In this document: piece after piece, positions 1-64,000 of the stretch | Layout: each line of letters starts with the position of its first letter | Position numbering within the stretch: position 1 is the stretch's first letter | Sequence record: PQ066597.1 | Direction: 5' to 3' (one strand) | DNA: 64,000 bases | Made by a program: the position numbers and the translations under genes | The notes under the pieces: model-generated | Seen by the model: the letters and a program-made list of their open reading frames with translations, nothing else | Told to the model about the DNA's origin: nothing | The model's database searches: none

Positions 1-13
1 GTCAACTTGTTTA

Positions 14-439
14 TTACATACTTGCCTGAATTTTTTCGATCTTGAGTTCAAGATCAATGATCTCAGACCTCAACTCTTCACATTGAATGCGCTTCATCAG
101 AGTTACGGGTGATGGTAGCGTAGACCAGTCTTCTACATCGTCAGTGTGTTCTGAAAACTTAGAGTTACAAACAGAATATTTGTTGTGGTCGATAAAGATT
201 CCTATGTGATATCGGTGGAGTTCCATTTCCAATTCATAGTTAGCAATCCGTTCTGGATCGTAGTAATCCAACAGTTCTAGTGCTTGTTCGCGTGTAACCT
301 TTTGGAGTGGTACTTTAACTTTGTGATACACATTGTCATATCCACAAACATCCCAGATAACATAGTTTTTGCCAAATGTGTATGTTTCCACACAAGCAAC
401 CTCACCACCACACATTTCATTTAGATCTTCATAACGCAT
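14..439 (-). CDS. hypothetical protein
   Basis: Tiled minus-strand ORF with GAGG RBS; no motif recognised. Confidence 0.8.
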   Translation of the reverse strand: MRYEDLNEMCGGEVACVETYTFGKNYVIWDVCGYDNVYHKVKVPLQKVTREQALELLDYYDPERIANYELEMELHRYHIGIFIDHNKYSVCNSKFSEHTDDVEDWSTLPSPVTLMKRIQCEELRSEIIDLELKIEKIQASM

Positions 440-440
440 A

Positions 441-632
441 TCAATACCTCGGATTAATTGTTAGATGAAAATCATCACCACTACACATGTTACCATACGC
501 TTTGACTCCATCGATGTAAACAGATAAACGACCTCCGTCATAACTAATCTCAATACGTTGGAGATTTTTCACTTTTATCTCTTCTACGGAACACCCACCG
601 GATTGATAATCTTCAAAAATGATATCGCTCAT
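441..632 (-). CDS. hypothetical protein
   Basis: Tiled minus-strand ORF, ATGA overlap with upstream gene. Confidence 0.75.
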   Translation of the reverse strand: MSDIIFEDYQSGGCSVEEIKVKNLQRIEISYDGGRLSVYIDGVKAYGNMCSGDDFHLTINPRY

Positions 633-1129
633 TTCTTTACCCCTTTAACGCGGTTATATTCTGCCACGATTACCGGAGTTTGTGCTTTGGCAATATCCTT
701 GGCTTCCATATCATCAACAATTTCGTTTACCATGTTGAAGATTGTACTATTGATTTCTTCTTTGGTCAACCCCCAATCGAAGTAGTCTTTCAGAATAGGG
801 TCTTTCTTCATCATACCACTCAGACGTTCCATTGCATACTTTACATGTGCTTGGAGTTCTGCGGTTTTTTCAACGAAGACGATTGACTTAATATTTTTGT
901 GGAACTGTTCCATTACAAGAACTTCGTTCATAACCGTACGAAGATCCCGAAGCACACCAACTTCCAGTGCATATAATTCTTCACAAATAGTCGCGATACG
1001 AACTTCGGCCTTTTTCTGTTGGCCTGTTGGATTTACTAACCCAGCGAAAATTTCTGATGGTGGATACATAGCGGTTTTCTTACAGAACACATCAAAAACA
1101 GAACCACGGAAATGCGGATAATTCTTCAT
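629..1129 (-). CDS. hypothetical protein
   Basis: Tiled minus-strand ORF; no motif recognised. Confidence 0.8.
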   Translation of the reverse strand: MKNYPHFRGSVFDVFCKKTAMYPPSEIFAGLVNPTGQQKKAEVRIATICEELYALEVGVLRDLRTVMNEVLVMEQFHKNIKSIVFVEKTAELQAHVKYAMERLSGMMKKDPILKDYFDWGLTKEEINSTIFNMVNEIVDDMEAKDIAKAQTPVIVAEYNRVKGVKK

Positions 1130-1131
1130 TC

Positions 1132-1368
1132 TTATTCTCCAAACCTAATATTACGAGGGAAAGAAAAACCGGTTACTTCTTCGTAACGATTGCGGAAATC
1201 TTCGGCCCAATCTTCTGGTGCCTTACCACTGATATAGTCGTAGAATGACGACTCATCACCAAAAGAAATTTCGATGGTTTCCATACACCGACGTTCATGA
1301 GCAACCAACATATGCTTTTCAACTTCACTACCGGGAGTTCCAAATGGATAATCAAGAATATCTTTCAT
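1132..1368 (-). CDS. hypothetical early protein
   Basis: First ORF after promoter 1396-1424; AGGAG RBS. Confidence 0.8.
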   Translation of the reverse strand: MKDILDYPFGTPGSEVEKHMLVAHERRCMETIEISFGDESSFYDYISGKAPEDWAEDFRNRYEEVTGFSFPRNIRFGE

Positions 1369-1395
1369 AACTGTCTCCTTTGTTTTGATGGGGCT

Positions 1396-1424
1396 AGTGT
1401 CTCATAGCCCCAATCGGATGTCAA
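1396..1424 (-). promoter_or_regulatory. sigma70-like early promoter
   Basis: TTGACA-N17-GACACT with TG extension; -10 lies in the loop of 8-bp inverted repeat 1389-1412. Confidence 0.7.
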
Positions 1425-1708
1425 CAAAAAACATCGAAGAATTTTTCTAGTTCCCATTCATATACACACAGAGAGAAGGGATAAAGAAATGGTTCTTGTT
1501 TATTATCTTCATAGAAGATATATCCCTGTGGGTTTGTTTGATTGGGATCTTTTTCAACAAATATATTATTTTCATTATTGAAAAACCAACGAACAATATT
1601 AATATTCATGTTCATTGTTTCAATGCAAGGGTATGCGGACATAATGAAATCATGACCCAATGGATCCTTAAGAGAAACACGTTTCATTTTACACCCGTAC
1701 ATATTCAA
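1421..1708 (-). CDS. hypothetical protein
   Basis: Tiled minus-strand ORF; no motif recognised. Confidence 0.7.
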   Translation of the reverse strand: MNMYGCKMKRVSLKDPLGHDFIMSAYPCIETMNMNINIVRWFFNNENNIFVEKDPNQTNPQGYIFYEDNKQEPFLYPFSLCVYEWELEKFFDVFC

Positions 1709-1967
1709 TGATGACTTTTTCTACTGGTTTTACTTCGAATACTTCAACCATATCAGGTTCACTTTCGAATGGACGTTCATCCTGCATTTCTGTAAGACCA
1801 ACACTATAATTAACAGCCCAATAACGGTCGTCACCAAGCATACGAAACACCATTGTATGGTATTCAGACCATCGTCCGGAACCAGTCACTTCATTATCCA
1901 AAACTTCCCATCCTTCCGGACAATCACCCCAACACATCTCTCGTAAAATACTTTTTTCTACTTTCAT
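1689..1967 (-). CDS. hypothetical protein
   Basis: Tiled minus-strand ORF, ATGA overlap. Confidence 0.8.
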   Translation of the reverse strand: MKVEKSILREMCWGDCPEGWEVLDNEVTGSGRWSEYHTMVFRMLGDDRYWAVNYSVGLTEMQDERPFESEPDMVEVFEVKPVEKVIIEYVRV

Positions 1968-2275
1968 TTCATAGCACCTTCAATAGTTTCGGAAAGACAT
2001 CCACCACCGTTATACCACAAGGAAATACAATCAATGGTTCCATCTACATTACACTCAACGTCAGTATAACCACATGGGTCTAGTTCTTTATAATCAATAA
2101 CGCGATACACTGTATCGTTTAAGATCATGAATTCTTTTTCTGTTACCAGCTCATAAAATGCATCCCGTGGGTCAACGCTTTCATCCCTCCAATTGGGAAC
2201 GTTGGCTTCAAGAAACGACTCTACACCCAACCCAGTTGTGATTATCTTACACTTCACAAATTCCATACTACTCAT
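1964..2275 (-). CDS. hypothetical protein
   Basis: Tiled minus-strand ORF; no motif recognised. Confidence 0.8.
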   Translation of the reverse strand: MSSMEFVKCKIITTGLGVESFLEANVPNWRDESVDPRDAFYELVTEKEFMILNDTVYRVIDYKELDPCGYTDVECNVDGTIDCISLWYNGGGCLSETIEGAMK

Positions 2276-2747
2276 CGTTATACCTCATAAAATATGCATA
2301 CATGGAATGGTTCGTATCATTAGTAACCTCTTCCTTAAACCAGTATGGAATTTTATCAAAAGCCAATGCTTCTTCCACACTATTAAACTCTATTTCCGCA
2401 TACACGCATGGAAAATCTTCCATCAGGTCAACCTCAATCGTTACATCTTCACATGGGATCTTATATCTGGTCTTCCGAACTGGTTTACTATTTTGACCAT
2501 TGATGATTTCCCAAAACTCATCATGTCCCATATCAGTTTCTATTTCTTCGCGATCTAGCCCGAAACCGGTTTTGATAGTTTTTATATACCAATGACTACC
2601 ATAGTAGTCCTCACAATGACGATAACGAACACCGTCAATATACCATTGCTCTTGATGTTCAAGTTCTTCCTCGAACATATCAATCGCATACCATGGGATC
2701 ATAGGTCTATCAACCACCCATTTCCTTTCAATCTCACGAGCCATCAT
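2268..2747 (-). CDS. CYTH-like (triphosphate tunnel metalloenzyme) domain protein
   Basis: N-terminal REIERKW (ExExK) motif, RKTRY, IEVD, YAEIEF, EEVTND typical of CYTH family. Confidence 0.8.
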   Translation of the reverse strand: MMAREIERKWVVDRPMIPWYAIDMFEEELEHQEQWYIDGVRYRHCEDYYGSHWYIKTIKTGFGLDREEIETDMGHDEFWEIINGQNSKPVRKTRYKIPCEDVTIEVDLMEDFPCVYAEIEFNSVEEALAFDKIPYWFKEEVTNDTNHSMYAYFMRYNDE

Positions 2748-3124
2748 TTCCCCTTAATAGACCTTTGAATATCTTTACCCCACCGTGTTTTTGCACCGGA
2801 TACATCGATAATGGTATGATTCCAAAATTTACGATTTGATTTTACTTTTTCGAAATTTCCATCATGGATTTGTCTATAATTGTCCAACCAACCACTACGA
2901 ACAAATGATGGAACACGAATATCTTTAAATGCACTTTGGATCTTATTATCGTTTTTTGCAAACGTGATGATTGTGGAATTTATTGTTTCCCTAACGTCAC
3001 AACCTTTTGTGAATGTAACAGGAATCTCTGGGGTATCAATTAACACCAGACAATTCATGGAATCGTAATAAGAGATCTCTACAACCAGATCTAGTGTATC
3101 AGTTTTCTTTAACCAATTTAACAT
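2744..3124 (-). CDS. hypothetical protein
   Basis: Tiled minus-strand ORF with AAGGAG RBS. Confidence 0.8.
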   Translation of the reverse strand: MLNWLKKTDTLDLVVEISYYDSMNCLVLIDTPEIPVTFTKGCDVRETINSTIITFAKNDNKIQSAFKDIRVPSFVRSGWLDNYRQIHDGNFEKVKSNRKFWNHTIIDVSGAKTRWGKDIQRSIKGK

Positions 3125-3141
3125 TTTTACTCCTTAAAATA

Positions 3142-3232
3142 CGAACGTAGTGAGTACGCCTTCGGCGGTTCGCTTCGCTCTCTAATTATAGATCTTCTAT
3201 ATAAATACTTATAGAGATTTTATATTTTGATT
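3142..3232. repeat. structured non-coding element, copy 1 (inverted mate at 51541-51639)
   Basis: 3181-3224 is the exact reverse complement of 51549-51592 (44 bp); two further 13-bp identical blocks. Confidence 0.95.
3200..3207 (+). promoter_or_regulatory. T4-type late promoter box TATAAATA, antisense to flanking genes
   Basis: Exact TATAAATA in intergenic DNA inside the repeat element. Confidence 0.55.
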
Positions 3233-3250
3233 TCAAGTGATACTACCTCA

Positions 3251-3331
3251 TAGGAAGCTCTACAATCAATTATATTCAAAACCGATACAAAGTTATAGGA
3301 TTACTTTTAGAATTGATTGTAGAGCTTCCTA
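3251..3331. repeat. perfect 21-bp inverted repeat with 39-nt spacer
   Basis: TAGGAAGCTCTACAATCAATT (3251-3271) and AATTGATTGTAGAGCTTCCTA (3311-3331). Confidence 0.95.
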
Positions 3332-3340
3332 GGGGCATAA

Positions 3341-3604
3341 TTAAACGAAATCTAGATAGTTATCTACTTCATCTTTGAACATAACTGTGAATGTGGAACC
3401 TTCGTCAAACGGTCGGAACCCATTTACCGCTTTGATTTCATTTTTATCGGTAAATTCTACCTCAAATACCTCGTCTGGTGCAATATTAGAAAAGATATCA
3501 TGTACGTCCTTGCTTGCCCACGAGGTTTCTGACGTCACAATTTCATCACTAATTGTAGACATAAATTCATCATAGCATTGGTCACTTTTAAAACGTACTT
3601 TCAT
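3341..3604 (-). CDS. hypothetical protein, dispersed [YV][KR]F[KR]S paralog family
   Basis: MKVRFKSD N-terminus, DEVDNYLDFV C-terminus. Confidence 0.8.
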   Translation of the reverse strand: MKVRFKSDQCYDEFMSTISDEIVTSETSWASKDVHDIFSNIAPDEVFEVEFTDKNEIKAVNGFRPFDEGSTFTVMFKDEVDNYLDFV

Positions 3605-3606
3605 CT

Positions 3607-4092
3607 TTATTCCTCGATAGCAAAAATTTTATAATTGGAAGGGAAAATTAACTCAATCAACGGGAATTTTATTTCAGGCATACGTGCGATTGCAACCATA
3701 TTACCCTCGGCAATAAAATCCTCGGAACGAATAACACCATTTTCTATCCACACAGCAGTAAACATACCGCTTTCCGGGATAAACCCTTGCTCTACCAGTT
3801 TAGGCTCTTTCATATTAACCTCTTGATGTGTCGGGTTCACCTCAACGATAACCTTTTCCACAATATCATTCATACTAAACATCAACCAACCGGGGATCCC
3901 AATATCATTAACCGTGTCAACGGTTTGTTCCCAACGGTCACTCATGACGCATTTCATTGGGGTATCAATATTGTAAATCTCATCAACTATTGGCTTGTAC
4001 TGTACCAGATCAAATCCTAGTTGTTTATAAAAATCCTCTTTCCAATCTTCTTTGGATTTATCATCTTTCCATACAAAATATTTTACTTTCAT
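3607..4092 (-). CDS. hypothetical protein
   Basis: Shares WKDDxSKxxW N-terminal motif with adjacent gene. Confidence 0.8.
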   Translation of the reverse strand: MKVKYFVWKDDKSKEDWKEDFYKQLGFDLVQYKPIVDEIYNIDTPMKCVMSDRWEQTVDTVNDIGIPGWLMFSMNDIVEKVIVEVNPTHQEVNMKEPKLVEQGFIPESGMFTAVWIENGVIRSEDFIAEGNMVAIARMPEIKFPLIELIFPSNYKIFAIEE

Positions 4093-4370
4093 TTGAAAAG
4101 TTTCTCCACTTCATCCTTCGATAATTCCACCAAAAATTTCTCGATGTCGTCGGTTGTGAAGATTGATATACCATAATCGTAATCAATCCCATCGATTTTC
4201 ATTACGTGGTTTCTGCCTTGGTAGATATCACACCCACAAACAAGAACATCAAGATTCATCACATCGTTGGCGATTGCAACTAGCTTTTGATAGCCACCTG
4301 CGGAAATAGACCATTTGTCTTTCGACGAGTCATCCTTCCAACGATACACACGCAACACATGATTACTCAT
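4089..4370 (-). CDS. hypothetical protein
   Basis: Start re-called at MSNHV to avoid overlap; WKDDSSKDKW motif. Confidence 0.75.
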   Translation of the reverse strand: MSNHVLRVYRWKDDSSKDKWSISAGGYQKLVAIANDVMNLDVLVCGCDIYQGRNHVMKIDGIDYDYGISIFTTDDIEKFLVELSKDEVEKLFK

Positions 4371-4380
4371 ATCAACAGCC

Positions 4381-4635
4381 TTATTCAAACCGGATGGTGG
4401 AATTTTTAAAGAGCAAACCAGAACAGACAGCACCGTTTACAACCTGACCAGATGCTGCGTTGATTGCGGTAAATTTTGTTGCAAAGGTGTCTTTTTCACT
4501 ACAGCTAAACCAAGCATATCCACCCACATGGACGTTGGTATATCCGTTTTGAGTCAACACACGGCGAGCGCCGTCCGCATCAGTACAGGCAGACAGGGAC
4601 AGTACAGCAAGAATTGCGATAATCATCTTTTTCAT
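4381..4635 (-). CDS. putative lipoprotein
   Basis: MKK + hydrophobic stretch + LSAC lipobox. Confidence 0.75.
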   Translation of the reverse strand: MKKMIIAILAVLSLSACTDADGARRVLTQNGYTNVHVGGYAWFSCSEKDTFATKFTAINAASGQVVNGAVCSGLLFKNSTIRFE

Positions 4636-4637
4636 TT

Positions 4638-4775
4638 CTATTTCTCCATTTGTTCAATTAAAATACTAAGTCCAGATACAGAGTCTTCTAACAGACTAAC
4701 TTGTTCGCTCTGGAATACATCTGAGTTTACTATAGCCAAGATACCAAGTAAAGTACCTATTACCAAATATTTCAT
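4638..4775 (-). CDS. small membrane protein (45 aa, not in ORF track)
   Basis: MKYLVIGTLLGILAIV...MEK; TAATG coupling; fills gap exactly. Confidence 0.65.
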   Translation of the reverse strand: MKYLVIGTLLGILAIVNSDVFQSEQVSLLEDSVSGLSILIEQMEK

Positions 4776-5122
4776 TATTCTACACCGGTTACCGATTCAA
4801 ACTTTCCTTCTGCGATAAGGAAGGTGATCTTGTCTGAGCAATGATACACCATTTTTACGGGAACTTTACTACCAATCTTGAATTCATATTCTACACGAAC
4901 CACGCCAGAATTAAAAGGGGTTTCAACAATTTCGATTTTCCCCAGATGCTCTTTACGAAGGTCTTTCAAGGTACGGACAATATCAAACTTCAATTCGTCC
5001 GGAATGGCCGCAACCGCATCATAAAAGTCCTGTTCCTGAACTTTTCGTATCTGGCTTTTGATTACGTTGATGAACTTTTCGATTGATTTGTTGTTTACGT
5101 TATCGATACGAGATTGTTTCAT
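4775..5122 (-). CDS. hypothetical protein
   Basis: Tiled minus-strand ORF with AGGAG RBS. Confidence 0.8.
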   Translation of the reverse strand: MKQSRIDNVNNKSIEKFINVIKSQIRKVQEQDFYDAVAAIPDELKFDIVRTLKDLRKEHLGKIEIVETPFNSGVVRVEYEFKIGSKVPVKMVYHCSDKITFLIAEGKFESVTGVE

Positions 5123-5124
5123 TT

Positions 5125-5355
5125 TTAGCTCCTAGATTTAAATGTAAACATCACAGAAACATGTGGACTTCTATCGTGGGTTGGGAACATCGACCAACAT
5201 AATACATCATAACCTTTTGCCGATGCAATAGGGTATAGATCATTCAGTAAAGATTCTACCGAACTCTCGAATGCTCGATATTCGTATTTTTTCAGAGACT
5301 CAAACTCTCTTGACAATTGAACAAATGATTTTACAACAAATTTACCAGTCCACAT
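5125..5355 (-). CDS. hypothetical protein
   Basis: Tiled minus-strand ORF. Confidence 0.75.
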   Translation of the reverse strand: MWTGKFVVKSFVQLSREFESLKKYEYRAFESSVESLLNDLYPIASAKGYDVLCWSMFPTHDRSPHVSVMFTFKSRS

Positions 5356-5357
5356 AA

Positions 5358-5648
5358 TTAAACCCTCTCCAACATTGGAAGAATGAGAGTGTGTAACATA
5401 TCCATATAAGTCTGATAGTAGATGTCTTTATGGATCTCTTTTAGATATTCCATGGTGTCCCGCCCGTTGAAAGACCAGCTAACAACCGCAGCATTATCAA
5501 TCTCTCGCAACGGGTTTCCGTTGAAATTAACAATGATGAAATTCTCACTTCGTGGAACCTCGATGAGCCATTCGTTCTTCCCAGCCAATGATTTACCTTT
5601 TGAAACCACGACTTTTCGTACATCTTCATTGATAAATTGGATTTTCAT
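5358..5648 (-). CDS. hypothetical early protein
   Basis: First ORF after promoter 5673-5700; GAGG RBS. Confidence 0.8.
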   Translation of the reverse strand: MKIQFINEDVRKVVVSKGKSLAGKNEWLIEVPRSENFIIVNFNGNPLREIDNAAVVSWSFNGRDTMEYLKEIHKDIYYQTYMDMLHTLILPMLERV

Positions 5649-5672
5649 AAAACACCTCTCGTTTGAGAATTC

Positions 5673-5700
5673 ATAGTATCAGAAACAAAAATGGAGTCAA
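5673..5700 (-). promoter_or_regulatory. sigma70-like early promoter
   Basis: TTGACT-N16-TACTAT with TG extension. Confidence 0.65.
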
Positions 5701-5722
5701 GCGATTTCTCGCAAGACTCCAT
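5686..5722 (-). terminator. intrinsic terminator overlapping promoter -35
   Basis: ATGGAGTC/GACTCCAT stem (5691-5698, 5715-5722) followed by TTTTG on minus strand. Confidence 0.6.
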
Positions 5723-5726
5723 AAAA

Positions 5727-6059
5727 TTATTTCTTGAGCATACCAGTAAGTTTACTATGTGCTAGGTTAAAGCTTTGTTGTGTGTCGGACTGAGACCGTT
5801 TCCACGTAATCTTACCAAAATCCTCAATTGGGCTGATGTTAACCTTGGTAATATCTACGTTTTCTTTCACCCAACGCTTCCATTCGCCCATTTGGACTTC
5901 ATAGAAACGTTTAGCCTCGCGCATACCAGCAGTATTCATTTTTGCTTGAACACTGTTCAGAATAGAAATGTATTGATTTACAATCCGGTTATAATCTTTT
6001 GATGTTTTCATTTGAAACGATTCGTCGATTCGTTCGAAAAATTCTTTATTCTTTAACAT
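5727..6059 (-). CDS. hypothetical protein, possible internal head protein
   Basis: Start re-called at MLKNKEFFERIDES (AAGGA RBS); basic, downstream of a late-box-linked gene. Confidence 0.7.
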   Translation of the reverse strand: MLKNKEFFERIDESFQMKTSKDYNRIVNQYISILNSVQAKMNTAGMREAKRFYEVQMGEWKRWVKENVDITKVNISPIEDFGKITWKRSQSDTQQSFNLAHSKLTGMLKK

Positions 6060-6060
6060 T

Positions 6061-6936
6061 TTAGTAATCCTTCCCATACCCATAGTTTCTGGCGGCAATT
6101 GTATCATATAGATCCACATGGTGGAACTCTTTTAGTTCATCCATGGAACCATATGCGTATTTCCCGGAATCTAGACGAAGATCAATGGGAATATATTCAC
6201 CACCAATCCCAATTTTAGCCTTCTTTATATCACCGATCATCAAAGGGAAACCGGAATCATTGGAATCATCAAGAAAAATTGTACCAAACTGGGCAACCGA
6301 ACCAGTTGACCTATGAATTGGATCCTGCCAAATATCACGGCAGTATGGCTTGTGTTCATCTGGCATTTCGGAAATAGCCTTTTCTGTTACCTCGTCAAGG
6401 TCAAATACCTCAACACCGTCAATATCAGAACCGATTATATTCTTGGCTTCATTTAGCATAGTCTCGAACTCATCTTGGATCATAAGAGATTCGACGAGGG
6501 ATTCCATCATTGCGCTTTTTTGACCAGCAGCTTGTTGTTTATGAGAAATTTTACCACCGGTTCCTTTTGGGAACACAGTTACGATATTGATTTCACGACC
6601 TTTAACAGAACCAACTACGGAACGATTTTCAGATTGGGAATGGAACATATAAGTACCATTCTTAATCTTGTTTGCTTCTACGTGTTTTACCATCTTTCGA
6701 GCAAAATCTTTCCACTCTTCCGCCGTTTTAGCAGCGGCTCGCTGGTGTGCGCGAGCTTGAGCATGAACAGAACTTTGAACCTTAAACGCTCCCACCCGCA
6801 TAGAAACAGGTAGCTTTGATTGTTTGCTAAGTTCGAATTCCTGATCTTTAGTAAGTTCGACCTTTTGATTTCGGCTTTGTGCCATTTGTTCATCAAACCG
6901 GGTCAGGGTTGCGAACAAGTCTTTAGTTTTCAACAT
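6061..6936 (-). CDS. hypothetical protein with DUF4258/RelE-like (BECR) motifs; possible internal head protein
   Basis: Start re-called at MLKTKD (AAGGA RBS); SVHAQARAHQR ... INIVTVF motifs; acidic MES/LNE repeats. Confidence 0.65.
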   Translation of the reverse strand: MLKTKDLFATLTRFDEQMAQSRNQKVELTKDQEFELSKQSKLPVSMRVGAFKVQSSVHAQARAHQRAAAKTAEEWKDFARKMVKHVEANKIKNGTYMFHSQSENRSVVGSVKGREINIVTVFPKGTGGKISHKQQAAGQKSAMMESLVESLMIQDEFETMLNEAKNIIGSDIDGVEVFDLDEVTEKAISEMPDEHKPYCRDIWQDPIHRSTGSVAQFGTIFLDDSNDSGFPLMIGDIKKAKIGIGGEYIPIDLRLDSGKYAYGSMDELKEFHHVDLYDTIAARNYGYGKDY

Positions 6937-6964
6937 GTTGTTTTCCTTTCGTAGATCTACATAT

Positions 6965-7102
6965 CTATTTAGGAAGTAGGAAAACCTCAACAAGAACCGC
7001 AATAATACTCACACCAACCACAATAACCTTATGTTTCTTTTTCTTCGATACCACAAAAGCAGTACCTAAACCAAACCCAGTTGCAAACAAAGCAAAAGTC
7101 AT
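6965..7102 (-). CDS. small membrane protein (45 aa)
   Basis: MTFALFATGFGLG...; C-terminal part of track ORF 6965-7405; GGGG RBS. Confidence 0.65.
   Translation of the reverse strand: MTFALFATGFGLGTAFVVSKKKKHKVIVVGVSIIAVLVEVFLLPK
6966..6973 (-). promoter_or_regulatory. candidate late promoter CCTAAATA
   Basis: TAAATA core 30 nt upstream of ATG 6936; same variant at 36711. Confidence 0.45.
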
Positions 7103-7113
7103 AATATTCCCCC

Positions 7114-7254
7114 TTATGACATAGCAAGGAGAGATATGGAAGAAAGACCGGCTACGATATAGCCAGTAGTGAAAGCGCGTTGATATGCTGCACGAGTAGC
7201 CTGTACCGATTTCACGAAACAAACGCCAGCAACAAAACCAAGGGCGATTACCAT
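7114..7254 (-). CDS. small membrane protein (46 aa)
   Basis: Start re-called at MVIALG after promoter 7287-7314; hydrophobic. Confidence 0.65.
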   Translation of the reverse strand: MVIALGFVAGVCFVKSVQATRAAYQRAFTTGYIVAGLSSISLLAMS

Positions 7255-7286
7255 CTCTTTCTTCCTTCTCGTTAGTTGATATGAGT

Positions 7287-7314
7287 AGTATACACGAGTT
7301 GGACTTGAGATCAA
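7287..7314 (-). promoter_or_regulatory. sigma70-like early promoter
   Basis: TTGATC-N16-TATACT; leader shared with promoter at 53788. Confidence 0.65.
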
Positions 7315-7320
7315 CTACTT

Positions 7321-7707
7321 TTAAAAAAGAATTTTCACGATAGTAAAAATTATTGCGTAATGAACAAGATGGTGTGCCATTTGGTCTAACCCGAGATGAT
7401 ACCAAAAGACCGGCTCTTGGGGCGTATGACCACGGCTTAACTCTACTTTAATCTTGTCAATAAAGAAGTGTGATATAAAATCAAAAAGGGTAAGACCTAG
7501 GACAACCCATATATTCAATCCCATAATGATCGCAACGAACATTGTCATTAATGCATGTACAGTACAATGTGCAGCCAGTGGTGTAACCCAACCAACCTCT
7601 TTAAATTTCCCAAGCATATACTTACCTTGTAGAAGGTAATCTGCTGAGTAATGCTTTATTTGGTAAAACACCAATAACCCAAAAATTGTGCTAATAGGTT
7701 CAATCAT
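7321..7707 (-). CDS. DUF3307-like membrane protein
   Basis: HYSADYLLQ, HxxxH, HFFID, GLDQMAHH motifs with hydrophobic helices. Confidence 0.8.
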   Translation of the reverse strand: MIEPISTIFGLLVFYQIKHYSADYLLQGKYMLGKFKEVGWVTPLAAHCTVHALMTMFVAIIMGLNIWVVLGLTLFDFISHFFIDKIKVELSRGHTPQEPVFWYHLGLDQMAHHLVHYAIIFTIVKILF

Positions 7708-8858
7708 TTTAAAAAGTCCTTACAAACAATGTGCTCGTCAAATACTTCTGGATACCCGAGAAGGTTCGCCAGACGTTGACGACAGGCTACCACGTTAGAT
7801 TCAACTATGTCAAACCCGAATATCTGGTTAGCGATAGTTTCCTTATCATGCCCCATATCTAACCGACGTTCTGCGATACGGTATAGGATATTCCCATCAC
7901 CACACGCCGGATCACAGAATGACCCATCCCAGTTAACAACACGGTCAAGTAACATATCAGTAACCACGTCTGGGGTAAACACCTCGTGTGTGGATTTCTG
8001 GCGCTCTAAATCAAACTCAGAAGCAACTCGATTCTTATCCTCTGTGTGCGTCCCTGAATGGTATCTACCTCGCGTTTCTACGTCATAGTAGGGTAACACA
8101 CCCATATAACCACAAATCCAATCACGAATCGTTGGGAGAGGTTTGGTGAGGTCTGGGTACGGTACTGATGCTAGGGTTCCAGAATCGAGGTGTTGATTAT
8201 TCTTATACAGTGCCAAGAACACCCTAGCATAATCAGATTTGATATAATCCAAGAACTTATTAGCTTCTTCTAAAGTATCAAATCCATAGTGGTGCCATTT
8301 AAGATTTGGTTTCGTTTCAACAGAATATTCTTTTGGAACCATAGTAAAGAAATCCGCGTTAAACCTTTCACCTGCTATTGGTACGTGTCCACGGATTAAT
8401 CCAATGTTAACGAAATAGTTTCCTTCTGGATTCTGGCTATTTAAAAGGTTCTTTTGAATTGGTAGCGCTTCATATAGCTTTAAGATCTGGGTTCCGAAAT
8501 AGTTTAGTTCATCAACCTTCATCCTATTTCTGCCATTAGTCATAGGCCCATATACATCGATATACCCATCAAATGGGATACCCATTATTGTATGGGTTAT
8601 GGATAATGGAACAAACAACCCAGCAGAAAAATAAAGGTTACCATCGATTAGTTCCATCGATGTTATGTTTTCTCCAACCACACTTTTAAATTCAACCACA
8701 CGTTTCTGTTCTTTTACCGGGCGACGATTGAAAAATGGTGCAGATGGATGCACACAAATTATCTCTCTCCCAATACAACTCGCTTTGTTAAAGAAGTCTA
8801 AGTGAAGATTCCTGTTATATGGTGGATTCATTATCACGTAATCATATGACTCATTCAT
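7704..8858 (-). CDS. DNA amino-methyltransferase (m6A/m4C), circularly permuted motif order
   Basis: NPPY at residues 11-14; EVFTP, FCDPACGDG, GFDI and DFL at the C-terminus. Confidence 0.8.
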   Translation of the reverse strand: MNESYDYVIMNPPYNRNLHLDFFNKASCIGREIICVHPSAPFFNRRPVKEQKRVVEFKSVVGENITSMELIDGNLYFSAGLFVPLSITHTIMGIPFDGYIDVYGPMTNGRNRMKVDELNYFGTQILKLYEALPIQKNLLNSQNPEGNYFVNIGLIRGHVPIAGERFNADFFTMVPKEYSVETKPNLKWHHYGFDTLEEANKFLDYIKSDYARVFLALYKNNQHLDSGTLASVPYPDLTKPLPTIRDWICGYMGVLPYYDVETRGRYHSGTHTEDKNRVASEFDLERQKSTHEVFTPDVVTDMLLDRVVNWDGSFCDPACGDGNILYRIAERRLDMGHDKETIANQIFGFDIVESNVVACRQRLANLLGYPEVFDEHIVCKDFLK

Positions 8859-9114
8859 ACCGTTCGCCTATATGCCCCCATATCATAACACCATCACCAT
8901 TTCCTGTATAACAAACAAATTGACCAGCGTAAAAATGGGTTTTTGCATTTGAGCTTTCTTTTTCTATAAAAGATAAAGATTCCTCATATGTATTACCGGG
9001 TAACATCATTATTGTGCAATGGATTTCTTTGGCTCCATGTTCATGAGCCCAACATGGATACCCATCTTTTTTAATATAAAATACGGGACCACCAATTCTA
9101 TGTAGCATAAACAC
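8851..9114 (-). CDS. hypothetical protein
   Basis: Tiled minus-strand ORF. Confidence 0.7.
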   Translation of the reverse strand: MFMLHRIGGPVFYIKKDGYPCWAHEHGAKEIHCTIMMLPGNTYEESLSFIEKESSNAKTHFYAGQFVCYTGNGDGVMIWGHIGERYE

Positions 9115-9120
9115 CTCTAA

Positions 9121-9146
9121 AAAGTTAAAGGGGACCTAACGTCCCC
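9121..9146 (-). terminator. intrinsic terminator
   Basis: GGGGAC/GTCCCC stem followed by TTTAACTTT. Confidence 0.6.
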
Positions 9147-9152
9147 ATAATA

Positions 9153-9449
9153 TCATAGGCAAATAATATCTTGGTGGAAAATATCGTTTTCAACATCACG
9201 ATAAGAACGGACGTCACCAACATAATCTCGATAAAATTTAATTAGGTCTTCCAACTTACGGAAAGAACTATAAACCTCTTTTGTGAAGAACAAATTTCGT
9301 AGTGCATCATAATACACAGTATGGCTTTCCATCGCATGATATCGGTCTTCCATACCGAAATAATCTGGTTCATATACAACGGAAATAAAAGAGATCTTAC
9401 CGATTTGAATGTTTTCCAACAGTTTAAATTCGTCAAATTTAATATTCAT
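9153..9449 (-). CDS. hypothetical protein
   Basis: Tiled minus-strand ORF. Confidence 0.75.
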   Translation of the reverse strand: MNIKFDEFKLLENIQIGKISFISVVYEPDYFGMEDRYHAMESHTVYYDALRNLFFTKEVYSSFRKLEDLIKFYRDYVGDVRSYRDVENDIFHQDIICL

Positions 9450-9909
9450 ATTGATTCTCCGTAAGGATTGTAATTACTCGATCTTGGTTTCTTACTACTC
9501 GTAAAGAATCTGGTGGATTCTTTACAAATTCTCGGATTCGGATTTGTGCATTTACATCTAGGATACCAACCCGTCCCATATACCAGACAGTATACATGTC
9601 TCTATCTGCTGGTGTGAATTCTGGATATTCTTTAATGATATCTGAGTCTTTAACTTTGATATTTTCCACTCGTTGGAAATACCTTACAATAAAATGGTCT
9701 GTTAGATTTAATACCCCGACAGTTCTCCATGTACTGTAATTATAATGATCTTCTATCCTACCACCTAGATAATCACCGGGCTGTAATGTGTATTCTACCT
9801 CTTCTAAAATACGATGACAGTTTGCTATCTGATCGTTCATTAGTTGGATTTGGCGATTAATCTTGGTCACTCTAGAGGGTTTAATTCCACGAATACGACG
9901 ACCGTTCAT
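9439..9909 (-). CDS. hypothetical protein with T-x-H-x3-R-x3-R ... VITI motif (DUF4258-like)
   Basis: LTDHFIVRYFQR and RVITIL. Confidence 0.6.
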   Translation of the reverse strand: MNGRRIRGIKPSRVTKINRQIQLMNDQIANCHRILEEVEYTLQPGDYLGGRIEDHYNYSTWRTVGVLNLTDHFIVRYFQRVENIKVKDSDIIKEYPEFTPADRDMYTVWYMGRVGILDVNAQIRIREFVKNPPDSLRVVRNQDRVITILTENQYEY

Positions 9910-9911
9910 AA

Positions 9912-10373
9912 TTAAACCCCCGGATATTCAATACGATTCTCGTTTATCTCGTTCCAATAATCGTCGTTCTCGTTACTACATTCATCGTCGTCCCAGTCTC
10001 GACGGGTCCAACCAAGATTTTCCGAATTCCAGAATGCAATACACCAATCACCAATACCCTCATACCCATCATCGGCACCATACCCATATCGGATTTTTTG
10101 AACCCAATAATAACCGGATTTCCTATCCTTCACTCGGAGTTTATCCAATTCCTTATTCTTGGTTTCTGCCATTTCTTGTGCAAAATTAATGACTACCGGA
10201 ATAAGTTCTGGTTGGATAATAGACCTACCCCACCCAGACCAGATAATAATCTTACCGTCTTTATTGGGCCATGAGAATTCTTTAATGAATTTGTAATCAC
10301 TCATAACAACAGACAATTCCCAATTGTTACTCTTGCGATCACCCAATTCTTTCACAATCCATTTTGCATTCAT
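9912..10373 (-). CDS. hypothetical protein
   Basis: Start re-called at MNAKW (GAGG RBS). Confidence 0.75.
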   Translation of the reverse strand: MNAKWIVKELGDRKSNNWELSVVMSDYKFIKEFSWPNKDGKIIIWSGWGRSIIQPELIPVVINFAQEMAETKNKELDKLRVKDRKSGYYWVQKIRYGYGADDGYEGIGDWCIAFWNSENLGWTRRDWDDDECSNENDDYWNEINENRIEYPGV

Positions 10374-10408
10374 AATATATCCTCTCAATTTTTAGATATT
10401 ATTGCTTA

Positions 10409-11035
10409 TTATTTCTCTTGTGTCAACTTGTTCATTTCGATGCAATATTCAACAAAAGATTTTATATCTGGGTTTTTATCCATTGGGTTTAGGTTTACTT
10501 CCTGTTGTTCTTCTACTTTAACTGAATGTGTCTTAAGTAAATCCCAAACAAGGTCAACGTACCTTGTACGGACACAAACACGTATACTATTGAATTTAAT
10601 GATAATGAATGTTCTATTAGAAGAACCATCCCCCCGTGGGAGGTCGTAGTAAGATATGTCGGAACGATTATCATTCATCCCAATTGCTGCATAAGAAAGC
10701 CTACCATATTGATCATCAATAAGTGATACATCCCCATGTTTTTTAAGATTTTTGATAAAAGAACGTACTTGTCCTTTACTAGACAGATAAACCGAATTTC
10801 GGAGTATTGATAATGCGATATAAGATCTATGTGTATTAAGCCACAACTCCGGATCGTAATTATGAAACCACATTGTATCTGATAATGCTTTTGCAACGTG
10901 AAGGTGGTCTTCACATGTTGCATTTTTTGCAATCATACGAGCATTCCTATTTACATATCGTGGTGGTTTATTAATAGTCTCCTTTGTTGTGATGTTCAAA
11001 TCTTCTATATCGTGTTGGGAATACATCTTGACCAT
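10409..11035 (-). CDS. hypothetical protein, paralog of 11037-11690
   Basis: Shared LSxxAxGMND, RT[RK], [DE]IxSFxxYCI motifs. Confidence 0.85.
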   Translation of the reverse strand: MVKMYSQHDIEDLNITTKETINKPPRYVNRNARMIAKNATCEDHLHVAKALSDTMWFHNYDPELWLNTHRSYIALSILRNSVYLSSKGQVRSFIKNLKKHGDVSLIDDQYGRLSYAAIGMNDNRSDISYYDLPRGDGSSNRTFIIIKFNSIRVCVRTRYVDLVWDLLKTHSVKVEEQQEVNLNPMDKNPDIKSFVEYCIEMNKLTQEK

Positions 11036-11036
11036 C

Positions 11037-11690
11037 TTAAATTTCCCCTCTTACATTAACGATACAATAGTTAATGAATGACGAGATTTCATCAGACATA
11101 ATCGATTTTTTCTCTGACGTTGGTGTGGTATCTCCTTTATAATCATCATAACAGCGTTTGACGGTTTCAATATGTTTAGTTCGGATCCAAAAAATCAAAT
11201 CATTATATTTTACTTTTACCATCATCTTACTGTCACCATAGTGTACGGAAGACAAGTCGTTATTTGTAAAGTCGTTAGTGGAATCATTCATCCCAAGTGC
11301 ATCCCAAGACAACCTAACAATTCCCAAAAGCTTTAAATTTCCGGATTTTTGAAGGAGATTAACAAACTTTTTTACTTCTTCTTCATATTCAATATATGCA
11401 ACTAACGGAGTACGTGTATTTTTATATTGTCGATATTCACTGTGATAATGGTGAGATGGGGTATGAGATTTTACCGTTTTTTCGAGTATTGTAGCGACTT
11501 CCGTTAACCCCTTTTTATGGAGATATTCCGCATTCATATTTCTAAAAACTTTGTTGGTATCTTTTACTTCTTCCCCATTCATACCGATATATGAATTGTT
11601 TTTTGGTTTTGATCCTGTGTGCACGACACCATTATACATGGATGAAAGCTCCTGTTCTATTTCGTTTAGACTAATATCATACATTTTCAT
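11037..11690 (-). CDS. hypothetical protein, paralog of 10409-11035
   Basis: Shared motifs as above; AAGGA RBS. Confidence 0.85.
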   Translation of the reverse strand: MKMYDISLNEIEQELSSMYNGVVHTGSKPKNNSYIGMNGEEVKDTNKVFRNMNAEYLHKKGLTEVATILEKTVKSHTPSHHYHSEYRQYKNTRTPLVAYIEYEEEVKKFVNLLQKSGNLKLLGIVRLSWDALGMNDSTNDFTNNDLSSVHYGDSKMMVKVKYNDLIFWIRTKHIETVKRCYDDYKGDTTPTSEKKSIMSDEISSFINYCIVNVRGEI

Positions 11691-11702
11691 GATGTTTCCT
11701 TA

Positions 11703-11737
11703 AAATTTAAAGGGGATTGTCTTTCGACAACCCCCTT
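11703..11737 (-). terminator. intrinsic terminator
   Basis: AGGGGGTTGTC-GAAA-GACAATCCCCT then TTAAATTTT. Confidence 0.75.
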
Positions 11738-11746
11738 ATCTTACTA

Positions 11747-12340
11747 TTACTTGCTCAGGGAGTCAATGTAATCTTGTACTTCAATATCACTTACTTGGGT
11801 AACCTTATCACCGGTAAAGGTGTTAACTCGGGTAAGAACTTCACTCACATCGATATCAACCAGTGCGGCAGCTTCTACCACATCTTCTGCGGAAGCGACA
11901 CCCAGCTCGTTAGCAGCCTTAGTTTCGCGAATGAATTCCAGTTTTACTTGAAGGTCATTGAGCTGATCATTGAGGCGGACGGTAGCAACCTCGATCTCGG
12001 AGCGCATCCCAACAAACTCATCAGCCTTCTTGGTAAGGGCCTCGGAAGTCCGACGATACAGGATACCCAGCTTACCGTGACTTTCTACATTCACCCCTTT
12101 CTTGAGAAGACCACGAATCTCGTTTTCTTTCTTAACCGCGAGATTGGTTTTCTCTTCTGCCAGACTACGGAGCCGTTTTTCTTCTTTGATAGACTTGACG
12201 TGTGCGGTGCGAAGACGGGTGATTTCGTTGATAATCCGTTCAGCCGCCCCGGTATACTGATCTTCGACGGTAACGTTTTTGGTGGTGAAGGTCAGGATTT
12301 TAGCGGTGATAAATGCCCAGATTTGTTTCAGAGTTTTCAT
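11747..12340 (-). CDS. e.6: T4 e.6-like coiled-coil protein
   Basis: VEDQYTxAA, HVKSIKEEKRLR, KLGILYRRT, KLEFIRETKAAN match my recollection of T4 E.6. Confidence 0.8.
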   Translation of the reverse strand: MKTLKQIWAFITAKILTFTTKNVTVEDQYTGAAERIINEITRLRTAHVKSIKEEKRLRSLAEEKTNLAVKKENEIRGLLKKGVNVESHGKLGILYRRTSEALTKKADEFVGMRSEIEVATVRLNDQLNDLQVKLEFIRETKAANELGVASAEDVVEAAALVDIDVSEVLTRVNTFTGDKVTQVSDIEVQDYIDSLSK

Positions 12341-12407
12341 TTTTATTTCCTTTTTGTTTATTGAGATTAGATATTAAATTGTTTTGTTTTCTGTGTCAAC
12401 TATATTT

Positions 12408-13094
12408 TTACCAGCCTTCCATCGGGAACTCAAGGTAAACTTGTGCGTTGCGACGAATTTCATTACTGATTTTCTTTACACGATCTGTGTTACGGGATAC
12501 ACGACCAAACCAGCGCCAACCGTTACCAACCGTCTTCGACCCGGTGTGCCATGTTTGCCAATCAAACTGTAACAACGTCCGGTCAGGGGCAGTATGCAAC
12601 ACCAGTTCACCATTGTCAATCTTTTCCAAAACTTCTTTGTGCCATTGGCGGTAAATGAGTTCGCCATCTGGAACTTGGCTAAACTCGGCTTCTCCTACTG
12701 CAAAATGAGTAGGGCAGATATCACCGTTAACCAAACCAAGAATATGTTCAGACATATAACGAGGGTTGTCATAGTCTGGTTGACCTGCGGTGATGAAATG
12801 CTGACCTACAGGGATGTCCGGGCGCGGAACATCATCATGATGATAACCGGGGATTGCGGGATACCAACCGGGCATAAGCATGTGTACACGAGAATCAAAC
12901 ACAACATCGCCATATTGCCATTCTTCCGGTAATTTGGCGATGAAACTCCTAGTTATAGGACCACCATGATTTATAGCAAAAGCCAAATCGCAGTTGAAGA
13001 ACATAGGTTCGTTCTTGATTTCGTCATCTGATACATGTTGAGCGAACTGTCCGAGATTCTGGAACTTGGAATTAAAAATCTTTTTGCTATTCAT
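12408..13094 (-). CDS. putative 2OG-Fe(II) oxygenase-like (DSBH) protein
   Basis: DSRVHML-PGYHHDD (HxD), distal WH, and RWFGR. Confidence 0.6.
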   Translation of the reverse strand: MNSKKIFNSKFQNLGQFAQHVSDDEIKNEPMFFNCDLAFAINHGGPITRSFIAKLPEEWQYGDVVFDSRVHMLMPGWYPAIPGYHHDDVPRPDIPVGQHFITAGQPDYDNPRYMSEHILGLVNGDICPTHFAVGEAEFSQVPDGELIYRQWHKEVLEKIDNGELVLHTAPDRTLLQFDWQTWHTGSKTVGNGWRWFGRVSRNTDRVKKISNEIRRNAQVYLEFPMEGW

Positions 13095-13096
13095 AA

Positions 13097-13309
13097 TTAA
13101 TCCTTATTGAAATAATCATCTGCGCTATCAGAAGTCAGTGGGTCATGTTCGCTTCTATCATATAACTCAACACTTACTTTGGTAGAGATACTACTACAAT
13201 TATCTCTCTGTTCTACACCAACCCACAAATATATGTTCTCTTTGATGTAGCGAATCAGATACTCTTGGTTCTGTTCAACCCACTGTTCATAAGTCGTTTT
13301 AGTATCCAT
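13097..13309 (-). CDS. hypothetical early protein
   Basis: Start re-called at MDTKTT (AGGAG RBS) after promoter 13337-13365. Confidence 0.75.
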   Translation of the reverse strand: MDTKTTYEQWVEQNQEYLIRYIKENIYLWVGVEQRDNCSSISTKVSVELYDRSEHDPLTSDSADDYFNKD

Positions 13310-13336
13310 GGTTATCTCCTTTGTTTCGACAAGAAG

Positions 13337-13365
13337 AGTATCCCATTTCTGAGATACCCAGTCAA
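13337..13365 (-). promoter_or_regulatory. sigma70-like early promoter
   Basis: TTGACT-N17-GATACT with TG extension; cassette near-identical to 39634-39684. Confidence 0.7.
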
Positions 13366-13368
13366 CAA

Positions 13369-13665
13369 CTATTTTGAAAAAGATTTGTGAATTGCGACGG
13401 CTTCCCATACCTTATTAAATGCATCTTCAAATGCATCGTTTTCGGCGTATGTCCTGTCGTATTTTTCTGGGTCTAATCCACCCGAATTGACACCATGAAA
13501 AACTAAACCGTTTTTTAATGTGATTATACAGAATAGATATCTATTATGTTTTTCAATAATACCATCCACCCCATATACACCATTTGTGTTATCGATACCC
13601 TGTTTTGCGGTAAACCAAAAAACAGTACTGATATAACTTCCTACTTCTTCTTTACTTATTTTCAT
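13369..13665 (-). CDS. hypothetical protein
   Basis: Tiled minus-strand ORF. Confidence 0.8.
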   Translation of the reverse strand: MKISKEEVGSYISTVFWFTAKQGIDNTNGVYGVDGIIEKHNRYLFCIITLKNGLVFHGVNSGGLDPEKYDRTYAENDAFEDAFNKVWEAVAIHKSFSK

Positions 13666-13986
13666 TTATCCAATCCAATCTATGAGTATAAAAAGACTCT
13701 TGGTTGTGTACACATATTCACTAACGAAACAACCTTCTGCATACCAGATCTTTTCTCCGTTAGATATGACTATGCTTCGTTTTATCGGTTCCTCATTGAA
13801 AGAGAACATATTAAACATATTCTCCCAATCTTGGCAATGAACGACCCAAGGTTTGATGTACCTGTATTGCCCTAGAATAAACCCGTCTCTGGTTTTTACT
13901 CCACCTCGCATTTCAAATAGATCGTCGGGTGATTCATCAGATTGTACCATGAAAACACTAGGGCCAATTTTTACATCGAATTTCAT
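13666..13986 (-). CDS. hypothetical protein
   Basis: Tiled minus-strand ORF. Confidence 0.8.
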   Translation of the reverse strand: MKFDVKIGPSVFMVQSDESPDDLFEMRGGVKTRDGFILGQYRYIKPWVVHCQDWENMFNMFSFNEEPIKRSIVISNGEKIWYAEGCFVSEYVYTTKSLFILIDWIG

Positions 13987-14147
13987 TCCTTTTTACCCGC
14001 GAGCATCAGTAAAATTCCTGAAATGACTGGACTAAACAAGACCGAACCAACCATCCAAAGAGCCCAATTCCGATTCCACATATGAGCACCGATTGAAACA
14101 AGAGCACATAAAGCAACATACAACCCGTCGTTGATGATAAATTCCAT
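13983..14147 (-). CDS. small two-helix membrane protein (54 aa, not in ORF track)
   Basis: MEFIINDG...RNWALWMVGSVLFSPVISGILLMLAGKKE; TAATG and ATGA coupling on both sides. Confidence 0.75.
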   Translation of the reverse strand: MEFIINDGLYVALCALVSIGAHMWNRNWALWMVGSVLFSPVISGILLMLAGKKE

Positions 14148-14410
14148 TATACTTTTACCCCAGTTAGAACCACAATTTCATATTCATCCAGAGAGAAATC
14201 AACGTCCGGATCTGAATAAAATGTGTTGAACCCTCTTTTAATTTCTCCCCTTTCGAGAATACGCTTGACATCCATATAAGCCAATAGACACCAAACGTTG
14301 TTAGAGAATTCCGGTTCTGTTAGACAATAGTCTGTTTCTCCATCTATGTAGCTGGTAAACACCTCCCAACCTACAAACTTCCCAGTTTCTTTATGTGCAA
14401 GTGCAAACAT
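14147..14410 (-). CDS. hypothetical protein
   Basis: Tiled minus-strand ORF. Confidence 0.8.
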   Translation of the reverse strand: MFALAHKETGKFVGWEVFTSYIDGETDYCLTEPEFSNNVWCLLAYMDVKRILERGEIKRGFNTFYSDPDVDFSLDEYEIVVLTGVKV

Positions 14411-14413
14411 ATC

Positions 14414-15322
14414 TTAACCCTCAAATGGCTTAATCATGTGTTGGTTCTTGAGGAAGAGTTGAACGTAGTTCTCCCCAATCTTGGTTTGTTCATTATAAAT
14501 ATCCATCACGTTTGTATAGTTCTCGTATGCATACTCGCGAAACCATCCAGAAGTGATAGAAGTACAAACCTTTTCCAATGCCATCATAAAAGCTTTGGCT
14601 GGATGAACCTTACCCGGAAATGGTACTATACACCGTTCTAGTGCCAAAACGCAAGCTTCTTCGTATACACCAAGAAGTTTAATACGCATATCACACTGTT
14701 CAAACTTCGTTTTTGATGTCATCACTTCTTCACCATCAACCATGTATGACAAATAAGCGGGTCGTTCTCCAACGGCAATAGCTTGGTGAACTGTGTCGTG
14801 ATCCATAGTGTAAAAATCATCGGTGAAGAAATCTTTCTTACCTACATTAAGCTTTGGGTGTCCATAAGTCAAGGATTCTTTTTCACGTTTCTTGAAGATC
14901 TCGAATTCTTTTTCATTCATCACCACACCAAAGTCACGAAGTTCGTGAATGGATTTCATGGTTTTGATGAAATTGCGCGTGTTCTTTTTGAACCGGTGGG
15001 ACATCTTAATCGCAAGAAGTAGACCGGGAGTAGCTACCTTGATCTTACCATGTTCGTTATTCATGTAGTCAGCAATCATCTCATCAGACGACCCCGGTTG
15101 AATGATATAAGCCTCGTGATAGCAACTCCGACTATCACCGCGCCCAACCACAAAAGCTCGTACATTTGGATTCTGTACGGCTACAGAGCGGCCTTGCATA
15201 CTAGCTTGGTATTCACTCCATTCTTGTTCAGTGGAAATGAAATCATAATCCATATCTTTAGTTGGGGCCATACTATCAGCGTAGAAGCATTCCAACATAG
15301 CACGAGAACCAATCAAAATCAT
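14414..15322 (-). CDS. Pol-beta-superfamily nucleotidyltransferase-like protein
   Basis: Start re-called at MILIGSRA (GAGGG RBS); GS...DYD motif; C-terminal HPKL/HDxxH region. Confidence 0.65.
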   Translation of the reverse strand: MILIGSRAMLECFYADSMAPTKDMDYDFISTEQEWSEYQASMQGRSVAVQNPNVRAFVVGRGDSRSCYHEAYIIQPGSSDEMIADYMNNEHGKIKVATPGLLLAIKMSHRFKKNTRNFIKTMKSIHELRDFGVVMNEKEFEIFKKREKESLTYGHPKLNVGKKDFFTDDFYTMDHDTVHQAIAVGERPAYLSYMVDGEEVMTSKTKFEQCDMRIKLLGVYEEACVLALERCIVPFPGKVHPAKAFMMALEKVCTSITSGWFREYAYENYTNVMDIYNEQTKIGENYVQLFLKNQHMIKPFEG

Positions 15323-15341
15323 AATATTACCCTCAAAATTT

Positions 15342-15362
15342 ATGGGGTCAATACGACCCCAT
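15342..15362. other. stem-loop between small W-S-S-C gene and nucleotidyltransferase
   Basis: ATGGGGTC-AATAC-GACCCCAT perfect 8-bp stem; weak U-tract. Confidence 0.6.
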
Positions 15363-15371
15363 TTCATCAAA

Positions 15372-15599
15372 TTAGCAACTACTTTCTTCCCAGTAGCTAG
15401 GTTCTGCATCAACAGACACGGTAAAACCTTCACCACCTTCACCATAACAAGAGCTACTTAGCCAGTCGTTAAACACTATCTCGTCAGAGTCTGTGTCCAG
15501 TTCTACACCATAATCGTGCTGACCAGCAAGATCGCGTACTTCTTTCAGGAGTACAGCCAGTTGTTTTGCTTTTTCTACCAGTTCATTACTACGAGACAT
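15372..15599 (-). CDS. small acidic protein with W-x-x-S-S-x(0-1)-C motifs
   Basis: DWLSSSC internal and YWEESSC terminal. Confidence 0.8.
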   Translation of the reverse strand: MSRSNELVEKAKQLAVLLKEVRDLAGQHDYGVELDTDSDEIVFNDWLSSSCYGEGGEGFTVSVDAEPSYWEESSC

Positions 15600-15623
15600 T
15601 TTATTTTTCCTTTTGTTTAAAAA

Positions 15624-15911
15624 TTAACACTGATCCGAAGAACTCATCCAATAACCATGACCGTCACCGTGACCGTAATCTTCGGCTTGTTCAAGATCCC
15701 AATACTCATGACCGAACGGGTAGTAAGTCCGACCACTACCGTAATCACCCACTGAAAATGATACAACACCAGCATCAGCGAATTTAGTTGCGACATCTTC
15801 CATCATTTCTGACAGTTTAATAACTGTACTCACGGCTTGTTTTGCAGTCATCTCACCGCCTGCGTGGGCTGCTTCAATTTTATCCATTTCTTCTTTGATT
15901 TTATCAAACAT
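15624..15911 (-). CDS. small acidic protein with terminal W-M-S-S-S-D-Q-C
   Basis: GYWMSSSDQC C-terminus; apparent paralog of neighbour. Confidence 0.8.
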   Translation of the reverse strand: MFDKIKEEMDKIEAAHAGGEMTAKQAVSTVIKLSEMMEDVATKFADAGVVSFSVGDYGSGRTYYPFGHEYWDLEQAEDYGHGDGHGYWMSSSDQC

Positions 15912-15934
15912 TTTTAATTTCCTTGATTTTAAAT

Positions 15935-16204
15935 TTATTCGTTGATGACAACAACAAGACGGGAGTAACTGCTATACATATCATTGGATTTAGACCAAGA
16001 CACCCCATATCCATCTTTGACCATACGCTCAACCAGTTCAGAACGGATCTCGGACGGGATGATCTCGTTTGGGATACTAACCGTCACGTTATAGTCATTT
16101 GTCTTTTTGAGAAGATATTCATAAACGAAATTTAGTGCGTTTTGAATCAAAGCTTCTCGCTTCTCGGTGATCTTTTTGTGGATTTCGGAGCTTTTCATTT
16201 CCAT
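15935..16204 (-). CDS. hypothetical protein
   Basis: Tiled minus-strand ORF. Confidence 0.8.
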   Translation of the reverse strand: MEMKSSEIHKKITEKREALIQNALNFVYEYLLKKTNDYNVTVSIPNEIIPSEIRSELVERMVKDGYGVSWSKSNDMYSSYSRLVVVINE

Positions 16205-16581
16205 CGTTCCCTTTTATTCAATCCATATGCGATTGTGTTTTCGATAATGTTATACTGGCGAATTTCTGATTTACGTTTGATCTCTTCCAAACGGGGTATC
16301 AATTCTTTTTTCTCATCCCGGTTGAATTGGTCTTTATGTAAAATACCACGTTCATTCATCTCATGAATCAAAACGTTACCTTGACGATAAACCAATTTTA
16401 TTTCATGTGGCTTGAATCGTCTTGGTAGGTTTGGTTCTTCGATTTCAAAAGTAAAGATTAAACCATCAACATCGTTTTTTCTTGACAGATTCCATGTATA
16501 CGGGTCGTTGTCTATTACTTCGATAATCTTTTTCGCCAACGGTCTGATATTCGGTACATGTTTTTTGAACAACCAAAACAT
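16195..16581 (-). CDS. hypothetical protein
   Basis: Tiled ORF; weak paralog of 16819-17214. Confidence 0.8.
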   Translation of the reverse strand: MFWLFKKHVPNIRPLAKKIIEVIDNDPYTWNLSRKNDVDGLIFTFEIEEPNLPRRFKPHEIKLVYRQGNVLIHEMNERGILHKDQFNRDEKKELIPRLEEIKRKSEIRQYNIIENTIAYGLNKRERWK

Positions 16582-16582
16582 A

Positions 16583-16810
16583 TCACATCACCTCTGGTTG
16601 TGTAAATACAGCTCGATATTTCTGTTGAAGACTACGAACTGATACAATCATTGGGGTTTCTGTGTTGCTTTTGAAGTCTTTTACCATCAAAGAACCCATA
16701 CCACCACGGGACATAACAACCCCCTTTTGGAAATGTTCACCGACTACCCAACCCTTACCTTCGAGAACATATACAAGTGCTTCTGAAAAAGTCATATCAA
16801 ATTTCATCAT
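16583..16810 (-). CDS. hypothetical protein
   Basis: MTFSEAL N-terminus common in small phage proteins. Confidence 0.8.
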   Translation of the reverse strand: MMKFDMTFSEALVYVLEGKGWVVGEHFQKGVVMSRGGMGSLMVKDFKSNTETPMIVSVRSLQQKYRAVFTQPEVM

Positions 16811-16818
16811 AATATTCC

Positions 16819-17214
16819 TTACTTTAGTTCCGTTTCAAGAAAGTTTTTAAACTCTTCTTTTCTCTTCTTTTCCTCTACGCGAGAGGACAAATTTCTCAGA
16901 GCTGTTAGAATTCGGTCTTTCTCTTTTTCATTGAAAATATCATTAATTTTACCATCGTCATCATACATGATTGAAATAGAGATGTAAATACCCCATACCA
17001 ACTTAACACCATCACCTATAACAAAAGATGTTGCGGTTCGGTCTGTGTGTTTACGGCTAAGGTCATCACAATTATCAATGATCTCAACAATCTTATCTAC
17101 TTTTTCTTGGAGGGGTGTTGGTGTGACCGGATTGACAACATCCCAATATTGAGGCTGCTTTTCTGAATTCAAAAGCTTAGAAATCCAATCCCAACATCTA
17201 CCCTTACCTTGCAT
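16819..17214 (-). CDS. hypothetical protein
   Basis: Start re-called at MQGKG (GAGG RBS). Confidence 0.75.
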   Translation of the reverse strand: MQGKGRCWDWISKLLNSEKQPQYWDVVNPVTPTPLQEKVDKIVEIIDNCDDLSRKHTDRTATSFVIGDGVKLVWGIYISISIMYDDDGKINDIFNEKEKDRILTALRNLSSRVEEKKRKEEFKNFLETELK

Positions 17215-17218
17215 ATCA

Positions 17219-17395
17219 CTACACCTCTTCAAAAATTTTCAGGTCTGAAACAAACTTAATGTGTTTGTTATCAAGAAGATACTGACCAATCCCTTTTTCG
17301 GCGGCATACTTATCTACCGCACGATACTCACGGGTTTCGTCATACACTTGGTCGTCTTGACCAACATAAACAACCTTAAACATATATTCTTTCAT
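17219..17395 (-). CDS. hypothetical early protein (58 aa, not in ORF track)
   Basis: MKEYMFKVVYVG...IFEEV; GGGAG RBS; first ORF after promoter 17423-17451. Confidence 0.75.
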   Translation of the reverse strand: MKEYMFKVVYVGQDDQVYDETREYRAVDKYAAEKGIGQYLLDNKHIKFVSDLKIFEEV

Positions 17396-17422
17396 ATCTA
17401 TCTCCCTTGTTTTGATACAGCT

Positions 17423-17451
17423 ATATTCTCATAATTTAAATTTCAAGTCAA
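17423..17451 (-). promoter_or_regulatory. sigma70-like early promoter
   Basis: TTGACT-N17-GAATAT with TG extension. Confidence 0.7.
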
Positions 17452-17774
17452 CTGATGTATCCAAACTTTTTCAGTAATTTAAAAACTGGCTCATCACCTG
17501 CCTTCGGGTTCCGCCAGCATTCATCACCACGAACCCATACGCGGGGCAAATGAAGAACCGGGTCGACGATTTCACCATGATATAGAGTTACCAATACCAA
17601 TGATGTGTCTACCTTAATCGAGTTATCCAAAGATAAGGCAGCGATTCCGAATTTTTCTTCGAAATCAAACACATCGCCCATATTTTCAGAAACCACATAG
17701 TATTTCCAACCAATGTTTTTCATACCACCTCTCACAAAACAAATCCTATACCACATAGGGTACAGGATTTTCAT
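17448..17774 (-). CDS. hypothetical protein
   Basis: Tiled ORF; start may be internal MKNIG. Confidence 0.7.
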   Translation of the reverse strand: MKILYPMWYRICFVRGGMKNIGWKYYVVSENMGDVFDFEEKFGIAALSLDNSIKVDTSLVLVTLYHGEIVDPVLHLPRVWVRGDECWRNPKAGDEPVFKLLKKFGYIS

Positions 17775-17780
17775 TTATAG

Positions 17781-18053
17781 TCAATCAATTTTTGGATATT
17801 TCGGTACTGTTTTATCCACCCATTCACATTGATAAACCCTTTCGGTTTTCACATCGTATTTTTCTGGGATCAGTTCTTTTCCGAACGACACCCATAACGT
17901 GATCCACAGAACATATCCAGCCGCTTGATACCAAGTCACATCTTTATTAAAGAAAATCTGTCTGAGTGCCAAAACAAGCAACGGAAGAAGAAACCCAACA
18001 CAAACAATACCAATTGACCACCACATACGAACTTCTAAGATTGGGTCCATCAT
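17781..18053 (-). CDS. membrane protein
   Basis: Two hydrophobic segments. Confidence 0.75.
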   Translation of the reverse strand: MMDPILEVRMWWSIGIVCVGFLLPLLVLALRQIFFNKDVTWYQAAGYVLWITLWVSFGKELIPEKYDVKTERVYQCEWVDKTVPKYPKID

Positions 18054-18355
18054 TTCATACCCTCAATACGAGATTTCAAAACCATCAACGCCTCTTCTTG
18101 GTTCTTGAGGTCAATAGGACGATTGTGGTTGTTATACATATCCCATAAGATTTTACAGGATTCCTCACCGAACACATTATCGAAGATCCTAGGACTTTCA
18201 CCACAGTCGATTAAAGATATAGATTTTTCTTCTTTGTCGAAATAGATTCTAGTAGATTCATCGAGTTTCAAAACATTGTTAAGCATCCAACTAATCTTAC
18301 CATTGGCTTCTGCAAAGAACAACCATTTTATAATCTCATTTTCAATATTTTTCAT
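18050..18355 (-). CDS. hypothetical protein
   Basis: Tiled ORF, ATGA overlaps. Confidence 0.8.
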   Translation of the reverse strand: MKNIENEIIKWLFFAEANGKISWMLNNVLKLDESTRIYFDKEEKSISLIDCGESPRIFDNVFGEESCKILWDMYNNHNRPIDLKNQEEALMVLKSRIEGMK

Positions 18356-18552
18356 TCAGGAACCACCCATTGAATTTCCAATCGAGAATAAAATTCATTA
18401 TTGAGATCTACAACACACCATCCATCAAGGTCGTCCCAATATTCTATATCATCTAGATTGATGCGCCACTTTTCTGACTCTATGCGACCTTCTCCATCAG
18501 TCCAAACCGCAATACAGTATCCCTCTCCGGGCATGATATTAGTTAGTTTCAT
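18352..18552 (-). CDS. hypothetical protein
   Basis: GAGG RBS; follows promoter 18590-18618. Confidence 0.8.
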   Translation of the reverse strand: MKLTNIMPGEGYCIAVWTDGEGRIESEKWRINLDDIEYWDDLDGWCVVDLNNEFYSRLEIQWVVPE

Positions 18553-18589
18553 TTTCGTATCCTCAGTAAGTAAAAACCCTATACCAGAG

Positions 18590-18618
18590 ATGATATAGGG
18601 TTTTGATTATACAGTCAA
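18590..18618 (-). promoter_or_regulatory. sigma70-like early promoter overlapping a terminator
   Basis: TTGACT-N17-TATCAT; AAAACCCTAT/ATAGGGTTTT stem 18573-18604 with U-tract. Confidence 0.6.
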
Positions 18619-18619
18619 C

Positions 18620-18823
18620 TTATTTTTTGGCGCTACCGTTGGTTCCCATCACGTCGCTCTGGACTCGTGAAATGTTATCCAAAGGAACCATAACAAACAC
18701 ATCAGAAAATCTGTGGTGATTCATTTCCCGTGTACCAACAATCATCATACCATTTTCAAGTTTAACCATTATATTGGTTTCTGGTAATGTGATTGTATTC
18801 CCGTCCTTTTGATAGATAATCAT
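18620..18823 (-). CDS. hypothetical protein
   Basis: Tiled minus-strand ORF. Confidence 0.75.
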   Translation of the reverse strand: MIIYQKDGNTITLPETNIMVKLENGMMIVGTREMNHHRFSDVFVMVPLDNISRVQSDVMGTNGSAKK

Positions 18824-18824
18824 A

Positions 18825-20003
18825 TTAGCCCCATTTAGTTGGAATAAATTCTTCTGGATACTTGATAATGACTGCCATAATCTCTGGCATCACTTCCAGA
18901 TCTGGTGCTTGGAACATCTTCATCACGATGTTAAAGAACATACGGTCTTGTTTGAATGTGTTCTGCATGGAGATTGCGTATTCGCGTCGTTCCATTCCAG
19001 CACAAGCCTTATGAGCCTCTCGGATCTTGGTATAAGTTGAGCCAGCAACACTAACCACATGATCTTCGAATTCTTGGATTTTTGTTAGAGATAACGAATC
19101 ATCCAAAAACAGTTGACGTAAGTCATCTGACACACCTTGAGCAACTGCAATCACCAAATCCTTGTTGTTGGTAATGGAGTCTTTCAGCTTGTGGCGAGCC
19201 ACATATGATGTGGTCTTGATCTTAACTCGGCTACCATCTTTCATAACCAGAATGTATCCTTCGATCCCAGTTTCGTTGTACATGTTCGAAATCGCGGCAT
19301 TAACATCCGTACCTTCTTCAAACATGAACTGATCTACTGCATACTTGCGGAACACAGGAGACCGAATCAACTTGTTGTTTGAGTAATATTCCCCAGTATC
19401 ACGATGGCGGACGTTCAGGATCTTGAGGCTTTCTTCTGGATACATAATAACAATCTGGTTCTTCGGAGAACACCATTCCAGATTCACAGTATACCCTGCC
19501 TCTTCGCAATCGATAATGAAGTCCAAAAGGTCTGTGTGGTTCACCAACCAACGATTCGCGTCATTTGCCTGATCACTATTAATTGAGGTCTTGCTTTTAA
19601 GCATGTAATTAATGCGATTGTCGTCTTCTGGGTCGATGAAGTGGTAAGAACTCATCAAACTACCATCTGCTTTATCTTCATATCGGTCGATATTAGAATA
19701 ATCCAATTCCAGTTTATCGAGACCAACGACACCGGAATTTGTTAAGTTCCATGCTTGGCGTTCTGCCAAGTTGAAAAACTTCTCCATGGGTCGAGATGCG
19801 ATCCGGTACGGTTCACCGTTAATCAGCTCGAACATGATACCGCGACACTCTAGAGCGTCTGGGAGCATCCATTGGGTTAATCCTGCGATGTGATAGGAGA
19901 ATACCCGAAAATGGTTTCCAATGGAAGACCAATGGTCTCGGAAAAAGAAACAATCTCCATGTTCTTCGGTTAGCTTCAACAGGTTGTTATAAAGTTCTTT
20001 CAT
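18825..20003 (-). CDS. rnlA: RNA ligase 1 (T4 gp63/RnlA family)
   Basis: ECRG, SRPMEKFFN, KADGS (motif I), KSK, TVNLE, EGYIL, VKIK motifs. Confidence 0.95.
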   Translation of the reverse strand: MKELYNNLLKLTEEHGDCFFFRDHWSSIGNHFRVFSYHIAGLTQWMLPDALECRGIMFELINGEPYRIASRPMEKFFNLAERQAWNLTNSGVVGLDKLELDYSNIDRYEDKADGSLMSSYHFIDPEDDNRINYMLKSKTSINSDQANDANRWLVNHTDLLDFIIDCEEAGYTVNLEWCSPKNQIVIMYPEESLKILNVRHRDTGEYYSNNKLIRSPVFRKYAVDQFMFEEGTDVNAAISNMYNETGIEGYILVMKDGSRVKIKTTSYVARHKLKDSITNNKDLVIAVAQGVSDDLRQLFLDDSLSLTKIQEFEDHVVSVAGSTYTKIREAHKACAGMERREYAISMQNTFKQDRMFFNIVMKMFQAPDLEVMPEIMAVIIKYPEEFIPTKWG

Positions 20004-20182
20004 TCTGTAATCCCCAAATTGATAGTATTAAGATCTTTCAGTTCAGTTTCGGACAATTCGAATGTGGCACACCCAACCTTTTTAGCTTGAGTCAAACGAG
20101 TCATGATATCGGCAGATCGTGCGATAATAAGAGTGATAGTTTCCAAATGTTCTACGTCTAGATTTGTCAAGTCAATTTTCAT
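20000..20182 (-). CDS. hypothetical protein
   Basis: Tiled ORF, ATGA overlaps. Confidence 0.75.
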   Translation of the reverse strand: MKIDLTNLDVEHLETITLIIARSADIMTRLTQAKKVGCATFELSETELKDLNTINLGITE

Positions 20183-20454
20183 AGAGCGTCCATAATAGTT
20201 TGGGTATCCATAGCCGCCAACAATTCAGATTCTCCGAAATGGGCTAGAATATCTTGAATGGTGAAGTAACTTAATACGTCGGAATCACCAAAATGGCTGA
20301 TAAATTCAGATATGGAAATTGAATTCATTACTGGTTCTGGGTCTACCCGATCTAAAGTCAAGTAAATGTATGGGTCGTGTCCATATCCACCAGAAATTTC
20401 AACACCACGAGCTTCTAATTCTACATTAATTCTATTCATATTAAATCCATTCAT
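20179..20454 (-). CDS. hypothetical protein
   Basis: Tiled minus-strand ORF. Confidence 0.75.
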   Translation of the reverse strand: MNGFNMNRINVELEARGVEISGGYGHDPYIYLTLDRVDPEPVMNSISISEFISHFGDSDVLSYFTIQDILAHFGESELLAAMDTQTIMDAL

Positions 20455-20620
20455 GGATCAGGTTATATTCTTCTTTTGTTAGAATAACCTGAGTTGTTTT
20501 CTTATTGAACCATGGGTAATAAATCCATGTATACAAAGCAAATTGTTCATATGTCATAATGTTTTCAAGATCGTCTGGATTTGTCAATTTTGCATTTTTA
20601 AGGTCAATTACAATTTGCAT
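20441..20620 (-). CDS. hypothetical protein (59 aa, not in ORF track)
   Basis: MQIVIDLKNAK...LIHEWI fills the gap between tiled genes. Confidence 0.65.
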   Translation of the reverse strand: MQIVIDLKNAKLTNPDDLENIMTYEQFALYTWIYYPWFNKKTTQVILTKEEYNLIHEWI

Positions 20621-20819
20621 TTAGGATATACCTTTCAATAATTTGTAGTTCTACGATGTCAACCAATATAGTATCCACCAATGGAGACTTCAAAGCAGCA
20701 ACCAACTTCAACAGGATATATTTTTCATCTGCGGTTGGGGTATCACTTTGAATAGTACGTTGGATCCACTCAAGTTCGGTGTTTTCCAAAACATATTCTA
20801 ATTTAATTTCATACTTCAT
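20604..20819 (-). CDS. hypothetical protein
   Basis: Start re-called at MKYEIK. Confidence 0.7.
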   Translation of the reverse strand: MKYEIKLEYVLENTELEWIQRTIQSDTPTADEKYILLKLVAALKSPLVDTILVDIVELQIIERYILNANCN

Positions 20820-20821
20820 AC

Positions 20822-21043
20822 TTACAGATCCAATGCATGAACCCAAGAACCAATCAGATACACAGTTCCGGTTTCTGTTTTTACATAACGAACTTCCCCA
20901 TCAACTTCAATCTTTTCTGTGATTGGTGAAGTTACAATACTGTCTCCATTTTCAAACCGGGTTAGACAATCGTCATAGATAAGACCAGAAAGACGATTTC
21001 CGGGTACTGGACGGACTTTAGAAAGTGTTGCGTGGTGTTTCAT
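20822..21043 (-). CDS. hypothetical protein, paralog of 22000-22236
   Basis: GxIxxDxxxRFxxGxxIVTS...TxxGTVY motif. Confidence 0.8.
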   Translation of the reverse strand: MKHHATLSKVRPVPGNRLSGLIYDDCLTRFENGDSIVTSPITEKIEVDGEVRYVKTETGTVYLIGSWVHALDL

Positions 21044-21046
21044 CTC

Positions 21047-21325
21047 TTATTCCTCAAATGATTTTAGAAACTTGATAATGTCAGAACGGATCTCTTTTTG
21101 AAATGACGAAGTTGGGTTATACGGATCAAAATCACAAAGGTCGTAATTTGTCTCTTTCCATGGGTATTCACAAGCCCACGAAAGCATACCTTTATTAATA
21201 CCATTATTTACGTAAAAATGATATTTTCCTTCATAACAACGCACTTCCATTAGGTATTTGATGAATTCTTCTGGTGCGACTTCAAACCGATCCTTTATAA
21301 TTCGTTCACGATGGAAAGTAATCAT
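21047..21325 (-). CDS. hypothetical protein
   Basis: Tiled minus-strand ORF. Confidence 0.8.
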   Translation of the reverse strand: MITFHRERIIKDRFEVAPEEFIKYLMEVRCYEGKYHFYVNNGINKGMLSWACEYPWKETNYDLCDFDPYNPTSSFQKEIRSDIIKFLKSFEE

Positions 21326-21591
21326 ACCAAATTCTCCGCCTGTTTACGCATAAGTTCAAACCGACGTTTCGTGTCTTCTTCTGTAATTTCAGGAAACCCG
21401 ATAACGAATTTAATATCACCTCGTTCCCGAGCTTTCTTGAGAACCATACCCATAATATCAGACTTACCCATATGGCTACCAAGAGAAGGGATATAGTCGA
21501 TAACTTTTCCTAACGGTAAACCACCTTTCGGGAAATGGTTAGTAGGGTACATAAACTGGACGTCCATATCAACGAAAAAATCTTTTGTCAT
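21322..21591 (-). CDS. hypothetical protein
   Basis: Start re-called at MTKDF (GAGG RBS). Confidence 0.7.
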   Translation of the reverse strand: MTKDFFVDMDVQFMYPTNHFPKGGLPLGKVIDYIPSLGSHMGKSDIMGMVLKKARERGDIKFVIGFPEITEEDTKRRFELMRKQAENLV

Positions 21592-21601
21592 AACAAATAC
21601 C

Positions 21602-21958
21602 TCATATATCAAATAGTTTGTCTAGAGACGGTTCAAACAACTTGTTGACCACATAAGCCAGAATATCAGCGTGACATAGTTTAGGTTTACAACAACACCC
21701 TAAACGCTTACCTTCAAGTTCTTTGAAATCTTCACGAGTAAGGTTACCTGTTCGTATCTGTTCTGTCAACCAGTTTTTATATTTCTCTAAAACAACCTCC
21801 CTATCTTCTTCTCGACGTAAGGGGAAGGGATTCCCCCACTTAGAAGGACGCATAACAACGACGTCACAAGGTTCTTTATTCAGGTTTACTGCGCGACATC
21901 TATTCATCACGGTCGTGTTCATATATAGACATTGGTGCTTGTCCCCAGCACCCAACAA
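21602..21958 (-). CDS. DUF4326-like protein
   Basis: RPSKWGNPF and LGCCCKPKLCHADIL motifs; start uncertain. Confidence 0.8.
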   Translation of the reverse strand: MLGAGDKHQCLYMNTTVMNRCRAVNLNKEPCDVVVMRPSKWGNPFPLRREEDREVVLEKYKNWLTEQIRTGNLTREDFKELEGKRLGCCCKPKLCHADILAYVVNKLFEPSLDKLFDI

Positions 21959-21999
21959 ATAGAATAACCAGAAAAATGGTTACGACCAATATATATATT

Positions 22000-22236
22000 T
22001 CATACGTCACTATTATCCTGCATATCGCCATACACCAGTTTATAAACTGTTCCTGACTTGGTTACAATATGGGTTGTTACATCGTTACAATCCCGAATAT
22101 ATTCAATGATAAAAGAGGTAACTATTTGCTCCCCGTCATCAAAACGATTTTTGGTATCACCAAAAATATAACCAAGTGCTTTGTTTTCGTTAAACGGATA
22201 TGGAGACGAGTTTTTTAAAATCGCATCGTGTTTCAT
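22000..22236 (-). CDS. hypothetical protein, paralog of 20822-21043
   Basis: GYIFGDTKNRFDDGEQIVTS...TKSGTVY. Confidence 0.8.
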   Translation of the reverse strand: MKHDAILKNSSPYPFNENKALGYIFGDTKNRFDDGEQIVTSFIIEYIRDCNDVTTHIVTKSGTVYKLVYGDMQDNSDV

Positions 22237-22475
22237 TCTTCTACCTCAATCAAACAGTCTTCTTCATCTGGATAGCAATTATCGATGTTATTGGGCCATT
22301 TAACCCAAGTCCAACCCGTTGGGTCAGGCCAAAACCCAGATAATTGGTATTCCGGAACCGGAATAACAACACCAATTACATCAATTGGATTCGACTCTCC
22401 ACCGTTACCATCGTATGCCCAACGGCTTTTTGGATCCAATTTTACTAAAGTACCAGTTTTAATATCTTTGTTCAT
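22233..22475 (-). CDS. hypothetical protein (SH3-like small beta protein)
   Basis: SNP...G.V...WVKW.N...N.Y pattern. Confidence 0.75.
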   Translation of the reverse strand: MNKDIKTGTLVKLDPKSRWAYDGNGGESNPIDVIGVVIPVPEYQLSGFWPDPTGWTWVKWPNNIDNCYPDEEDCLIEVEE

Positions 22476-22477
22476 TT

Positions 22478-22816
22478 TTAACTCTCCGAATATACTTCAA
22501 CAGAAAACGGTTCGTCGTCAATGTGGATAACATGGTTTAGTTGACCAAAATAATCACAAATGGCACAAATCTTTTCTTCGTTAACTCCATATAGAACGAG
22601 TTCCCAACGACTGTACCCATACTCACTTTCGGGATAATAAGAATTGTACTTAACTTCTGTTTGTACTGTAGCCAACATGGATGCAATACTGTGAAGTACG
22701 TATTCTTGTTTATCCTTATCTTCTAATCCGGATTCGATGTATGCAAAGGTCTTACCACCGGCTTTGTCTTCGTAACCTTCGAAGTCATCCCAGATATTAA
22801 TATCGATAATCTTCAT
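22478..22816 (-). CDS. hypothetical protein
   Basis: Tiled minus-strand ORF. Confidence 0.8.
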   Translation of the reverse strand: MKIIDINIWDDFEGYEDKAGGKTFAYIESGLEDKDKQEYVLHSIASMLATVQTEVKYNSYYPESEYGYSRWELVLYGVNEEKICAICDYFGQLNHVIHIDDEPFSVEVYSES

Positions 22817-22817
22817 A

Positions 22818-23192
22818 TCAATCCCCGTTAAAATGTACGTTCCAAACAGGACGATATTCCCGAATCAACCTCTGTTCGTCCATATCCAACATCATACTAG
22901 AAGAACGGAAAACATACAACCACAAATTCCCCTTGTTGATAGTCTCCACCATCTTTTTGTTCTTATCGACATTAGATTGTCTGGCGTTTCTCCAATTTAC
23001 ACAATTCCTATACGTATCGAATCTCTTCCATAGATCATTTGCTTTACCAATGTAGAGAATTTTAGATCCTCTTACAAATGCGTATACCACATTTTGGTAA
23101 TAAGTTGGGACTAGCATATCCCTTGATAACAAACCCTGATCGTCTAGATACAACTTCGATATCTTCTTAAACCCCGGAAGCATATCATTCAC
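22818..23192 (-). CDS. denA: endonuclease II (GIY-YIG)
   Basis: NVVYAF-x6-LYIGKA-x4-KRFDTY; stand-alone 124 aa; synteny upstream of rnlA. Confidence 0.8.
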   Translation of the reverse strand: MNDMLPGFKKISKLYLDDQGLLSRDMLVPTYYQNVVYAFVRGSKILYIGKANDLWKRFDTYRNCVNWRNARQSNVDKNKKMVETINKGNLWLYVFRSSSMMLDMDEQRLIREYRPVWNVHFNGD

Positions 23193-23511
23193 CCTTAAAA
23201 CTTCTACACATCTTATATTTCACGATCTGATAATTGAGACATGAGGTATAGATTAAATGGATCTCATGGCGAATTGATTGAGTCAGAGGAATTTCGACAT
23301 CTTGTAATTTACAAAATTCAGAATGATAAATTTCCTGAATGTAACCACTACGTGTTAAATCATAAAAAGCCGCCTGCAACGGTCCCTCTATTTCGTTCTT
23401 AGGTAGGTTGTCGAAAATAGACAAAGCAGAAACTATACGTTCCTCCATGATTTTAGCAATAATCATTCCATTTTCATTCATACAACATTTTTCAGTATCA
23501 TGATAAATCAT
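23185..23511 (-). CDS. hypothetical protein
   Basis: Tiled minus-strand ORF. Confidence 0.75.
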   Translation of the reverse strand: MIYHDTEKCCMNENGMIIAKIMEERIVSALSIFDNLPKNEIEGPLQAAFYDLTRSGYIQEIYHSEFCKLQDVEIPLTQSIRHEIHLIYTSCLNYQIVKYKMCRSFKGE

Positions 23512-23854
23512 TTTTCTTTTTATTCCTAATATCAGAGCGACGAAACAACCGAGTGGAAATATTAAAATTTACCAATTCCAAAGTATATTGTTCATAAATC
23601 CAATAATACAAATCATCAACGTTAACATCCGGGTATAATTTTAATACTTCATCGCTAATTTCATCTATAACCTGATCGGTTGGTTTATAGATATAAAATA
23701 GTTTTGATAACTCGATGACAAATTTTTCATTGTCCTCAATGGCGTTCAATTCCGATTTGTGCTTTTCCATTCTGGATCGAACGTGCTCATCAATAATAGG
23801 GAGTATATCCCTTGATTCCACACTATATTCACCAGACTCTCTTGAAAATTTCAT
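23498..23854 (-). CDS. hypothetical protein
   Basis: Tiled minus-strand ORF. Confidence 0.8.
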   Translation of the reverse strand: MKFSRESGEYSVESRDILPIIDEHVRSRMEKHKSELNAIEDNEKFVIELSKLFYIYKPTDQVIDEISDEVLKLYPDVNVDDLYYWIYEQYTLELVNFNISTRLFRRSDIRNKKKNDLS

Positions 23855-24324
23855 TTTAGCATCCTTATAGCCTCTTTGGCTTTTTCAGAAGACAACCCCT
23901 CTCTATGGATCTTTACCAAATGACTATGGTCATATCGAAGGTCATCAATAATAACGTATTTCTCAACACCCCTAACTTTAGCATACTCTTCTGCACAAGT
24001 AAACCGATATTCACCACCACCTGTATAGCCGATTACCCCGTCCAGTTTAAGACCGGTGATTTCAGTGAAAACTGTAGAACCAACACAGTCAACAACACCA
24101 CCCCGAAACCAAGAAGAGATCCCGATTAGTTTAACGTCGTCATAAGCTCTCAGAACGTCGTACAGGTTGTTTAACATCCATGGGCATATAAGGTATATGA
24201 TTCCATCAACAACCTCCCATACCGCTTCTGACGAGACATATGACGACGTTTGGTTTGTGTGGGTAACCTCCGAAGTTTCGTAGTTATTCAGAGGTCCATC
24301 AACATCTAAGAAAACATACCTCAT
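23851..24324 (-). CDS. HAD phosphatase (Swiss-army-knife RNA repair-like)
   Basis: FLDVDGPLN (DxDG), ISSW, YVIIDD motifs. Confidence 0.8.
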   Translation of the reverse strand: MRYVFLDVDGPLNNYETSEVTHTNQTSSYVSSEAVWEVVDGIIYLICPWMLNNLYDVLRAYDDVKLIGISSWFRGGVVDCVGSTVFTEITGLKLDGVIGYTGGGEYRFTCAEEYAKVRGVEKYVIIDDLRYDHSHLVKIHREGLSSEKAKEAIRMLK

Positions 24325-24983
24325 ACAAGAACCTGTGCTGCTAGGATCGCCGAGTGTCGCTTCAACTTGGTTTCCAAAGATTCGAATTTATACCAATCAG
24401 TCCATCGTGTCATTTCTTTACTTCCAATAGTACCAGTAAACCAATCTTCGATTAAAGGTGGATTATAAAATCCAGTGGAAATACTCATCCTAATTTTATG
24501 GCAAAAATAGAAAGTTGCGTAAAAGGTACGTTCTGAACCTAATTTCAAAGACCAGACTTTGGTTGTTGAAAAGAGCTTCATCATCTCAAATTGTGCATCC
24601 GGTACGAAGGAAAGAATAAAATACTTCTTGTGGTCGAATCCATCATCGACCAATGTCTTGTAAAGGTCAGATGCTACTTCAATCAACTCGCTTAGGTTAA
24701 CTTTCCAACAGTTCCCGAGGTCAATTACCCCGATATATGCTGGTGTAATATTTTTGTTTAAAATATTGAGAATTCTCTTCCCAGAATCGGTTTGTGTGAT
24801 GATGAAATCATAATCCCATAGACTGAAAATTGGAGCGCGGTTTACTGATTTTAGTTTTGATTCTATCGCTCGAACGTAAGACGATTCATGGTTTATCATA
24901 CTTTTGATACCAGCCATAGCAAGAGATAGACAGATCGGATAACCAAAATAGTCCGCAGTATCTTTATGGAGTTGTGTGTACAT
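24321..24983 (-). CDS. hypothetical protein
   Basis: Start re-called at MYTQL (GAGG RBS). Confidence 0.75.
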   Translation of the reverse strand: MYTQLHKDTADYFGYPICLSLAMAGIKSMINHESSYVRAIESKLKSVNRAPIFSLWDYDFIITQTDSGKRILNILNKNITPAYIGVIDLGNCWKVNLSELIEVASDLYKTLVDDGFDHKKYFILSFVPDAQFEMMKLFSTTKVWSLKLGSERTFYATFYFCHKIRMSISTGFYNPPLIEDWFTGTIGSKEMTRWTDWYKFESLETKLKRHSAILAAQVLV

Positions 24984-24984
24984 T

Positions 24985-25317
24985 TTATTCCTCGTCGTAA
25001 ACTGGTTCAACAATAATAGATTTACCGTACTTAGTAAATCCTTCTTTGGTGCTATACACCATATTTTTAAGATTACCCTTTATCCAACCGGTTTTTTGGT
25101 CTGGTGTACATTCGTTCCAAGAACTCATCAACCCGTCGGGATAGCAATTCTGGAAGTGATAAACTTCAACCGGTTTATCGTATTTGTTTTCCATATATGA
25201 AATGGAAGAATAGATCGAAGACTTATCATATTGGGTTGGGAAGATCCAGTTCTCAACATCACCAGTCTTCTTATTGAGTGAAACTATTAGGGTAACCGTG
25301 TTTACATTAATTTTCAT
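24985..25317 (-). CDS. hypothetical early protein
   Basis: Start re-called at MKINV (AAGGAG RBS) after promoter 25347-25375. Confidence 0.75.
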   Translation of the reverse strand: MKINVNTVTLIVSLNKKTGDVENWIFPTQYDKSSIYSSISYMENKYDKPVEVYHFQNCYPDGLMSSWNECTPDQKTGWIKGNLKNMVYSTKEGFTKYGKSIIVEPVYDEE

Positions 25318-25346
25318 GATACGTCTCCTTGTCTTTCTATACACAT

Positions 25347-25375
25347 AAGATACAGAAAAGCCGAAAGCGTGTCAA
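25347..25375 (-). promoter_or_regulatory. sigma70-like early promoter
   Basis: TTGACA-N17-TATCTT. Confidence 0.7.
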
Positions 25376-25386
25376 CACTTTCGGCT
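25354..25386 (-). terminator. td terminator overlapping promoter -35
   Basis: AGCCGAAAG/CTTTCGGCT 9-bp stem then TTTC. Confidence 0.7.
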
Positions 25387-25392
25387 AGATTT

Positions 25393-26265
25393 TTAAGCAG
25401 CAAATGGAATATCTAATTTTCCGTTATGAAGATAACCATCAATTGTTACAATGTCGTAAACTTTGTTCTTTTCATCAAGTACATAGTCCAGATCAACACA
25501 CTTCTCGTCAAACACCAACACAGGGTTGTTGAGAGGGTGTGGTTCTCGTTTCAGAAACTCTTCACATGCATCGAATTGATTTTCGTAAATGTGAACGTTG
25601 TTCATAACATGGGTAACCTTCCCGACCTTATGACCCGTGATCTTAGCCATCAGTTCTAGGAAAAACCATGCTTGGAGCATATTGGCAGGACCACCTAGAA
25701 GGATGTCAGTGCTACGTTGATACGACGTGAGATGAAGGGTATCACCGATAAGCTGGAACTGGTGCATCATCATACAAGGACGCAAACAACCTTCTTCGAA
25801 CCGAGAAGGATCCCAGAAGGTGATAATCTCACCACGATTATCAATACCAGCTTTTAGATCTTCATACACATCCCAAAGTAGGTCGTATTCCCCACCCATG
25901 TTACCAAAGTCTCGGGCGATTGCACCATAGACATTACCCATATCATCCTCGCCTAGTCGGTTTGGATTGGCTAACCATGCTTTTGTCTCGTTCGCGTTTG
26001 CGTCCCATGTACGGGTTCCAAGATCCCGAAATTGTTTTGCGCTTGTATATCCTCGCAGATAACCAACAAACTCGGCGATAAACATTTTGAAGAAAACATG
26101 TTTATGAGAAATCATCGGACATCGGTCATACACCATAACATGAGTTGGAATAGTTCGACAAACATATCCAGTACGAGAGTTGAAGATGTCGTGACCAGAT
26201 TCAAAAACATCCTTTACTAGATTGTAATATTCTGATTCATACTTACCTTGTGGGAGTAATATCAT
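25393..26265 (-). CDS. td: thymidylate synthase (ThyA type), intron-less
   Basis: LRPC catalytic Cys, YQRSTD, HIYENQ motifs. Confidence 0.97.
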   Translation of the reverse strand: MILLPQGKYESEYYNLVKDVFESGHDIFNSRTGYVCRTIPTHVMVYDRCPMISHKHVFFKMFIAEFVGYLRGYTSAKQFRDLGTRTWDANANETKAWLANPNRLGEDDMGNVYGAIARDFGNMGGEYDLLWDVYEDLKAGIDNRGEIITFWDPSRFEEGCLRPCMMMHQFQLIGDTLHLTSYQRSTDILLGGPANMLQAWFFLELMAKITGHKVGKVTHVMNNVHIYENQFDACEEFLKREPHPLNNPVLVFDEKCVDLDYVLDEKNKVYDIVTIDGYLHNGKLDIPFAA

Positions 26266-26555
26266 TGCATCAAGATCCCACCGGTAGATTTGCTATAACC
26301 CCCAAGAGCTTCGGTAGAACTCTTTACGTTTTCCATCTGCTCGTAGAAAGTCGTCATAGCAAGCTGCATTTCGGTAAACCCTGCGCGGAGTTCCGTATTT
26401 GATTCAACTAGACTTTGAATTGTCGCTTCGTGGGTCTTGATTGTTTCTCGCTGGTGTTCCAACTGTTTAACCATCGCGTCGATCATAAAATTTTGCACAA
26501 AAATTGATTCTTCAACAGTAGGATTTTCTTTTTCGATTAGTTCATTGATATTCAT
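26262..26555 (-). CDS. coiled-coil hypothetical protein
   Basis: Between frd and td, coupled overlaps. Confidence 0.8.
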   Translation of the reverse strand: MNINELIEKENPTVEESIFVQNFMIDAMVKQLEHQRETIKTHEATIQSLVESNTELRAGFTEMQLAMTTFYEQMENVKSSTEALGGYSKSTGGILMQ

Positions 26556-27097
26556 TTACTTTCCTTTTTGAAATTTTTGAAATGAGTATAGACAACACTC
26601 AGCCCCTCTTTGGTGGTAAGTACCTGACTATCCATGATACACATAGTACTTGAGATTTCCTTGACCAAACCCATATCGAGGTTTACGTCGCAGAATTGTT
26701 TAGATGGCATTGTAGCACAGGATATAACGGTTACATGAGCTTCATCAACCATCCCAGAAGACATAAAATGATAAAGCATACTCGGGCCGCCAATCACACA
26801 AAAATCTGTTTCTGGGTTATCTTCAATCATCTGATTGATCAACCCCATATCATCGGAGATAACATCCGGACCCTCACCACTCTTAGTGACTGAATCAGGA
26901 TTAGATGATAACACAATATGCATACGATCTTTAAGTTTACTTGGGAGAGATTCAAACGTCCCACGACCCATAATCAGAACCTTTTTGGAAGTTACATCTT
27001 TGAATTTCTTCATATCTTCCCGGATATGGGGCCAAGGCATAGTACCACAATGTCCGAATTGTCCTTGTTCACCAACTGCAAAAACTAAACTAATCAT
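26552..27097 (-). CDS. frd: dihydrofolate reductase
   Basis: MPWPHIREDMKKFK, IMGRGTFESLP, LKDR, VIGG motifs. Confidence 0.95.
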   Translation of the reverse strand: MISLVFAVGEQGQFGHCGTMPWPHIREDMKKFKDVTSKKVLIMGRGTFESLPSKLKDRMHIVLSSNPDSVTKSGEGPDVISDDMGLINQMIEDNPETDFCVIGGPSMLYHFMSSGMVDEAHVTVISCATMPSKQFCDVNLDMGLVKEISSTMCIMDSQVLTTKEGLSVVYTHFKNFKKESK

Positions 27098-27107
27098 CTT
27101 CTACCTC

Positions 27108-27293
27108 TTAATAAGTACATTCATAACAAGAAAACTCATACTTACTTTCTTGTTTTTCATTAGGATTTTTGATCTTAACCCGAATACCACAGAGACAATT
27201 ATCCTCCCATGGTAGACAGAGATGCTTCTTATTATCGATACCGATACAACGAATCAAATTCTCTCGGATCTCTTTCTTTGTCATATTTCTCAT
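27108..27293 (-). CDS. small Cys/His-rich hypothetical protein
   Basis: HLC, CLCG, CYEC possible Zn site. Confidence 0.75.
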   Translation of the reverse strand: MRNMTKKEIRENLIRCIGIDNKKHLCLPWEDNCLCGIRVKIKNPNEKQESKYEFSCYECTY

Positions 27294-27565
27294 GGTTGAA
27301 GACTCATATCCATTTTAGTTACGTCAAATAGATAAATACGTGGATGGATCGAACAGTAGTCATCACATTTAAACCCAAAATACATACTATCCCGATAAAC
27401 GTCTTTATCAACTATTTCCATGGAGTAAACAATATCACCTTTCTTATACACCAACAAAGAATAACCATCGGATTGGAAGACCCTCCATGGATATGATGTA
27501 TAATCGTGGTCATATCGAACGTTAGTCAAGATACGTTTATCTGCATAAATATAATTCAGTTCCAT
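27290..27565 (-). CDS. hypothetical protein
   Basis: Start re-called at MELNY. Confidence 0.7.
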   Translation of the reverse strand: MELNYIYADKRILTNVRYDHDYTSYPWRVFQSDGYSLLVYKKGDIVYSMEIVDKDVYRDSMYFGFKCDDYCSIHPRIYLFDVTKMDMSLQP

Positions 27566-27566
27566 T

Positions 27567-27728
27567 TTAAACCCCCAGAAGGTTAAGAAGAGTGTATTCA
27601 GATTTCCCTTTTGCAAAATGACAGAAAGAATGAAAATCCTCCTTGGTATATCGACCTTTCCGAACATACATTTTAAAGGTACGATTCAAAATCTTTTCTC
27701 TATCTGATTGATGACCTAACTTTTTCAT
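27567..27728 (-). CDS. hypothetical protein (53 aa, not in ORF track)
   Basis: MKKLGHQSDREK...NLLGV; ATGA coupling, fills gap. Confidence 0.65.
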   Translation of the reverse strand: MKKLGHQSDREKILNRTFKMYVRKGRYTKEDFHSFCHFAKGKSEYTLLNLLGV

Positions 27729-27964
27729 TTTACTTCCTCCAAACATTCTTCTACCAATTTGAAATATTCATCTTTAGAATATCCACCCGGAACATCAAAC
27801 AAAAGGAAACCGTCGTATATGTCTCCATCTTGGTCTTTACTTATACCAAATGCTTTTACACCAAGCCAACCAACGTGATACACTTCGATAACGTCACCAA
27901 TACCAACGATATGTCTCTCACTAACCGGTGTTGTGATCCGATACTTTTTACCTACTTCAATCAT
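27725..27964 (-). CDS. hypothetical protein
   Basis: MIEVGKKYRI SH3-like start. Confidence 0.8.
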   Translation of the reverse strand: MIEVGKKYRITTPVSERHIVGIGDVIEVYHVGWLGVKAFGISKDQDGDIYDGFLLFDVPGGYSKDEYFKLVEECLEEVK

Positions 27965-27966
27965 AA

Positions 27967-28188
27967 TTATACCCTCACCAAGAATTGTTTTTCATAGTCG
28001 GTGATGAAGAAATCTTGTCCACCTTTACTAACCCAAAATCCACCCAAATCTTTATATGCTGGTTCGTCATGAACACGGAAAGGGTCTAGACCAACAATAC
28101 CAGCAAGCAGTAGGTTGTGTTGATCTGTACACGGCATTTCAGAAACAAATTGGTTCATAGCTTCTTCTGATTTGAACTTATACATCAT
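27967..28188 (-). CDS. hypothetical protein, dispersed YKFKS paralog family
   Basis: Start re-called at MMYKFKSEE (GAGGA RBS). Confidence 0.75.
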   Translation of the reverse strand: MMYKFKSEEAMNQFVSEMPCTDQHNLLLAGIVGLDPFRVHDEPAYKDLGGFWVSKGGQDFFITDYEKQFLVRV

Positions 28189-28192
28189 GATC

Positions 28193-28279
28193 TTAATCCT
28201 CATAAGATTTGCGAATACCAACAGAAACTTTTTCTTTTACACCATAAGAACCGTCATTCATTTGAGTTTTGATTAACAT
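28193..28279 (-). CDS. 28-aa early peptide (not in ORF track)
   Basis: MLIKTQMNDGSYGVKEKVSVGIRKSYED; AGGAGG RBS; first ORF after promoter 28310-28338. Confidence 0.65.
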   Translation of the reverse strand: MLIKTQMNDGSYGVKEKVSVGIRKSYED

Positions 28280-28309
28280 GACAGCCTCCTTCTTGTTTCT
28301 TCATGGGCT

Positions 28310-28338
28310 ATATTACAAAAGTTGGGACGTGAAATCAA
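28310..28338 (-). promoter_or_regulatory. sigma70-like early promoter
   Basis: TTGATT-N17-TAATAT. Confidence 0.65.
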
Positions 28339-29315
28339 CCAATTTTTGAAAATAAATCCAGTACAGCAGATGTTTTTGCTTTCGCTTCAACTTCTAGACA
28401 ACCCAAACCAGACAGGATTTTAGCTTGTTGGATGACCATAGGATCATCAATATAATCGCTATGTGCGCGGGATACTTTGTCTACTTCACGGCTTTGTGAA
28501 ACGTGGAAAAACGGTTTTTGGTTTCTCCAAGTGGAAAGGATTCGTTCAAACGTAGATGAATCAACATCCAAAAATTCACCGGTCATAACAAGATGGTGAT
28601 GACAGTCATACAACATTTTTATACCATATTTTTCACAAATAAGCAACGTATTTTGAGTGTCCCCCGTGAAGATCTTACCGTTTTTATCGCTATTCTCAAA
28701 TGAGAGCCAAGGAATAAGATCCGAATATTGACCATTATCAAGTTCTGGGAGATGATCTAAGTTGCCTTCAAGATGAATATTAATACAAGATTTATCTGAT
28801 GTAGTCAACCGTTCCATAAAATATTTGTGATACATGAGGGTAGCAAAAGATTGATTTCTGGTATCTTCACCGACAGAATTGATGATAACAAACTGGTCCG
28901 GGTGAGTAGATATCACGATACCGTTTGAATCTATTACTTTTTTGCAACGATTTAGCAACATGTCCACAGCGGATAACATATCCACATCGTAAAGAGACCC
29001 TAACACTGGGTGGTCAAACAACGGAAGTAGATCTGAACTAATCCGCAGAGCATGACATTCAGTTGGCATACCAGACACAAAAACCAGTTGGTTGTACAAA
29101 GCATTTAGATTTTGTTTAACTTTAGGCATCAGCTTTGCCTTTAGTTTAATAGAATTTTTAGATACCACATCCAATGTAAGGAGTGACGGGTCGTCAATCC
29201 CACATATCTGCATCATACTTTTTCTGGTAACCGTACCCATTTTTGTATCTTTATGAGCGGTAAAAGTTGATTTAGACTTATCGAAAATACCAGTCATACA
29301 TACAGTACCAAGCAT
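28335..29315 (-). CDS. uvsE: UV damage endonuclease (UvsE/UvdE family)
   Basis: LRISS, STHPDQF, FENSDK, YDCHHH, FHVS, AHSDYI, EVEAKAK motifs. Confidence 0.9.
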   Translation of the reverse strand: MLGTVCMTGIFDKSKSTFTAHKDTKMGTVTRKSMMQICGIDDPSLLTLDVVSKNSIKLKAKLMPKVKQNLNALYNQLVFVSGMPTECHALRISSDLLPLFDHPVLGSLYDVDMLSAVDMLLNRCKKVIDSNGIVISTHPDQFVIINSVGEDTRNQSFATLMYHKYFMERLTTSDKSCINIHLEGNLDHLPELDNGQYSDLIPWLSFENSDKNGKIFTGDTQNTLLICEKYGIKMLYDCHHHLVMTGEFLDVDSSTFERILSTWRNQKPFFHVSQSREVDKVSRAHSDYIDDPMVIQQAKILSGLGCLEVEAKAKTSAVLDLFSKIG

Positions 29316-29346
29316 TTAAAAATCCCCTACAACATTATGTGGGTGT

Positions 29347-29376
29347 ATAATAACAAAAAGGGCTGACCCAAGTCAA
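29347..29376 (-). promoter_or_regulatory. sigma70-like early promoter overlapping a terminator
   Basis: TTGACT-N18-TATTAT with TG; AAAAAGGG/CCCTTTTT stem 29355-29384. Confidence 0.65.
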
Positions 29377-29388
29377 CCCTTTTTTCAT

Positions 29389-29676
29389 TTAAAATTCCAG
29401 AGTATCGAAATCTTTATCCATCAGATGGAGAACAATCTTTTTGAACTTCGCTTTTGTCTTTGAGTTAATAGGCATAGAACCCAAGAATTCCCAGTAAGAA
29501 CCAGTAAATTCAAAAATCTGCAAATCGTCCCCGTCTATCTCAGTCGCCAGATAACCGAGGTTTGGACCACCCAGACAATCAAACAACCCAGTACAAGTAC
29601 TACCATCGCCCCAATTCAGGGTATCTTCAAACAGTGAATTAAATTTTGCAGTTTGTTCTTTATTCATCTTAGCCAT
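29389..29676 (-). CDS. hypothetical protein
   Basis: Tiled ORF with AAGG RBS. Confidence 0.8.
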   Translation of the reverse strand: MAKMNKEQTAKFNSLFEDTLNWGDGSTCTGLFDCLGGPNLGYLATEIDGDDLQIFEFTGSYWEFLGSMPINSKTKAKFKKIVLHLMDKDFDTLEF

Positions 29677-29735
29677 TATATTAACCTTTTTAGTTTAGTT
29701 GTGTTGGGGTTGCAATACGCAACCCCTTTCTATTT

Positions 29736-31262
29736 TTACAGACCAGCCAGCGCACGAGCTTGGATGTCTTTCCAGATTTGGAAGTTAACAATCTTACCGT
29801 CACGGAAAGCAAGTTTCAATTCGCCTTGGTTGAACTCATCAGCGGTTTGGTTCTCGAAAAGAACATAATCACCATCAACCTTCTCAACCCGCAGACGACC
29901 CCGAGCGGACTTCTTACTGTTCAACGCAGTTTTCGGGTTCTTCTGCATGGAGATATCAATTCCATCAACGATGGAGTGAGTACCCTTGATTGCAATAGAG
30001 AAGCTATCGCGAGAAGCATTCTTGAGGAAACCCCAACTACCAGTACCCATCAGTACGTTGGAAACACACCAGCCAGCAGCAGCCATACCAGCATAGATCT
30101 TTTCTTGCAGTTCACCGTCAATCGCTTCACCGTAGATGATACCAACTTTCGGATTCAGAACACGGAAACCCTTCTCGTTCACAGTACCACCAAAAATATC
30201 CCACAGGATTTGCAGAGACCCTTTACGTTCGTTCTCATCTTCTGCTTCCGGGTCACCCATGATCACCTCGTAAGGAGTCTTGGGGGAACTGTCTGGGCGA
30301 ACTACAAACTTACACAGACCGTTTGAATCCGGTTGACGGGCTTCGATTTCGTCTTTCAGTGCCAGAAGGTCAACCGACAGCAGACGATAATAATCTTCAC
30401 TATCCGCAACGTAACTCAGGATCCCGGTCGGATAAGTTTCTGTGAAAAGACGGCGGAGGCTTTCACGTTCTGCATGTTCAAAACCAAGACCACGGAAGTA
30501 AGCGATACGTTGGGTTGCGGTAGCATGTTCGAAGGCGTTAACAGAACAACCAATCAGTTCCTCGTCGCTATTAGCACCGTAATAGTCTTCGATGTAATCG
30601 ATAGCCCAACCGGTGTCAGTACCAGCACTGAACAGAAGTTGACCCATACCAGAGATGGTAGCATCCTCAATACCACGATGACCCCGAGCGGCGAAACAGT
30701 GGTTAGCAATCAGAGTCCAGAAGTCGTCTGCACCAGTCATCGGAGCCCACTTATTGGAGGTCTTGCGGTATTGAGCAGATACCATAGCGGAGTTGCTCAT
30801 AGGCCATACCATCGCACTCAGGAAGGTTTCGAGGTAGTTAACCAACCAGAAGAACTCTTTCTTGGTGTTACTCACTACGAAAGCAGGGATACCCATGTTA
30901 ATCCAGTTACCCTCTTCGATTGCTCGCACTTCAATAGGCAGATAACCAAGGTCATGAAGGTCACCAATAGCCTTAATCATGGAATCGCCATGGTCTTTAC
31001 CGATGGAGTTCTTGACACGACGAGAGAACCGCTTGACTACTTTCTCTTTAGACTTACTAAAGAAGTTCTGATCCCATTGCTCCACCATGTATTGCAGGGT
31101 GTATTGCAGACCGAAGAATACCATCTTACCGTTGCCGTGAATGGTGTTAGCCAGACGGTCAGAACGAGGGGTTAGGTTGGAGATTACAAGTTCAGTACCG
31201 TTGATGTATTGATCGATGTGACCCCATTTGTAGAAGTCTACGGACATATGCGGATATTTCAT
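29736..31262 (-). CDS. nadV: nicotinamide phosphoribosyltransferase-family protein (NAMPT / Namat-like)
   Basis: DFYKxGH, FFGLQY, FAARG, GTDT, EHA, VVRPDS, GIIYGEAI, KNPKT...KKSARG motifs. Confidence 0.93.
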   Translation of the reverse strand: MKYPHMSVDFYKWGHIDQYINGTELVISNLTPRSDRLANTIHGNGKMVFFGLQYTLQYMVEQWDQNFFSKSKEKVVKRFSRRVKNSIGKDHGDSMIKAIGDLHDLGYLPIEVRAIEEGNWINMGIPAFVVSNTKKEFFWLVNYLETFLSAMVWPMSNSAMVSAQYRKTSNKWAPMTGADDFWTLIANHCFAARGHRGIEDATISGMGQLLFSAGTDTGWAIDYIEDYYGANSDEELIGCSVNAFEHATATQRIAYFRGLGFEHAERESLRRLFTETYPTGILSYVADSEDYYRLLSVDLLALKDEIEARQPDSNGLCKFVVRPDSSPKTPYEVIMGDPEAEDENERKGSLQILWDIFGGTVNEKGFRVLNPKVGIIYGEAIDGELQEKIYAGMAAAGWCVSNVLMGTGSWGFLKNASRDSFSIAIKGTHSIVDGIDISMQKNPKTALNSKKSARGRLRVEKVDGDYVLFENQTADEFNQGELKLAFRDGKIVNFQIWKDIQARALAGL

Positions 31263-31278
31263 TTTCTCATTTTCCTTA

Positions 31279-31821
31279 TTACATAATTTGGGTAAAGTAT
31301 TTTTCTAACGTATCTTTTCTCATAGAATACGTTGTTTCTGTTTTAACGTCAACAAAATTTACAGAACCATCATCACAAATTTTACAAACCTGCCCATCCA
31401 TCACAAAATTATCAATCGCAGTAAGCCAACCGATGTTTCGATGGTCTCTCATAAATTCGACCCGATGTCTATCTGATTTGTAGTATATCGAGGTCACGTT
31501 AGGTTTAAAAGTAAATTTTTTGCGGTATTCATTGATGATTTTTGGGGTATCTTCAAATCCTACCATTCTGGTGAATTTACTAACAGGTTCCTCTTCAAAC
31601 TGTTGAATATACTCTACCACACTATCGAAGGAAAACAAAACTATTTTTTCGGACGAATAGCGATTTTTTATTAAAACAAAAATATCATCTTTATAGTCAA
31701 CCACATAGTTACTTGACATGGTAAACCGATCCAGCCGACAACGGAGTTCCGCATAATCAGAAACATCCCCGTCGGCGTTTTCTACAACATAAGGAATATT
31801 GTCAATAAAATAAATTCTCAT
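31279..31821 (-). CDS. hypothetical protein
   Basis: Tiled minus-strand ORF. Confidence 0.8.
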   Translation of the reverse strand: MRIYFIDNIPYVVENADGDVSDYAELRCRLDRFTMSSNYVVDYKDDIFVLIKNRYSSEKIVLFSFDSVVEYIQQFEEEPVSKFTRMVGFEDTPKIINEYRKKFTFKPNVTSIYYKSDRHRVEFMRDHRNIGWLTAIDNFVMDGQVCKICDDGSVNFVDVKTETTYSMRKDTLEKYFTQIM

Positions 31822-32009
31822 AACACCAACCTTGTTCTTTGAACAACCAGATCACCACCTTCCTTAAACTCTAAGTTTACAAGAATGCAATCACCTTCAT
31901 CTTTGTAAGAATGTACCACCAAATCGGATAGATTATATCCAATATTTTCGAGCGTAATGTCGATTATTTTTGTCATAACCCGTCCGGGGGTTTGCCATTT
32001 ATTCATCAA
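31818..32009 (-). CDS. hypothetical protein
   Basis: Tiled ORF, ATGA overlaps. Confidence 0.75.
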   Translation of the reverse strand: MMNKWQTPGRVMTKIIDITLENIGYNLSDLVVHSYKDEGDCILVNLEFKEGGDLVVQRTRLVL

Positions 32010-32443
32010 AATTTGTTCCCCTCATAGTCAATACGAAGAGATTCACTTTTTCCGAACTTTCGTTCGCCGCAAATAAACCCAGCCCGTTTAGCTCGACAAC
32101 TACCGAGGCTACTACCAAGCCGCCGTTTATGAATGATACGTCCAATAAATTCATCCATATGATCATGGTTTACCAGCTTAGAGAAAACTACGGTCAAAAC
32201 TTTACCATCTTTAAGATCATACTCGATGAATTTATAATCACCGATTGTATCACGACCAGTATCAATGATCTCGATATCATTTTCTTCCGAACGGAACCAG
32301 TCATGATATCGGTCAAACATCCGGATTTGGTGTACCTTTTTCACTTCGTCCATTGGAATTTCACCAATGATCTTGATAGTGATAGGTTGATATGATTCGT
32401 GACAGTCTTCTTTCTTCAATACATATGTAATTGAATTAATCAT
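32006..32443 (-). CDS. hypothetical protein
   Basis: Tiled ORF, ATGA overlaps. Confidence 0.8.
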   Translation of the reverse strand: MINSITYVLKKEDCHESYQPITIKIIGEIPMDEVKKVHQIRMFDRYHDWFRSEENDIEIIDTGRDTIGDYKFIEYDLKDGKVLTVVFSKLVNHDHMDEFIGRIIHKRRLGSSLGSCRAKRAGFICGERKFGKSESLRIDYEGNKF

Positions 32444-32619
32444 TTCTTTTCTCCAAAACAGAGAGTACCGATAGCCAGATTATGAACAAGATTCTTGATC
32501 CCTTCTTCGTTCATCCCATTCGCCTTTTCTCGCATCAACATTTCCTGAACAGATTGGTTAGCCAGAAGTTCATCGATACGGGAGTTAATGATTTGGGTCA
32601 TAGTTTCGATACTCATCAT
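32440..32619 (-). CDS. hypothetical protein
   Basis: Start re-called at MMSIET (AAGGA RBS). Confidence 0.7.
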   Translation of the reverse strand: MMSIETMTQIINSRIDELLANQSVQEMLMREKANGMNEEGIKNLVHNLAIGTLCFGEKK

Positions 32620-32629
32620 GTTTAGTTCC

Positions 32630-33427
32630 TTATTTTGTCCAGTCGAAACGAGTATATACGTTGTCGATGTACTGTGCAAGGTTTTCTTTGGCGTTGTAAG
32701 AAAAAATTCCATGGGTAACAAACAGGTCCACTCGAACCGCACCAGACTCTTTCAATACTTTACCAAGATTTAGGAAAGAACGACCACCATCACAAATATC
32801 GTCTACGATCAACAACCGCTTACCTTTGACGTCAGCATTGAAACGAGGTTCGCTAACTTCACCAGTGTTGATGTCACGAGTCTTCATGGCTTCAATTACA
32901 GGTAGTCCCGCACTTTGAGCTTGAGGATAAATCTTTTTCAGAGCACCTGCATCCGGGGATACGATTGCGTCATAATTATGACGGGAAATCCCTTGAGAAC
33001 CCCAACACCACTGTTTGTTAACAGATACGTTATTGATCAATGCGGTTGCTACATCGGAATGTGGGTCTGTGAGACAAACCAAATCATATTTCATAGAGTT
33101 GATGAAATCACAAAAGACACGCAAAGACAGGCTTTCACCTTCTGTCATAACTCGGTCTTGTCGAGCATAAGGGAGATAGGAAAGGTCCAAAACGTATCGC
33201 ACACCAGTCCCGAAGAATCGGTGAAGTGCATCCGTAAGGATCGCCAGTTTCATGATATCGCCATCGTGGATACTTGCATCAACACGAACAGTTTCTGTCT
33301 CATAAGACCCATATTCAATAACATCTTTTGGAAGTTTGACGTTCCATTCCCCACCGGCAAACTGTTTAAAATCAACAATTGCATTACTGATATTGAAGTC
33401 TTTATAAGTAACAAACAATTTATACAT
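32630..33427 (-). CDS. prs: ribose-phosphate pyrophosphokinase-family protein (Prs / Adps-like)
   Basis: FAGGE, YLPYARQDR, DPHS, VSPDAGA, KTRD, IVDDICDGGRSF, VTHGIFS motifs. Confidence 0.93.
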   Translation of the reverse strand: MYKLFVTYKDFNISNAIVDFKQFAGGEWNVKLPKDVIEYGSYETETVRVDASIHDGDIMKLAILTDALHRFFGTGVRYVLDLSYLPYARQDRVMTEGESLSLRVFCDFINSMKYDLVCLTDPHSDVATALINNVSVNKQWCWGSQGISRHNYDAIVSPDAGALKKIYPQAQSAGLPVIEAMKTRDINTGEVSEPRFNADVKGKRLLIVDDICDGGRSFLNLGKVLKESGAVRVDLFVTHGIFSYNAKENLAQYIDNVYTRFDWTK

Positions 33428-33825
33428 TAGATAATCCTCATTGAAATTATATCAGAGTTTAGGACGAGGTATTCCCCTTCCTGTTTCAAGATCCTAAGTA
33501 GAATCTTTTTATATGGTTCATAATCACAGAACTTGTGGATCATGAACCTGATGTTATCGATTGAAAGGACTGGAACTGCTTCTACTTCGTATGTGTGTCC
33601 ATCGTTTGTCTTCTGGAAGTATGATCCAACAGACCGAGCCGTTTTAGCACAAGAAGAAAAGCTATTCATCGTGTGGTCATCGTGTGGATTCTTAGACGAC
33701 CACCTATACAAAATACACGGTTTATTATTAAATTTTTCTTTTGCATAGTCAACAAGAATTTTAACTTCTTCGTCAGATACGGGGAGTCCGTCAAGATAAC
33801 GGAACAAAACAGAATGTGGGGTCAA
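33427..33825 (-). CDS. putative R-S-E class ADP-ribosyltransferase-like protein
   Basis: ILYR41, S55-F-S57, Q-E116-G-E118-YLVL spacing; TTG start coupled to NADAR stop. Confidence 0.55.
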   Translation of the reverse strand: MTPHSVLFRYLDGLPVSDEEVKILVDYAKEKFNNKPCILYRWSSKNPHDDHTMNSFSSCAKTARSVGSYFQKTNDGHTYEVEAVPVLSIDNIRFMIHKFCDYEPYKKILLRILKQEGEYLVLNSDIISMRII

Positions 33826-34271
33826 AGTTGTTCTCTAATCTCGTTCAAAATGTCACAAAACTCTTTTTCTGTCAGAATTGTGAGGTGTGGATCCTTACAA
33901 CCCATAGTATGGGTCAATACATGCGGTTTTGAGTGCACCAGAGCCTCTAGGAATGATTTGTTCTGTTCTGCCATTGAAAGGTATGCGTTATACAAAAGAT
34001 TGCTATACGCTTCACTGAGGCGGTTTACAGGCTTTCCTTTATACCACATGGTAAGGTCTTTCTGCCACCCCCTATTAGAATGACAAACCTTATAAACTTC
34101 ATGACCTCTCAGAGTGTTTATGTCTGGGGGATTTTCATATTTGAGGCTTTGTAAGAAAGCCTCAATCGTCCGATAAAACACACCATCGAATGTAAATGGG
34201 TGTTCTGTGAAGTTTGACAACTCACGTTCAATCCAATCCCGGCTCCCAGAATAGATGTCAATGATTGCCAT
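33822..34271 (-). CDS. NADAR-family protein (T4 gp30.3-like)
   Basis: LSNF..HPFTFDG...TIEAFLQSLK, T.LTE motifs. Confidence 0.85.
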   Translation of the reverse strand: MAIIDIYSGSRDWIERELSNFTEHPFTFDGVFYRTIEAFLQSLKYENPPDINTLRGHEVYKVCHSNRGWQKDLTMWYKGKPVNRLSEAYSNLLYNAYLSMAEQNKSFLEALVHSKPHVLTHTMGCKDPHLTILTEKEFCDILNEIREQL

Positions 34272-34683
34272 ACTTCTTTACCAGATCATCATAACCACCA
34301 CTGTATCCATAATCTGTGGTCTTGTCAATCTTAACCTCAATTTCTGCACTTTCAAAGTGTTCGAAATATCCCGTTACGAAATCCATATCAATTTTGATCC
34401 TACCATCAGAGTGATGAATATTCATGGATGAGAAGAAATCGAAAGGGTCTTCTGTATCCTTGGCCCATGGACGACGAGAAGCCAGATCCTTAACCATTTC
34501 CTGTTTTGCTGGTGTCCAACGTTCGTTGTTGTATGCATTGTAGAACTCGTTGAACTCGTAGATCTCAACAAGTGCCTTCATAGCATCGTCGTTGTCAAAC
34601 CAAACAGGTGCTAGGATTCGTTCGTCATCATATGTATTAAAACTATCACCAGTTCTATATTTTACCCGAATAATAAATTTCAT
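34258..34683 (-). CDS. hypothetical protein
   Basis: Tiled minus-strand ORF; YRTGDSF motif. Confidence 0.8.
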   Translation of the reverse strand: MKFIIRVKYRTGDSFNTYDDERILAPVWFDNDDAMKALVEIYEFNEFYNAYNNERWTPAKQEMVKDLASRRPWAKDTEDPFDFFSSMNIHHSDGRIKIDMDFVTGYFEHFESAEIEVKIDKTTDYGYSGGYDDLVKKYGNH

Positions 34684-34691
34684 ACAACCCC

Positions 34692-35102
34692 TTACTTGTA
34701 GAAAACGAATGATACAGATTGAAGTTTCCCACCGGTAACAACTGTTCCAATATCGAAATTCTCTTGTTTGGTCATACTTTCAATAGAACGACCCATCCGA
34801 CATAGTTGTTCAATCATTTTCTCACCACAATCTGGTTTCTGATGGAATACAATGACCCATCGCGCAGGGGCAAAGTCATTTGGTTCCAAATCCTTAATCT
34901 GGATTGATACATGCTTATCAAACCCATTGAGACAAGTTGGTTCATAATATTCATTCATTTGAACCATACGTTGGAGGGTATTGATAAACTTGTTCATTCC
35001 ATATGGATATCGGAGTCCGCTATATTTTCCGAAGCCCAGTTTATTACCGAAAACGTCTATCTCGTTTTTGAAAACTTTCTTTGCGTAAGTCGTGATTTTC
35101 AT
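34692..35102 (-). CDS. hypothetical protein
   Basis: Tiled minus-strand ORF. Confidence 0.8.
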   Translation of the reverse strand: MKITTYAKKVFKNEIDVFGNKLGFGKYSGLRYPYGMNKFINTLQRMVQMNEYYEPTCLNGFDKHVSIQIKDLEPNDFAPARWVIVFHQKPDCGEKMIEQLCRMGRSIESMTKQENFDIGTVVTGGKLQSVSFVFYK

Positions 35103-35104
35103 TT

Positions 35105-35785
35105 TTATTCCCCGAAATTGGTATACTTAGATTTAAATTCCATCAGTTTTTCTTTTGCGACTTTTTCTTTTGCAGTAAGGACGTTGATCTCTTTGGAGAT
35201 GCTTGTCAATTCACCATTCAGGCGATTGTATTCATCATTCAAAACTTTGAATGCATCTTCAATAGATGGTGTAGAAACAGATGTATGTTGTTCTTTCATA
35301 TCTTGAGATGGTTCTACCGCACCAAATAACATGTTGAGGTCAAGGAGAATTTCAAAATCTACATGAGACTCGACCTCCTTCCCGATAGGGCGTCCATTAG
35401 TCGTGATAGCATCATTAGACTTGTGAACTTTAAGTTTTCCAACCATCAAACCGTTTGTTACTTGTGCTACGGTAGTAAGAAGATGGTGGACATATCGAGT
35501 CACACCAGTTCGATATTTTTTTGCATTACCAATTTTAATAACAACGGATTTTGATGAGTGTTGGTGGAAATCACAAGAATAATTAATATGACCATAAACA
35601 TCAAACGAAGTTCGTGGGCCATATTCCCTCATTAGATTATGAAGGAATTTTTTGTTTAGGATACGAGCTGTATATGTCGCAGCCTGACGTCCGTTAAGAG
35701 GTTTCCGGACATAGTTATATGGGTTTTTATATACATCAACCTCACCACGAAGGTACTGATGTACATATTTTACAAATGGGTTCAT
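35105..35785 (-). CDS. hypothetical protein with C-terminal coiled coil
   Basis: Tiled ORF; heptad-rich tail. Confidence 0.8.
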   Translation of the reverse strand: MNPFVKYVHQYLRGEVDVYKNPYNYVRKPLNGRQAATYTARILNKKFLHNLMREYGPRTSFDVYGHINYSCDFHQHSSKSVVIKIGNAKKYRTGVTRYVHHLLTTVAQVTNGLMVGKLKVHKSNDAITTNGRPIGKEVESHVDFEILLDLNMLFGAVEPSQDMKEQHTSVSTPSIEDAFKVLNDEYNRLNGELTSISKEINVLTAKEKVAKEKLMEFKSKYTNFGE

Positions 35786-35789
35786 AATT

Positions 35790-35990
35790 TTATTCCTTTT
35801 CGTATTTTACAAGTTCGCAGTCTAAACGATCTTCTTCAAAAAGAAAAGACATATTTTCCAATTTCCTTTCTTCGCAGATCTCTTTGGTGGTTGATAATTC
35901 GACTTGGAAAGTCTCACACACAGGATTGTTGTTAATATCGATTACACATGATGTAAGAACCAGAGCAAACAAAGTTTCCATATCAATCAC
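35790..35990 (-). CDS. small exported Cys-containing protein
   Basis: Hydrophobic N-terminus, four Cys. Confidence 0.7.
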   Translation of the reverse strand: MIDMETLFALVLTSCVIDINNNPVCETFQVELSTTKEICEERKLENMSFLFEEDRLDCELVKYEKE

Positions 35991-36023
35991 CTCAACTGTT
36001 CCAATATCGATATCTTCTCAGAT

Positions 36024-36215
36024 CTAAACACCACTGTCAATAACAAATTTATGTTTACACCGACGACATCGCATATCACAAATCTGATTGAACCAGTTGG
36101 TGATCTGGATCTGTTCAGAACCACATTCAGAACAGATTGGTTTCATCTTAGAAACTGCCTTGCGACGTTCAACCAAAATCTCCATACCATCAAAATCAAA
36201 ATCAACTTCAAACAT
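36024..36215 (-). CDS. Zn-ribbon protein
   Basis: CSEC ... CRRC; GGAG RBS after promoter 36248-36276. Confidence 0.8.
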   Translation of the reverse strand: MFEVDFDFDGMEILVERRKAVSKMKPICSECGSEQIQITNWFNQICDMRCRRCKHKFVIDSGV

Positions 36216-36247
36216 TTAGATTCTCCAAAAAATAAAACGGTATAAGG

Positions 36248-36276
36248 ATTATCTCCCTATACCGTGAACATGTCAA
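36248..36276 (-). promoter_or_regulatory. sigma70-like early promoter inside terminator hairpin
   Basis: TTGACA-N17-GATAAT; ACGGTATA/TATACCGT stem 36237-36265 with U-tract. Confidence 0.65.
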
Positions 36277-36647
36277 CCTATATCTTTCTTCAATTCAGAT
36301 ATGATCCATTCAGCAAGATCATACCTATAATCCCCATAAACACCATCATACATACCAGCGTCTTTTCTCATCATCTTGTAGAATACGTCAGGTTTAATCC
36401 CACACCCAGAAGGAATAGGATAACCCAGCATTCCAGAATAATGAGGCCAAGTAACAAAAGTCTCTTGAAGGATCGCGTATATCGTCCCAACAAAAGATTT
36501 TGTTTTATCTGGCATTATGTGATTTTGCTTTTTCTTGAGGTCGTAATAGATATTTGAACAAAGACCCGCAGTTTGTCTATAATTTGTAAAATCATTTTCA
36601 AGTGCGGTTTCAAGTGACTCAATAATAGACTGCTTTATTGTTTTCAT
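36273..36647 (-). CDS. hypothetical protein, possible internal head protein
   Basis: MKTIKQSIIES N-terminus resembles T4 capsid targeting sequence; late-box variant upstream. Confidence 0.7.
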   Translation of the reverse strand: MKTIKQSIIESLETALENDFTNYRQTAGLCSNIYYDLKKKQNHIMPDKTKSFVGTIYAILQETFVTWPHYSGMLGYPIPSGCGIKPDVFYKMMRKDAGMYDGVYGDYRYDLAEWIISELKKDIG

Positions 36648-36710
36648 TTTTACCCTCTTATCGAGAGAGGAACCATTTGGTTCTCACACAACAGTTAATA
36701 CTGTCAGTAG

Positions 36711-36718
36711 TATTTAGG
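36711..36718 (-). promoter_or_regulatory. candidate late promoter CCTAAATA
   Basis: Intergenic, 64 nt upstream of ATG 36647; identical to 6966-6973. Confidence 0.45.
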
Positions 36719-36727
36719 GTTTATCAA

Positions 36728-36943
36728 TTAAATCAACAACATAACAGCGTCAACCATACCCCATACTACACCAAATGGGAACAAAACCGCAGCCACAAAC
36801 CGAAGGTATACCTCATTCGGAGCCCCCGGAATATAGATCATGGTGTGTACGTTCAGAGCCCAAAACGCGAAGTACAGAAGGAAAGGAATCATATTGGTGA
36901 ATACAAAACGAAACATCTTGTAAAACATATTAATCAACCACAT
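36728..36943 (-). CDS. membrane protein
   Basis: Two hydrophobic helices. Confidence 0.7.
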   Translation of the reverse strand: MWLINMFYKMFRFVFTNMIPFLLYFAFWALNVHTMIYIPGAPNEVYLRFVAAVLFPFGVVWGMVDAVMLLI

Positions 36944-37001
36944 AATTCATCTCCTTCTCAAGTTCAACTAGAGTATCCCATCTCCCAGAACTATAGTCAA
37001 C

Positions 37002-37280
37002 TTATTTTTTGAAGATTTTGACAATCCAACCAAGAATAGTAGCAGGCCAAATAACAGAATCGATTAGTACTGTAACTGGGATAGCGCACCAACGAAAGGG
37101 TTTTGGGTTAAAACCAAGACCAACCTTCTTTTTCCGGATCGGTTCATACCGTTCGATAAGGTCAAAATCGAATCCAAATTTTGGCTCAAGTTTCCCGTCC
37201 AAGATCAGGACACTACGAACTGACGTAATTGTATTGATAAAAGCAAAAACATAAATCATTGTTACATAAGCACTAAGCAT
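37002..37280 (-). CDS. membrane protein
   Basis: Hydrophobic N- and C-terminal helices; WP motif. Confidence 0.75.
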   Translation of the reverse strand: MLSAYVTMIYVFAFINTITSVRSVLILDGKLEPKFGFDFDLIERYEPIRKKKVGLGFNPKPFRWCAIPVTVLIDSVIWPATILGWIVKIFKK

Positions 37281-37507
37281 TACGAAACCCTCTTTAAAAA
37301 TGGTTTGGTGTCTACAAGTTCTTCCGGTAGATATAGGTTTAACTTTGTTTCCATACCACTACCACCGCACATAGAACCAAGAACAATCATCAATAGTTCT
37401 TTCATGTCACCAATTGATTCAACTTTGTCCATATCAACTACAACATGAACTGGTCTCTTAAAAACCATATCGTTTACCCTAAAGCTACCACTTTTATCCA
37501 CGTTCAA
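37280..37507 (-). CDS. hypothetical protein
   Basis: Tiled ORF, TAATG coupling. Confidence 0.75.
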   Translation of the reverse strand: MNVDKSGSFRVNDMVFKRPVHVVVDMDKVESIGDMKELLMIVLGSMCGGSGMETKLNLYLPEELVDTKPFLKRVS

Positions 37508-38462
37508 TTACCTCGTTTACATAATATTCATAAATGAAATTGTTCCAATAATCGTGGTCTACTTCATCGGGCATACCGTTTTTGGATGCGATTACCGCCG
37601 CTGCCTCCGCTCGGTCCATAACATCCTCAAGGTACGGTTGAACTTCCTTTGAAAAATCCAACTTACCTTGTTTTACAAGCTTGATGTATTCCGCATTTTT
37701 CAAGGGGAATTGAAGATCACCAGTTGTGTAAATTTCAAGAAGTTGTTCCGCACCACGAATTGCGTGACTCATCGCCTTCCAATCGATACCAGACGAAGCC
37801 TTTTCAGCCCGAGCCCCATATTCAGATTTGATCTTCATAATCTGTTCTACAAACTCAGAGTAACGGATCCCAAACAGATATTTGCGACCAAGTACCTCGT
37901 AATAATAGACGGTCTGATGGCTGGGGTCTACAAACTTACCAATAATCAAGTTTTCACTCTGGGGCATACCAGATACAAGACCACCCAATCGGTCATCCCC
38001 ATACAAGCTTACAGGACGATTCTCGATGAAAGACAACACAGAATTAAGCTCTTGGAGACGAGACCCTTTAACCCCATACTTACTTGCCTGTTTACGAACA
38101 TAACCAAGATAAGCTTTCATCTTGGTTGTGTAAAAATCAGACCGGTTGTTTCGCAAATGTTGGAAGATCTCGGAGTTTGTCATCACTTTATCGATAGGTG
38201 CGTGAAGCATATCAATAGCCGCAGTTTCCCCCTTAGAAGCCATTTGAATGAACTTTTTCAGAGAAAAATACTCTCGGTCGATGTCGTCCGCCGTGTTCGC
38301 AGACCCTTTAGCTCCGGTATCCCTGTGATAAACCTCTTTTGTTCCCATGATGATCTGTCGTGGTTCTGGGAGGAATACACCCTTATAATCAGTATCACTT
38401 TCTGGGGTGTCTGTTCCATACAACTTAGATCCAAACACACACTCAAAAATCAATTCACTCAT
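37494..38462 (-). CDS. RlaP-like nucleotidyltransferase (T4 nrdC.11-like)
   Basis: FGSKLYGTDTPESDTDYKGVF (GS-x10-DxD), DWKAMSHAIR motifs. Confidence 0.85.
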   Translation of the reverse strand: MSELIFECVFGSKLYGTDTPESDTDYKGVFLPEPRQIIMGTKEVYHRDTGAKGSANTADDIDREYFSLKKFIQMASKGETAAIDMLHAPIDKVMTNSEIFQHLRNNRSDFYTTKMKAYLGYVRKQASKYGVKGSRLQELNSVLSFIENRPVSLYGDDRLGGLVSGMPQSENLIIGKFVDPSHQTVYYYEVLGRKYLFGIRYSEFVEQIMKIKSEYGARAEKASSGIDWKAMSHAIRGAEQLLEIYTTGDLQFPLKNAEYIKLVKQGKLDFSKEVQPYLEDVMDRAEAAAVIASKNGMPDEVDHDYWNNFIYEYYVNEVIERG

Positions 38463-38466
38463 CTAA

Positions 38467-38805
38467 TTACCCCATAGTATTAATTGTATATGCACATTCA
38501 GAAAGGTAACTTTCAACATACTTATACGCATCGATAATACCACCAACTGTGTCAGAAGTTATCACAAATTCCAGAACATTATCATCATCCGGAACGATGG
38601 AGGTATTAAAATCATCAACATATTGATCACAAAAATCAACAAAACTTTCATAGAAATGATCTTTCCAGATCTCTACATCAATACAGAAATCCTTTGGAGA
38701 AATCACAACTTCAAATTTCAATTCGTGGAAATGTTTTGTTTTTATATCTTTGAACATGATCATATTATGCCTTGATGATATAGATTGGTGGACAGTTAAA
38801 CCCAC
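38467..38805 (-). CDS. hypothetical protein
   Basis: Tiled ORF; true start probably MIMFK. Confidence 0.7.
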   Translation of the reverse strand: MGLTVHQSISSRHNMIMFKDIKTKHFHELKFEVVISPKDFCIDVEIWKDHFYESFVDFCDQYVDDFNTSIVPDDDNVLEFVITSDTVGGIIDAYKYVESYLSECAYTINTMG

Positions 38806-39055
38806 GTTGTTGTTCTACCGAAACAGTATACCCCAAATTTCGGAGTTCAGAAATAAATTTATCTGATACACGAGAAAAACTTTTCTGTTCTTGTGCAGCA
38901 AGAGACATAAGTTCATCGCCCATATAACGATAAGCTAAACTTTTGGTTTTTGCCATAAATTCATAAACTTTTCGAATAACCGGGGTAACGTCAATACCAC
39001 TAACGTCATCCATGTTCAAAATAGCTTCTTTAAGACTTTTTGCTGAATAATCCAT
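38765..39055 (-). CDS. hypothetical protein
   Basis: Tiled minus-strand ORF. Confidence 0.8.
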   Translation of the reverse strand: MDYSAKSLKEAILNMDDVSGIDVTPVIRKVYEFMAKTKSLAYRYMGDELMSLAAQEQKSFSRVSDKFISELRNLGYTVSVEQQRGFNCPPIYIIKA

Positions 39056-39065
39056 AATTTATACC

Positions 39066-39509
39066 TTATTTTTTAGAAGGACTTACCATTACAACACCAT
39101 AACCACTCCAAAAATGGCTCCATTGAATATAAGAACCATGGTGACCATTCTTTTTCTTTGCGTATTGAAGTTCGTGATAAAGGTGAGGTGATACGCTTTT
39201 TGCGGTTCTAATAGCCCGGTCAACAATAAATTTATCGTAAAACAATACCATTCCGTTGTTAAATCGAATCAAAACAGATTCTTCGTTATTGACGGTAATA
39301 TCATAAAAAGGTTTTTTGTGAGTTTTTGGTATTTTTTGAATAAATGCAAAATCGGTAACCAAATTACACATTACTTTAAATGACACAAATTGCACCCGAC
39401 CAAACCCATCCAAAACAGAGAACCCACGAGCACCGGTATCTGTACCATTAGCGGGGCGGAAGCCAAGAATTGATGCCACGTCGTTAATTGCGTTAATTGT
39501 TCTTTTCAT
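39066..39509 (-). CDS. hypothetical protein
   Basis: Tiled ORF, ATGA overlap. Confidence 0.8.
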   Translation of the reverse strand: MKRTINAINDVASILGFRPANGTDTGARGFSVLDGFGRVQFVSFKVMCNLVTDFAFIQKIPKTHKKPFYDITVNNEESVLIRFNNGMVLFYDKFIVDRAIRTAKSVSPHLYHELQYAKKKNGHHGSYIQWSHFWSGYGVVMVSPSKK

Positions 39510-39619
39510 ACTTTACCTACACATTTAATATTGTTCATTTTGAATTCTGCCATGAGAACATCATACAAGCGAGCTTTTTTACCATACTTAGCAATCAGCA
39601 TTTCCAGTGATATTTTCAT
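39506..39619 (-). CDS. small early protein (37 aa)
   Basis: Start re-called at MKISLE (GAGG RBS) after promoter 39650-39679. Confidence 0.65.
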   Translation of the reverse strand: MKISLEMLIAKYGKKARLYDVLMAEFKMNNIKCVGKV

Positions 39620-39649
39620 AACTATTCCTCGGTTTGTTTCGACAAAAAG

Positions 39650-39679
39650 AGTATCCCACATCAGGGGATACTCTGTCAA
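39650..39679 (-). promoter_or_regulatory. sigma70-like early promoter inside terminator hairpin
   Basis: TTGACA-N18-GATACT; perfect 10-bp stem 39648-39674 with U-tract. Confidence 0.65.
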
Positions 39680-39684
39680 CAACT

Positions 39685-40050
39685 TTAGCAACCTTTGAGG
39701 ATATCAAGTTGTGTGCGAAGGGTAAGAGCAATAGAAGTTGATTTTACCTTAGACGACTTCAACTTAGACACAACAGTCTCCAACTCCCCAATGGTATGTT
39801 GATGTTCATTCGTCAAAAGTTGTTTCTGTGCTTCATACGAAGCTTCAAGATCTTTCAGGTCTTTCATATGTGCATTAGTGAGGTCATCCATCTGTACCAT
39901 CGTATACCCAATAGCATTGGTATCAGTTTCAGCTCGTTTTTCAGCTTGTTCTTTTAGAGCTTCTAGCTGCTGGATCATCGCATCCGTGGTTGGGATAGAT
40001 GGTGGAAGTGGGTCACTATAAAACATATCTTTAATTTTAGAAATCATCAA
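39685..40050 (-). CDS. coiled-coil hypothetical protein
   Basis: Tiled minus-strand ORF. Confidence 0.8.
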   Translation of the reverse strand: MMISKIKDMFYSDPLPPSIPTTDAMIQQLEALKEQAEKRAETDTNAIGYTMVQMDDLTNAHMKDLKDLEASYEAQKQLLTNEHQHTIGELETVVSKLKSSKVKSTSIALTLRTQLDILKGC

Positions 40051-40802
40051 AATTCTCTCTTTGTCAATACAATTTTAAAGTTAAATTCGAAAGTTTTTTC
40101 TGTTGTGTTGTTGATCACAGAAAGAATGCTATTTTCACTGTCTATATTCACGTAGAAACGAGGATCCTGCACACCACACCGGATAAGTTGATATAGTTCG
40201 TCCCCAAAAAATTCTGGTTTCAATACACAGTCATGGAACCCAATCGAACTACCATCATCCTGCCACGAGTCCCAGTGAGAGATAACAGAACGTTCAGACC
40301 CACCATAACCACCCAAGATACTCCAAATAAAGAATGAGACATCGTTGAGGCATGTGTTTACTCGATGATGGGTTACATTTTCTCCAACGACGCCAGACAG
40401 ATCATCCACAAATGTCCAGAAATTATCCGAGATAAATTCAATAAATTCTGGGGAATCCCCTCGTTCTTGATACCGAGTCAAAAACATTTCTTTGATCTTA
40501 GAACGTTGGTTATCCTGATACCACTGGTTGTTTTCATAAACTGGCTTTTCTGGATATACAAGCTCAACGTCATACCCCATATCAACAACAAATTTCACAA
40601 CTTCTGAATGTGTAGACACCATTATAAAATCAAAGGCCCCACTTTCTACATGAGACTGAATCTCTTTTAGATATTCGTTAGGCCAATTAGTTTTAAATTT
40701 AGAGTTGTCAAGATCCACAATTTTATATTGAGGAAACTTATTGTCTTTTACTGCCGTAGATTTCCCCACACCGGGAAATCCACAAATTACTTTAGTCTTC
40801 AT
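40047..40802 (-). CDS. P-loop NTPase/kinase-like protein
   Basis: ICGFPGVGKST Walker A; VSTH; RYQERG. Confidence 0.8.
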   Translation of the reverse strand: MKTKVICGFPGVGKSTAVKDNKFPQYKIVDLDNSKFKTNWPNEYLKEIQSHVESGAFDFIMVSTHSEVVKFVVDMGYDVELVYPEKPVYENNQWYQDNQRSKIKEMFLTRYQERGDSPEFIEFISDNFWTFVDDLSGVVGENVTHHRVNTCLNDVSFFIWSILGGYGGSERSVISHWDSWQDDGSSIGFHDCVLKPEFFGDELYQLIRCGVQDPRFYVNIDSENSILSVINNTTEKTFEFNFKIVLTKREF

Positions 40803-41232
40803 GTTCTCGTCTCACAAACGCTTGATAACTTTCAATATAACCCTTTATGTTATCTTTACCAATTGGGTTTTGTGTATGGTAATAGATATATTCAGGAAGT
40901 TCTTTGTTGTCGTATTGTGCAATATCAACAAGATATTTTGCACATGACAACCCTGTATATTCAATACCATCCTCGTCATAATCAGCTAGGTCGTGGTCAA
41001 AGCTAATATATTTCGGGATACCGTTAGTCCGGATCTCATCCTTAAAGTCTGAATAAGTCCGAACAATAGTCCACTGAATATCTGGGTCATAATGAACCCA
41101 ACCTACATCAGACGGATTTCGAATATCATCAATAAAAATACCACGAAATTTCTTACCCATTGCATTATTCCAATGAACTAGACCGATCAGAATTACCAAC
41201 AGTCCAATCATGGATAAAACGTAACCGGTCAT
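40792..41232 (-). CDS. cyclic-phosphate-processing receiver-domain-like protein with N-terminal TM helix
   Basis: FIDDIRNP, ISFDHDL, HTQNPIG motifs. Confidence 0.75.
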   Translation of the reverse strand: MTGYVLSMIGLLVILIGLVHWNNAMGKKFRGIFIDDIRNPSDVGWVHYDPDIQWTIVRTYSDFKDEIRTNGIPKYISFDHDLADYDEDGIEYTGLSCAKYLVDIAQYDNKELPEYIYYHTQNPIGKDNIKGYIESYQAFVRREHED

Positions 41233-41242
41233 AAATCACCTC

Positions 41243-41635
41243 TTATAGACTTGATGCACCACGAATCAACTGTTTTGTTACAACCAATTCACGTTCTCCG
41301 ATGATATCAATTACCTGTGACGGAATATACCCACATACATCAATAAAAACATGGGTTGCGTCAGGTACGGTCATCAACGCATTTTCTAATTGTTCTTTTA
41401 GACCACGAGGGCCATTGAAATTGGAACCGGATTGGACAGAAGAAACAACCAATTCAAACGTCTCTGTGTCTGGCGAAACAAAGTCATAAAGCCGCTCAAA
41501 CGCTTGTTGTTCATCAAGCTCATCAATCAATACAATTACAGGACTGATCGCAACTTGTTCCGCAGCTTTTGCCAGAAGACGGGAAGTTTTACCGGTTCCT
41601 ACTTCACCAAAAATCACTTCAAAAATTTTACCCAT
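41243..41635 (-). CDS. small P-loop protein
   Basis: FGEVGTGKT Walker A; start re-called at MGKIF. Confidence 0.7.
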   Translation of the reverse strand: MGKIFEVIFGEVGTGKTSRLLAKAAEQVAISPVIVLIDELDEQQAFERLYDFVSPDTETFELVVSSVQSGSNFNGPRGLKEQLENALMTVPDATHVFIDVCGYIPSQVIDIIGERELVVTKQLIRGASSL

Positions 41636-41636
41636 T

Positions 41637-42143
41637 TTACATTCCCTTTTGTTCAGAAGACCAACCATTTTGGTTAGCCACGGCAGAAAGACGATAGAAC
41701 CCCTCCTGATATTTGAAGGAGCGTTTCATATCTTTTTCGGTTACTCCCTTGAGGCGACGTAGGTCACTATTATGACGGAAGTCACACATCTTTACAAGGC
41801 ACGCCATCCGGTTTGATTCGATACCTTGAAGGTAAGATTCATAAACCACAGGGTCTTTATAATCGTTACCATGTTTTTTGGTCAGAAGAACCACCGATTT
41901 TACTACTTCTGGGTTAAAACCTATTTCAAGAAGGTCATCAGCAGTTGCATTCTGTACATCCTCAAGATAATCATGGAGAATCGCAACCTGTTTCAGCTTA
42001 TCGTCTGCTTTAGGACCAAGCTTTCGACATACTTCCATACAATGTTCGAAGTAAGGACGTCCACCCCGGTCAAATACTGTTGCAAATGCATCAGAAACCA
42101 GACCATAAGCAATTGCAGTCATTTTTACATCATGTTTACTCAT
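41637..42143 (-). CDS. HD-domain hydrolase (SpoT/Mesh1-like)
   Basis: DRGGRPYFEH, ILHDYLED, VKMCDFRHN; start re-called at MSKHD. Confidence 0.85.
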   Translation of the reverse strand: MSKHDVKMTAIAYGLVSDAFATVFDRGGRPYFEHCMEVCRKLGPKADDKLKQVAILHDYLEDVQNATADDLLEIGFNPEVVKSVVLLTKKHGNDYKDPVVYESYLQGIESNRMACLVKMCDFRHNSDLRRLKGVTEKDMKRSFKYQEGFYRLSAVANQNGWSSEQKGM

Positions 42144-42145
42144 TT

Positions 42146-42397
42146 TTAAATTTCCCAAAAAGTCATACGAAAAACCAATTTCTTTGCTTCATCTTTTACG
42201 TGTTGAGGTATTTCTGACCCATCAGTGATATATTCGCGGAGAGTTGGCCCATGACCTATCTTTCCGTAAAAGGGGCCTTTGACGAAGTTTGTTGCTGCTT
42301 CAACAACAAGATAACCACCATCAAAATCTTCACGGACGTATCGACCAGTTACCAATTCCGGGGAGTAGTTGCTAGATTGATATCGAATCTGAATCAT
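42146..42397 (-). CDS. hypothetical protein
   Basis: Tiled minus-strand ORF. Confidence 0.75.
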   Translation of the reverse strand: MIQIRYQSSNYSPELVTGRYVREDFDGGYLVVEAATNFVKGPFYGKIGHGPTLREYITDGSEIPQHVKDEAKKLVFRMTFWEI

Positions 42398-42431
42398 GTT
42401 TTATCTCTCTCGTAAGTTCAAAACCATTATA

Positions 42432-42620
42432 TCAATCGGGAGTCTGATAATCAACTACTATTTTCATATTATATCCGGGTCGATTATGAGTTCGATCTAA
42501 ATTACCTTCAACGTATTCAAACATATTCTCGTTGAATTTCTTATCAGAATACTCTGTATAAACAGAATTTACAAACACCATGATACCAAACACCAGAAAA
42601 ATGATTTTATACTTCATCAA
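42432..42620 (-). CDS. small membrane-anchored protein
   Basis: N-terminal hydrophobic helix. Confidence 0.7.
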   Translation of the reverse strand: MMKYKIIFLVFGIMVFVNSVYTEYSDKKFNENMFEYVEGNLDRTHNRPGYNMKIVVDYQTPD

Positions 42621-43608
42621 TCAATTCCTTACGACGCTGTTTTATTGCTTTACCAAGTTCTTTTCCTTGGAGTTCTGGGAAGTCCTTAGCACTTACAGAT
42701 CGCCACAAATCGATGTGTTCTTGACGAATCGGTTGGTGCATCAATGCATAGTGAAGCTTCGGTGTGTCGTGAGTTGCACCTGCATAATCGAGAACTTCGA
42801 ACCGAGACCCAGAAAAGTAGTACATCTCCGCTTCCATCCGTTGATATGAAGTAAGATGCAGTTTCTCATGTACCTTCAAATAACTATCAAAATCTTCGCA
42901 GTAATAGCAAAGGTCTGCAATAGTGCTGTCTGTATAGATCTTCCCATCTTTATTGAGGTTCTTAACAAATTCCCGGTCGAACCCAAAGAATTCTACCACA
43001 TCGAGTTCCCGAAGTATACCCATGAAAACATCAACATGGCTCATATCTTCCATACACTTCATAAACTCAATGAATACCCGTTCTTTAGATACCATATCCA
43101 AAGCACCACCAACAATCATATCGGTTACTGCTTTTTCCGTTTCTGGTTCCATCTTGAATCCGTAGCGTCCAGCAAAACGAATTGCACGGAAAACACGAAG
43201 AGGGTCATCACGAAACGCATATGGGTTTACCATACGAATCTGTTTCTTACCAATATCTTGGATGCCATGATAAGGATCGATATAAACAGAGTTTATGGGG
43301 TCATACGCGATAGCGTTCATTGTGAAATCTCGACGGTATAGGTCTTCTTCGATAGTTACATCTGGGTTGAAATCAACCTGAAAATCGTTGTACCCAATAC
43401 CAGTTGATACCTCTGTACGAGCCAATGCGATCTCTTCACCATCATCGTCAAGGTATACTGGGAAATGGGAACCAACACACTTATAACCAAGACCTTCCAT
43501 TTCTTCTTTTGTGGAACCTACAACAACCCAATCACGGTCTTTGACAGGTTTCCCCATAATCTGGTCTCGAACTGCACCACCAACAAGATATTTTTCCATT
43601 TTTACCAC
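42607..43608 (-). CDS. cca: tRNA nucleotidyltransferase (CCA-adding, class II)
   Basis: YLVGGAVRD, DRDW, EDLYRRDFTMNA, DDPLRVFRAIRFA, ERV motifs. Confidence 0.92.
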   Translation of the reverse strand: MVKMEKYLVGGAVRDQIMGKPVKDRDWVVVGSTKEEMEGLGYKCVGSHFPVYLDDDGEEIALARTEVSTGIGYNDFQVDFNPDVTIEEDLYRRDFTMNAIAYDPINSVYIDPYHGIQDIGKKQIRMVNPYAFRDDPLRVFRAIRFAGRYGFKMEPETEKAVTDMIVGGALDMVSKERVFIEFMKCMEDMSHVDVFMGILRELDVVEFFGFDREFVKNLNKDGKIYTDSTIADLCYYCEDFDSYLKVHEKLHLTSYQRMEAEMYYFSGSRFEVLDYAGATHDTPKLHYALMHQPIRQEHIDLWRSVSAKDFPELQGKELGKAIKQRRKELIDEV

Positions 43609-43973
43609 TCCTTCAATGGTTTTGGTTTTAGTGTATTACAGGATTTATACAATATATCGATCTTGTTGAGGTCAACATAAATCTTGTTTGTTGTGTACGT
43701 AAAGCAATTTTTCAACTTTGGATAAAGGTCGTCAGCAGTCATTAGAATAATTGGTTTCTGATCTGAATGTTTCCGGATCCCCCATTTGTTAAACTCAAAA
43801 ATCCCGTTTTTGTAATCACAATACAAGACATACCCAGCTTCACTTAAAGCTTGCTTATAATGAGATGGGAGATTTTCAAGCTTTCTTCCACGGTATACTT
43901 CAAAACAACACACTATTAAAAATACAATAACAAAGAAAATCGAGCAAAATACCGCTGCGTTGATAATATCCAT
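43602..43973 (-). CDS. membrane-anchored hypothetical protein
   Basis: N-terminal TM helix. Confidence 0.75.
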   Translation of the reverse strand: MDIINAAVFCSIFFVIVFLIVCCFEVYRGRKLENLPSHYKQALSEAGYVLYCDYKNGIFEFNKWGIRKHSDQKPIILMTADDLYPKLKNCFTYTTNKIYVDLNKIDILYKSCNTLKPKPLKEW

Positions 43974-43983
43974 AAATTTATCC

Positions 43984-44211
43984 TTAGCGAACCATGGTTT
44001 TCATTTTCTTAACAACCACGGTAGTCTGGGTGGAAGGACCACGACGACCAGTACGGGTGAGGGTCATCGGAGTTTTCTTTTCTACATTCACCGTAGCGGA
44101 ACGACCCCAACGATTAGTGGAATCTTTACCGTTGTCGGTCATTTTACCGAAGGAAGCAGCACGAGCAGCAGAACGAGTACCAAATACGAATTGAACAGTC
44201 ATAGTAGTCAT
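43984..44211 (-). CDS. small basic early protein
   Basis: Arg/Lys/Thr-rich; GGGAG RBS after promoter 44257-44285. Confidence 0.7.
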   Translation of the reverse strand: MTTMTVQFVFGTRSAARAASFGKMTDNGKDSTNRWGRSATVNVEKKTPMTLTRTGRRGPSTQTTVVVKKMKTMVR

Positions 44212-44256
44212 AATAAATCTCCCAATGATTCGAATGTCTTTTCTGTCTACGGGATT

Positions 44257-44285
44257 AGTATCTCAAAACCAAACACGGATTGCAA
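44257..44285 (-). promoter_or_regulatory. sigma70-like early promoter
   Basis: TTGCAA-N17-GATACT with TG extension. Confidence 0.55.
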
Positions 44286-44292
44286 CAGTTTT

Positions 44293-44523
44293 TCAATTCT
44301 TTTTCTTGGGCCAAAATGGAGCCAAGTAAGAGAAATCAATAAAGTCTATTTCTACATGTTTGATATCAAAAACAAACAAGGTATTGATGTCCAAGAACAG
44401 TTGATTTGCAACCGAAACACTCATCGGAAGACCAAGGAATTTATCAAGTTCGTCCTTTTCTTTACTATTCACATAATTCATATGGGCTTTGATAAACTGT
44501 TCTCGTGTAACAATAACTTTCAT
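44293..44523 (-). CDS. hypothetical early protein
   Basis: AAGGAG RBS after promoter 44551-44578. Confidence 0.8.
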   Translation of the reverse strand: MKVIVTREQFIKAHMNYVNSKEKDELDKFLGLPMSVSVANQLFLDINTLFVFDIKHVEIDFIDFSYLAPFWPKKKN

Positions 44524-44550
44524 AACAATTCTCCTTAGTTTGTATGGCCT

Positions 44551-44578
44551 ATTTTACTTGGTTTTTTAATGATGTCAA
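44551..44578 (-). promoter_or_regulatory. sigma70-like early promoter
   Basis: TTGACA-N16-TAAAAT. Confidence 0.65.
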
Positions 44579-44580
44579 TA

Positions 44581-44609
44581 ACAAAAAGCCCCAATTAAGG
44601 GGCTTTCTT
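44581..44609. terminator. intrinsic terminator (possibly bidirectional)
   Basis: AGCCCC/GGGGCT stem flanked by A and T tracts. Confidence 0.7.
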
Positions 44610-44825
44610 TTAAAACTTGAAGGATACTGCTTGTGAAAGCACTTCCTTAGTACCATGGGAAAGGGACTTGGAAGCAAACGCTTCTGCTTTCATAGCCCGA
44701 CGAACACGAGCCCGGAGTGCATCACCGAACTGGTCAACACGACCGTTTGATTTGCGCTTATAACCCTGACGACCGGTCAGTTTCTTCTCTTCAACTTTTT
44801 GTACTGCTTTCTTTTGCTTTGCCAT
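44610..44825 (-). CDS. 30.9: T4 gp30.9-like basic protein
   Basis: MAKQKK...GYKRKSNGRVDQ matches recalled T4 30.9; synteny with gene 31. Confidence 0.7.
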   Translation of the reverse strand: MAKQKKAVQKVEEKKLTGRQGYKRKSNGRVDQFGDALRARVRRAMKAEAFASKSLSHGTKEVLSQAVSFKF

Positions 44826-44940
44826 TTTGTATTTCCTTTTTTAAATTTTCGATGATTTCTTTATCAATTTCTTCTGTCAAGATCTTTTGGTATTCTTCTG
44901 GATTTTCTTTAATCCATTGAAAGATGCAAGAAGTTTCCAT
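44791..44940 (-). CDS. hypothetical protein (49 aa, not in ORF track)
   Basis: METSCIFQWIK...EEIDKEII; TAATG coupling to gene 31. Confidence 0.5.
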   Translation of the reverse strand: METSCIFQWIKENPEEYQKILTEEIDKEIIENLKKEIQNGKAKESSTKS

Positions 44941-45317
44941 TATTCTTTATCTGTGTGAGTGTAAACACCACGCACAGCCAGATGATGACAGGTAACATAG
45001 ATGATATCTTTTCCGCTATCTTCTTTCAATTCTTTTCGAATTACACGAGGATCCCAGAATTTAGCGAAATTACCGGTAGTTGGTAGGGCAACCTCGGCAC
45101 CAATCATTTCATTGAAGTCTTTAGGGCAATTACCACCAACAGAGACGATGACACCATGGGTAGGAATACCACCTTGCTTGTTTTGGGTTGCCGTAGCAAG
45201 AACAATACCAGCAGACGATTTTTCTTCTTCCCCCGCCCGAGCGGCTTCACATCGCAGGATGAGATGATCACCCATAGCTTTAAATCCAAGTTTACTTTGG
45301 TCGATTTTTTGTTGCAT
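44940..45317 (-). CDS. 31: co-chaperonin GroES-like gp31
   Basis: KAMGDHLIL, SSAGIVL mobile loop, G.IVSVG; synteny cd-31-30.9. Confidence 0.88.
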   Translation of the reverse strand: MQQKIDQSKLGFKAMGDHLILRCEAARAGEEEKSSAGIVLATATQNKQGGIPTHGVIVSVGGNCPKDFNEMIGAEVALPTTGNFAKFWDPRVIRKELKEDSGKDIIYVTCHHLAVRGVYTHTDKE

Positions 45318-45361
45318 TTCGTTTTCTCTTTTATTGGTTTATATACAACGAGTATAGCATG

Positions 45362-45628
45362 TTATTGGTATCCATTTAATAATTTGTATGAGATTTCATT
45401 AAAATACCGTTTCATCAAAAATAGGTCTTGATCGATAACCATATAATCTTTTGTATATGAATGACCAGTTCTACAAATATTTTTGTGTTCTATTTCACTG
45501 ATAACTAAGTTCATTTTATGAAGGGTTGGTGCACTCAATACCTCACCTTCAAACATATCAACGAAATCATGATAACACAGTTCTCGACTTGGTTGAACTT
45601 CGATTTTAAACATCGATATCAACCACAC
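45362..45628 (-). CDS. hypothetical protein
   Basis: Tiled ORF; true start probably MFKIE. Confidence 0.65.
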   Translation of the reverse strand: MWLISMFKIEVQPSRELCYHDFVDMFEGEVLSAPTLHKMNLVISEIEHKNICRTGHSYTKDYMVIDQDLFLMKRYFNEISYKLLNGYQ

Positions 45629-46025
45629 CCAAGCTCATAGCTTCTATCATATGATGAATATCACCAACAGTGGTAAATCCAACTTGAATCAAATTGCTAA
45701 GTTTAAATGTCCGAAATGCACCCTTGTCCACATCAAAGAAGCGAACAACATCTGGATTTACTTTACGAGGTTTGGATTCGGAACTACCTTCGGTAGGTTG
45801 ACCAATAGCTTCTACAATTACCTCAGTATCCAAAGTTGCGTTACCACTACGGATAGTACCATCAACCTTCTCAAAAACCAAATCAACGACCCCCGAATGA
45901 AGAACTTCCTCAACAACAGATTTGAAGAAAACTTTCTGTTCATCAGTTAGGTTTTCATAACTACGGGGTTCTTGTTCAACTAGGGCCTGACGCATAAAAG
46001 AATCACTCATTTTATTATCTCTCAC
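45606..46025 (-). CDS. SH3/WYL-like beta-barrel protein (T4 31.x region type)
   Basis: FEKVDGTIR...T and FFDVDKGAFRTF motifs. Confidence 0.75.
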   Translation of the reverse strand: MRDNKMSDSFMRQALVEQEPRSYENLTDEQKVFFKSVVEEVLHSGVVDLVFEKVDGTIRSGNATLDTEVIVEAIGQPTEGSSESKPRKVNPDVVRFFDVDKGAFRTFKLSNLIQVGFTTVGDIHHMIEAMSLGVVDIDV

Positions 46026-46546
46026 TTTTGAATACGGTTTACTCTAACCGCATAATTGTTAAAATCAATCACATCCCCACAATGGACTACTTCTATACCC
46101 TGATCCTCAAGTATCTTCTCCCACCCATCAGGGGATTTACTATAACGGGTATGATAAATTACTTTCTTGATCCCAGCAGCCGCCATGTGTTTTGCACAAT
46201 TTGAACAAGGGCTAAGGGATGTTACCAGAGTAGCACCATCAACCGACTGACCAGCTCTGGCTGCATATAGAAGGGCGTTCATCTCACTATGAACAACATG
46301 GATATTAGCCCAATTGCTATATTCCTCTTCATGTTCTGGGTAAAGACGTACCATACCATGCTGACACCCTGCCCATTTCATATTAATAGCATGTTCATCA
46401 GGATTAATACCACCAGCACGAGTACCATTATACCCTGTAGAAATAACCCGACCATCTTTAACGATAACGGTTCCAACCTTATGGCTAGGGCATTTACTTT
46501 CATTACTCACAGCCAATGCCATAGTAACCAGAGTTTTAATCTTCAT
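46022..46546 (-). CDS. cd: dCMP deaminase
   Basis: KVGTVI, STGYNG, HSEMNAL, SPCSNC motifs. Confidence 0.95.
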   Translation of the reverse strand: MKIKTLVTMALAVSNESKCPSHKVGTVIVKDGRVISTGYNGTRAGGINPDEHAINMKWAGCQHGMVRLYPEHEEEYSNWANIHVVHSEMNALLYAARAGQSVDGATLVTSLSPCSNCAKHMAAAGIKKVIYHTRYSKSPDGWEKILEDQGIEVVHCGDVIDFNNYAVRVNRIQK

Positions 46547-46770
46547 TAGTTGATATCCTTTTCTGGTGATTTATATTGTTGTCCATGACAATAATAAACC
46601 TTATCTTTATACTCATAAACGGTAAAGATTTGGATAGGTTGACCAAAAGGATCAACGACCGCAATCTCAAAAACCGTGTCTGATTTCTTCATAACCCCAA
46701 CTCGAAAAGGGGGAGGAACTGAATTATCAAACCGTCGAATTAGTTCTTTAACATCGTTTTCAAAACTCAT
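46546..46770 (-). CDS. hypothetical protein
   Basis: Tiled ORF, TAATG coupling. Confidence 0.75.
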   Translation of the reverse strand: MSFENDVKELIRRFDNSVPPPFRVGVMKKSDTVFEIAVVDPFGQPIQIFTVYEYKDKVYYCHGQQYKSPEKDIN

Positions 46771-46780
46771 ATCAAAATTC

Positions 46781-47062
46781 TCACTTCTTATATTTTAGAT
46801 CTTTGACTTCAAGCACACGAATGGTACTTCCAATCTGATACATCTTTCGGATTTCTTCTTGAGATAATGGTTTATAAACATCACCAAGAATTGGGCGTTT
46901 CTTAACCAATACCCCTTTCTCTATGGAAGTTTCCAAGTAAGGAACGAATATATCGCGTTCATAGTCTTCGGCTTCTTTTTTTGACTTAAAGAGTAGAGCC
47001 CGTTCATTTTGAAAAATTAAATGTGTTTTTCCTGATTCGTCGGAAAATGTCAATGCAAACAT
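46781..47062 (-). CDS. hypothetical protein
   Basis: AGGAG RBS. Confidence 0.8.
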   Translation of the reverse strand: MFALTFSDESGKTHLIFQNERALLFKSKKEAEDYERDIFVPYLETSIEKGVLVKKRPILGDVYKPLSQEEIRKMYQIGSTIRVLEVKDLKYKK

Positions 47063-47115
47063 GATTAATCTCCTATTTCACTGGTGATCATATCACATCA
47101 TTGACCACCATTTAA

Positions 47116-47667
47116 TTATTTACACGTTTCTGGGATCCCATAGACATACTCCATAGTCTCAATGAGACCTTTCAGATCTAACGTTAATGACCTATGTTCT
47201 AGTGCAGGCGTAACATACCTAACCGAAATATAATCAGATTCCCACAGCATTCTATAAGATCCTGTACATCCATACAGTTCATCATAAGAAAATAGTTTCA
47301 ATGCTACAGAAGAATCAGAATTTCTTATTGTGGAAGCAACTCCTTTAAAACTTGAGTTCTGAGAACTATAAGTTGCTTCGTTATCGCCAATAGAAACGGT
47401 TATAGGCGCTTTTGGGTGTATGTCTGTCTTCATGGTTGTCAGATTAAGATAAAATGCCCTATGAGCCTGTATAGAGCCTATATGAAGCATATACGGAAGG
47501 TCGATATCATCTTCATAATCTGGGTGTTGGAATGAACCAACCAAATGACGTTCTTTCAACGAAGCAGCATCATTTATGATATGTTCTCTCCACACCCTCT
47601 GAGTATCTAAAACCTCGGAATGTAAAGGAGTAGAGATTAAAAGACATAAAAGAAGATATTTTACCAT
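47116..47667 (-). CDS. exported/periplasmic hypothetical protein
   Basis: Start re-called at MVKYLLLCLLIS (signal peptide, GAGG RBS). Confidence 0.7.
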   Translation of the reverse strand: MVKYLLLCLLISTPLHSEVLDTQRVWREHIINDAASLKERHLVGSFQHPDYEDDIDLPYMLHIGSIQAHRAFYLNLTTMKTDIHPKAPITVSIGDNEATYSSQNSSFKGVASTIRNSDSSVALKLFSYDELYGCTGSYRMLWESDYISVRYVTPALEHRSLTLDLKGLIETMEYVYGIPETCK

Positions 47668-47668
47668 A

Positions 47669-47866
47669 TTACCTCTTAAAGATCTTGTGGTCTTTGGGGA
47701 GGTTAATAATTCCCCAAACACAAATGTCATCCAAGTAGGGGTGTCGTCTGAAATGAAACAGACGACCGTTTACATACTTGTATAATGCACCAAAATCATC
47801 AGTGTGGGTAGCCTGAGCTTTCAGGCGTTCCCCTTTAGATTTTCTCTTTTTTGTAAACCAGTTCAT
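47669..47866 (-). CDS. hypothetical protein
   Basis: Start re-called at MNWFTKK just after pseT stop. Confidence 0.7.
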   Translation of the reverse strand: MNWFTKKRKSKGERLKAQATHTDDFGALYKYVNGRLFHFRRHPYLDDICVWGIINLPKDHKIFKR

Positions 47867-47867
47867 A

Positions 47868-48782
47868 TTAAAAGTCTCCGGGTTGAACCTGAAAACATTC
47901 GATACCAAGGTCACGCCACATTTTAACAACTTGGTCTCGATCATCAACGCAATGGGTTACGTTATAGTATGGTGCGATATGACGCCAGAACAGTTCCTCT
48001 TTGATGATCTTATCAGAACGTTGATCTCCTTGTTCGCGTTGGATATGAACGTCGATAGGCATACCATGCTTAATACACCAGTCATAAGTGTCCTGCATAC
48101 ATACACCATCACGACCAGACGCAACAATGATAACATAACCACGATATTTCAGAAGTTGTGCATATTGGATAACTGTATGACGAGGGGTGTCTTCCTTGAC
48201 ACGAGCCCAATCAAACGGATCTCGGTCATTCTTTTCTGCTATAGTACCATCAACATCAAAGATAACTGCCATCGGAAGAGATTCATCAGGAGTATATGTT
48301 ACCTTTGGTTCATAATCAACAACAATTCCACCATAAACCTCATAACGATGGAATTGGTCATCAAACTGGGTAACCATACGATCCAGAACGGAATCATTTA
48401 CAGACCAACCACCACGAGTGGAATTACGGCGTTTCAGTTCTTCCATCGGAACAGGAAACCAAACCAGCGTCACATTATACCCCAGTTCCTTAAGTTGACC
48501 GATCATAACCTTACGAAACTTTTCATTCAGGTTTGTATCAGAGATAACAACTTGTTTTCCGGCCTCGTGTGCAGCAAGAACCTTGCGCCAGTTAACATCA
48601 GTAACCAGAGCCTCACGGTCTTTCCCGAAGTTATAACCCTTCCAGCTCTTGATCTGGAACAGGCTACGACGAGTATCATCACGGTTGATATTAACCATCT
48701 TACCTTGTGACTTTTTGACCATCATTTCGGCCCAAGTACTTTTTCCACTCGAACTAGCACCGATAGTGATATAAGCGTTCAT
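47868..48782 (-). CDS. pseT: polynucleotide 5'-kinase / 3'-phosphatase
   Basis: GASSSGKST, INRDDTR, SDTNL; FDVDGT, SGR, QGDQRSD, DDRDQVVKMWR motifs. Confidence 0.97.
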   Translation of the reverse strand: MNAYITIGASSSGKSTWAEMMVKKSQGKMVNINRDDTRRSLFQIKSWKGYNFGKDREALVTDVNWRKVLAAHEAGKQVVISDTNLNEKFRKVMIGQLKELGYNVTLVWFPVPMEELKRRNSTRGGWSVNDSVLDRMVTQFDDQFHRYEVYGGIVVDYEPKVTYTPDESLPMAVIFDVDGTIAEKNDRDPFDWARVKEDTPRHTVIQYAQLLKYRGYVIIVASGRDGVCMQDTYDWCIKHGMPIDVHIQREQGDQRSDKIIKEELFWRHIAPYYNVTHCVDDRDQVVKMWRDLGIECFQVQPGDF

Positions 48783-48790
48783 ATTTTTCC

Positions 48791-48976
48791 TTAATAGTGT
48801 TTAATGATGAAATTGATACGATCTTTCATGGCGATCATTTCCCATCGCATCATATTTTTACCATGTTCAGAAATGTAATTCTCAAACATAATATTAGCTT
48901 CGATTGTATCAGATTGATACACTTCTGCAACTTTCTGACAGAAGTTTTCGGTCTCTTGGTTTTTGAAAGGTTTCAT
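48791..48976 (-). CDS. hypothetical early protein
   Basis: First ORF after promoter 49004-49032. Confidence 0.75.
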   Translation of the reverse strand: MKPFKNQETENFCQKVAEVYQSDTIEANIMFENYISEHGKNMMRWEMIAMKDRINFIIKHY

Positions 48977-49003
48977 GAAATCCCCCTTTGTTTCAACAAA
49001 AAC

Positions 49004-49032
49004 ATTATCTCACAAAGGCAAAACGAGATCAA
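49004..49032 (-). promoter_or_regulatory. sigma70-like early promoter
   Basis: TTGATC-N17-GATAAT with TG extension. Confidence 0.65.
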
Positions 49033-49331
49033 CAAATTTCATCAATTACACCAAGTTCAACAATTTCGTACTCTTGAAGGGCTTCATACCCTTTACCTGT
49101 TTTATAGTATTCTTCAAGTTCTGGATTTTGTGGTTCTGAGTTGTACCAAGGTACATCATGTTCACCAGAAAGAACACGTTCCAGATACCCTACACGGTTT
49201 GTAATAAACGGTATGTAACACTCCAGAGAGAAACATGCTTGAACACCATTTTGAAAATCACCCTGTGAACCTACGGTATGGATACCAACGAAAATTCCTT
49301 TAGTCCCTTTCTTACGAAGTGCGTAAAACAT
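49029..49331 (-). CDS. hypothetical protein
   Basis: Start re-called at MFYAL (GGAG RBS). Confidence 0.7.
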   Translation of the reverse strand: MFYALRKKGTKGIFVGIHTVGSQGDFQNGVQACFSLECYIPFITNRVGYLERVLSGEHDVPWYNSEPQNPELEEYYKTGKGYEALQEYEIVELGVIDEIC

Positions 49332-49341
49332 ATCGTTTCTC

Positions 49342-49599
49342 CTATCTAAGTTGAGAATCTTTACTTCCACGACGATTATATAATGGTTTCATCTTTTTGT
49401 CTAGGTCACTTTGACATTTAACACAAAAATGAACAACCATTATTTTCCTTCTCCCTTCCGGGATCCTATCTCCACATTCTTCACAAAATTCGGACGACAT
49501 CCCTTTGTGAAATTGAGAACGAGCAAAGTCAATTCCATTGTTGATTGTGGATTCAATAGTTTCCAAATGGTTATCGCAACCACCAAACCCAACAGCCAT
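49342..49599 (-). CDS. DksA/TraR C4-type zinc finger protein
   Basis: CEECGDRIPEGRR...CVKCQ. Confidence 0.9.
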   Translation of the reverse strand: MAVGFGGCDNHLETIESTINNGIDFARSQFHKGMSSEFCEECGDRIPEGRRKIMVVHFCVKCQSDLDKKMKPLYNRRGSKDSQLR

Positions 49600-49856
49600 T
49601 ACTTCACCTCTTCCAGAACGTTGGAGAGGAAACTTCCATAATCAGTTCCGAAGTTTTCGATACCCTCATCACTCATCGCAAGAATATAATTCCCACGGTT
49701 CCCGAAGTTTGTCCACATCAGTCCATCGAACCAAGCAACTCCAGAGTCTTCGTCGAAGTCTGTACAGACAATGACGTCGTTAAGACAATCCATGTGCTCA
49801 ACAGCAACACCAAACATAGAAACGATTTTATAAGACTGACCAATTTTAAATATCAT
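49599..49856 (-). CDS. hypothetical protein
   Basis: FKIGQSYKI SH3-like start; LEEVK end shared with 27725-27964. Confidence 0.8.
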   Translation of the reverse strand: MIFKIGQSYKIVSMFGVAVEHMDCLNDVIVCTDFDEDSGVAWFDGLMWTNFGNRGNYILAMSDEGIENFGTDYGSFLSNVLEEVK

Positions 49857-49888
49857 AATTATCTCCTTTTTGATTTAAATTTATTAAA

Positions 49889-50149
49889 TCACATTACATT
49901 AATTTGGTCAACAACAAATTTTGGCACCATCACACGATAGATTTCAAAATCTTCAAGGGTAGCATCCCGGATTTCTTTTCCGAAAGTAGAGATTGGTTCT
50001 TCGGACAGAGAAGGATAACCACGGAGAATAGAGCCCCGGAGAATACCTACTGTATTCTGATCTTCTTCGTATATGTACCCAAGGGCATACTCGTTAACAA
50101 CCACATATCGAACTTTACGGATCCCACTATCATCATACCACTTCGCCAT
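49889..50149 (-). CDS. hypothetical protein
   Basis: Tiled ORF with GGAG RBS. Confidence 0.8.
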   Translation of the reverse strand: MAKWYDDSGIRKVRYVVVNEYALGYIYEEDQNTVGILRGSILRGYPSLSEEPISTFGKEIRDATLEDFEIYRVMVPKFVVDQINVM

Positions 50150-50152
50150 GAT

Positions 50153-50491
50153 TTACTCTCCTATAGCCTGATAACGAATATCTTCACATGTTTTCATCGG
50201 GACACCAATAGAATCCCAAAACATAGGGTCTTTCTTGGCGATTAAGGCGAACAGATCTGAATCTTCCCAACATACCTTAGTACCACGCTGAAGTTCACTA
50301 ACCATTTCGTCCATCTTGGATACAAAGTATTGAGTCCATGATACATCCAATCCATCCCAGTCCTTATGGCCGTATAACTCATAAAGGAATTTGTCGATAT
50401 ATGAAGACCCACTAACGGCGATACCCATCTGAATAGAACGAATCAAACGGCATACATATACATTCTGAATTTTCATTTCACGACGAACCAT
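50153..50491 (-). CDS. hypothetical protein
   Basis: Start re-called at MVRREM (AAGGA RBS). Confidence 0.7.
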   Translation of the reverse strand: MVRREMKIQNVYVCRLIRSIQMGIAVSGSSYIDKFLYELYGHKDWDGLDVSWTQYFVSKMDEMVSELQRGTKVCWEDSDLFALIAKKDPMFWDSIGVPMKTCEDIRYQAIGE

Positions 50492-50495
50492 ATCA

Positions 50496-50603
50496 TTATT
50501 CCTTATCAAAATCACCAGACAGAACTTTTGCAGCCAGAACACAGGAACCATACCACACAAGACCACCAATAGTAAGTACTGATATAGTAATTAGTTCGCT
50601 CAT
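50496..50603 (-). CDS. 35-aa single-TM peptide (not in ORF track)
   Basis: MSELITISVLTIGGLVWYGSCVLAAKVLSGDFDKE; GGAG RBS. Confidence 0.6.
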   Translation of the reverse strand: MSELITISVLTIGGLVWYGSCVLAAKVLSGDFDKE

Positions 50604-50665
50604 GTTTTCTAGTCTCCAAAAAGAAAAAGGTCTCATCCCGAAGGACAAGACCTATTATACTCATA

Positions 50666-51193
50666 TCACTGACGATAGCAACCACAAGATCGTAAAAACT
50701 TGATGTTTTTTGCGATCCGTTCGTAATACTCAATCCCATCAGCACTGTTTGGGTTGTATCCAGCGTTATAGCTTTTAACAACCATTTTCCAGTCGCCATT
50801 TCGGATTTTCTTCCAGTACTCAAGCTCCATAAGTGCATAGTTTGCGGAACTCTCCATACTGTTAATGAGTTCAGACCTTAGCTTTCGCTGTTGTCTCCAA
50901 CCCATCTTAGCGCCAGTTAGCTGTTCAACTCGTTTAACCGTATATTTCAGGTTGTTCTGGAACACACCATAATCACCGGTACGATTGTTGATTAAAAATT
51001 TACCTGCACGACTCTCGGTAAGAGCGATTGCAGCCAGTGTAAGCCCATAACCGGAAGACTCTCCCAGCTCATAAGCTCGCTGAATTGTATAAATCTGATT
51101 ATCCGTTAATTCACGGTTTTCATACATAACAGCATTTGCCGATATCGACGTTAGAAGTAGGAGGAGCCCTACTAATATACTACCACTTTTCAT
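50666..51193 (-). CDS. vs.1: lytic-transglycosylase-like protein (T4 vs.1 type) with signal peptide
   Basis: LAAIALTES catalytic Glu, YGVFQ, SYNAG motifs. Confidence 0.8.
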   Translation of the reverse strand: MKSGSILVGLLLLLTSISANAVMYENRELTDNQIYTIQRAYELGESSGYGLTLAAIALTESRAGKFLINNRTGDYGVFQNNLKYTVKRVEQLTGAKMGWRQQRKLRSELINSMESSANYALMELEYWKKIRNGDWKMVVKSYNAGYNPNSADGIEYYERIAKNIKFLRSCGCYRQ

Positions 51194-51271
51194 CTTCGAT
51201 CCTTTTTAGTGGAAGGGGTGAATTGTGGACTTTCTAACACTCATCTAAAAAACAAGCAAAGCCCAAAGTAG

Positions 51272-51279
51272 TATTTATG
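51272..51279 (-). promoter_or_regulatory. candidate late promoter CATAAATA
   Basis: One mismatch to TATAAATA, intergenic upstream of vs.1-like gene. Confidence 0.35.
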
Positions 51280-51281
51280 GT

Positions 51282-51515
51282 TTATAAAGCATTGTCAAAT
51301 TGTTTTATCAAATCCATAACCCAGTCTGGGCGAATCTCGCTATGGTAAACCGTTTTTATGTACGTCCTAAAAGCTTTTTGACGTTTCTCCGTAGTCTTAT
51401 ACCTACCCCATAACAATATACATTCACCTAAACATACAAGTTCTCGATTAGTTAGTTTTGCTCTGGCATCATACAAGACATCCAGTATTTTGTTAGAGTC
51501 AACTTGACTGCTCAT
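51282..51515 (-). CDS. hypothetical protein
   Basis: Start re-called at MSSQV (AAGGA RBS); downstream of TATAAATA 51566. Confidence 0.7.
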   Translation of the reverse strand: MSSQVDSNKILDVLYDARAKLTNRELVCLGECILLWGRYKTTEKRQKAFRTYIKTVYHSEIRPDWVMDLIKQFDNAL

Positions 51516-51540
51516 AATATATCCTTTTAGTTTCAAGTGC

Positions 51541-51639
51541 AATCAAAGTATAAAATCTCTATAAGTATTTATATAGAAGATCTATAATTAGAAAGAGTGA
51601 GCGAAGCGAACAGGCGGCTACGCCGTCTCACTACGTTCG
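51541..51639. repeat. structured non-coding element, copy 2 (inverted mate of 3142-3232)
   Basis: 44-bp exact core plus GAGCGAAGCGAAC and CTCACTACGTTCG blocks. Confidence 0.95.
51566..51573 (-). promoter_or_regulatory. T4-type late promoter box TATAAATA
   Basis: Exact match inside the repeat element. Confidence 0.6.
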
Positions 51640-51805
51640 AACATCTTTTCACATTCTTTATCAAACTCACTATTTTTATTCTTATTTGTAATAAAATTGT
51701 ATAGATTTGATTGACCAATAATCCATTTTGTATAAGAACATAATTTGTAACTATACACATAAAATTTACAAGGGTCGCCATGCAAAGAGAAATTTTTAGT
51801 TTTAG

Positions 51806-52321
51806 TCATTCTGCGTCACCTGTCATCATAGCAACCTTTTCGATTACGCTTGCAGCCTTCTCAATGTTCAGACCTGAGATGATGCAGTTATTCTCACGGC
51901 CTGTTTCATATTTGACCTTCATTCCGGTGTAACGTGCTACCTGTTCACCGGTCATGTCTGGGTGATGGAAGCGAACGATAACGTCAGAATCCAGACTCTT
52001 ACCAAGGACAATATAGAAATGGATTTCGTTGAGGATGACGTTCGGCATGGTTTTGTTTTTCCATACCTTCGCCTCCGAGAGAGAGTTTTGAAGAATGTCG
52101 ATGGCCGCAGGAACAAGGTCATTTAGTTCTGCTTCTCGCTGTGCTTTTTTGGCCTGACGTTCGAATTTTTTCAGTCGGTTTTCTACATCGATTTTGAGAT
52201 CAAACAAATTACCAAGGATCGTACCTGTAGGTTTGTGAAGAAAATCACCAGAGAGTTTCATGGTAACTTCTTGTTCGTTCCAACCGTAGGCTTTGCAAAA
52301 ATCAGAAGTGGTAAAGCTCAT
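51806..52321 (-). CDS. hypothetical early protein
   Basis: First ORF after promoter 52352-52380. Confidence 0.85.
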   Translation of the reverse strand: MSFTTSDFCKAYGWNEQEVTMKLSGDFLHKPTGTILGNLFDLKIDVENRLKKFERQAKKAQREAELNDLVPAAIDILQNSLSEAKVWKNKTMPNVILNEIHFYIVLGKSLDSDVIVRFHHPDMTGEQVARYTGMKVKYETGRENNCIISGLNIEKAASVIEKVAMMTGDAE

Positions 52322-52351
52322 ATTATTTCTCTCTTTTGTTTTGATAGGGGT

Positions 52352-52380
52352 ATAATCTCATACCCCGAAATTGAAGTCAA
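52352..52380 (-). promoter_or_regulatory. sigma70-like early promoter
   Basis: TTGACT-N17-GATTAT with TG; GGGGTAT/ATACCCC inverted repeat 52347-52366 over -10. Confidence 0.7.
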
Positions 52381-52712
52381 TTGTTCTTTTGGTTTTTTGT
52401 GAATTCTTTGATGGATTCGACACTCACACCAAAATTAAACAACTCCTTGTGGTTATCAAATTCACAATCAAAACCACGAAGGTTCGCTTGATTGATAATT
52501 TCAACCAATACAAGGTTTTTATCAAATTCAACTGTTTTTGGAATTCTGGCAGAAATAAAATCACACACAACCGAATATTTAATGGTTCCAATCAGAGAAC
52601 GACGATTGAGCATATCCCGAATTACAGCATTCAGTATTTCCTCAACAATCTCATCTGTACTATGCTTGTTCCGAATGGTAATTTCTGTCAGTAAATCTTT
52701 TGCGTCATACAT
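52377..52712 (-). CDS. hypothetical protein
   Basis: Start re-called at MYDAK (GGAGG RBS). Confidence 0.75.
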   Translation of the reverse strand: MYDAKDLLTEITIRNKHSTDEIVEEILNAVIRDMLNRRSLIGTIKYSVVCDFISARIPKTVEFDKNLVLVEIINQANLRGFDCEFDNHKELFNFGVSVESIKEFTKNQKNN

Positions 52713-52968
52713 TTCCAACCTCCAATTCCAAAAAACCTTTCTCATCAAGGATTTTACATGCGTCGATTACAACAACGTAATCCATAGCACAACACACTGG
52801 TGTCCCATAAACTGAACTGTAGTAAACCACATCTTTCAATAGCCCCGGAAGGTTGTTTCCGTAGATATCTTTCAACGGAGAAATAATTTTTCCTTGGAGA
52901 TGAGGTTTACATGCCAACATCAACCGATCCGCACAACGCCCTGCTTCGTTCCAACTTACATTTTTCAT
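52705..52968 (-). CDS. hypothetical protein
   Basis: Tiled ORF with GAGG RBS. Confidence 0.8.
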   Translation of the reverse strand: MKNVSWNEAGRCADRLMLACKPHLQGKIISPLKDIYGNNLPGLLKDVVYYSSVYGTPVCCAMDYVVVIDACKILDEKGFLELEVGNV

Positions 52969-52980
52969 CAGGATTTCCTC

Positions 52981-53757
52981 TTATTTTCCAAACCACATTT
53001 TACACAGTTTATACTGATTTTCAACTGTTTCAAGACGACCTTTACCATAATCACGATTGAAAGATCCCCAACGATTAGAACCACTTTCCCAGATTTTGAT
53101 GGCCTTCTTTGTAGGTGCCCGCATCATGATTCCAGATGGAGCCATTACCTTTGATTCTTTTTTCGCGATGATCGTCTCGCCTTCCAGATAATGGTCGTAT
53201 CCGTCGGGGATTGAGTCCATTACAGTCCCCGAAAGAAGATGTTCCTTCTTAATCTCAAAGGCACCACCACCACAAGTAAACGGCTTGTCGTAATTTTTAC
53301 CTTGAATGACCATATGGGTGCTATTTGTAACAGTTACTTTACCATACCCCGGAACCATGTAAACCACACGTCCACGACCAGCAACCGGGAGACTATGACG
53401 GGATACACCATCACAACCAAGAGATTTTGCAATCCGTTCCCACACACGATCATGGTTACTTTTACCACGAGTAACATAATCAACAAGGTGTGCAATTTCG
53501 TGAGGGATCGTGTTGTGGAAAATATGATTCCATTCCTTCATCCCTTGTACCATCAAATTGATGTTAATCTTGATAGTGTACTCTGTATCGCTCCATCCTT
53601 TATTGGTGTAACTGGCGATACCTGCACAACGCCCTGTACATTCTTTAAACGTATACTTAAAACCAGCCATCTCTGGATAGAGTGTCTTTGCAATTTCCAC
53701 AACTTCCGCAATCCGTTTCTCAACAATCACTCGGGCTTGGCTCTTAATCAAAGACAT
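52981..53757 (-). CDS. SprT-like zinc metalloprotease domain protein
   Basis: CAG.A, TIPHEIAHLVD (HExxH), HDRVW..IA..LGC. Confidence 0.85.
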   Translation of the reverse strand: MSLIKSQARVIVEKRIAEVVEIAKTLYPEMAGFKYTFKECTGRCAGIASYTNKGWSDTEYTIKININLMVQGMKEWNHIFHNTIPHEIAHLVDYVTRGKSNHDRVWERIAKSLGCDGVSRHSLPVAGRGRVVYMVPGYGKVTVTNSTHMVIQGKNYDKPFTCGGGAFEIKKEHLLSGTVMDSIPDGYDHYLEGETIIAKKESKVMAPSGIMMRAPTKKAIKIWESGSNRWGSFNRDYGKGRLETVENQYKLCKMWFGK

Positions 53758-53787
53758 CTATATTTCCTCTCGTTAGTTGATATGAGT

Positions 53788-53816
53788 ATATTACATCAAA
53801 ATTTATACTGGGTCAA
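53788..53816 (-). promoter_or_regulatory. sigma70-like early promoter
   Basis: TTGACC-N17-TAATAT. Confidence 0.7.
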
Positions 53817-54096
53817 CAGTTTTATTTCCAAAAACGCTAGAGTGGTCAAAAATCTTTTTGCTGACCTCTTCTTTTAACTCATCATATCCAACCCCGGTAA
53901 CCAATTGGCTCATGGAATCGGTTGCAAAGATGATAGAATCATCAATAAAATATTTGTAATGGGTGAAATCCATGTACATTTGTGATCTAGCAAGAGATAT
54001 GATGAAATCAGCAAGAGTTTGTTTGTTCGCACAACCACTCATGACGAAAGCACTAACCACATTTCTATTTTGAGATTTGGATAGACGGTGGTTCAT
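53803..54096 (-). CDS. hypothetical protein
   Basis: Tiled minus-strand ORF. Confidence 0.7.
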   Translation of the reverse strand: MNHRLSKSQNRNVVSAFVMSGCANKQTLADFIISLARSQMYMDFTHYKYFIDDSIIFATDSMSQLVTGVGYDELKEEVSKKIFDHSSVFGNKTVDPV

Positions 54097-54347
54097 CGGA
54101 TCACCTTAACAACACGAGGGTCATTGTAAATACTGTAATTACTACCTTCTTGGTCTTCTCTCCAAGTCTTCAAGCAATCTTCACACTCGATATCGTACCA
54201 ATATAAATCAAATCCATCCCAGTTTCCGGTATTGGAACCTAGTTTCAGGATAACCGCGTTATGTTGGCATTTAGACCGAATTTCTTCTATTTGACTGCGA
54301 AGTTCTTCGATCTTCTTCAATTTTGCAATAATTTTTACTCGACTCAT
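54093..54347 (-). CDS. Zn-ribbon-like hypothetical protein
   Basis: CQH ... CEDC. Confidence 0.8.
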   Translation of the reverse strand: MSRVKIIAKLKKIEELRSQIEEIRSKCQHNAVILKLGSNTGNWDGFDLYWYDIECEDCLKTWREDQEGSNYSIYNDPRVVKVIR

Positions 54348-54529
54348 AGTAATTCCAGATCTGCATCAGAGTGAATTTCAAACTCTTTATCACAGAAGTC
54401 ACAAGTTGTAGTTTGTCCTCGTGGGTCTACATACCAACCATCCAGTTCCTTATTGCAATGCGGACATACCACATAAACACCACACAATTTAACACCAATT
54501 TCAGTTACTTTCATTATATTTTCCTTCAT
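54344..54529 (-). CDS. Zn-ribbon protein
   Basis: CPHC ... CDFC. Confidence 0.8.
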   Translation of the reverse strand: MKENIMKVTEIGVKLCGVYVVCPHCNKELDGWYVDPRGQTTTCDFCDKEFEIHSDADLELL

Positions 54530-55092
54530 ACATATTGTTTTAAAGTTTCAACCATAGCATAACCATGCCAAGAGATTTCTGCAACCTCTTTTTCGTATTT
54601 TTTCAGATTTTCTTGATTGAACCAATATTCATTCCGTTCGCACACAGGAACACAAACACCCATCTTTTCAAGTCGATTGAAATAGGTTTCGCAACAGAAA
54701 GGAACAAATCCACGTTTTAACCATACGATCCGACCATCAAGAATCGCAGACGTAACGACTTTTGTTATACCAAGTGCCTCGCATATGTCGATAGTACAAC
54801 GGAACATATGTTTAACAAGTCCTCTCCCTTGGAATTCTTCCCCAAGGGAAAATGTGTCGTGCTCATAATGACCAGTACGTAGGTTAACAACTCGGATCAT
54901 ACTGAGTTTCTTTCCACAGGACAAAGAGAATTCGTATTGGTTCCCTTCATATTGAGTAACAAGAAGTTCCATATTTGAATCGTCGATTATTTTAGATGCA
55001 ACAACCGCAAATTTTGTGAAATGTTTAACAACAATGTCAACGCCTTTGCAATGTTCAAAGCTGGTGTAATCGCATTCATATGAAACTTTCAT
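54526..55092 (-). CDS. GNAT-family acetyltransferase-like protein
   Basis: FSLGEEFQGRGLV acetyl-CoA motif A; WLKRGF motif B. Confidence 0.7.
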   Translation of the reverse strand: MKVSYECDYTSFEHCKGVDIVVKHFTKFAVVASKIIDDSNMELLVTQYEGNQYEFSLSCGKKLSMIRVVNLRTGHYEHDTFSLGEEFQGRGLVKHMFRCTIDICEALGITKVVTSAILDGRIVWLKRGFVPFCCETYFNRLEKMGVCVPVCERNEYWFNQENLKKYEKEVAEISWHGYAMVETLKQYV

Positions 55093-55122
55093 TGTACTAC
55101 CTCAGAACAGTTGATAACCATG

Positions 55123-55150
55123 ATTATAATCTAACGGCTATGGGAGTCAA
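55123..55150 (-). promoter_or_regulatory. sigma70-like early promoter
   Basis: TTGACT-N16-TATAAT. Confidence 0.7.
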
Positions 55151-55404
55151 CTATAATCGAACAAAAATTCTTTTACTTCGTCTGGCTTGAAAATCAAACC
55201 ATCTTCTGTTTCAAAATACCAGTTGTTGCCGTGTCCCTGTTCCCAGTTTAAGGTAACAAGGAAGACATCTTTATAATGTGGTGGTTCTCCAAGATCTTTT
55301 GTGCGAATCACCAGTTGTGCATCATATTCCATATAGATGACATCACACATATACTCACGAAAAGGTTTCCAACCCAAAGAGTCGTAATATTCGACCATAT
55401 CCAT
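55147..55404 (-). CDS. hypothetical protein
   Basis: Tiled minus-strand ORF. Confidence 0.8.
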   Translation of the reverse strand: MDMVEYYDSLGWKPFREYMCDVIYMEYDAQLVIRTKDLGEPPHYKDVFLVTLNWEQGHGNNWYFETEDGLIFKPDEVKEFLFDYS

Positions 55405-55409
55405 AATTA

Positions 55410-55703
55410 TTACCTCAGTGATTTTATTAATTCAATAATCTCACGTTCTCCATCAGCTTGCTTGATAAGGTTCTCAGCCTGCCAACGGTAACTCGCTTCT
55501 GTATCAATACACCTAGAGTACACCTTAGAGATCCATTGGTCAATACCTTTTTTATAAGTTTTTTCATAATCATTGCACTGACCTAGTTCTATCTTCTCCC
55601 CGTTAATAACCGCAACCAGATAATAACGACTACACCGAATTACAGAAAATGGGCCTTTGGTTTCAATTAGCTTGCCGTTTTTGTATTCTTGAAAAATTTT
55701 CAT
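55410..55703 (-). CDS. hypothetical protein
   Basis: Tiled ORF, ATGA overlap. Confidence 0.8.
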   Translation of the reverse strand: MKIFQEYKNGKLIETKGPFSVIRCSRYYLVAVINGEKIELGQCNDYEKTYKKGIDQWISKVYSRCIDTEASYRWQAENLIKQADGEREIIELIKSLR

Positions 55704-55990
55704 TCTATTGCCTCACAACACACCCGACCATCGTCAATATCTTCCGGTATAAAGAGGTTTATACCATCGTTATATTTCCCATTAAATACGGTTTTTAACG
55801 TCCCGTCAGAATAAGAATAAGTTTCTAGTTTTTTATTTGATTCAAAATCATATTTCACCCCAACATCAATTTCTTCAAGATATGGTACAACTACTTTACA
55901 AGGTCCCAACTCATCTTCATTTATATACCTGATCATTTCAGCTTTTTGTTCTTCCGACGCAAACCACACTTTATATTTAAACATATACAC
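55700..55990 (-). CDS. hypothetical protein, probable member of dispersed paralog family
   Basis: YKVWFASEEQKAEM N-terminus. Confidence 0.75.
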   Translation of the reverse strand: MYMFKYKVWFASEEQKAEMIRYINEDELGPCKVVVPYLEEIDVGVKYDFESNKKLETYSYSDGTLKTVFNGKYNDGINLFIPEDIDDGRVCCEAIE

Positions 55991-55991
55991 C

Positions 55992-56285
55992 TCAAAATTC
56001 TAAAAATCGATCAACCAATTTACCATTTTCATCACGAATACCACCCAACCCTTTATTGATCAGATGGATATCACCAGTATACTTAACAACTCTGTCATAG
56101 TCTCGGTTATGACGGTTGTTCAACCACATTTCATAGTACCCCTGTTCATGCTTATGAACATAGTAGAACCAACATTTCTTCTCACCTAGCTTGAACACAC
56201 GACCCAATAACAGGGTAGAACCGTTGTCCATACCGTGGACGATATAATCACCGACCACAAGCTCATTACCAAACATATCAACCAT
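55992..56285 (-). CDS. hypothetical protein (KOW/SH3-like)
   Basis: DMFGNELVVGDYIV pattern. Confidence 0.8.
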   Translation of the reverse strand: MVDMFGNELVVGDYIVHGMDNGSTLLLGRVFKLGEKKCWFYYVHKHEQGYYEMWLNNRHNRDYDRVVKYTGDIHLINKGLGGIRDENGKLVDRFLEF

Positions 56286-56302
56286 TTTATTTCCTCATAA
56301 CG

Positions 56303-56328
56303 AAAAAGGGAACCCCGAAGGATTCCCT
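56303..56328 (-). terminator. intrinsic terminator
   Basis: AGGGAA..CC/GG..TTCCCT stem followed by TTTT. Confidence 0.7.
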
Positions 56329-56339
56329 ATAGTTTACTA

Positions 56340-57293
56340 TTATTCACGAGCATTAGTCAACAGAAGTTTTGACTTAATCTTAGTGATTTGGTTCTTGCGA
56401 CCACGCCAGTGTTTACCACAGTGGGTACACTTATACTGCTTGAACTTACTGACTTCTGTATACGCAAATCCAGCATCTTCAAATTCATGATTTCCACATA
56501 CACAAGTGAATTTGTCTGAATCTGTATAAAGAGAGAAGTTCGGAAGACGATCCGACCATGGGGCTAATTTAACATACAGTTCTTGGAGAGATACTATATC
56601 ATCAATATTGTATTCTTCCATTTCTTTCCAAGCTTCTACATTACCAGCCAAGCATTCTTTCCACAATTCGAAACCGGGGAATTGAGTATGCTTAGATTTC
56701 TTGGTCTCTGTACATAGCTTATCGGTCATATATTCCAGCTTGTTGGAAGTAAAACCAAACGTGCGTTTTGCGATCTCAAGAGTATCAATATGCTTCACGG
56801 TAGAGAACGGTTTCATACCATGAACGATCATACGACTACGAATTTTTGGAATATCAAACCGACGACCATTCTGATGAAGAACGATATCAGCTTCGTCAAG
56901 AAGCTCCCATAGAACTTTCAGCATTTCTGAATCATCTTCGATATTTGGTGCATTTCGCTGGTCCATATAAATGATTTCATCACTGTCAAACCATTTAGCA
57001 GCAAAACTAAGCATATACCAATCGGACTCGATCATATTCAGACCAACGTTGGTCTTAAACAAGCGCCATACATGAGCCATAATCGGAGCGGTTTCAATAT
57101 CCAGAACTAGAACACGGGGACCGGTTTTGATATCGTCCACAATATTGTTCTCTTCCATGAAACGCTCGTAATAATAGTTTACGGAAGATTTAGAAATACC
57201 AAGTTCTTTCGCAATTGCTCGCGAACCCATACCCTTGTTCTCTTTCATCTCAACAATCTGTGAGATTACGGTTTCGTAATTACTGATAGCCAT
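56340..57293 (-). CDS. HTH + DEDD (RNase H-fold) 3'-5' exonuclease + Zn ribbon
   Basis: SRAIAKELGISKSSV HTH; LDIET, NGRRFD, HIDTL, YNIDD; CVCG/CTHC. Confidence 0.88.
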   Translation of the reverse strand: MAISNYETVISQIVEMKENKGMGSRAIAKELGISKSSVNYYYERFMEENNIVDDIKTGPRVLVLDIETAPIMAHVWRLFKTNVGLNMIESDWYMLSFAAKWFDSDEIIYMDQRNAPNIEDDSEMLKVLWELLDEADIVLHQNGRRFDIPKIRSRMIVHGMKPFSTVKHIDTLEIAKRTFGFTSNKLEYMTDKLCTETKKSKHTQFPGFELWKECLAGNVEAWKEMEEYNIDDIVSLQELYVKLAPWSDRLPNFSLYTDSDKFTCVCGNHEFEDAGFAYTEVSKFKQYKCTHCGKHWRGRKNQITKIKSKLLLTNARE

Positions 57294-57374
57294 TATTTAA
57301 AGTACCTTATGTGTTTTGTTATAAACATTATATATCACAATGTACTCATGTTTTGATTTTGATTTTCTCATATG

Positions 57375-57396
57375 TTAAAAGGGGATTTCTCCCCTT
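57375..57396 (-). terminator. rIIB terminator
   Basis: AAGGGGA/TCCCCTT stem with U-tract. Confidence 0.7.
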
Positions 57397-57398
57397 AT

Positions 57399-58592
57399 TT
57401 AGAACTCGTGAGTTACGTCTGAGATTACTTCATAAGTCCAAGTACGAAGTTTCGCATTGTCGTAATCAGTTGGGATAGCAACGACGTGGGCTGGGTTGAT
57501 CTTAACCATCACAACCCGGTCATTCTCACAAGATGAATAGTATGGGATGTAGTGACGAGCAGCAGCATGAAGACCCGCAGCACAAGTATTGTTTCGGTCG
57601 TCATCTACCTCAAATGGCTCGACTCGTGGCTTAGAACCAATACTATTATCAAACGTGCGAGTGCGGATATCCTTATAATCATCGGTAACGCGCTTGTACG
57701 CTAGGAAATGACCATCGTTGGTGATTTTGATGTCACTATGAGTCAGGAAGTCAAAAAGCTCGTATACAGCCGCACGGCGCGGATTCTGTAACAGGTTTTT
57801 CAGGAAGGTAACCATATACTCAAACTCTTCCCCGGACGCCCACATATCAATGATTCTTCGGGTCATCGATGTATCAAGAACAATATCACGATAGTAGAGT
57901 GTGTCACCTTCAATCCGAATATCACCAGAAGAATAGGTTTTGATTGCTTCTTTTATAGAAATCAGGTTTACCGCACCGACCACATCATTGTCGCGGATCA
58001 GGAGTTGAAACGCATCTTCAAACCGTGGGTGGGCTCGGTCTGCAACGTATGGGGTTCCATCAATGAAGCAGTTAATAAAGTCATAACTTGCATTCCAAGA
58101 TACCACTGGGGTATGAACCGGTTCGATGATGTCCTTCAAATGGATTGTTTTATCAGACTTCTTCTGAATCCCCTTATAGCGACGAACTACATCACCTACT
58201 GTTGAACGAGGGATACCAGTTTGACGGGAAATTTCGTTTTGGCTGAATCCGCGATTATGAAGTCGAATAATTTTATCATCACGACTTTCTTCAACTTTAT
58301 TTTCAGAATAATCATGTACATCAAATTGCAAATCGATTTTATTAGTCCCAACCATCAATTTAATCAATTCTTTAATTGTAAGGGCTTCCCATCCTTCAAG
58401 TACATCGAGATCGCCAAGATCTATATCAAGTTCTTCCTCGATATACATAACAAGTTCTACAACATCGAGATCGTCTAGGTTGTAATATGCAAAAGTTCTG
58501 TTGTTGTCAAGTTCTTTTACTTTATAACCGGTTACATCGTAAATACCGCTACGAATCAATGCTTCAAGTTTTTCAATATGGATAGTTTCCAT
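57399..58592 (-). CDS. rIIB: rIIB with N-terminal ACP-like domain and HTH
   Basis: Follows rIIA; FLKNLLQNP, LFDFL, FLAYKRV, CAAGLH, VKINPAHVVAIPTDY rIIB motifs. Confidence 0.92.
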   Translation of the reverse strand: METIHIEKLEALIRSGIYDVTGYKVKELDNNRTFAYYNLDDLDVVELVMYIEEELDIDLGDLDVLEGWEALTIKELIKLMVGTNKIDLQFDVHDYSENKVEESRDDKIIRLHNRGFSQNEISRQTGIPRSTVGDVVRRYKGIQKKSDKTIHLKDIIEPVHTPVVSWNASYDFINCFIDGTPYVADRAHPRFEDAFQLLIRDNDVVGAVNLISIKEAIKTYSSGDIRIEGDTLYYRDIVLDTSMTRRIIDMWASGEEFEYMVTFLKNLLQNPRRAAVYELFDFLTHSDIKITNDGHFLAYKRVTDDYKDIRTRTFDNSIGSKPRVEPFEVDDDRNNTCAAGLHAAARHYIPYYSSCENDRVVMVKINPAHVVAIPTDYDNAKLRTWTYEVISDVTHEF

Positions 58593-58604
58593 TTTATTTC
58601 CTCA

Positions 58605-58628
58605 TTAAAAAGGGGCTTACACCCCTTT
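58605..58628 (-). terminator. hairpin terminator between rIIA and rIIB
   Basis: AAAGGGG/CCCCTTT stem overlapping the rIIA stop, then TTAA. Confidence 0.55.
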
Positions 58629-60851
58629 GTAGTTTTCCATAATAAGTTTAGTTGCAAGTTCGAACTCTTCGTTTTTTACACAACTATAATTTTTCTTCAA
58701 CCTAAGAATCGCACATTCCATGGGGAATTGCTTTTTCATTTCGTCATAAAAATTATGATATACATCATACATACTCTGACGATGGTTTTCAACAACATCG
58801 GTATAAACTTGATATTCATGTTCAGTCAAATATTCTTGAGCATGAACATAAATATTACCAAGATCATGATCCCAATCACCGGATTCCGAGATACCAAAAT
58901 AGTCCTTCATTTCCCGAGTAATTTCCATATCGACCCTTGGCTTATCAGACCTATTGATATTCCAACCAATTTTATTACCCTTTAAATTGTTATTGAGATA
59001 TTCAACAAGTTTACCTTTGATCATTTCCTTTGTAATGAGAGTCAAATTCTCATTCATGTTAGCCCGTCGTTCAAGGGTTTTCGGAAATGCATACAACGTT
59101 GTATCAAACATCTCAGATAACCAACTTTGAAGTCCATCTGTAACTTCATGACCATCAACAACAATATATTCGCCAGAACGAAGACCATACAGCCCACTAA
59201 GCTCGTGTACATCCTTGGCAAGGAAATTGCCAGTACTGCGATACCCTTTATTATAATAATGCGAGTTGTCTGGTTTGTAACGTGGAGTTTTAGCCCTATT
59301 CCGCTGTGCTTCTAAACGACGTTGGCGCTTCTCTTCTGCTTCTTTCTCTTCAATTTCTTGAACGTGCTTATCATACAACTTCTCTACATGAAAAACATCG
59401 ATATCGTCTTTGTGGTAACGCTTTGCAATCTGGATAAAGAGATTTCGAGTTACATTCTTGAAAGGTTTGCGAGAATAAGGGTAATCGCTCATAACAACAA
59501 CCCGTTCATTAGGAATGATACCATACTTCATAAGAAGCTTGATCCTTACCTTCCACTTACCATCCATATTAGACAGAAGGATTGGGAATGGATATCGCTT
59601 ATTCTTTACTGACGGCATGAAATAGTCATTAAACTCGATTTTACGAGACGACCCGTAATATCTTGCACGTTCAAGATTCCAAACATTTCGCACCGCATTA
59701 CTAAATGTATCGATATAAACGAAATTTTTGTTTTTATAACTGTAATCCACACAGAAATCTTTAAACAAAGACCATTCTTTCGAAGATGTAATACTTTCGT
59801 AGAAGAAGCGCCAATCTTGAAGAGACTTGCCGTTATGGTCAATAATCTTTGATACTTTGTTAAAGATATGCTCACCAAAATCCATAGACAAAATAGCATG
59901 AATTTTACTTCGAGCATCCTTTCCATGTTCAGAAACCTTTTTATTGACTTCATCAATAACTTGGTTCGATTGGGATTTAAAATAAGAATTCAGTGTATTC
60001 AGTGTGTGTTTATCAAGACTCAATTCTTCCCGGTTCGGGAGAGGATTGAGAGACCCAACAGGAAAATCGATAAAGTTATATGAATTATTAAAGAATACCG
60101 AACAAACCTCATTTTCGTAAAGCTTTGCTGGGATCTTGTAAGAAACACCACCCATAACAGCATATACGCCATTATCCATGATGGAACCATAGTAACCAGA
60201 TGACTTGTAGTTAGTCAACTCGAAATTCTGATTGATGATGTTTGGATAAAATCCATCTTTATCAAATGTGTGGTACACCACCCGAGCTTCATTCCGAACT
60301 TCGGTAATATCATCTTGATCGATAGGGATTACGATTTCGATACCTGTGGGCTCGTCTGACGGTTCTTCGAAGATGGGGACACACTTTGGTATACCGTTGT
60401 TCATGAAGATGCTATAGACGGTTTTGAGACCCTTACACCACGATGTTACAGTGAATGTTGTTGTGTAGCAGAACGGACTTTTAGAACCAAGACCAAATGC
60501 ACCGATAAAATCGTCAGAATCTTCCTTGGTTGATGCAAAATATGTGGTGAACAAGTTGAAAATACCATCCTTGTCCATACCAATACCATAATCGCGGAGT
60601 CTCCATTGTAAATTAATATCAGACGGAAGCTCTACATCAAAATATTTCGGTGGGGTTCCACCAATCTTTTCCAATGCAATGTGACCATCGATTGCGTTAC
60701 AGCTCAATTCACGAATGAAAGCTCGGATCTTGAATTTATAAAGCCCAGAACTAAGAATGGTATAAGCTTTTTCATCAAACTTCATACCAAAATCGCGGGA
60801 CTCTTCCATAACAGTCCCAAATACAGGTTGTTTATTTGTAACAATTTTCAT
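58617..60851 (-). CDS. rIIA: rIIA protein
   Basis: ILSSGLY...IRELSCNAIDGH, RDYGIGM, STK...IGAFGLGSKSPF GHKL-type N-terminus. Confidence 0.95.
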   Translation of the reverse strand: MKIVTNKQPVFGTVMEESRDFGMKFDEKAYTILSSGLYKFKIRAFIRELSCNAIDGHIALEKIGGTPPKYFDVELPSDINLQWRLRDYGIGMDKDGIFNLFTTYFASTKEDSDDFIGAFGLGSKSPFCYTTTFTVTSWCKGLKTVYSIFMNNGIPKCVPIFEEPSDEPTGIEIVIPIDQDDITEVRNEARVVYHTFDKDGFYPNIINQNFELTNYKSSGYYGSIMDNGVYAVMGGVSYKIPAKLYENEVCSVFFNNSYNFIDFPVGSLNPLPNREELSLDKHTLNTLNSYFKSQSNQVIDEVNKKVSEHGKDARSKIHAILSMDFGEHIFNKVSKIIDHNGKSLQDWRFFYESITSSKEWSLFKDFCVDYSYKNKNFVYIDTFSNAVRNVWNLERARYYGSSRKIEFNDYFMPSVKNKRYPFPILLSNMDGKWKVRIKLLMKYGIIPNERVVVMSDYPYSRKPFKNVTRNLFIQIAKRYHKDDIDVFHVEKLYDKHVQEIEEKEAEEKRQRRLEAQRNRAKTPRYKPDNSHYYNKGYRSTGNFLAKDVHELSGLYGLRSGEYIVVDGHEVTDGLQSWLSEMFDTTLYAFPKTLERRANMNENLTLITKEMIKGKLVEYLNNNLKGNKIGWNINRSDKPRVDMEITREMKDYFGISESGDWDHDLGNIYVHAQEYLTEHEYQVYTDVVENHRQSMYDVYHNFYDEMKKQFPMECAILRLKKNYSCVKNEEFELATKLIMENYKGV

Positions 60852-60873
60852 AATGTATTTCTCATTTAACCTT

Positions 60874-61161
60874 TTAAACTACTTCGAGATAATGATGTAC
60901 GTCTTCTGGGTAGAAGTGGAACAGAAGCGGTTTACCGATATGGATGACTTCTGCGATTCCAAAATTCCCGTCGTCGTCTTCGATTAGGATACAATACTGA
61001 TGGTCTTCTGTTTCGTCAACATAAAATTCGTCAATACCTTCCATATCCAAGAATTTACAGATGGATTCGTTGTAGTTGAATTCCATCTCATCCTCAAAAT
61101 CCCAAGAGGATTTTAGAAATTCCTGTTTATGATTCTCACTTTTAAACCGATATTTGTTCAT
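60874..61161 (-). CDS. hypothetical protein, dispersed YRFKS paralog family
   Basis: MNKYRFKSE ... EDVHHYLEVV. Confidence 0.85.
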   Translation of the reverse strand: MNKYRFKSENHKQEFLKSSWDFEDEMEFNYNESICKFLDMEGIDEFYVDETEDHQYCILIEDDDGNFGIAEVIHIGKPLLFHFYPEDVHHYLEVV

Positions 61162-61433
61162 TATTCAACCTCCACAAGATAGTTTTCGATGTCAGCTTGG
61201 CTGAAATGGTAGATCAAGTCTTTCAGTTCATCGGGGGTTTCTTCTAAATCGATAACGTATTTTTCATCAGGTACAAACGGCACAAGTTCAAATTCGTCAC
61301 GACCAGTCTTTTTAAGAAAATCAACGATTAACTTGTTTGAGTTAATACCATCCTCTTCAAATTCGTGAAAAACCTCACCAACAGAAATGAACTCTTCTTT
61401 TTCATAGTCACTTCGGAATTTGTACATACTCAT
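61161..61433 (-). CDS. hypothetical protein, dispersed YKFRS paralog family
   Basis: MSMYKFRSD ... ADIENYLVEVE. Confidence 0.85.
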   Translation of the reverse strand: MSMYKFRSDYEKEEFISVGEVFHEFEEDGINSNKLIVDFLKKTGRDEFELVPFVPDEKYVIDLEETPDELKDLIYHFSQADIENYLVEVE

Positions 61434-61756
61434 TTTTTAACCTCATAGTCAAGATATAGATCTAACCAGTCGAGTGCAAGCTTATCAATGTCAACATCAT
61501 AACCCATAACCAGTTTCCAATCAACAGTTTTCTTTGTGATTGTAGAACATGTTTTTATTGCGTTGAGAAGCTTCATATTTTCTTTTAGAACCTCTTCGAT
61601 AGGTTCTATACCATCTTCTTTACACCATTCAAGCCAGTATTCTACACTTTCTTCAAACCACCCTACAAGCTTTTCACGGATAAACCACACGGTGGATTTG
61701 TCTCCAATTGAGATTGTAGGTCTTACTGAGTGAGCGATATCATTTAGGTTAGCCAT
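61430..61756 (-). CDS. hypothetical protein
   Basis: Start re-called at MANLND (GAGG RBS). Confidence 0.75.
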   Translation of the reverse strand: MANLNDIAHSVRPTISIGDKSTVWFIREKLVGWFEESVEYWLEWCKEDGIEPIEEVLKENMKLLNAIKTCSTITKKTVDWKLVMGYDVDIDKLALDWLDLYLDYEVKK

Positions 61757-61790
61757 AATTATTCCTCTATTTTCCACTATTATACACAAT

Positions 61791-61825
61791 AAAAAAGAAA
61801 AGGGAACCCCATCGGTTCCCTTTTT
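61791..61825 (-). terminator. topoisomerase gene terminator
   Basis: AAAAGGGAACC/GGTTCCCTTTT stem with long U-tract. Confidence 0.8.
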
Positions 61826-61826
61826 G

Positions 61827-63830
61827 TTAATCATCCATCCACACCTTACGAAGGTCCGATTCGGTTCCAAAGAACATTTCTAACGCATCTGCTGCTTGTT
61901 CATCAACCCGAACAACCTCCATATAAGGATCTCGAATACATTTCTTGTAGTCAGCTCGGTCTAACTGACCCAGACCCTTAACGTGTTCATGCTTCCACCC
62001 AGAACCCTTGAACGTCTTGGAGTGAAATTCTACCGTATCATAACTCCAAACGGTTTCTTTCCCGTTTCGACTAATGAATTCCGGGGTACGGCATACCAAC
62101 AAACGACCTTGATCAATAAAGTGTTTCCAGTACTTATGGAACAACGAGATTATCAGGTTACTGATATGTCCTCGTCCATCAGGATCCGCATCCACCAAGA
62201 TAGCAACATAATCATAATTTGCCTTGGTGTTACGTCGAACCCCTTTTTGACCACGATATTTTAACATATCAGGCTGTAGAGTTTGTTCCCAATCCTTACC
62301 GGTTACAATACCACGAGTTTCAACCCATTTACCATTTACCAACATTTCATCATTTTCTGCAACAATGAAACCATCTTTATTTACAAAGAAATCTCCTGAT
62401 GGTAGCTCTTTTGTATCATCTAGAGTCATACCAAGAATTGAAATAATATTGGCAATCTCTTTGTTGGCAATTACCTTTACCTTTTCGCATTTATGAACAG
62501 ATAGAAGTTTACCCTTCAACGGGAATCCACCTTGAGTGTCGTGGTCGCGAGTTATACCCAGTGGGCCACTTGCAGAATCACCCTCGGTCAAGAACAGAGT
62601 GGTTTCAAACCCTTTCTTTCCATATTTGTTCGCTTGGATATGTTTTGGTACGTTGGCAGTTAAAGCCTTCTTTTGTGCTTTTGTCGCTAGTGCCTTTTCC
62701 ACCGCATCCCGTTTTGCAATTGCACTCTCTACAATTGGCATGATAACAGAATCGTTGGATATCATCTTTTTGGCTATGGACTTGATATCGATCCCGCAGT
62801 GATCCTTGATCTGACCGTTGGAATTACTCAACCGTTCTTTAGTTTGTCCGTCAAATTTGGCACCCTCAAAGCCACGAAGAGAAAGGAACAGCAAAGTGTT
62901 TTCCTTGATACGGGCTTTGTTAATCTCGACCTTAAACTTACGCTTGATCATGGGGGTCAATTCATCACATAGACTGTTTATCAGATATTCAACGTGGTTA
63001 CCACCCTGCTTAGTGTGAACCCCGTTAACATAACTCAGTTGACGGAATTCATCTGATGTACCGATAAAGAACGAACAATTCTCATTTTCAAAGATAACAG
63101 GATCCCCAAAGTCACTAGCAAATTTCTTGAACTTGGAATCTACTTTTTTCTTATTGAATGTGAATTTTACTTGTGGGAACAAAACAGAAAGGATTTCTAC
63201 CCGAGAACGGATAACATCAACTACATCAGGGGGCATACCGCCAAAGATGTTAAATTTATCAAGAAGATCTGGAATAAACTCAACAGTTGTACCCTGAGTA
63301 CCACCTTTTTTCTTGGTATAGGATTGGTGTTCTGCATTTTGTGTACAATAGATTGTGACCGTATTTTTCCCATCACAAGTTGTCGCACGGAACATTGTAG
63401 AGTATAGGTTGGTCAATACCGAACCAACACCATTTTTACCGATACCCTTACGATCAGCCGAGAAGTTACCACCGGAACGGGCTCGGGTGTAACAAGCTTG
63501 TGGATATGGGATGGTTTCGCCTTCCGGGGTCTTTACGTCATATTGTGGGATACCACGACCATTATCAGAAATGGATACCTGATTTGTCTGATCATCAACA
63601 ATAATATCAATTTTATTAGCAAATTTGAAATCAGTACGAATAGCTTCATCAACTGAGTTGTCGATAATTTCATCGATAATTTTAACCAAACCCGGAATGT
63701 ATTGCTTTTCTACAAAATTCCCATCAACCAACACTAAATGGGTTTCTTCCGAAAGCGACCCAACATACATATCACTATTGAGGAAAATATGTTCGTAATC
63801 ACTTAGGATTTTACCTTCTTGTTCTTTCAT
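61827..63830 (-). CDS. 39: DNA topoisomerase II large subunit, gp39+gp60 fused
   Basis: EIIDNSVDE, SDNGRGIP, GKNGVGS (GHKL); TEGDSA, PLKGK, VDADPDG (TOPRIM), KGLG. Confidence 0.96.
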   Translation of the reverse strand: MKEQEGKILSDYEHIFLNSDMYVGSLSEETHLVLVDGNFVEKQYIPGLVKIIDEIIDNSVDEAIRTDFKFANKIDIIVDDQTNQVSISDNGRGIPQYDVKTPEGETIPYPQACYTRARSGGNFSADRKGIGKNGVGSVLTNLYSTMFRATTCDGKNTVTIYCTQNAEHQSYTKKKGGTQGTTVEFIPDLLDKFNIFGGMPPDVVDVIRSRVEILSVLFPQVKFTFNKKKVDSKFKKFASDFGDPVIFENENCSFFIGTSDEFRQLSYVNGVHTKQGGNHVEYLINSLCDELTPMIKRKFKVEINKARIKENTLLFLSLRGFEGAKFDGQTKERLSNSNGQIKDHCGIDIKSIAKKMISNDSVIMPIVESAIAKRDAVEKALATKAQKKALTANVPKHIQANKYGKKGFETTLFLTEGDSASGPLGITRDHDTQGGFPLKGKLLSVHKCEKVKVIANKEIANIISILGMTLDDTKELPSGDFFVNKDGFIVAENDEMLVNGKWVETRGIVTGKDWEQTLQPDMLKYRGQKGVRRNTKANYDYVAILVDADPDGRGHISNLIISLFHKYWKHFIDQGRLLVCRTPEFISRNGKETVWSYDTVEFHSKTFKGSGWKHEHVKGLGQLDRADYKKCIRDPYMEVVRVDEQAADALEMFFGTESDLRKVWMDD

Positions 63831-63843
63831 TTATACCTCAATG

Positions 63844-63865
63844 ATAAAAGGGGACGAATCCCCTT
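63844..63865 (-). terminator. intrinsic terminator upstream of gene 39
   Basis: AAGGGGA/TCCCCTT stem then TTAT. Confidence 0.6.
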
Positions 63866-64000
63866 ATAAACCTTTTTCTATAGAATATAACGTATCTTTA
63901 CTGGTTGTGAATTTTATTTTCGTAGCCATGTAATGAATACGGTTTGAACCGATCTTAAGATAGTGTCGATGCCGCTCCATTGATGGGTGAACAAGGTCCG
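63864..64000 (-). CDS. partial CDS (3' end only)
   Basis: Open frame ...DLVHPSMERHRH...SIEKGL* ending at the terminator. Confidence 0.55.
   Translation of the reverse strand, partial: DLVHPSMERHRHYLKIGSNRIHYMATKIKFTTSKDTLYSIEKGL

Follow-up and report, generated by a model that had tools for sequence, protein, structure and literature searches.

Permutation among the alpha, beta and gamma classes of DNA methyltransferases has long been a textbook case. Because these events are ancient, the debate on their mechanism (fission-fusion, 'cut and paste' or duplication-truncation) has relied mainly on models and on constructs made in the laboratory. Gamma enzymes run in the linear order X-I-II-III, IV-VIII and then the recognition domain, and beta enzymes in the order IV-VIII, recognition domain, X-I-II-III, with a (D/S)PP(Y/F) motif IV and an FxGxG-type motif I as beta-class signatures. 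Among the NPPY-type enzymes there are also methyltransferases of RNA (m2G/m6A) and of protein glutamine.

In the most recent topology-based classification, class A is associated with an N-P-P-(Y) motif IV, each profile group is tied to fixed topologies, and monophyly is inferred from these (bioRxiv 10.1101/2023.12.13.571470). For beta enzymes, activity as homo- or heterodimers is assumed (PMC7544214). Naturally permuted C5-methyltransferases are also described (M.BssHII, M.Alw26I and M2.Eco31I; zeta or class F), M.SssI, M.MpeI and M.HaeIII have been permuted in the laboratory, and permuted DNA methyltransferase variants can stay active (PMC5944983). In the same paper, M.AquI is cited as an enzyme of two complementing polypeptides, the alpha and beta subunits. 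The permutation of DNA methyltransferases has traditionally been explained by duplication (Jeltsch 1999, cited through PMC3320104), and fission-fusion is recognized by halves that are independent in related genomes and fused in different orders elsewhere (PMC3320104).

Here we describe a gene of the Aeromonas T4-like phage vB_AdhaM_G2 (PQ066597.1), located in a stretch of 64,000 nucleotides (the window), and we propose with good confidence that it codes for an intact gamma-type SAM-dependent amino-methyltransferase, permuted at the beta3/beta4 (motif III/IV) junction, that arose by gene fusion. Like the permuted C5 enzymes, it represents a permutation within an otherwise uniform family, and like the laboratory variants, a circular permutation of the DNA methyltransferase fold. 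The permuted C5 enzymes, however, act on cytosine-C5 and have their cut site where motif VIII passes into the recognition domain, whereas the phage protein belongs to the amino-methyltransferases and has its cut site where motif III passes into motif IV; moreover, natural split intermediates of it still exist. M.AquI provides a precedent for the two-gene relatives of the phage enzyme, but it acts on C5 and its two chains separate after motif VIII, ahead of the recognition domain; in the putative two-chain enzymes related to the phage protein the break falls within the Rossmann sheet, at beta3/beta4. Nicotinamide nucleotide transhydrogenases also have halves that occur as independent genes and are fused in different orders by lineage; in them whole domains or subunits are rearranged, whereas the phage enzyme is broken inside a single catalytic domain.

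Gene Organization and Order of the Motifs

The gene lies in the early region of this lytic T4-like phage and is annotated in the record as 'adenine-specific DNA methylase'; its 384-aa product matches phrog_11371 (function unknown) over the full length. The coordinates of the gene, its parts and its neighbors are collected in Table 1. The open reading frame and its overlaps with both neighboring genes, as reported in a preliminary description made from the sequence, were confirmed, the TGA stop codon sharing 4 nt (ATGA) with the ATG of the downstream ORF. A Pfam search with the upstream neighbor gave no match. Scans around the gene found promoter-like sites (17, with 13.3 +/- 3.7 expected) and terminator-like sites (4, with 2.7 +/- 1.5 expected) in numbers not above chance.

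Table 1. Coordinates of the methyltransferase gene, its predicted parts and the neighboring genes (positions in the window).
Feature	Coordinates	Strand	Residues	Details and basis
Whole CDS, predicted permuted gamma-type (class A) amino-methyltransferase	7704..8858	(-)	384 aa	ATG start; stop codon 7704-7706
Catalytic half of Rossmann fold, beta4-beta7, motifs IV-VIII	8574..8858	(-)	1-95	Model strands aa 5-10, 30-38, 65-71, 85-91
Motif IV NPPY, catalytic loop	8817..8828	(-)	11-14	Invariant in the 14-member family alignment
Target-recognition-type domain	8139..8573	(-)	about 96-240	VIA-align against M.TaqI and CamA
Probable relic of the family's C-terminal tail, ends GVLPYY	8082..8138	(-)	241-259	Tail comparison
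Proposed fusion linker (former intergenic join plus SAM-half N-terminal leader)	8004..8081	(-)	260-285	
SAM-binding half: motif X helix, beta1-beta3, motifs I-III	7707..8003	(-)	286-384	Pfam, M.BseCI, model
Motif X EVFTP	7971..7985	(-)	292-296	E292, F294, T295, P296 invariant
Motif I DPACGDG, SAM-binding loop after beta1	7893..7913	(-)	316-322	P317, C319, G320, D321, G322 invariant; beta1 in model aa 314-316
Motif II GFDI	7806..7817	(-)	348-351	D350 at tip of beta2; model strand aa 346-350
Motif III HIVCKDFLK, strand beta3	7707..7733	(-)	376-384	Model strand aa 377-379
Upstream neighbor, unknown function	8851..9114	(-)	87 aa	Its stop overlaps the methyltransferase start by 8 nt
Downstream neighbor, DUF3307 membrane protein	7321..7707	(-)	128 aa	Pfam PF11750, E 8e-10

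The preliminary description had read the protein as starting with motifs IV to VIII, continuing with a recognition region, and ending with motifs X, I, II and III. This order was borne out by the Pfam and M.BseCI matches, which occur in swapped order: aa 282-360 correspond to profile positions 17-94 of 311 of N6_Mtase (PF02384; E 3e-7, above the gathering score) and aa 2-20 to profile positions 72-90 of Eco57I (PF07669), while aa 284-355 align with chain residues 10-85 of M.BseCI (7qw5) and aa 4-17 with its residues 126-139. The chain terminates after motif III, at the point where beta4 would normally follow. Invariance was scored in a 14-member family alignment extending down to 35% identity, and throughout it NPPY, FTP and PxCGDG are invariant. 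The acidic position of motif II is D or E across the family.

It had also been claimed that joining the two ends of the protein recreates the gamma junction. A rotated protein, consisting of aa 268-384 followed by aa 1-267, was compared by BLAST with 10 gamma-order relatives. With each of these the native protein gave two HSPs in swapped order, whereas the rotated protein was colinear with them (E 1e-27 to 3e-42) and gave one HSP through the junction; with P0024, identity was 33% over 361 columns (E 2.7e-42), and the gap at the FLK/MNE junction comprised only 2 residues. In the rotated alignment the motif III segment leads directly into YDYVIMNPPY, the same as in the gamma-order relatives, which match PF02384 contiguously through the motif III/IV junction. 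The single HSP thus upheld the claim. The protein resembles the gamma class (M.TaqI, CamA, M.BseCI; PF02384/PF07669) in its NPPY, its FTP motif X and its D/E-P-x-C-G-x-G motif I, motifs X and I being recognized by profiles of that class. The SAM half matches M.BseCI and PF02384, and the catalytic half, together with the M.TaqI-like recognition domain that directly follows it, superposes on M.TaqI 95-413 and CamA 155-577. It differs from this class in linear order, which its closest non-permuted homologs share with the class, since the phage chain runs from motif IV to motif III and carries the SAM half after the recognition domain.

Structure Model

An earlier AlphaFold model, built from a shallow 14-row alignment, had a pLDDT of 70 and weak Foldseek scores. 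The model described here was built from a 137-row block alignment that combined full-length members and half segments, and it reached a pLDDT of 93.4 and a pTM of 0.91, with only aa about 260-290 weak; the linker is the sole low-confidence stretch (block pLDDT 59-76). The two halves are predicted to pack into one ordinary Rossmann-type methyltransferase fold; since most alignment rows span one half only, this packing rests on the 17 full-length rows and on the predictor's priors. The top Foldseek matches of the model were CamA and M.TaqI, with probability 1.0. VIA-align placed model residues 1..240 on M.TaqI 95..413 (206 residues, Z 9.5) and on CamA 155..572 (213 residues, Z 9.9), and the alignments with these two enzymes overall covered model residues 1..240-247, extended in CamA to 572-577 (Z 8.8-9.9), and comprised 203-224 residues. 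Because they reach M.TaqI 413 and CamA 572, they include the C-terminal DNA-recognition domains of both enzymes. Taken by itself, the SAM half aligned with the corresponding N-terminal SAM halves of Type I/IIG enzymes, namely EcoR124I HsdM (rmsd 2.2) and BsaXI (Z 9.8). Structure prediction had been named in the preliminary description as a check, and its outcome agreed with a permuted chain: beta-class cores (1g60, 9c3s, 6pbd, 1eg2 and 1boo) were colinear with both halves over model residues 1..365-381, whereas M.TaqI was colinear with residues 1-240 only.

Split and Fused Relatives and Origin of the Permutation

Matches below E 1e-10 formed 1332 clusters, and the top 149 cluster representatives were taken for the census. 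Four of these are permuted and 37 are clearly of gamma order; in another 63 a divergent N-region precedes NPPY, while 44 short ones start at NPPY, some of which may be incomplete metagenomic gene calls rather than catalytic-only proteins. Among non-fused relatives, the catalytic and SAM halves are separate neighboring genes in eight of nine sampled loci, the SAM-half gene lying either downstream of the catalytic gene (L005, L062, L068, L069 and L075/76) or upstream of it (L063, L074 and L078); at the ninth locus, L077, no SAM-half gene was found within 3 kb. We infer that such separate halves work as a two-chain enzyme. Permuted proteins and half-genes are mostly annotated as 'hypothetical' and will therefore be overlooked in surveys of phage methylomes and of anti-restriction. 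A search confined to the literature found no description of a split or permuted gamma-type adenine methyltransferase, nor of this Aeromonas phage protein.

The join between the two halves can be compared with the ends of the separate genes. Stand-alone catalytic-half proteins (P0013, P0015, P0080 and P0071) end in ...IPDYY-stop, and the fused proteins retain that tail internally (..LPYY/..DYY; aa 254-259 here). From the internal tail to motif X there are 34-38 aa, and from the Met to motif X of stand-alone SAM-half ORFs 27-36 aa. By hhalign, aa 272-384 aligned with residues 3-138 of a stand-alone Vibrio phage ORF with a probability of 99.6%. The permuted protein probably arose by fusion of separate half genes. 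An ancestral phage lineage would have carried two neighboring genes, one for the catalytic half plus the recognition domain and a small one for the SAM half; the catalytic gene would have lost its stop codon and become joined end-to-start to the downstream SAM-half gene, and the outcome would be a beta-type order independent of the classical beta class. Halves present as independent genes, and fusions and split pairs in both orders among the homologs, correspond to the pattern by which fission-fusion is recognized.

In the catalytic-module tree, one clade (SH-aLRT 94-99) contains both Aeromonas-phage permuted groups together with split and long forms. In the SAM-half tree, one clade (98) contains the fused halves of the Aeh1 group together with five stand-alone partners from that same catalytic-module clade. 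The trees of the two halves agree. AU tests were carried out on a 52-row subset of the 163-row tree, which has no root that would tell fusion from a subsequent fission: the constraint of all permuted forms to one clade was rejected (p-AU 0.0057), and the Aeromonas-type permuted forms as a single clade gave p = 0.74. In L026, the same type of SAM half is fused to another kind of catalytic module. At least two lineages therefore underwent fusion; for the Aeromonas-type clade itself, the history may have comprised either two fusions or a single one with a subsequent fission.

The other origin considered was permutation by duplication, in which a tandem gamma-order duplicate would have been fused in frame and would then have lost a SAM half at its start and a catalytic half at its end. 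Besides being the traditional model, it could account for the extra SAM-half ORF downstream of a complete gamma-order enzyme in L018/L022 and for the long forms with extra pre-NPPY sequence (P0014 and PVA23_329), both of which could be partly trimmed duplicates; moreover, either model predicts the scar, in which one unit ends where the following one begins. However, no tandem full-length duplicate was found among the top 149 relatives, and the pre-NPPY regions of the long forms did not resemble the SAM half significantly (hhalign probability <1%), so that a degenerate SAM-half remnant in P0014, PVA23_329 and S-CAM7 was not supported. The closest relatives, in turn, carry the halves as independent genes in both orders, as described for fission-fusion (PMC3320104). 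We consider duplication unlikely and favor the fusion of two half genes.

Among related phages, intact and fused forms are found together with split forms of either gene order, the permutation is recent and its scar is readable; therefore, the route of permutation can be tested with natural sequences. The beta-type order has evolved at least two more times, inside the gamma-type family, and the topology-based classification (bioRxiv 10.1101/2023.12.13.571470) has no slot for a class-A-profile enzyme with the catalytic motif before the SAM motif. A broader proposal, to which we give an even chance, is that this phage-borne gamma-type family consists of natural two-gene enzymes, each building one Rossmann fold out of two polypeptides cut at beta3/beta4, and that their genes were fused repeatedly and independently, in either order, so that fission and fusion would give rise to the beta order again and again. 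If this were true, the classical beta class could share that fission-fusion origin, and chain topology would be an unreliable marker of common descent for methyltransferase classes. The natural beta3/beta4 split could also inform the design of split-methyltransferase tools.

Predicted Target and Role

The enzyme is most likely catalytically active, and its motifs and fold suggest that the target is most likely N6-adenine in DNA (EC 2.1.1.72). In sequence as in fold, it was DNA adenine methyltransferases that matched best, and the structural match runs through the recognition domains of M.TaqI and CamA (203-224 residues, Z 9-10; Foldseek 1.0). In AlphaFold DB, the segment formed by the catalytic half and the recognition domain matched proteins named as M.TaqI-like or as site-specific DNA adenine methyltransferases. 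These matches argue against a permuted methyltransferase acting instead on RNA, on N4 of cytosine or on a hypermodified base precursor, to which we assign a small probability. That reading draws on the presence of NPPY in RNA m2G/m6A and protein glutamine methyltransferases as well, on partial, weak matches of the SAM half and the NPPY region to RNA m2G/m6A methyltransferases (Trm14, aTrm11 and METTL5), and on the automatic name 'predicted RNA methylase' given to a gamma-order relative in one source. In addition, the split pair of Vibrio phage PVA23 adjoins queD/queC-like 7-deazaguanine genes; by contrast, no deazaguanine genes adjoin the methyltransferase gene within the 64-kb window.

Both halves are under strong purifying selection, with a dN/dS of 0.023 in the SAM half and of 0.056 in the catalytic half taken together with the recognition domain. 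Since no nuclease partner was seen near the gene, the gene belongs to the early region of a lytic T4-like phage, and it is under purifying selection, it is plausible that the protein is an orphan enzyme that would protect phage DNA from host restriction.

Relation to the Beta Class and Integrity of the Gene

The linear order of the protein is that of the beta class (M.PvuII, M.RsrI, M.MboIIA, CcrM and EcoP15I Mod; PF01555), and the beta-class cores, colinear with the model, gave the highest Z values (10.1-10.6). An ordinary beta-class methyltransferase resembling the gamma class by chance is nevertheless very improbable. The beta-class alignments are limited to 138-183 core residues and leave the recognition domain outside, and that domain is M.TaqI/CamA-like. 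There is no detectable sequence relationship: PF01555 did not match the 384-aa protein even at E <= 1, and a PDB search with the family profile returned only gamma/Type-I-like chains (M.BseCI, E 1.5e-5; PacII M; HsdM) and no beta-class chain at E <= 1. Motifs IV and I (NPPY and DPACGDG) are of gamma type, NPPY standing against the (D/S)PP(Y/F) of beta enzymes, and outside the permuted group the nearest relatives either have the gamma order or are split, none of them being beta-class. Ordinary beta-class identity was rejected on the absence of PF01555, the rotation test and the PDB profile search. The phage enzyme has a separate and recent origin within the gamma-type family. The preliminary description had proposed that an independent permutation brought a protein of gamma sequence into beta order, an idea to be abandoned if the best full-length matches were ordinary beta-class enzymes or if an assembly artefact explained the order; the first proved not to be the case, and the lack of PF01555, the gamma-order or split nearest relatives and the structural alignments support the proposal.

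As for the second, misassembly, the misreading of two genes as a single one, and pseudogene decay can all be dismissed as extremely improbable, because the intact ORF is present, uninterrupted, in 31 phage genome records from independent isolates (13 of the 31 at >=95% identity) that form two groups mutually only 36-38% identical, its catalytic and SAM-binding motifs are all invariant, and dN/dS is 0.02-0.06. In the GenBank record of phage 65, the sequence is frame-shifted over about 40 codons covering the tail and the linker, so errors or indels do occur at this site.

The methyltransferase gene and its conservation

The T4-like Aeromonas phage vB_AdhaM_G2 (PQ066597.1; 229.6 kb, with the window as its bases 1-64000) carries the methyltransferase ORF in a T4-type early gene block (including rIIA/B, topoisomerase, td, frd, cd, denA, RNA ligase, and PNK), all on the minus strand. 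The identical ORF is labelled "adenine-specific DNA methylase" in PQ066597.1; its homologues in most other records are labelled "hypothetical protein", and its PHROGs family, phrog_11371, "unknown function". The ATG shares 8 nt with the stop of the upstream ORF and the TGA shares ATGA with the start of the DUF3307 gene. The ORF is thus packed too tightly for either end to be missing, and truncation is as improbable as the preliminary description held. The DUF3307 gene is translationally coupled downstream through the ATGA; we know of no link between DUF3307 proteins and methylation. A terminator-like hairpin lies upstream of the 87-aa ORF, which may therefore share one transcription unit with the methyltransferase and DUF3307 genes; such signals are overall not above chance. 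The early region also holds NAD salvage genes (table).

The permuted architecture occurs in 31 phage records falling into two groups, phage 65/CC2/AS-zj (74-100% identity to the query) and Aeh1/phiAS5/PX29 (36-38%). NPPY, the FTP of motif X and the PxCGDG of motif I are invariant across both, and dN/dS between the window and phage CC2 was 0.056 over the catalytic half (motifs IV-VIII) with the recognition domain and 0.023 over the SAM half (motifs X-I-II-III). These observations point to a functional gene; the assembly artefact considered earlier as an explanation of the order is not compatible with its presence in 31 records.

In the Aeromonas phage 65 record (GU459069/NC_015251), about 40 codons of the conserved tail and linker (..ELPTMREWISKYMGVLPYYDSESRGSYHSGSHNEDKNRT..) can be recognised only outside the annotated frame, which gives unrelated residues; two frameshifts that compensate each other, or errors in sequencing, would account for this. 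Identity to the query was 81.5% for the 65.2 record and 74.4% for the phage 65 record.

Coordinates and gene arrangements of the permuted methyltransferase, its neighbours and its relatives (L-numbers are viral loci or contigs)
Sequence	Position	Strand	Feature	Detail
Window	7704-8858	-	Permuted methyltransferase ORF	384 aa
Window	7321-7707	-	DUF3307 multi-pass membrane-protein gene	Pfam E 8e-10
Window	8851-9114		87-aa ORF
Window	9130-9146	-	Hairpin GGGGAC-GTTAG-GTCCCC, T-rich tail	Between ORFs 9153-9449 and 8851-9114
Window	29736-33427	-	Nicotinamide phosphoribosyltransferase and ribose-phosphate pyrophosphokinase genes	GenBank annotation
Phage 65, L008	4680-4900		Homolog of window 8000-8170
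Vibrio phage PVA23			Catalytic gene, then SAM-half gene	4-nt overlap
L068			Catalytic gene, then SAM-half gene	Abutting
L069			Catalytic gene, then SAM-half gene	105-nt gap
L075/76			Catalytic gene, then SAM-half gene	Overlapping
L062			Catalytic gene, then SAM-half gene	One gene between
L063			SAM-half gene, then catalytic gene	4-nt overlap
L074			SAM-half gene, then catalytic gene	5-nt gap
L078			SAM-half gene, then catalytic gene
PVA23 (also phi-ST2), L005	849-3903		Catalytic-half protein with N-terminal GIY-YIG (LEM-3-like) nuclease domain	E 6e-16
L026	2993-4423		476-aa viral protein	NPPF at aa 9; SAM half at aa 338-463
L018/L022	412-3120 and 3842-4378		Large gamma-order protein and SAM-half ORF
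L030	4004-4759 and 4746-6308		SAM-half-like ORF and gamma-order methyltransferase
Synechococcus phage S-CAM7, L004	2075-5274		Gamma-order relative, helicase gene and stand-alone SAM-half ORF	SAM-half ORF 4873-5274, E 7e-13

Motif order and class affinity

The protein had been described as starting at motif IV and ending with X-I-II-III. This order is real, since the Pfam and M.BseCI matches lie swapped: the start of N6_Mtase (profile positions 17-94 of 311) matches aa 282-360 (E 3e-7) and the NPPY region of Eco57I the first 20 residues, while residues 10-85 of the gamma-class M.BseCI match aa 284-355 and its residues 126-139 match aa 4-17. The beta-class profile PF01555 gave no match even at E <= 1, and the family profile found only gamma/Type-I-like PDB chains (M.BseCI, PacII M subunits, and HsdM), in agreement with the earlier reading of gamma sequence in beta order.

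When 1.84 billion representatives were searched exhaustively with a profile, 4757 relatives were retrieved, 184 of them below 1e-30. The top 149 clusters were sorted with separate HMMs for each half: four were permuted and 37 clearly of gamma order (SAM half, catalytic half, recognition domain), 63 showed a divergent N-terminal region followed by the NPPY module, and 44 were short, starting directly at NPPY. The best matches are thus gamma-order, split or permuted, and not ordinary beta-class enzymes. Gamma-order relatives matched N6_Mtase contiguously across the motif III/IV junction. Against each of 10 gamma-order relatives the native protein gave two swapped HSPs, and the protein rotated in silico one colinear HSP (33% identity, E 2.7e-42 with the cluster representative P0024), so joining the C-terminus to the N-terminus does restore the gamma junction: ...CKDFLK|MNESYDYVIMNPPY aligned to P0024 ...CRNTLLAPEYFTYDLIIMNPPY with a 2-residue gap. 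The gamma-order representative P0011 (624 aa, ENA metagenome) repeats a recognition-domain segment internally (REVFNIDDITLHGKDWDPTVKEFM.. twice), which may be a genuine partial duplication or a chimeric assembly.

Predicted structure and function

With a shallow alignment the model was mediocre (pLDDT 70); with 137 block-aligned rows, comprising full-length members and segments of each half, it reached pLDDT 93.4 and pTM 0.91 and was weak only at about aa 260-290. CamA and M.TaqI ranked top in Foldseek (probability 1.0). In VIA-align, beta-class enzymes (M.MboIIA, M.BceJIV, M1.HpyAVI, CcrM, EcoP15I Mod, M.RsrI, and M.PvuII) were colinear with model residues 1 to 365-381, but only over 138-183 core residues, whereas M.TaqI and CamA aligned over 203-224 residues, but only onto model residues 1 to 240-247; the M.TaqI part aligned (residues 95-413) comprises the catalytic half and the C-terminal recognition domain. 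Residues 277-384, taken alone, aligned to the SAM halves at the N-termini of BsaXI and EcoR124I HsdM. Given these coverages, the modelled protein combines beta-like connectivity with gamma-like building blocks. No full-length colinear match was found among cellular AlphaFold clusters.

Since every catalytic and cofactor-binding motif is conserved and intact, and since the recognition domain can be superposed on its counterparts in DNA adenine methyltransferases, we infer a DNA N6-adenine methyltransferase, RNA or N4-cytosine being possible targets as well. No nuclease partner was found near the gene, so the predicted enzyme would be an orphan, plausibly protecting phage DNA from host restriction.

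Split relatives and a probable gene fusion

In the viral-contig scan, the full-length permuted form was found only in Aeromonas phages, and the SAM half alone at 49 loci, many as small stand-alone ORFs. The closest relatives of the catalytic module outside the fused proteins encode the two halves as adjacent, separate genes in either order (table), with a SAM-half gene lying nearby in 8 of 9 sampled loci (absent only at L077). Stand-alone and gamma-order catalytic proteins share a conserved C-terminal tail (...IPDYY-stop), which fused proteins keep internally (GVLPYY, aa 254-259, in the window; VIEDYY in Aeh1; LLPDYH in the representative P0027). Fused proteins have 34-38 residues between this tail and motif X, which is close to the distance separating Met from motif X when the SAM half is a stand-alone ORF (27-36 residues), and hhalign matched query aa 272-384 to residues 3-138 of a stand-alone Vibrio phage ORF (probability 99.6%). 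The internal tail and the leader-length spacing are the signature of an end-to-start gene fusion, in which the end of a catalytic gene would have been joined to the start of a SAM-half gene to give the permuted methyltransferase; the join coincides with the sole low-confidence part of the model. Judged by sequence, the family shows what is expected of fission-fusion, with halves as independent genes in related genomes and fused in different orders (PMC3320104).

The classical duplication model, the usual one for methyltransferases, is a less likely but possible alternative. If an already split pair were duplicated in tandem, the gene order would likewise be swapped, and some loci (L018/L022) combine a complete gamma-order enzyme with an extra SAM-half ORF; but no tandem full-length duplicate occurs among the top 149 relatives, and in the long forms the stretches that might be degenerate remains of a SAM half were not significant.

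Recurrence of the probable fusion

In unrooted trees, one catalytic-module clade (SH-aLRT 94-99) brought the two permuted groups of Aeromonas phages together with split forms (P0013 and P0016) and long forms (P0014, P0015 and P0017). Since a SAM-half clade (98) unites the Aeh1-group fused halves with five stand-alone genes partnering the catalytic genes of the same clade, the halves have evolved as a pair. A single clade for all permuted forms was rejected (p-AU 0.0057), and one for the two Aeromonas groups was not (p = 0.74). P0027 (L064, a phage-like 32-kb contig) and P0056 (L066) fell outside the Aeromonas clade on long branches. The L026 protein, which begins at NPPF, has a different catalytic module, Eco57I-like and missed by the family HMM, and ends with a SAM half of the kind found in the family; it is a further, independent permuted fusion. 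On these grounds there have been at least two fusions and probably three or four; the Aeromonas-type clade reflects either two fusions or one fusion and a later fission.

The motif order is thus confirmed and its interpretation as an independent permutation supported, and the fusion route, documented with living intermediates, extends that interpretation. Class orders are I, recognition domain, IV (alpha); IV, recognition domain, I (beta); and I, IV, recognition domain (gamma) (PMC7544214). The most recent topology-based scheme allows profile group I and NPPY one topology only (class A), infers class monophyly, and gives permuted relatives for the other two profile groups and none for group I (bioRxiv 10.1101/2023.12.13.571470). 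The permuted natural C5 enzymes (M.BssHII group) and the split M.AquI (PMC5944983) are precedents of a different kind, with another cut site. In the incomplete literature collection searched, we found no account of a gamma-type enzyme that is permuted or split at beta3/beta4. The family bears on the evolution of methyltransferases and of protein topology.

Other arrangements of related modules

Immediately downstream of the PVA23 split pair are queD- and queC-like genes for 7-deazaguanine synthesis. In L018/L022, L013, L014 and L020, a small, separate ORF for the SAM half comes after proteins of 893-1288 aa, which carry a complete gamma-order copy at the C-terminus and in some cases a ResIII helicase domain. 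Many gut-type viral contigs (L024-L059) encode a 211-260 aa ORF with a SAM-half-like region and an extension, without NPPY, immediately upstream of and overlapping a 505-540 aa gamma-order methyltransferase that itself has motifs X and I, with NPPY at about aa 190. The S-CAM7 gamma-order relative has a degenerate-looking motif I (..LFDAGCILA..); next come a DEAD-like helicase gene and then the stand-alone SAM-half ORF.

Follow-up and report, generated by a model that had tools for sequence, protein, structure and literature searches.

The window, that is, the whole stretch of 64,000 nucleotides analysed here, comes from the T4-like Aeromonas phage vB_AdhaM_G2 (PQ066597.1) and carries a gene cluster whose members all lie on the minus strand. 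In the direction of transcription, a NADAR-like gene (33822-34271, 149 aa) is followed by a 132-aa ORF with a TTG start (33427-33825; vBAdhaMG2_0084, family phrog_18982) and by a Prs-like gene (32630-33427, 265 aa). The latter lies 1.4 kb upstream of a Namat gene (29736-31262, 508 aa) on the same strand, and the spacer is occupied by four small ORFs (31279-32619; 59, 145, 62, and 180 aa), which match only PHROGs of unassigned function and whose gene content varies between relatives. The genes were read at the positions given in an earlier note on this DNA; Namat, which that note counted as part of the system, is present nearby but lies outside the range assigned to it, four small ORFs away from the Prs-like gene.

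The TGA stop of the NADAR gene (33824-33822) overlaps the TTG start of the 132-aa ORF (33825-33823) by 4 nt, giving TTGA, and the ATG of the Prs-like gene (33427-33425) has one base in common with the TAA stop of the ORF (TAATG). Both overlaps had been noticed before and are real, but they are not special: 12 of the 31 junctions between neighbouring genes from 26.5 to 40.8 kb overlap, and at 22 of them the genes are no more than 10 nt apart. Because overlaps are generic here, they are no evidence of a functional unit, and they were dropped as a sign of one. Two terminator-like hairpins on the minus strand, both recognised by consensus match only, frame the cluster. The one 5′ of it (36237-36265) overlaps the best promoter-like site (36276-36248), and the one 3′ of Namat and gene 0077 (29355-29384), a 13-pair stem followed by a T-rich tail, is a possible end of the transcription unit. 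Since promoter-like sites in the region were no commoner than in shuffled sequences, no promoter is claimed.

The NADAR gene matches the Pfam family Phage_30_3 (PF08010) with an E-value of 2.5e-33 and 115 bits against a cut-off of 36, over profile positions 2-138 of 138, as well as phrog_652 (E 1e-42), while the match to TIGR02464, the model for YbiA-type NADARs, is weak (E 0.007). Its product is 37% identical to T4 gp30.3/AdfN from end to end (residues 1-149, E 5e-28); the C-terminus aligns to the end of the T4 protein, with a conserved histidine (VLTHT vs. VLKHS). In RB69, AdfN is inactivated by loss of its last 15 residues, which are present in the protein described here. For T4 gp30.3, both the hydrolysis of guanine-ADP-ribose and protection from DarT1 have been shown, and T4 AdfN is most effective on phage-type modified DNA. 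The NADAR call of the earlier note is borne out by these matches, and 33822-34271 is probably a gp30.3/AdfN-type NADAR gene encoding a guanine-ADP-ribose glycohydrolase directed against DarT1.

The Prs-like protein matches the Pfam families Pribosyl_synth, Pribosyltran_N, and Pribosyltran, phrog_619 (E 3.6e-86), and TIGR01251 (118 bits), and its best solved relatives are Prs (E 3e-18). The gene at 32630-33427 probably encodes Adps, the ADP-ribose pyrophosphorylating enzyme of NARP1, a system defined by a gene cluster for a Prs-like protein and Namat, which are adjacent in the type examples. Features of the donor site that are specific to Adps are a remodelled PP loop and the equivalent of the catalytic Lys185 (PMC13586617). 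Judged by its sequence, the gene at 29736-31262 is Namat, the nicotinamide ADP-ribose transferase of NARP1, as had been proposed: it matches SpbetaL1 Namat (PDB 9W5X and 9W5W) with an E-value of 3e-96, compared to 1e-38 for human NAMPT, and phrog_448 with 1e-169. Together, Adps and Namat rebuild NAD+ from ADP-ribose and nicotinamide and thereby counter NADase defence.

A small gene family with an R-S-E motif

The 132-aa ORF is a real gene, since its orthologues are under purifying selection (dN/dS about 0.1), and conservation of residues 1-18 supports the TTG start. Among 32 neighbouring genes, this is the only one that begins with TTG, and its ribosome-binding site is weak. Although an ATG could arise by a synonymous change in the final codon of the NADAR gene, the TTG within TTGA is retained in 7/7 members of the lineage. 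The ORF belongs to phrog_18982 (E 3.6e-68), a tiny family of unassigned function, and occurs in 19 phage records, all from one Aeromonas phage lineage. A word-indexed search of 5.8 billion proteins found only four clusters, to which a HMMER profile scan of 1.84 billion representatives added two remote relatives with 33% identity, P0006 and P0007, each of which matches phrog_18982 independently. Searches seeded with these two recovered only themselves, and scans of IMG/VR and JGI metagenomes for further relatives returned only known phages or fragments. A third HMMER match, the repeat protein P0008, was set aside from the family, and the metagenome match L010 was rejected as spurious or cut. 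No family match was found in Pfam, NCBIfam, PADLOC, or PDB-sequence searches, and the only matches of a PDB profile search were Protein A tags. The missing Pfam match is uninformative, given that T4 ModA and ModB themselves do not match any Pfam family.

The earlier note had pointed to the residues of an R-S-E ADP-ribosyltransferase (ART) in this protein, and they are indeed there, as their codons can be read directly on the minus strand. R41 (AGG, 33705-33703) stands in an L-Y-R-W context and is the proposed NAD+-binding arginine of strand 1, S55-F-S57 (33663-33655) is the proposed S-x-S motif of strand 2, and E116-G-E118 (33480-33472), followed by Y-L-V-L, is the proposed catalytic E-x-E. 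Y40-R41, S55, S57, E116, and E118 are invariant in seven sequences reaching down to 33% identity, and they are among the 23 of 132 columns (17%) that stay invariant once P0006 and P0007 join the alignment. In these two relatives, S-F-S becomes the canonical S-T-S, and E-x-E reads EQE and EKE. The motif exceeds chance: a loose form of it (R, S-x-[ST], and [EQ]-x-E with a hydrophobic residue) turned up in 8 of 5000 shuffled versions of the ORF and is present in 2 of the 119 ORFs with 80 aa or more on the minus strand of the window, the second being the 508-aa Namat. The prediction of these residues was made from one sequence and predates the addition of the relatives.

Placed beside the Mod proteins, Y40-R41 falls within a predicted strand (37-43, AlphaFold2 [AF2] model) and is aligned to ModB R73, S-x-S falls within the predicted strand 54-57, and E116/E118 are aligned to ModA E163-Q-E165 and ModB E171-Q-E173, directly before the hydrophobic YLVL. 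Local strings are shared as well, namely LYRWSSK with LYRGISK and, for the V-x-S-F-[ST] of the ModA/B family with A-R-x-F five residues on, SFS with ARS after five residues (SFS-x5-ARS). The spacing is atypical, with 14 residues from R to S-x-S compared to 26 in ModB, and since only 14 residues follow E-x-E, compared to about 35 in ModA/B, the last ModA/B strands are absent from the ORF.

Profile and structure comparison with ADP-ribosyltransferases

When aligned by hhalign to a profile of seven ModA/B members, residues 21-121 of the ORF are placed on ModB 53-176 such that the three motifs (R, S-x-S, and E-x-E) are in register. The score is 23.2 (P 0.006), with an HH probability of only 6%. 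None of 300 column shuffles reaches this value (12.5 ± 2.3, maximum 20.1), which puts the ORF about 4.6 SD above them, and the ORF ranks first among 119 window ORFs against the profile, where others score 22.5-22.6; the reversed template yields 19.5. HMM-to-sequence scores between the ORF and ModA/B were at noise level.

The AF2 model (pLDDT 67, pTM 0.64) places R41 and S55-S57 on consecutive strands, and residues 65-74 and 123-132 fall below a pLDDT of 50. A first model, based on a five-sequence alignment, came out different and poor (pLDDT 51) and was discarded. A Foldseek search of BFVD with the retained model matched small phage proteins with probabilities of 0.89-1.0 and TM-scores of 0.52-0.58; the top matches are uncharacterised, and the set that includes a protein of ModA size annotated as "ADP-ribosylase" (TM-score 0.56) spans probabilities of 0.5-1.0. 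Another of these structural matches, gp675 of Bacillus phage G, has GYR, SFS, and EEE; it was rejected as a sequence homologue, as it has no sequence-profile similarity to the ORF. In the PDB, no match reaches an E-value of 0.001 or less, and ExoS and ART2.2 take ranks 3 and 10.

The ART-like reading of the earlier note draws on ART-annotated matches in both PDB and BFVD, none of them significant in the PDB, and on invariant residues, the S-T-S of the remote relatives, a weak in-register match to the ModA/ModB profile, and a fold model, but not on statistically solid homology. The support is real but moderate. The 132-aa protein is likely to adopt an ART fold.

Linkage of the three genes and rival explanations

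Within the Aeromonas phage lineage, the trio of NADAR gene, ORF, and Prs-like gene, both overlaps, and the TTG start are strictly conserved. NADAR gene and ORF are adjacent, co-oriented, and overlapping by 4 nt in all lineage members examined, and the trio with its overlaps persists in relatives with as little as 60% identity, whereas the Adps-Namat spacer is variable. The remote relatives are linked to neither gene, as no NADAR or Prs-like gene accompanies P0006 along its entire 4.5-kb contig or P0007 in the 10 kb to either side, so that the linkage expected by the earlier note holds in one lineage and fails beyond it. Phage records number 1511 for NADARs of the gp30.3 type and 1470 for homologues of Adps, compared to 19 for the ORF. 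In T4, the stop of gene 30.3 likewise overlaps the next gene by 4 nt, yet this gene, 30.2, is unrelated and was ruled out as a homologue of the ORF, and the nearest ART, Alt, is encoded 3 kb downstream. The genes upstream of Adps elsewhere are also unrelated (a MazG-like gene in AhP_Mru1, tiny ORFs in Acj9 and phiR1-37). The structural match from Sinorhizobium phage phiN3 was considered as an independent case of NADAR linkage and rejected, as no ART-sized gene adjoins the phiM19 NADAR. In the record of phage 65.2, the ORF is intact and the NADAR gene is frameshifted in a viable phage, although this may be a sequencing error; in that of phage 65, a 1-nt insertion directly follows the codon equivalent to R41.

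The demonstrated functions of NADAR (against DarT1) and NARP1 (against NADases) each stand without a phage ART. The proposal that writer, eraser, and recyclers form one system is therefore not upheld, given the generic overlaps, the unequal counts, the unlinked remote relatives, and the self-sufficient neighbours; nothing in the analysis shows that the three genes act as one circuit, and it is from their distribution that their independence is inferred. The earlier note was also not aware of any description of the combination, whose novelty holds only in part. For T4-like phages, NADAR with ARTs and NADAR with NAD+ salvage genes have been described (PMC9503650), YbiA-YarT combines a NADAR with a following ART toxin of 114 aa (PMC11125620), and RyDEP is an ADPR-producing accessory enzyme within a NARP1 locus (10.64898/2026.05.28.727677).

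An unlikely explanation is that a lytic phage has its own NADAR-ART pair with a new, minimal R-S-E ART, in the manner of a toxin and its antitoxin: the ORF product would mark guanine in DNA or RNA of the host or a competitor, an excess of the upstream NADAR would clear the phage DNA, and the freed ADP-ribose and nicotinamide could re-enter NARP1, which restores the spent NAD+. ARTC-class enzymes such as ScARP do write an N2-guanine mark that NADARs erase, the preference of T4 AdfN for phage-type modified DNA could allow self to be distinguished from non-self, and the sole TTG start with its weak ribosome-binding site fits a product kept low relative to its upstream partner; the persistence of the trio beside a variable spacer points the same way. 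Precedents are the order of genes in the proven YbiA-YarT pair (PMC11125620) and the feeding of NARP1 by RyDEP (10.64898/2026.05.28.727677). If true, DarT1/NADAR chemistry would here be carried by a phage, turned to offence, and combined with NAD+ reconstitution. However, linkage is confined to one lineage, with 19 records set against 1511 NADAR records and no NADAR within 10 kb of the remote relatives, and phage 65.2, unless its frameshift is a sequencing error, is viable with an intact ORF beside a broken NADAR gene, a hint that rescue is not obligatory. E-x-E, moreover, usually denotes arginine-specific protein ARTs such as ModA/B, while guanine-specific ARTC enzymes use Q-x-E. The amount of ADP-ribose to be gained from DNA adducts is, by estimate, tiny compared to the cellular NAD+ pool, which would make its recycling quantitatively unimportant. 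A different target, a Prs-type enzyme (host Prs or phage Adps) whose ADP-ribosylation would redirect nucleotide or NAD+ metabolism, is suggested by ParT toxins, which ADP-ribosylate Prs, and by the TAATG coupling to the Prs-like gene that is conserved in the lineage. It is highly improbable: ParT toxins carry a RES domain with the motif order R-E-S and not the R-S-E of the ORF, the remote relatives have no Prs neighbour, and Adps elsewhere follows unrelated genes.

Two further explanations dispense with the transferase altogether. The ORF could encode one of the numerous small, lineage-specific early proteins known from T4-like phages, with another alpha/beta fold and nothing to do with ADP-ribosylation, its motif being coincidental or serving other chemistry. 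This would agree with the lack of a significant ART match in sequence, profile-to-sequence, and PDB structure searches, with the closeness of the reversed template (19.5 vs. 23.2) and of the other window ORFs (22.5-22.6), and with the moderate confidence of the model, its uncharacterised top BFVD matches, and the atypical motif spacing. It is nevertheless rather unlikely, as the five predicted residues all survive at 33% identity, a level at which only 17% of columns remain unchanged, the middle motif drifts to S-T-S, the three motifs are collinear with ModA/B, and ART-annotated structural matches recur in two separate libraries. Alternatively, the protein may have kept an ART-like fold without transferase activity and act as a binder of NAD+ or ADP-ribose, as a decoy or inhibitor of a host ART or NADase (e.g., DarT), or as a partner of Adps that hands over ADP-ribose. 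The domain is shorter than that of ModA/B (132 aa, with 14 residues after E-x-E), so parts for substrate recognition may be missing; AdfA and AdfB are small, non-enzymatic anti-DarT proteins, and the ORF lies between two enzymes that handle ADP-ribose. The arginine and both glutamates, however, are strictly conserved, which catalysis would demand but binding alone would not, and such a role is quite improbable.

Proposed role and likeness to known systems

The favoured reading, held tentatively as a whole, is that the ORF encodes a minimal, divergent, Mod-like R-S-E ART and that its neighbours are separate counter-defence modules; that the product is a very small, divergent ADP-ribosyltransferase is in itself probable. 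It would belong to the R-S-E (cholera-toxin-like, ARTC) enzymes and stand closest to their Mod-like group from phages, of which T4 ModA/ModB are the type, with two N-terminal helices followed by a small six-strand core. NAD+ would be held by Y40-R41 on strand 1 and S55-x-S57 on strand 2, and transfer would be catalysed by E116-x-E118, located before strand 5. The size is no obstacle, as the 114 aa of YarT indicate that an ART fold can be as small as the ORF. The protein would be made early and at a low level, its weak TTG start being coupled to termination of NADAR translation, and, consuming NAD+ during takeover, would ADP-ribosylate some macromolecule of the host, with protein arginine a more likely target than a base in view of the E-x-E motif. 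Next to it, the AdfN-type NADAR may strip DarT1-type guanine ADP-ribose off phage DNA, and NARP1 (Adps and Namat) may rebuild NAD+ after attack by host NADases. The three would belong to a single early transcription unit and have a common currency (NAD+/ADPr), a frequent arrangement in T4-like phages.

Should the ORF product prove to be an active transferase, phrog_18982 would rank with the smallest known enzymes of the R-S-E ADP-ribosyltransferase class. A search of the first 114 kb of the genome, about half of it, detected no canonical ModA/B, so the ORF could fill the ModA/B role and supply a Mod-like host-modifying enzyme to an Aeromonas lineage in which this half of the genome holds no detectable ModA/ModB. 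The locus is a test case for whether phage NADARs are only orphan antitoxins against host DarT1 or also partners of phage ARTs, and it could reveal if the NAD+/ADP-ribose genes that cluster in the early regions of T4-like phages work together. If the ORF is not an ART, two known counter-defence modules flank an ordinary orphan gene.

Among known systems, NARP1 shares with the locus the clustering of Prs-like and Namat genes, which here, unlike in the type examples, are split by four small ORFs. RyDEP is a precedent for an additional ADP-ribose-supplying gene inside such a locus; the additional genes here are, in contrast, a NADAR and an ART-like ORF instead of a RyR-domain glycosidase. AdfN, the orphan NADAR of T4 (gp30.3) that acts against DarTG1, has a full-length homologue with an intact C-terminus in the upstream gene, but its own stop is overlapped by gene 30.2, which is unrelated, and no ART gene lies closer to it than Alt, 3 kb downstream. 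YbiA-YarT and DarTG1 (DarT1-NADAR) resemble the locus in that a NADAR gene adjoins a small ART gene, here a candidate one, and in YbiA-YarT the NADAR is likewise upstream, with a YarT of 114 aa that is close in size to the 132 aa of the ORF. YarT and DarT1, however, are H-Y-E (ARTD/HYD1) enzymes, whereas the ORF product is a candidate R-S-E enzyme; NADARs of the gp30.3 type, as found here, normally have no ART partner, unlike those of toxin-antitoxin systems; and both systems are bacterial, while the NADAR-ORF pair belongs to a lytic phage. T4 ModA and ModB differ from the ORF in length (200-207 aa vs. 132 aa, the ORF having 12 residues fewer from R to S-x-S and about 20 fewer after E-x-E), as well as in genomic position, in the TTG start of the ORF, and in having no significant sequence-level homology with it. 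They are early genes of a T4-like phage, as the ORF is proposed to be, and they share with it the N-terminal helices (predicted for the ORF), L-[YW]-R, [V]-x-S-F-[ST] with A-R five residues on, and E-x-E followed by a hydrophobic strand.

Gene organization and setting of the ORF

The sequence is identical (100%, same coordinates) to that of Aeromonas phage vB_AdhaM_G2 (PQ066597.1). Its near relatives are P19, AP1, AS-zj, CC2 and others, and the phages 65, 65.2 and avDM6 (Straboviridae, Ishigurovirus) are farther removed. All 64 kb belong to a T4-like early region, in which the genes are small and nearly all lie on the minus strand. A block of about 6.9 kb on this strand (genes 0077-0089), which holds the genes for NADAR, the 132-residue ORF, Adps and Namat, is bracketed by terminator-like hairpins detected by sequence scan, one at the 5' end together with a promoter-like site (36237-36276, minus) and one at the 3' end (29355-29384, minus). 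The best sigma-70-like match of the region (TTGACA-17-GATAAT) coincides in part with the upstream hairpin. On either side of the cluster lie a UvdE-type UV-damage endonuclease (28335-29315; PF03851, E 4e-31) and a nucleotidyltransferase (37494-38462), whose homologues in the compared loci L033 and L034 contain PF10127 (RlaP).

The ORF (33427-33825, minus) starts with a TTG inside the TTGA that also holds the stop of the NADAR-like gene (33822-34271, minus), and its TAA stop has one base in common with the ATG of the Prs-like gene (32630-33427, minus). These genes, the TTGA and TAATG overlaps, and the residues R41, S55-F-S57 and E116-G-E118 are all present in the sequence, as the earlier note had described. 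The ORF is a real gene, evolving with a dN/dS of ~0.1 across orthologues, and its TTG start is supported by the conservation of the first 18 residues. The start/stop overlaps as such are uninformative, because 12 of 31 neighbouring junctions overlap.

The upstream gene is confirmed as a NADAR by its match to Pfam Phage_30_3 (E 2.5e-33) and its end-to-end identity of 37% with T4 gp30.3. The latter, AdfN, is a NADAR that clears phage DNA of DarT1-type ADP-ribose; it is both required and sufficient against DarTG1, and its guanine-ADPr hydrolase activity was demonstrated in vitro. The proposed Namat, a protein of 508 residues (29736-31262, minus), also holds up, with a match to the solved SpbetaL1 Namat (E 3e-96) that is far better than that to human NAMPT (1e-38); on this sequence evidence, the 265-residue Prs-like protein is most likely Adps. 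Together, Adps and Namat constitute NARP1, through which ADP-ribose and nicotinamide are turned back into NAD+. The stretch between their genes is a hot spot of variation (31279-32619 in the window; 5304-6275 in L004, 7020-8003 in L034 and 4786-5439 in L031). It contains four small ORFs of no known function in the window and nine small ORFs in L033, a reverse-strand endonuclease in avDM6 and L034 (CapR/DUF723 in L034), and an HNH endonuclease in Yersinia phage phiR1-37.

Family of the ORF and its possible likeness to ADP-ribosyltransferases

The ORF matches only phrog_18982 (unknown function), has four clusters among 5.8 billion proteins, and is carried by 19 phage records, all of Aeromonas phages. 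Two remote relatives came from a profile scan of 1.84 billion representatives, namely P0007 (147 aa, encoded on a 133-kb phage contig) and P0006 (197 aa), and each matches phrog_18982 independently. In the alignment of seven sequences, 23 of 132 columns are invariant, including Y40-R41, S55, S57, E116 and E118, so that the residues picked beforehand from one sequence all persist in the remote relatives, which read V-S-T-S and I-S-T-S at the middle motif and E-Q-E and E-K-E at the glutamate motif. P0007 is encoded at the end of a same-strand block of small genes, directly downstream of a Metallophos_2 phosphoesterase (phrog_547; 9365-10444 of its contig, L005), which may point to chemistry involving ADP-ribose or phosphate; Phage_TreK and T7 0.6-like genes are found on the same contig. 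Another protein from the representative search, P0008 (177 aa), is composed of three tandem copies of a ~57-residue unit reading ...FHRWPTSSPMPFDRELNSESNT..., and its weak match to ORF residues 22-68 (E 5e-4), spanning the Y-R-W and N-S-F-S stretches, may be due to chance.

Among curated family models, none matches the ORF, and the proven ARTs ModA and ModB of T4 have no Pfam match either. Against a ModA/ModB profile, a seven-member alignment made from phage records, the ORF ranks first of the 119 window ORFs by a narrow margin. In the hhalign alignment, ORF residues 21-121 pair with residues 53-176 of ModB, and the three motifs are all in register (score 23.2, P 0.006); 300 column shuffles scored 12.5 +/- 2.3, none of them reaching 23.2, and the reversed template scored 19.5. 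HMM-to-sequence scores against ModA/B are at noise level, and a loose R-S-E pattern turns up in 8 of 5000 shuffled versions of the ORF and in 2 of the 119 window ORFs.

The AlphaFold2 model, based on seven sequences (pLDDT 67, pTM 0.64), has two N-terminal helices, R41 and S55-57 on strands, and two helices followed by E-x-E and a strand. Foldseek yields no significant match in the PDB, where ExoS ranks third and ART2.2 tenth. In BFVD, it retrieves small phage proteins (probability 0.89-1.0, TM 0.52-0.58), such as Bacillus phage G gp675, which contains GYR, SFS and EEE, and a 167-residue protein annotated as 'ADP-ribosylase' (TM 0.56). The ART-like reading is plausible but unproven: an ART fold is fairly probable, and the chances that the ORF is an active transferase are roughly even.

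One circuit or separate genes

The proposal that writer, eraser and recyclers form one closed ADP-ribosylation and NAD+ recycling circuit is not supported by the comparative evidence but keeps a small probability. Within the lineage, linkage is strict: all members, two relatives from metagenomes among them, keep the trio and both overlaps, and it is the Adps-Namat spacer that varies. Of 32 neighbouring genes, the ORF alone starts with TTG, its ribosome-binding site is weak, and the TTG is kept in 7 of 7 members even though ATG could be reached by a synonymous change in the last codon of NADAR, a pattern expected of a product held low relative to its upstream partner. Furthermore, ARTC enzymes are capable of producing the guanine modification that NADARs remove. 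However, 1511 phage records carry a gp30.3-type NADAR and 1470 an Adps homologue, but only 19 have the ORF. In Acj9, AhP_Mru1 and phiR1-37, NADAR is not detectable near Adps, whose upstream neighbours are unrelated, and neither a NADAR nor a Prs neighbour is present within 10 kb on each side of P0007 or on the whole 4.5-kb contig of P0006. A 4-nt overlap also joins the T4 gene 30.3 to an unrelated gene, 30.2.

The records of phage 65 (L002, about 6990-7900) and 65.2 (L003, 2520-3430), which represent practically the same phage, differ at 3 positions over 900 nt, among them reciprocal 1-nt indels that each break one of the two genes. In phage 65, one additional G directly behind the R41 codon shifts the frame of the ORF, and NADAR is intact; in 65.2, an extra T in a T-run shifts that of NADAR, which is unannotated, and the ORF is intact. 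The differences may be genuine reciprocal losses, in which case neither gene needs the other, or sequencing errors, which are plausible because the older phage 65 record splits Namat (L002 3286-4816) into two CDS, ST65p363 and ST65p364 (1392 nt and 126 nt), possibly by another frameshift; in 65.2, it is one CDS of 1530 nt.

Comparison with known systems

The combination was not known to have been described. This appears to hold for the particular ORF and its position in the literature searched, but the concept is not new, since NADARs of T4-like phages beside ARTs and beside NAD+ salvage genes have been reported in a study that also defined a Mod-like ART family (Iyer et al., PMC9503650), in YbiA-YarT a mini ART toxin comes after a NADAR (PMC11125620), and RyDEP is an accessory gene within a NARP1 locus that supplies it with ADP-ribose (10.64898/2026.05.28.727677). 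In comparison with ModA/B, the ORF is more compact, with 14 instead of 26 residues from R to S-x-S and 14 instead of about 35 after E-x-E. Its short length is compatible with a six-strand ART core, because YarT has one in 114 residues (PMC11125620). In T4 (L035, T4 123500-130500), the NADAR gene 30.3 lies ~3 kb upstream of alt in the same transcription direction, separated from it by genes 30.2, 30.1, the DNA ligase gene 30 and alt.1. Alt is an ART packaged in the T4 capsid, so that T4 likewise has a NADAR close to an ART.

What the first reader, a model, noticed from the sequence alone, without database searches (positions are those of the whole stretch)
58353..58592. Acyl-carrier-protein mimic (Ser to Asp) fused to the N-terminus of rIIB
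Seen: rIIB residues 40-56, DDLDVVELVMYIEEELD, match E. coli ACP DSLDTVELVMALEEEFD (recalled) at 12/17 positions, within an ~80-aa acidic four-helix-sized domain, in frame and with its own RBS. The phosphopantetheine Ser is Asp41 (GAT at 58470-58472, at least two changes from any Ser codon). Established: that Ser is essential for carrier function, and ACP also binds non-biosynthetic partners such as MukB and SpoT. T4 rIIB has no such domain to my knowledge. Inference: a non-modifiable, charge-mimicking ACP decoy that recruits or blocks an ACP-dependent host or defence protein at the rII complex.
Basis: partly seen in the sequence, partly recalled or inferred. Interest (0 to 1): 0.8.

Follow-up and report, generated by a model that had tools for sequence, protein, structure and literature searches.

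The report
Serine-less ACP-like domain on phage rIIB
The rIIB protein of this Aeromonas T4-like phage starts with a real acyl-carrier-protein-fold domain that has lost its cofactor-attachment serine, and ACP domains turn out to be fused to rIIB repeatedly in other phages, which gives a testable lead to the still unknown mechanism of the classic rII genes.

Summary
The window is Aeromonas phage vB_AdhaM_G2 (Ceceduovirus). Its rIIB gene (57399-58592, minus strand, 397 aa) encodes an ACP-like domain (residues 1-90), a linker, an HTH (104-142) and the rIIB core (161-397). The N-terminal domain passes Pfam PP-binding (28.7 bits against a cut-off of 20.8). It matches E. coli ACP, folds as an ACP helical bundle (pLDDT 88), and Foldseek returns only ACPs. 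The attachment serine is Asp41 (GAT, 58470-58472). T4 rIIB lacks the domain.

New here:
- The domain is under purifying selection (dN/dS 0.11-0.24).
- It is shared by one clade of Aeromonas-type rIIBs. The serine position there reads D, G, E or, in one case, S.
- An unrelated clade of uncultured-phage rIIBs carries a C-terminal ACP. It mostly keeps Ser, and the losses are again to D or E.
- The acidic helix-II residues stay invariant.

The domain is therefore a non-carrier ACP fold, most likely a docking or mimicry module. The partner, and the "decoy" role, remain inferred. Asp41 may reflect helix capping as easily as phosphate mimicry. I found no literature on it. It is a new variant of a known kind, of moderately high interest.

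The parts
57399..58592 (-). rIIB gene, 397 codons plus stop. Order of parts: ACP-like domain, linker, HTH, linker, rIIB core.
   Evidence: ORF list. PHROG 609 RIIB, E 7e-106. Annotated rIIB in PQ066597.1. 38% identical to T4 rIIB from residue about 96.
58323..58592 (-). ACP-like (PP-binding fold) domain, residues 1-90, net charge -13.
   Evidence: PF00550 at 28.7 bits against a cut-off of 20.8. PDB phmmer finds E. coli AcpP at about 1e-5. AF2 pLDDT 88. Foldseek top 50 hits are all ACPs. dN/dS 0.11-0.24.
58470..58472 (-). Codon 41, GAT = Asp, at the position of the phosphopantetheine-attachment Ser of the DSL motif.
   Evidence: Sequence. The same alignment column reads S (AGT) in P0002, G (GGA) in phage 65 and E in ZPAH1 and others.
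58425..58472 (-). Helix II ('recognition helix') equivalent, residues 41-56. This is the most conserved stretch of the domain.
   Evidence: L42, D43, E46, L47 and E52 are invariant, and D40, M49 nearly so, in ten rIIB N-domains. D43, E46 and E52 are invariant in 30 rIIB-linked ACP domains. Helix 41-55 in the models.
58284..58322 (-). Linker, residues 91-103. Residues 92-100 are predicted disordered.
   Evidence: pLDDT below 50 for residues 92-100.
58167..58283 (-). Helix-turn-helix domain, residues 104-142. T4 rIIB has the same domain at its N-terminus.
   Evidence: HTH_SB E 7e-9; HTH_23 at 24.8 bits against a cut-off of 24.6. Aligns with the T4 rIIB N-terminus.
57402..58112 (-). rIIB core (Pfam Phage_T4_rIIB, PF26926), residues 161-397, with the invariant motif C337-x-x-G340-L-H342.
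   Evidence: PF26926 is precomputed on the homologues. Invariant columns in 179 cores.
58597..58603 (-). Ribosome-binding site GAGGAAA of rIIB, 4 nt upstream of the ATG at 58592.
   Evidence: Read from the sequence.
58617..60851 (-). rIIA gene (744 aa), immediately upstream and the expected partner of rIIB.
   Evidence: PHROG 612 RIIA, E 3e-162. Annotation.

Best explanation
Residues 1-90 of this rIIB are a former acyl carrier protein domain that no longer carries anything. It keeps the ACP helical bundle and the acidic face of helix II, and it has Asp where the phosphopantetheine serine was.

I think it works as a docking or mimicry module. It presents a host-AcpP-like surface, with a fixed negative charge at the old attachment site. 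This would tether the rIIA/rIIB complex to a basic site that normally binds AcpP, or occupy that site. The target is most likely a host ACP-client protein at or near the inner membrane.

- **Shown:** fold, family, loss of the serine, selection, and recurrence of the fusion.
- **Inferred:** that helix II is the working surface, that the partner is a host ACP client, and whether the effect is recruitment or blockade.
For: - **ACP family and fold.**
- **Closest solved relatives.** These are gamma-proteobacterial FAS-type AcpP: E. coli at 26-29 bits, other ACP types at 15-20 bits.
- **Carrier function lost.** Asp41 is present, and there is no Ser in a DSL context.
- **Retained, not decaying.** dN/dS is 0.11-0.24, similar to the rest of the gene at 0.08-0.19. 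The domain is kept across lineages whose N-domains are only 17-43% identical.
- **What stays invariant.** The acidic helix-II residues D40, D43, E46 and E52 correspond to E. coli D35, D38, E41 and E47. By established ACP biochemistry these contact AcpS and FAS or Lpx partner enzymes. They are not needed for the fold in PKS/NRPS carrier domains.
- **Recurrent association.** In the core tree the N-side fusions form one clade (99*). C-terminal ACP fusions sit elsewhere, in about 23 clusters, directly after rIIA genes. The N-domain profile scores the C-side domains at 20-35 bits, below generic ACPs at a median of 45.8 bits. This points to separate acquisitions.
- **Serine losses.** In both sets they end in D, E or G only. 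In the C-side clade this required at least two nucleotide changes.
- **Precedent.** ACP serves as a non-biosynthetic subunit of other machines in the PDB hits: MukBEF, NFS1-ISD11, MmpL5, EmbABC and Ycf2-FtsHi.
Against: - No partner was identified, and no complex could be modelled with the tools available.
- Conservation of helix II is also what any ACP-derived domain would show for some time after losing Ser.
- Extensions outside the rIIB core are acidic in general: a mean of -8 charges per 100 residues in 156 C-terminal extensions. A non-specific acidic appendage could therefore be enough.
- Most C-side fusions keep Ser, with TCT, TCA and TCG codons. The prosthetic group may matter for the general rIIB-ACP link, and a Ser-less domain cannot supply it.
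- Phage 65 has Gly, not an acid, at the position.
- In T4 the N-terminal part of rIIB is dispensable for function. This rests on the classical r1589 deletion and the frameshift work, which I recalled and did not check here.
Confidence: 0.4

Rival explanations
1. Intra-complex module. The ACP-like domain binds rIIA, the rIIB core or the adjacent basic HTH. It would serve assembly or auto-inhibition and would have no host target.
For: The only constant neighbours of ACP domains in all three architectures are the rIIB core and an upstream rIIA. In G2 the domain carries -13 charge and the HTH +5, joined by a disordered linker. Mitochondrial ACP-LYR proteins are a precedent for ACP acting as a structural subunit (established knowledge; one search lists such complexes).
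Against: C-side fusions have no HTH, so HTH regulation cannot be the general logic. More than 99% of rIIB proteins assemble and work without any ACP domain. The full-length AF2 model has pTM 0.53, so it gives no confident domain packing.
Confidence: 0.25
2. Generic acidic appendage or evolutionary leftover. It was once a carrier domain and is now kept only for solubility, spacing or charge, with no specific partner. Asp41 simply preserves the helix N-cap.
For: rIIB extensions are variable and mostly acidic, some extremely so, for example P0014 with -53 in 150 residues. The residues seen at the Ser position (S, D, G, E) are those favoured at helix N-termini (established knowledge). Pfam no longer detects the domain in phage 65 or P0008, so it is drifting. 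The AS-szw N-domain was swapped by recombination without visible consequence.
Against: dN/dS is 0.11-0.24, and four surface acidic positions are invariant or nearly so across domains only 17-43% identical. The full bundle is retained at high model confidence. A separate acquisition of the same fold at the other end of rIIB is not expected for a random acidic tail.
Confidence: 0.2
3. The rIIB core is itself an ACP client, for instance a Cys-His enzyme or a sensor acting on an acyl- or pantetheine-thioester. The fused ACP is its substrate carrier. In Aeromonas phages it has become a pseudo-substrate or regulatory plug.
For: Rosetta-stone logic applies: ACP is fused to the core at either end, and Ser is kept with synonymous codon variation in about 20 C-side clusters. 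The core has 179/179 invariant C337, G340, H342, K300, Y348 and K381. It has no structural relative in the PDB.
Against: No homology to any known enzyme was found. Invariant Cys and His could be structural or metal-binding. Most rIIBs have no ACP. No enzymatic activity has ever been reported for rIIB, to my knowledge and in the papers read.
Confidence: 0.1
4. The domain is still a carrier, modified at a non-canonical residue or by a phage enzyme.
For: None directly. One close orthologue (P0002, 72% identical) has a canonical GLDSLD motif.
Against: G2 has Asp at the site, and the only Ser in the domain (S15) lies in helix I, outside any DSL context. PPTases need the Ser hydroxyl (established knowledge). 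tblastn with E. coli AcpP found no canonical ACP in any Aeromonas phage record, and no PPTase is annotated in the 40-70 kb stretch of the G2 record that I read; the remaining ~160 kb of annotation was not checked.
Confidence: 0.03

Closest known systems
T4 rIIB (Tequatrovirus; Pfam PF26926 Phage_T4_rIIB, PHROG 609)
   Same: The gene sits in the same position after rIIA. The HTH plus core architecture is the same from G2 residue about 96 onward, at 38% identity, with all invariant core residues shared. The presumed role is the same: it counters RexAB-type exclusion, and the protein can itself trigger a CARD/gasdermin system (PMC10312443; PMC13716836).
   Different: T4 rIIB has no ACP-like domain. 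Among 2575 phage records with an rIIB core, only about 21 carry the N-side domain, all of them Aeromonas phages of the Ceceduovirus, phage 65 and ZPAH1 groups.
Bacterial type II FAS acyl carrier protein AcpP (PF00550), including its moonlighting roles as a subunit of MukBEF, IscS/NFS1-ISD11, SpoT and membrane complexes
   Same: The helical bundle is the same. Helix II is 12/17 identical, and all of its acidic residues are kept. E. coli AcpP is the best solved match.
   Different: There is no attachment serine, so it cannot become holo- or acyl-ACP. It is covalently part of a 397-aa phage protein. Overall identity is only about 39% over 54 residues.
C-terminal ACP fusions to rIIB in uncultured large phages (P0211-P0227, P0231, P0234, P0235, P0241, P0249, P0280; example L010 1960-3201)
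   Same: An rIIB core is joined to an ACP domain in a gene directly after rIIA. The serine is occasionally lost to D or E.
   Different: The ACP lies at the other end of the protein and there is no HTH. Ser is kept in 20 of 23 clusters. These domains are no closer to the G2 domain than generic ACPs are, so this is probably a separate acquisition.
Serine-less ACP-like proteins outside rIIB (standalone phage ORFs P0105 and L011; bacterial 110-150 aa proteins with signal, lipobox or TM N-termini such as P0074, P0075, P0084)
   Same: They share the D[ED]LD motif in place of DSLD and a conserved helix II. Their sources name them only 'acyl carrier protein'.
   Different: They are not fused to rIIB. 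Many are apparently exported or membrane-anchored. Their function is unknown, so they explain nothing yet.

Membership tests
ACP / PP-binding superfamily (PF00550) | Sequence match to the family model above its curated threshold | tested here: met
   28.7 bits for residues 1-80 and 24.5 bits for the full protein, against a cut-off of 20.8. A profile of the domain retrieves 3307 ACPs.
ACP / PP-binding superfamily (PF00550) | Helical-bundle ACP fold with a long helix II after the attachment loop | tested here: met
   Predicted only. AF2 gives pLDDT 88 and pTM 0.78. The Foldseek PDB top 50 are all ACPs, TM 0.51-0.75 (nearly all 0.58 or above), rmsd mostly 2.2-4 A. No experimental structure exists.
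Functional acyl/peptidyl carrier protein | Conserved Ser of the (D)SL motif that receives 4'-phosphopantetheine | tested here: not met
   The residue is Asp41 (GAT, 58470-58472). It is a fold relative, not a carrier.
Functional acyl/peptidyl carrier protein | Actual phosphopantetheinylation or acylation | not testable with these tools
   This needs mass spectrometry of the expressed protein.
rIIB (PF26926, PHROG 609) | Homology to the rIIB core, including its invariant residues | tested here: met
   PHROG 609 E 7e-106. 38% identity to T4 rIIB. All 179/179-invariant residues are present.
rIIB (PF26926, PHROG 609) | Gene directly downstream of rIIA in a T4-like early region | tested here: met
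   rIIA (PHROG 612, E 3e-162) ends 24 nt upstream, and the topoisomerase large subunit lies further upstream.
rIIB (PF26926, PHROG 609) | rII phenotype (rapid lysis, exclusion by Rex-type systems) | not testable with these tools
   This needs phage genetics.
   No complex-prediction or interaction tool was available. Only surface conservation supports the idea.

The most novel reading that the evidence does not exclude
The repeated fusion of ACP domains to either end of the rIIB core means that rII function is mechanistically tied to host AcpP or acyl-ACP. The invariant Cys-x-x-Gly-Leu-His core would be an ACP client, either an enzyme or a sensor of a pantetheine-linked group at the membrane. 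The Aeromonas-phage domain would be a constitutive holo-ACP mimic in which Asp41 stands in for the phosphoserine. ACP-less rIIBs such as T4's would use the host's own AcpP.
Probability: 0.12. Interest if true: 0.85.

Novelty: new variant of a known kind. Interest (0 to 1): 0.6.

Why it matters
rIIA and rIIB are among the most famous genes in genetics. Yet the 2023 and 2026 papers I read still describe how they protect T-even phages from RexAB as unclear, or give no mechanism.

Accessory domains fused to a protein of unknown mechanism are one of the few sequence-only clues to its partners. Here the same fold, ACP, has been attached to the rIIB core at least twice. It is kept under selection, and its acidic recognition face is preserved even after the cofactor serine is lost.

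This points to ACP-binding sites, whether host lipid-synthesis or other AcpP clients or the rII complex itself, as concrete candidates that can be tested by pull-down and by domain deletion. It also adds a phage example to a little-noticed class of serine-less ACP-like proteins.

Tried and rejected
- **Artefactual or split gene: rejected.** The ORF is intact in 15 near-identical genomes and in orthologues down to 50% identity. There is no internal SD-ATG at the domain boundary. The one apparently ACP-less relative, P0007, is a gene call cut by a contig end, and the rest of the domain is visible upstream.
- **Ubiquitin-like: rejected.** The polyubiquitin rows at the top of the PDB search are sums of nine sub-threshold repeats.
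- **Gene fission next to rIIB: rejected.** The standalone ACP-like ORF P0105 sits in a phage-like contig, but none of its called neighbours within the 8-kb flanks carries an rIIB family hit.
- **A second ACP in the phage: not found.** The G2 domain hits one place in its own genome. E. coli AcpP finds no Aeromonas phage at E<=1e-3. I did not scan the 165 kb of the genome outside the window with a profile.
- **Positive selection on the domain: rejected.** The excess of changes in AS-szw comes with dS 0.26 against 0.02 in the core. It is a recombination patch, with ω about 0.22.
- **Single origin of N-side and C-side ACP domains: not supported.** See the profile scores. Short domains limit this test.
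- **Literature: nothing found.** Searches for rIIB with ACP or PP-binding found nothing relevant. Searches for old rII-phospholipid work found nothing usable in the held library.

Full report
**Identity of the window and the gene**

The 1194-base ORF at 57399..58592 (minus strand) is 100% identical, at the same coordinates, to the rIIB gene of Aeromonas phage vB_AdhaM_G2 (PQ066597.1). It is 96-99% identical to 14 other records of CC2-like Aeromonas phages. The four relatives whose records I read are classed in Straboviridae, Emmerichvirinae, genus Ceceduovirus. It lies 24 nt downstream of a 744-aa rIIA (PHROG 612, E 3e-162), in the usual T4-like early region with the topoisomerase large subunit upstream. 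The record annotates it as one CDS and does not mention an extra domain.

**Checking the observation**

- Residues 40-56 are DDLDVVELVMYIEEELD, and codon 41 is GAT at 58470-58472.
- Pfam PP-binding (PF00550) matches residues 14-78 at 28.7 bits when the first 80 residues are scanned alone, and at 24.5 bits in the whole protein. The curated cut-off is 20.8.
- PHROGs "acyl carrier protein" families also match.
- phmmer against PDB sequences finds E. coli AcpP chains at E about 1e-5 as single full-domain stretches. The polyubiquitin rows above them are sums of repeats, none of which passes on its own.
- BLASTP against E. coli AcpP gives 21/54 identities.
- A profile of ten rIIB N-domains, searched against 1.84 billion representative proteins, returns 3307 hits at E<=0.001. 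These are two rIIB clusters and then ordinary ACPs.

**Fold**

The full-length AF2 model has mean pLDDT 85.9. It gives an N-terminal bundle with helices 6-21, 41-55 and 73-82 and a short helix at 68-70. A disordered linker follows (92-100), then a three-helix HTH (104-139), a second linker (147-158) and the rIIB core.

The domain modelled alone, with 30 rIIB-linked ACP sequences, has pLDDT 88 and pTM 0.78. Foldseek against the PDB returns ACPs in all top 50 places. Probability is about 1, target-normalised TM is 0.51-0.75 (nearly all 0.58 or above) and rmsd is mostly 2.2-4 Å. The E-values (4e-3 and weaker) are modest because the domain is small. In the viral library the first hit is the rIIB of Aeromonas phage 65.2, followed by phage carrier-domain proteins.

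**T4 comparison**

T4 rIIB (312 aa) aligns with G2 only from residue about 96, that is, the HTH and the core, at 38% identity.

**Is it translated and kept?**

- The RBS GAGGAAA sits 4 nt before the ATG, and no SD-ATG is present at the domain boundary.
- Nei-Gojobori dN/dS among five Ceceduovirus genes is 0.11-0.24 for codons 1-90, against 0.08-0.19 for the core. The domain is under purifying selection.
- AS-szw shows 12 non-synonymous and 12 synonymous differences in the domain (dS 0.26) but dS 0.02 in the core. This is a recombination patch, not adaptive change.
- The one apparently domain-less relative (P0007) is a gene call truncated at a contig end.

**Distribution on the N side**

Homologues with the domain are:
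- the Ceceduovirus group;
- a syntenic metagenomic phage (P0002, 72% identity);
- phages 65, 65.2 and avDM6;
- ZPAH1 and Aswh_1;
- P0008;
- P0010 and P0011, in which the HTH precedes the ACP-like domain.

In a tree of 179 rIIB cores these sequences, together with P0009, form one clade with 99% support.

At the Ser column the residues are D in the G2 group, S in P0002 (codon AGT), G in the 65 group (GGA) and E in the rest. These four residues are linked by single-nucleotide steps (AGY-GGY-GAY-GAR). Whether the Ser of P0002 is ancestral or a reversal cannot be decided.

L42, D43, E46, L47 and E52 are invariant, and D40, M49 and I73 nearly so, although the domains are only 17-43% identical to G2. 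D40, D43, E46 and E52 correspond to E. coli D35, D38, E41 and E47. By established ACP biochemistry these acidic helix-II residues contact AcpS and partner enzymes.

**A second, separate rIIB-ACP association**

A scan of viral contigs turned up L010. Its ORF 1960-3201 is an rIIB core followed by a C-terminal ACP with canonical GADSLD. Searching with this protein found about 23 clusters of such proteins, with PF26926 and PF00550 both precomputed. All come from uncultured phages, some on contigs of 95-362 kb. None is in the collection of isolated phages, where 2575 records have an rIIB core.

In the five such loci I inspected (L017, L019, L020-L022) the gene lies directly after a 739-770 aa gene; the two I scanned against PHROGs are rIIA. 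Ser is kept in 20 of the clusters, with TCT, TCA and TCG codons in three loci, so it is maintained by selection. Three clusters have D or E (GAT, GAA, GAG), which needs at least two changes from TCN. P0235 and P0241 are syntenic sisters, so this represents about two independent losses.

The N-side profile scores these C-side domains at 20-35 bits, less than generic ACPs at a median of 45.8 bits. In the core tree the two sets are apart. The ACP fold has therefore been joined to the rIIB core at least twice.

**Wider context**

Among the best 150 matches of the N-side profile, 57 domains, about 46 of them outside rIIB, have E, D or G at the Ser column. The profile itself favours these residues, so this is not an unbiased frequency. 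Many are 110-150 aa proteins with signal, lipobox or TM N-termini that their sources call "acyl carrier protein". Two are standalone ORFs in large phage contigs. Serine-less ACP-like proteins are therefore a real but uncharacterised class.

Extensions outside the rIIB core are acidic in general, with a mean of -8 charges per 100 residues over 156 C-terminal extensions.

**Interpretation**

What is shown:
- a non-carrier ACP-fold domain;
- selection to keep it;
- recurrent fusion of this fold to rIIB;
- conservation centred on the acidic helix II;
- Ser replaced only by D, E or G.

What follows from established biochemistry: without the Ser hydroxyl the domain cannot be converted to holo- or acyl-ACP.

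What is inferred: the domain acts through its helix-II face as a docking or mimicry module. I put the partner as a host AcpP client (confidence 0.4), ahead of an intra-complex role (0.25). The reasons are these. Almost all rIIBs assemble without the domain. The closest solved relatives are host-type FAS AcpPs. AcpP is a known accessory subunit of non-biosynthetic and membrane machines (examples).

The "charge-mimic" reading of Asp41 is compatible with the D/E bias. So is simple helix N-capping, and Gly in phage 65 argues against a strict charge requirement.

The Ser-retaining C-side fusions show that the general rIIB-ACP link may involve a real holo-ACP. This keeps open a bolder reading in which the invariant CxxGLH core is itself an ACP client.

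**Literature**

Full-text searches found nothing on rIIB with ACP or PP-binding. Recent work still treats rIIA/rIIB as RexAB counter-defence without giving a mechanism; PMC10312443 calls it unclear. It also shows that T6 RIIB alone triggers a CARD/gasdermin system and is toxic when expressed in E. coli (PMC10312443; PMC13716836). Automated pipelines have tagged some of these proteins with PF00550 or named them "acyl carrier protein". The architecture is therefore visible in databases but, as far as I could find, has not been interpreted.

**Verdict**

This is a new variant of a known kind: rIIB with a serine-less ACP-fold accessory domain, part of a recurrent rIIB-ACP association. Interest is 0.6. 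It is not a demonstrated mechanism, but it is a concrete and cheap-to-test lead into an old open question.

Noticed in passing
window 57402-58112 (rIIB core; C337 = 57582-57584, H342 = 57567-57569): Across 179 diverse rIIB cores, G294, K300, C337, G340, H342, Y348, P367, P374 and K381 are invariant (179/179), and N270 and R383 are 178/179. They form a C-[S/A]-x-G-L-H motif that looks like a catalytic or metal site. Foldseek found no PDB relative for the core.
   Followed up: partly
window 58609-58628: A perfect 7-bp hairpin (AAAGGGG, 6-nt loop, CCCCTTT) spans the rIIA stop codon, just upstream of the rIIB RBS. It is palindromic, so the terminator scan calls it on the + strand. On the coding strand the T-run is short.
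   Followed up: partly
L012 (Aeromonas phage AS-szw rIIB) against window 58323-58592: The ACP-like domain of AS-szw differs from G2 at dS 0.26, while the rest of the gene is at dS 0.02. This is a recombination patch confined to the N-terminal domain.
   Followed up: yes
P0074, P0075, P0077, P0079, P0084, P0097, P0101 and others: There is a sizeable class of serine-less ACP-like proteins with a D[ED]LD motif. They are 110-220 aa long with signal-peptide, lipobox or transmembrane N-termini, and their sources name them only 'acyl carrier protein'. Their function is unknown.
   Followed up: partly
L002 8001-8300 (P0105); L011 about 2902-3195: Standalone serine-less ACP-like ORFs of 97-99 aa (DELD or DDLD) that end in ...LGL. 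They lie among small early-type genes on 82-kb and 436-kb phage contigs, and none of P0105's called neighbours carries an rIIB family hit; the L011 neighbourhood was not examined.
   Followed up: partly
L017, L019, L020, L021, L022: In phages with a C-terminal rIIB-ACP the local order is conserved: rIIA, rIIB-ACP, usually one small ORF, an AAA+ ATPase (weak or faint DUF815 and NACHT/nSTAND3-like hits in some), and further on a Metallophos phosphoesterase. L017 also has a Band_7/SPFH protein two genes downstream.
   Followed up: no
P0010, P0011 (rIIB homologues, 379-381 aa): The domain order is swapped relative to G2: HTH first, then the ACP-like domain (DELD), then the core. P0009 (551 aa), in the same clade, has a 311-residue N-terminal region in which Pfam sees no ACP.
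   Followed up: partly
rIIB homologues P0014, P0040, P0277 and others: Most rIIB-family proteins from metagenomes are a core plus a variable C-terminal extension that is strongly acidic on average, for example -53 charges in 150 residues in P0014.
   Followed up: partly
window 56340-57293 (minus strand): The gene just downstream of rIIB is annotated as a DNA polymerase exonuclease subunit, and its orthologue has an RNase_H_2 hit. Its N-terminus reads like an HTH (…GMGSRAIAKELGISKSSVNYY…), similar in style to the rIIB HTH. This was seen by eye only.
   Followed up: no
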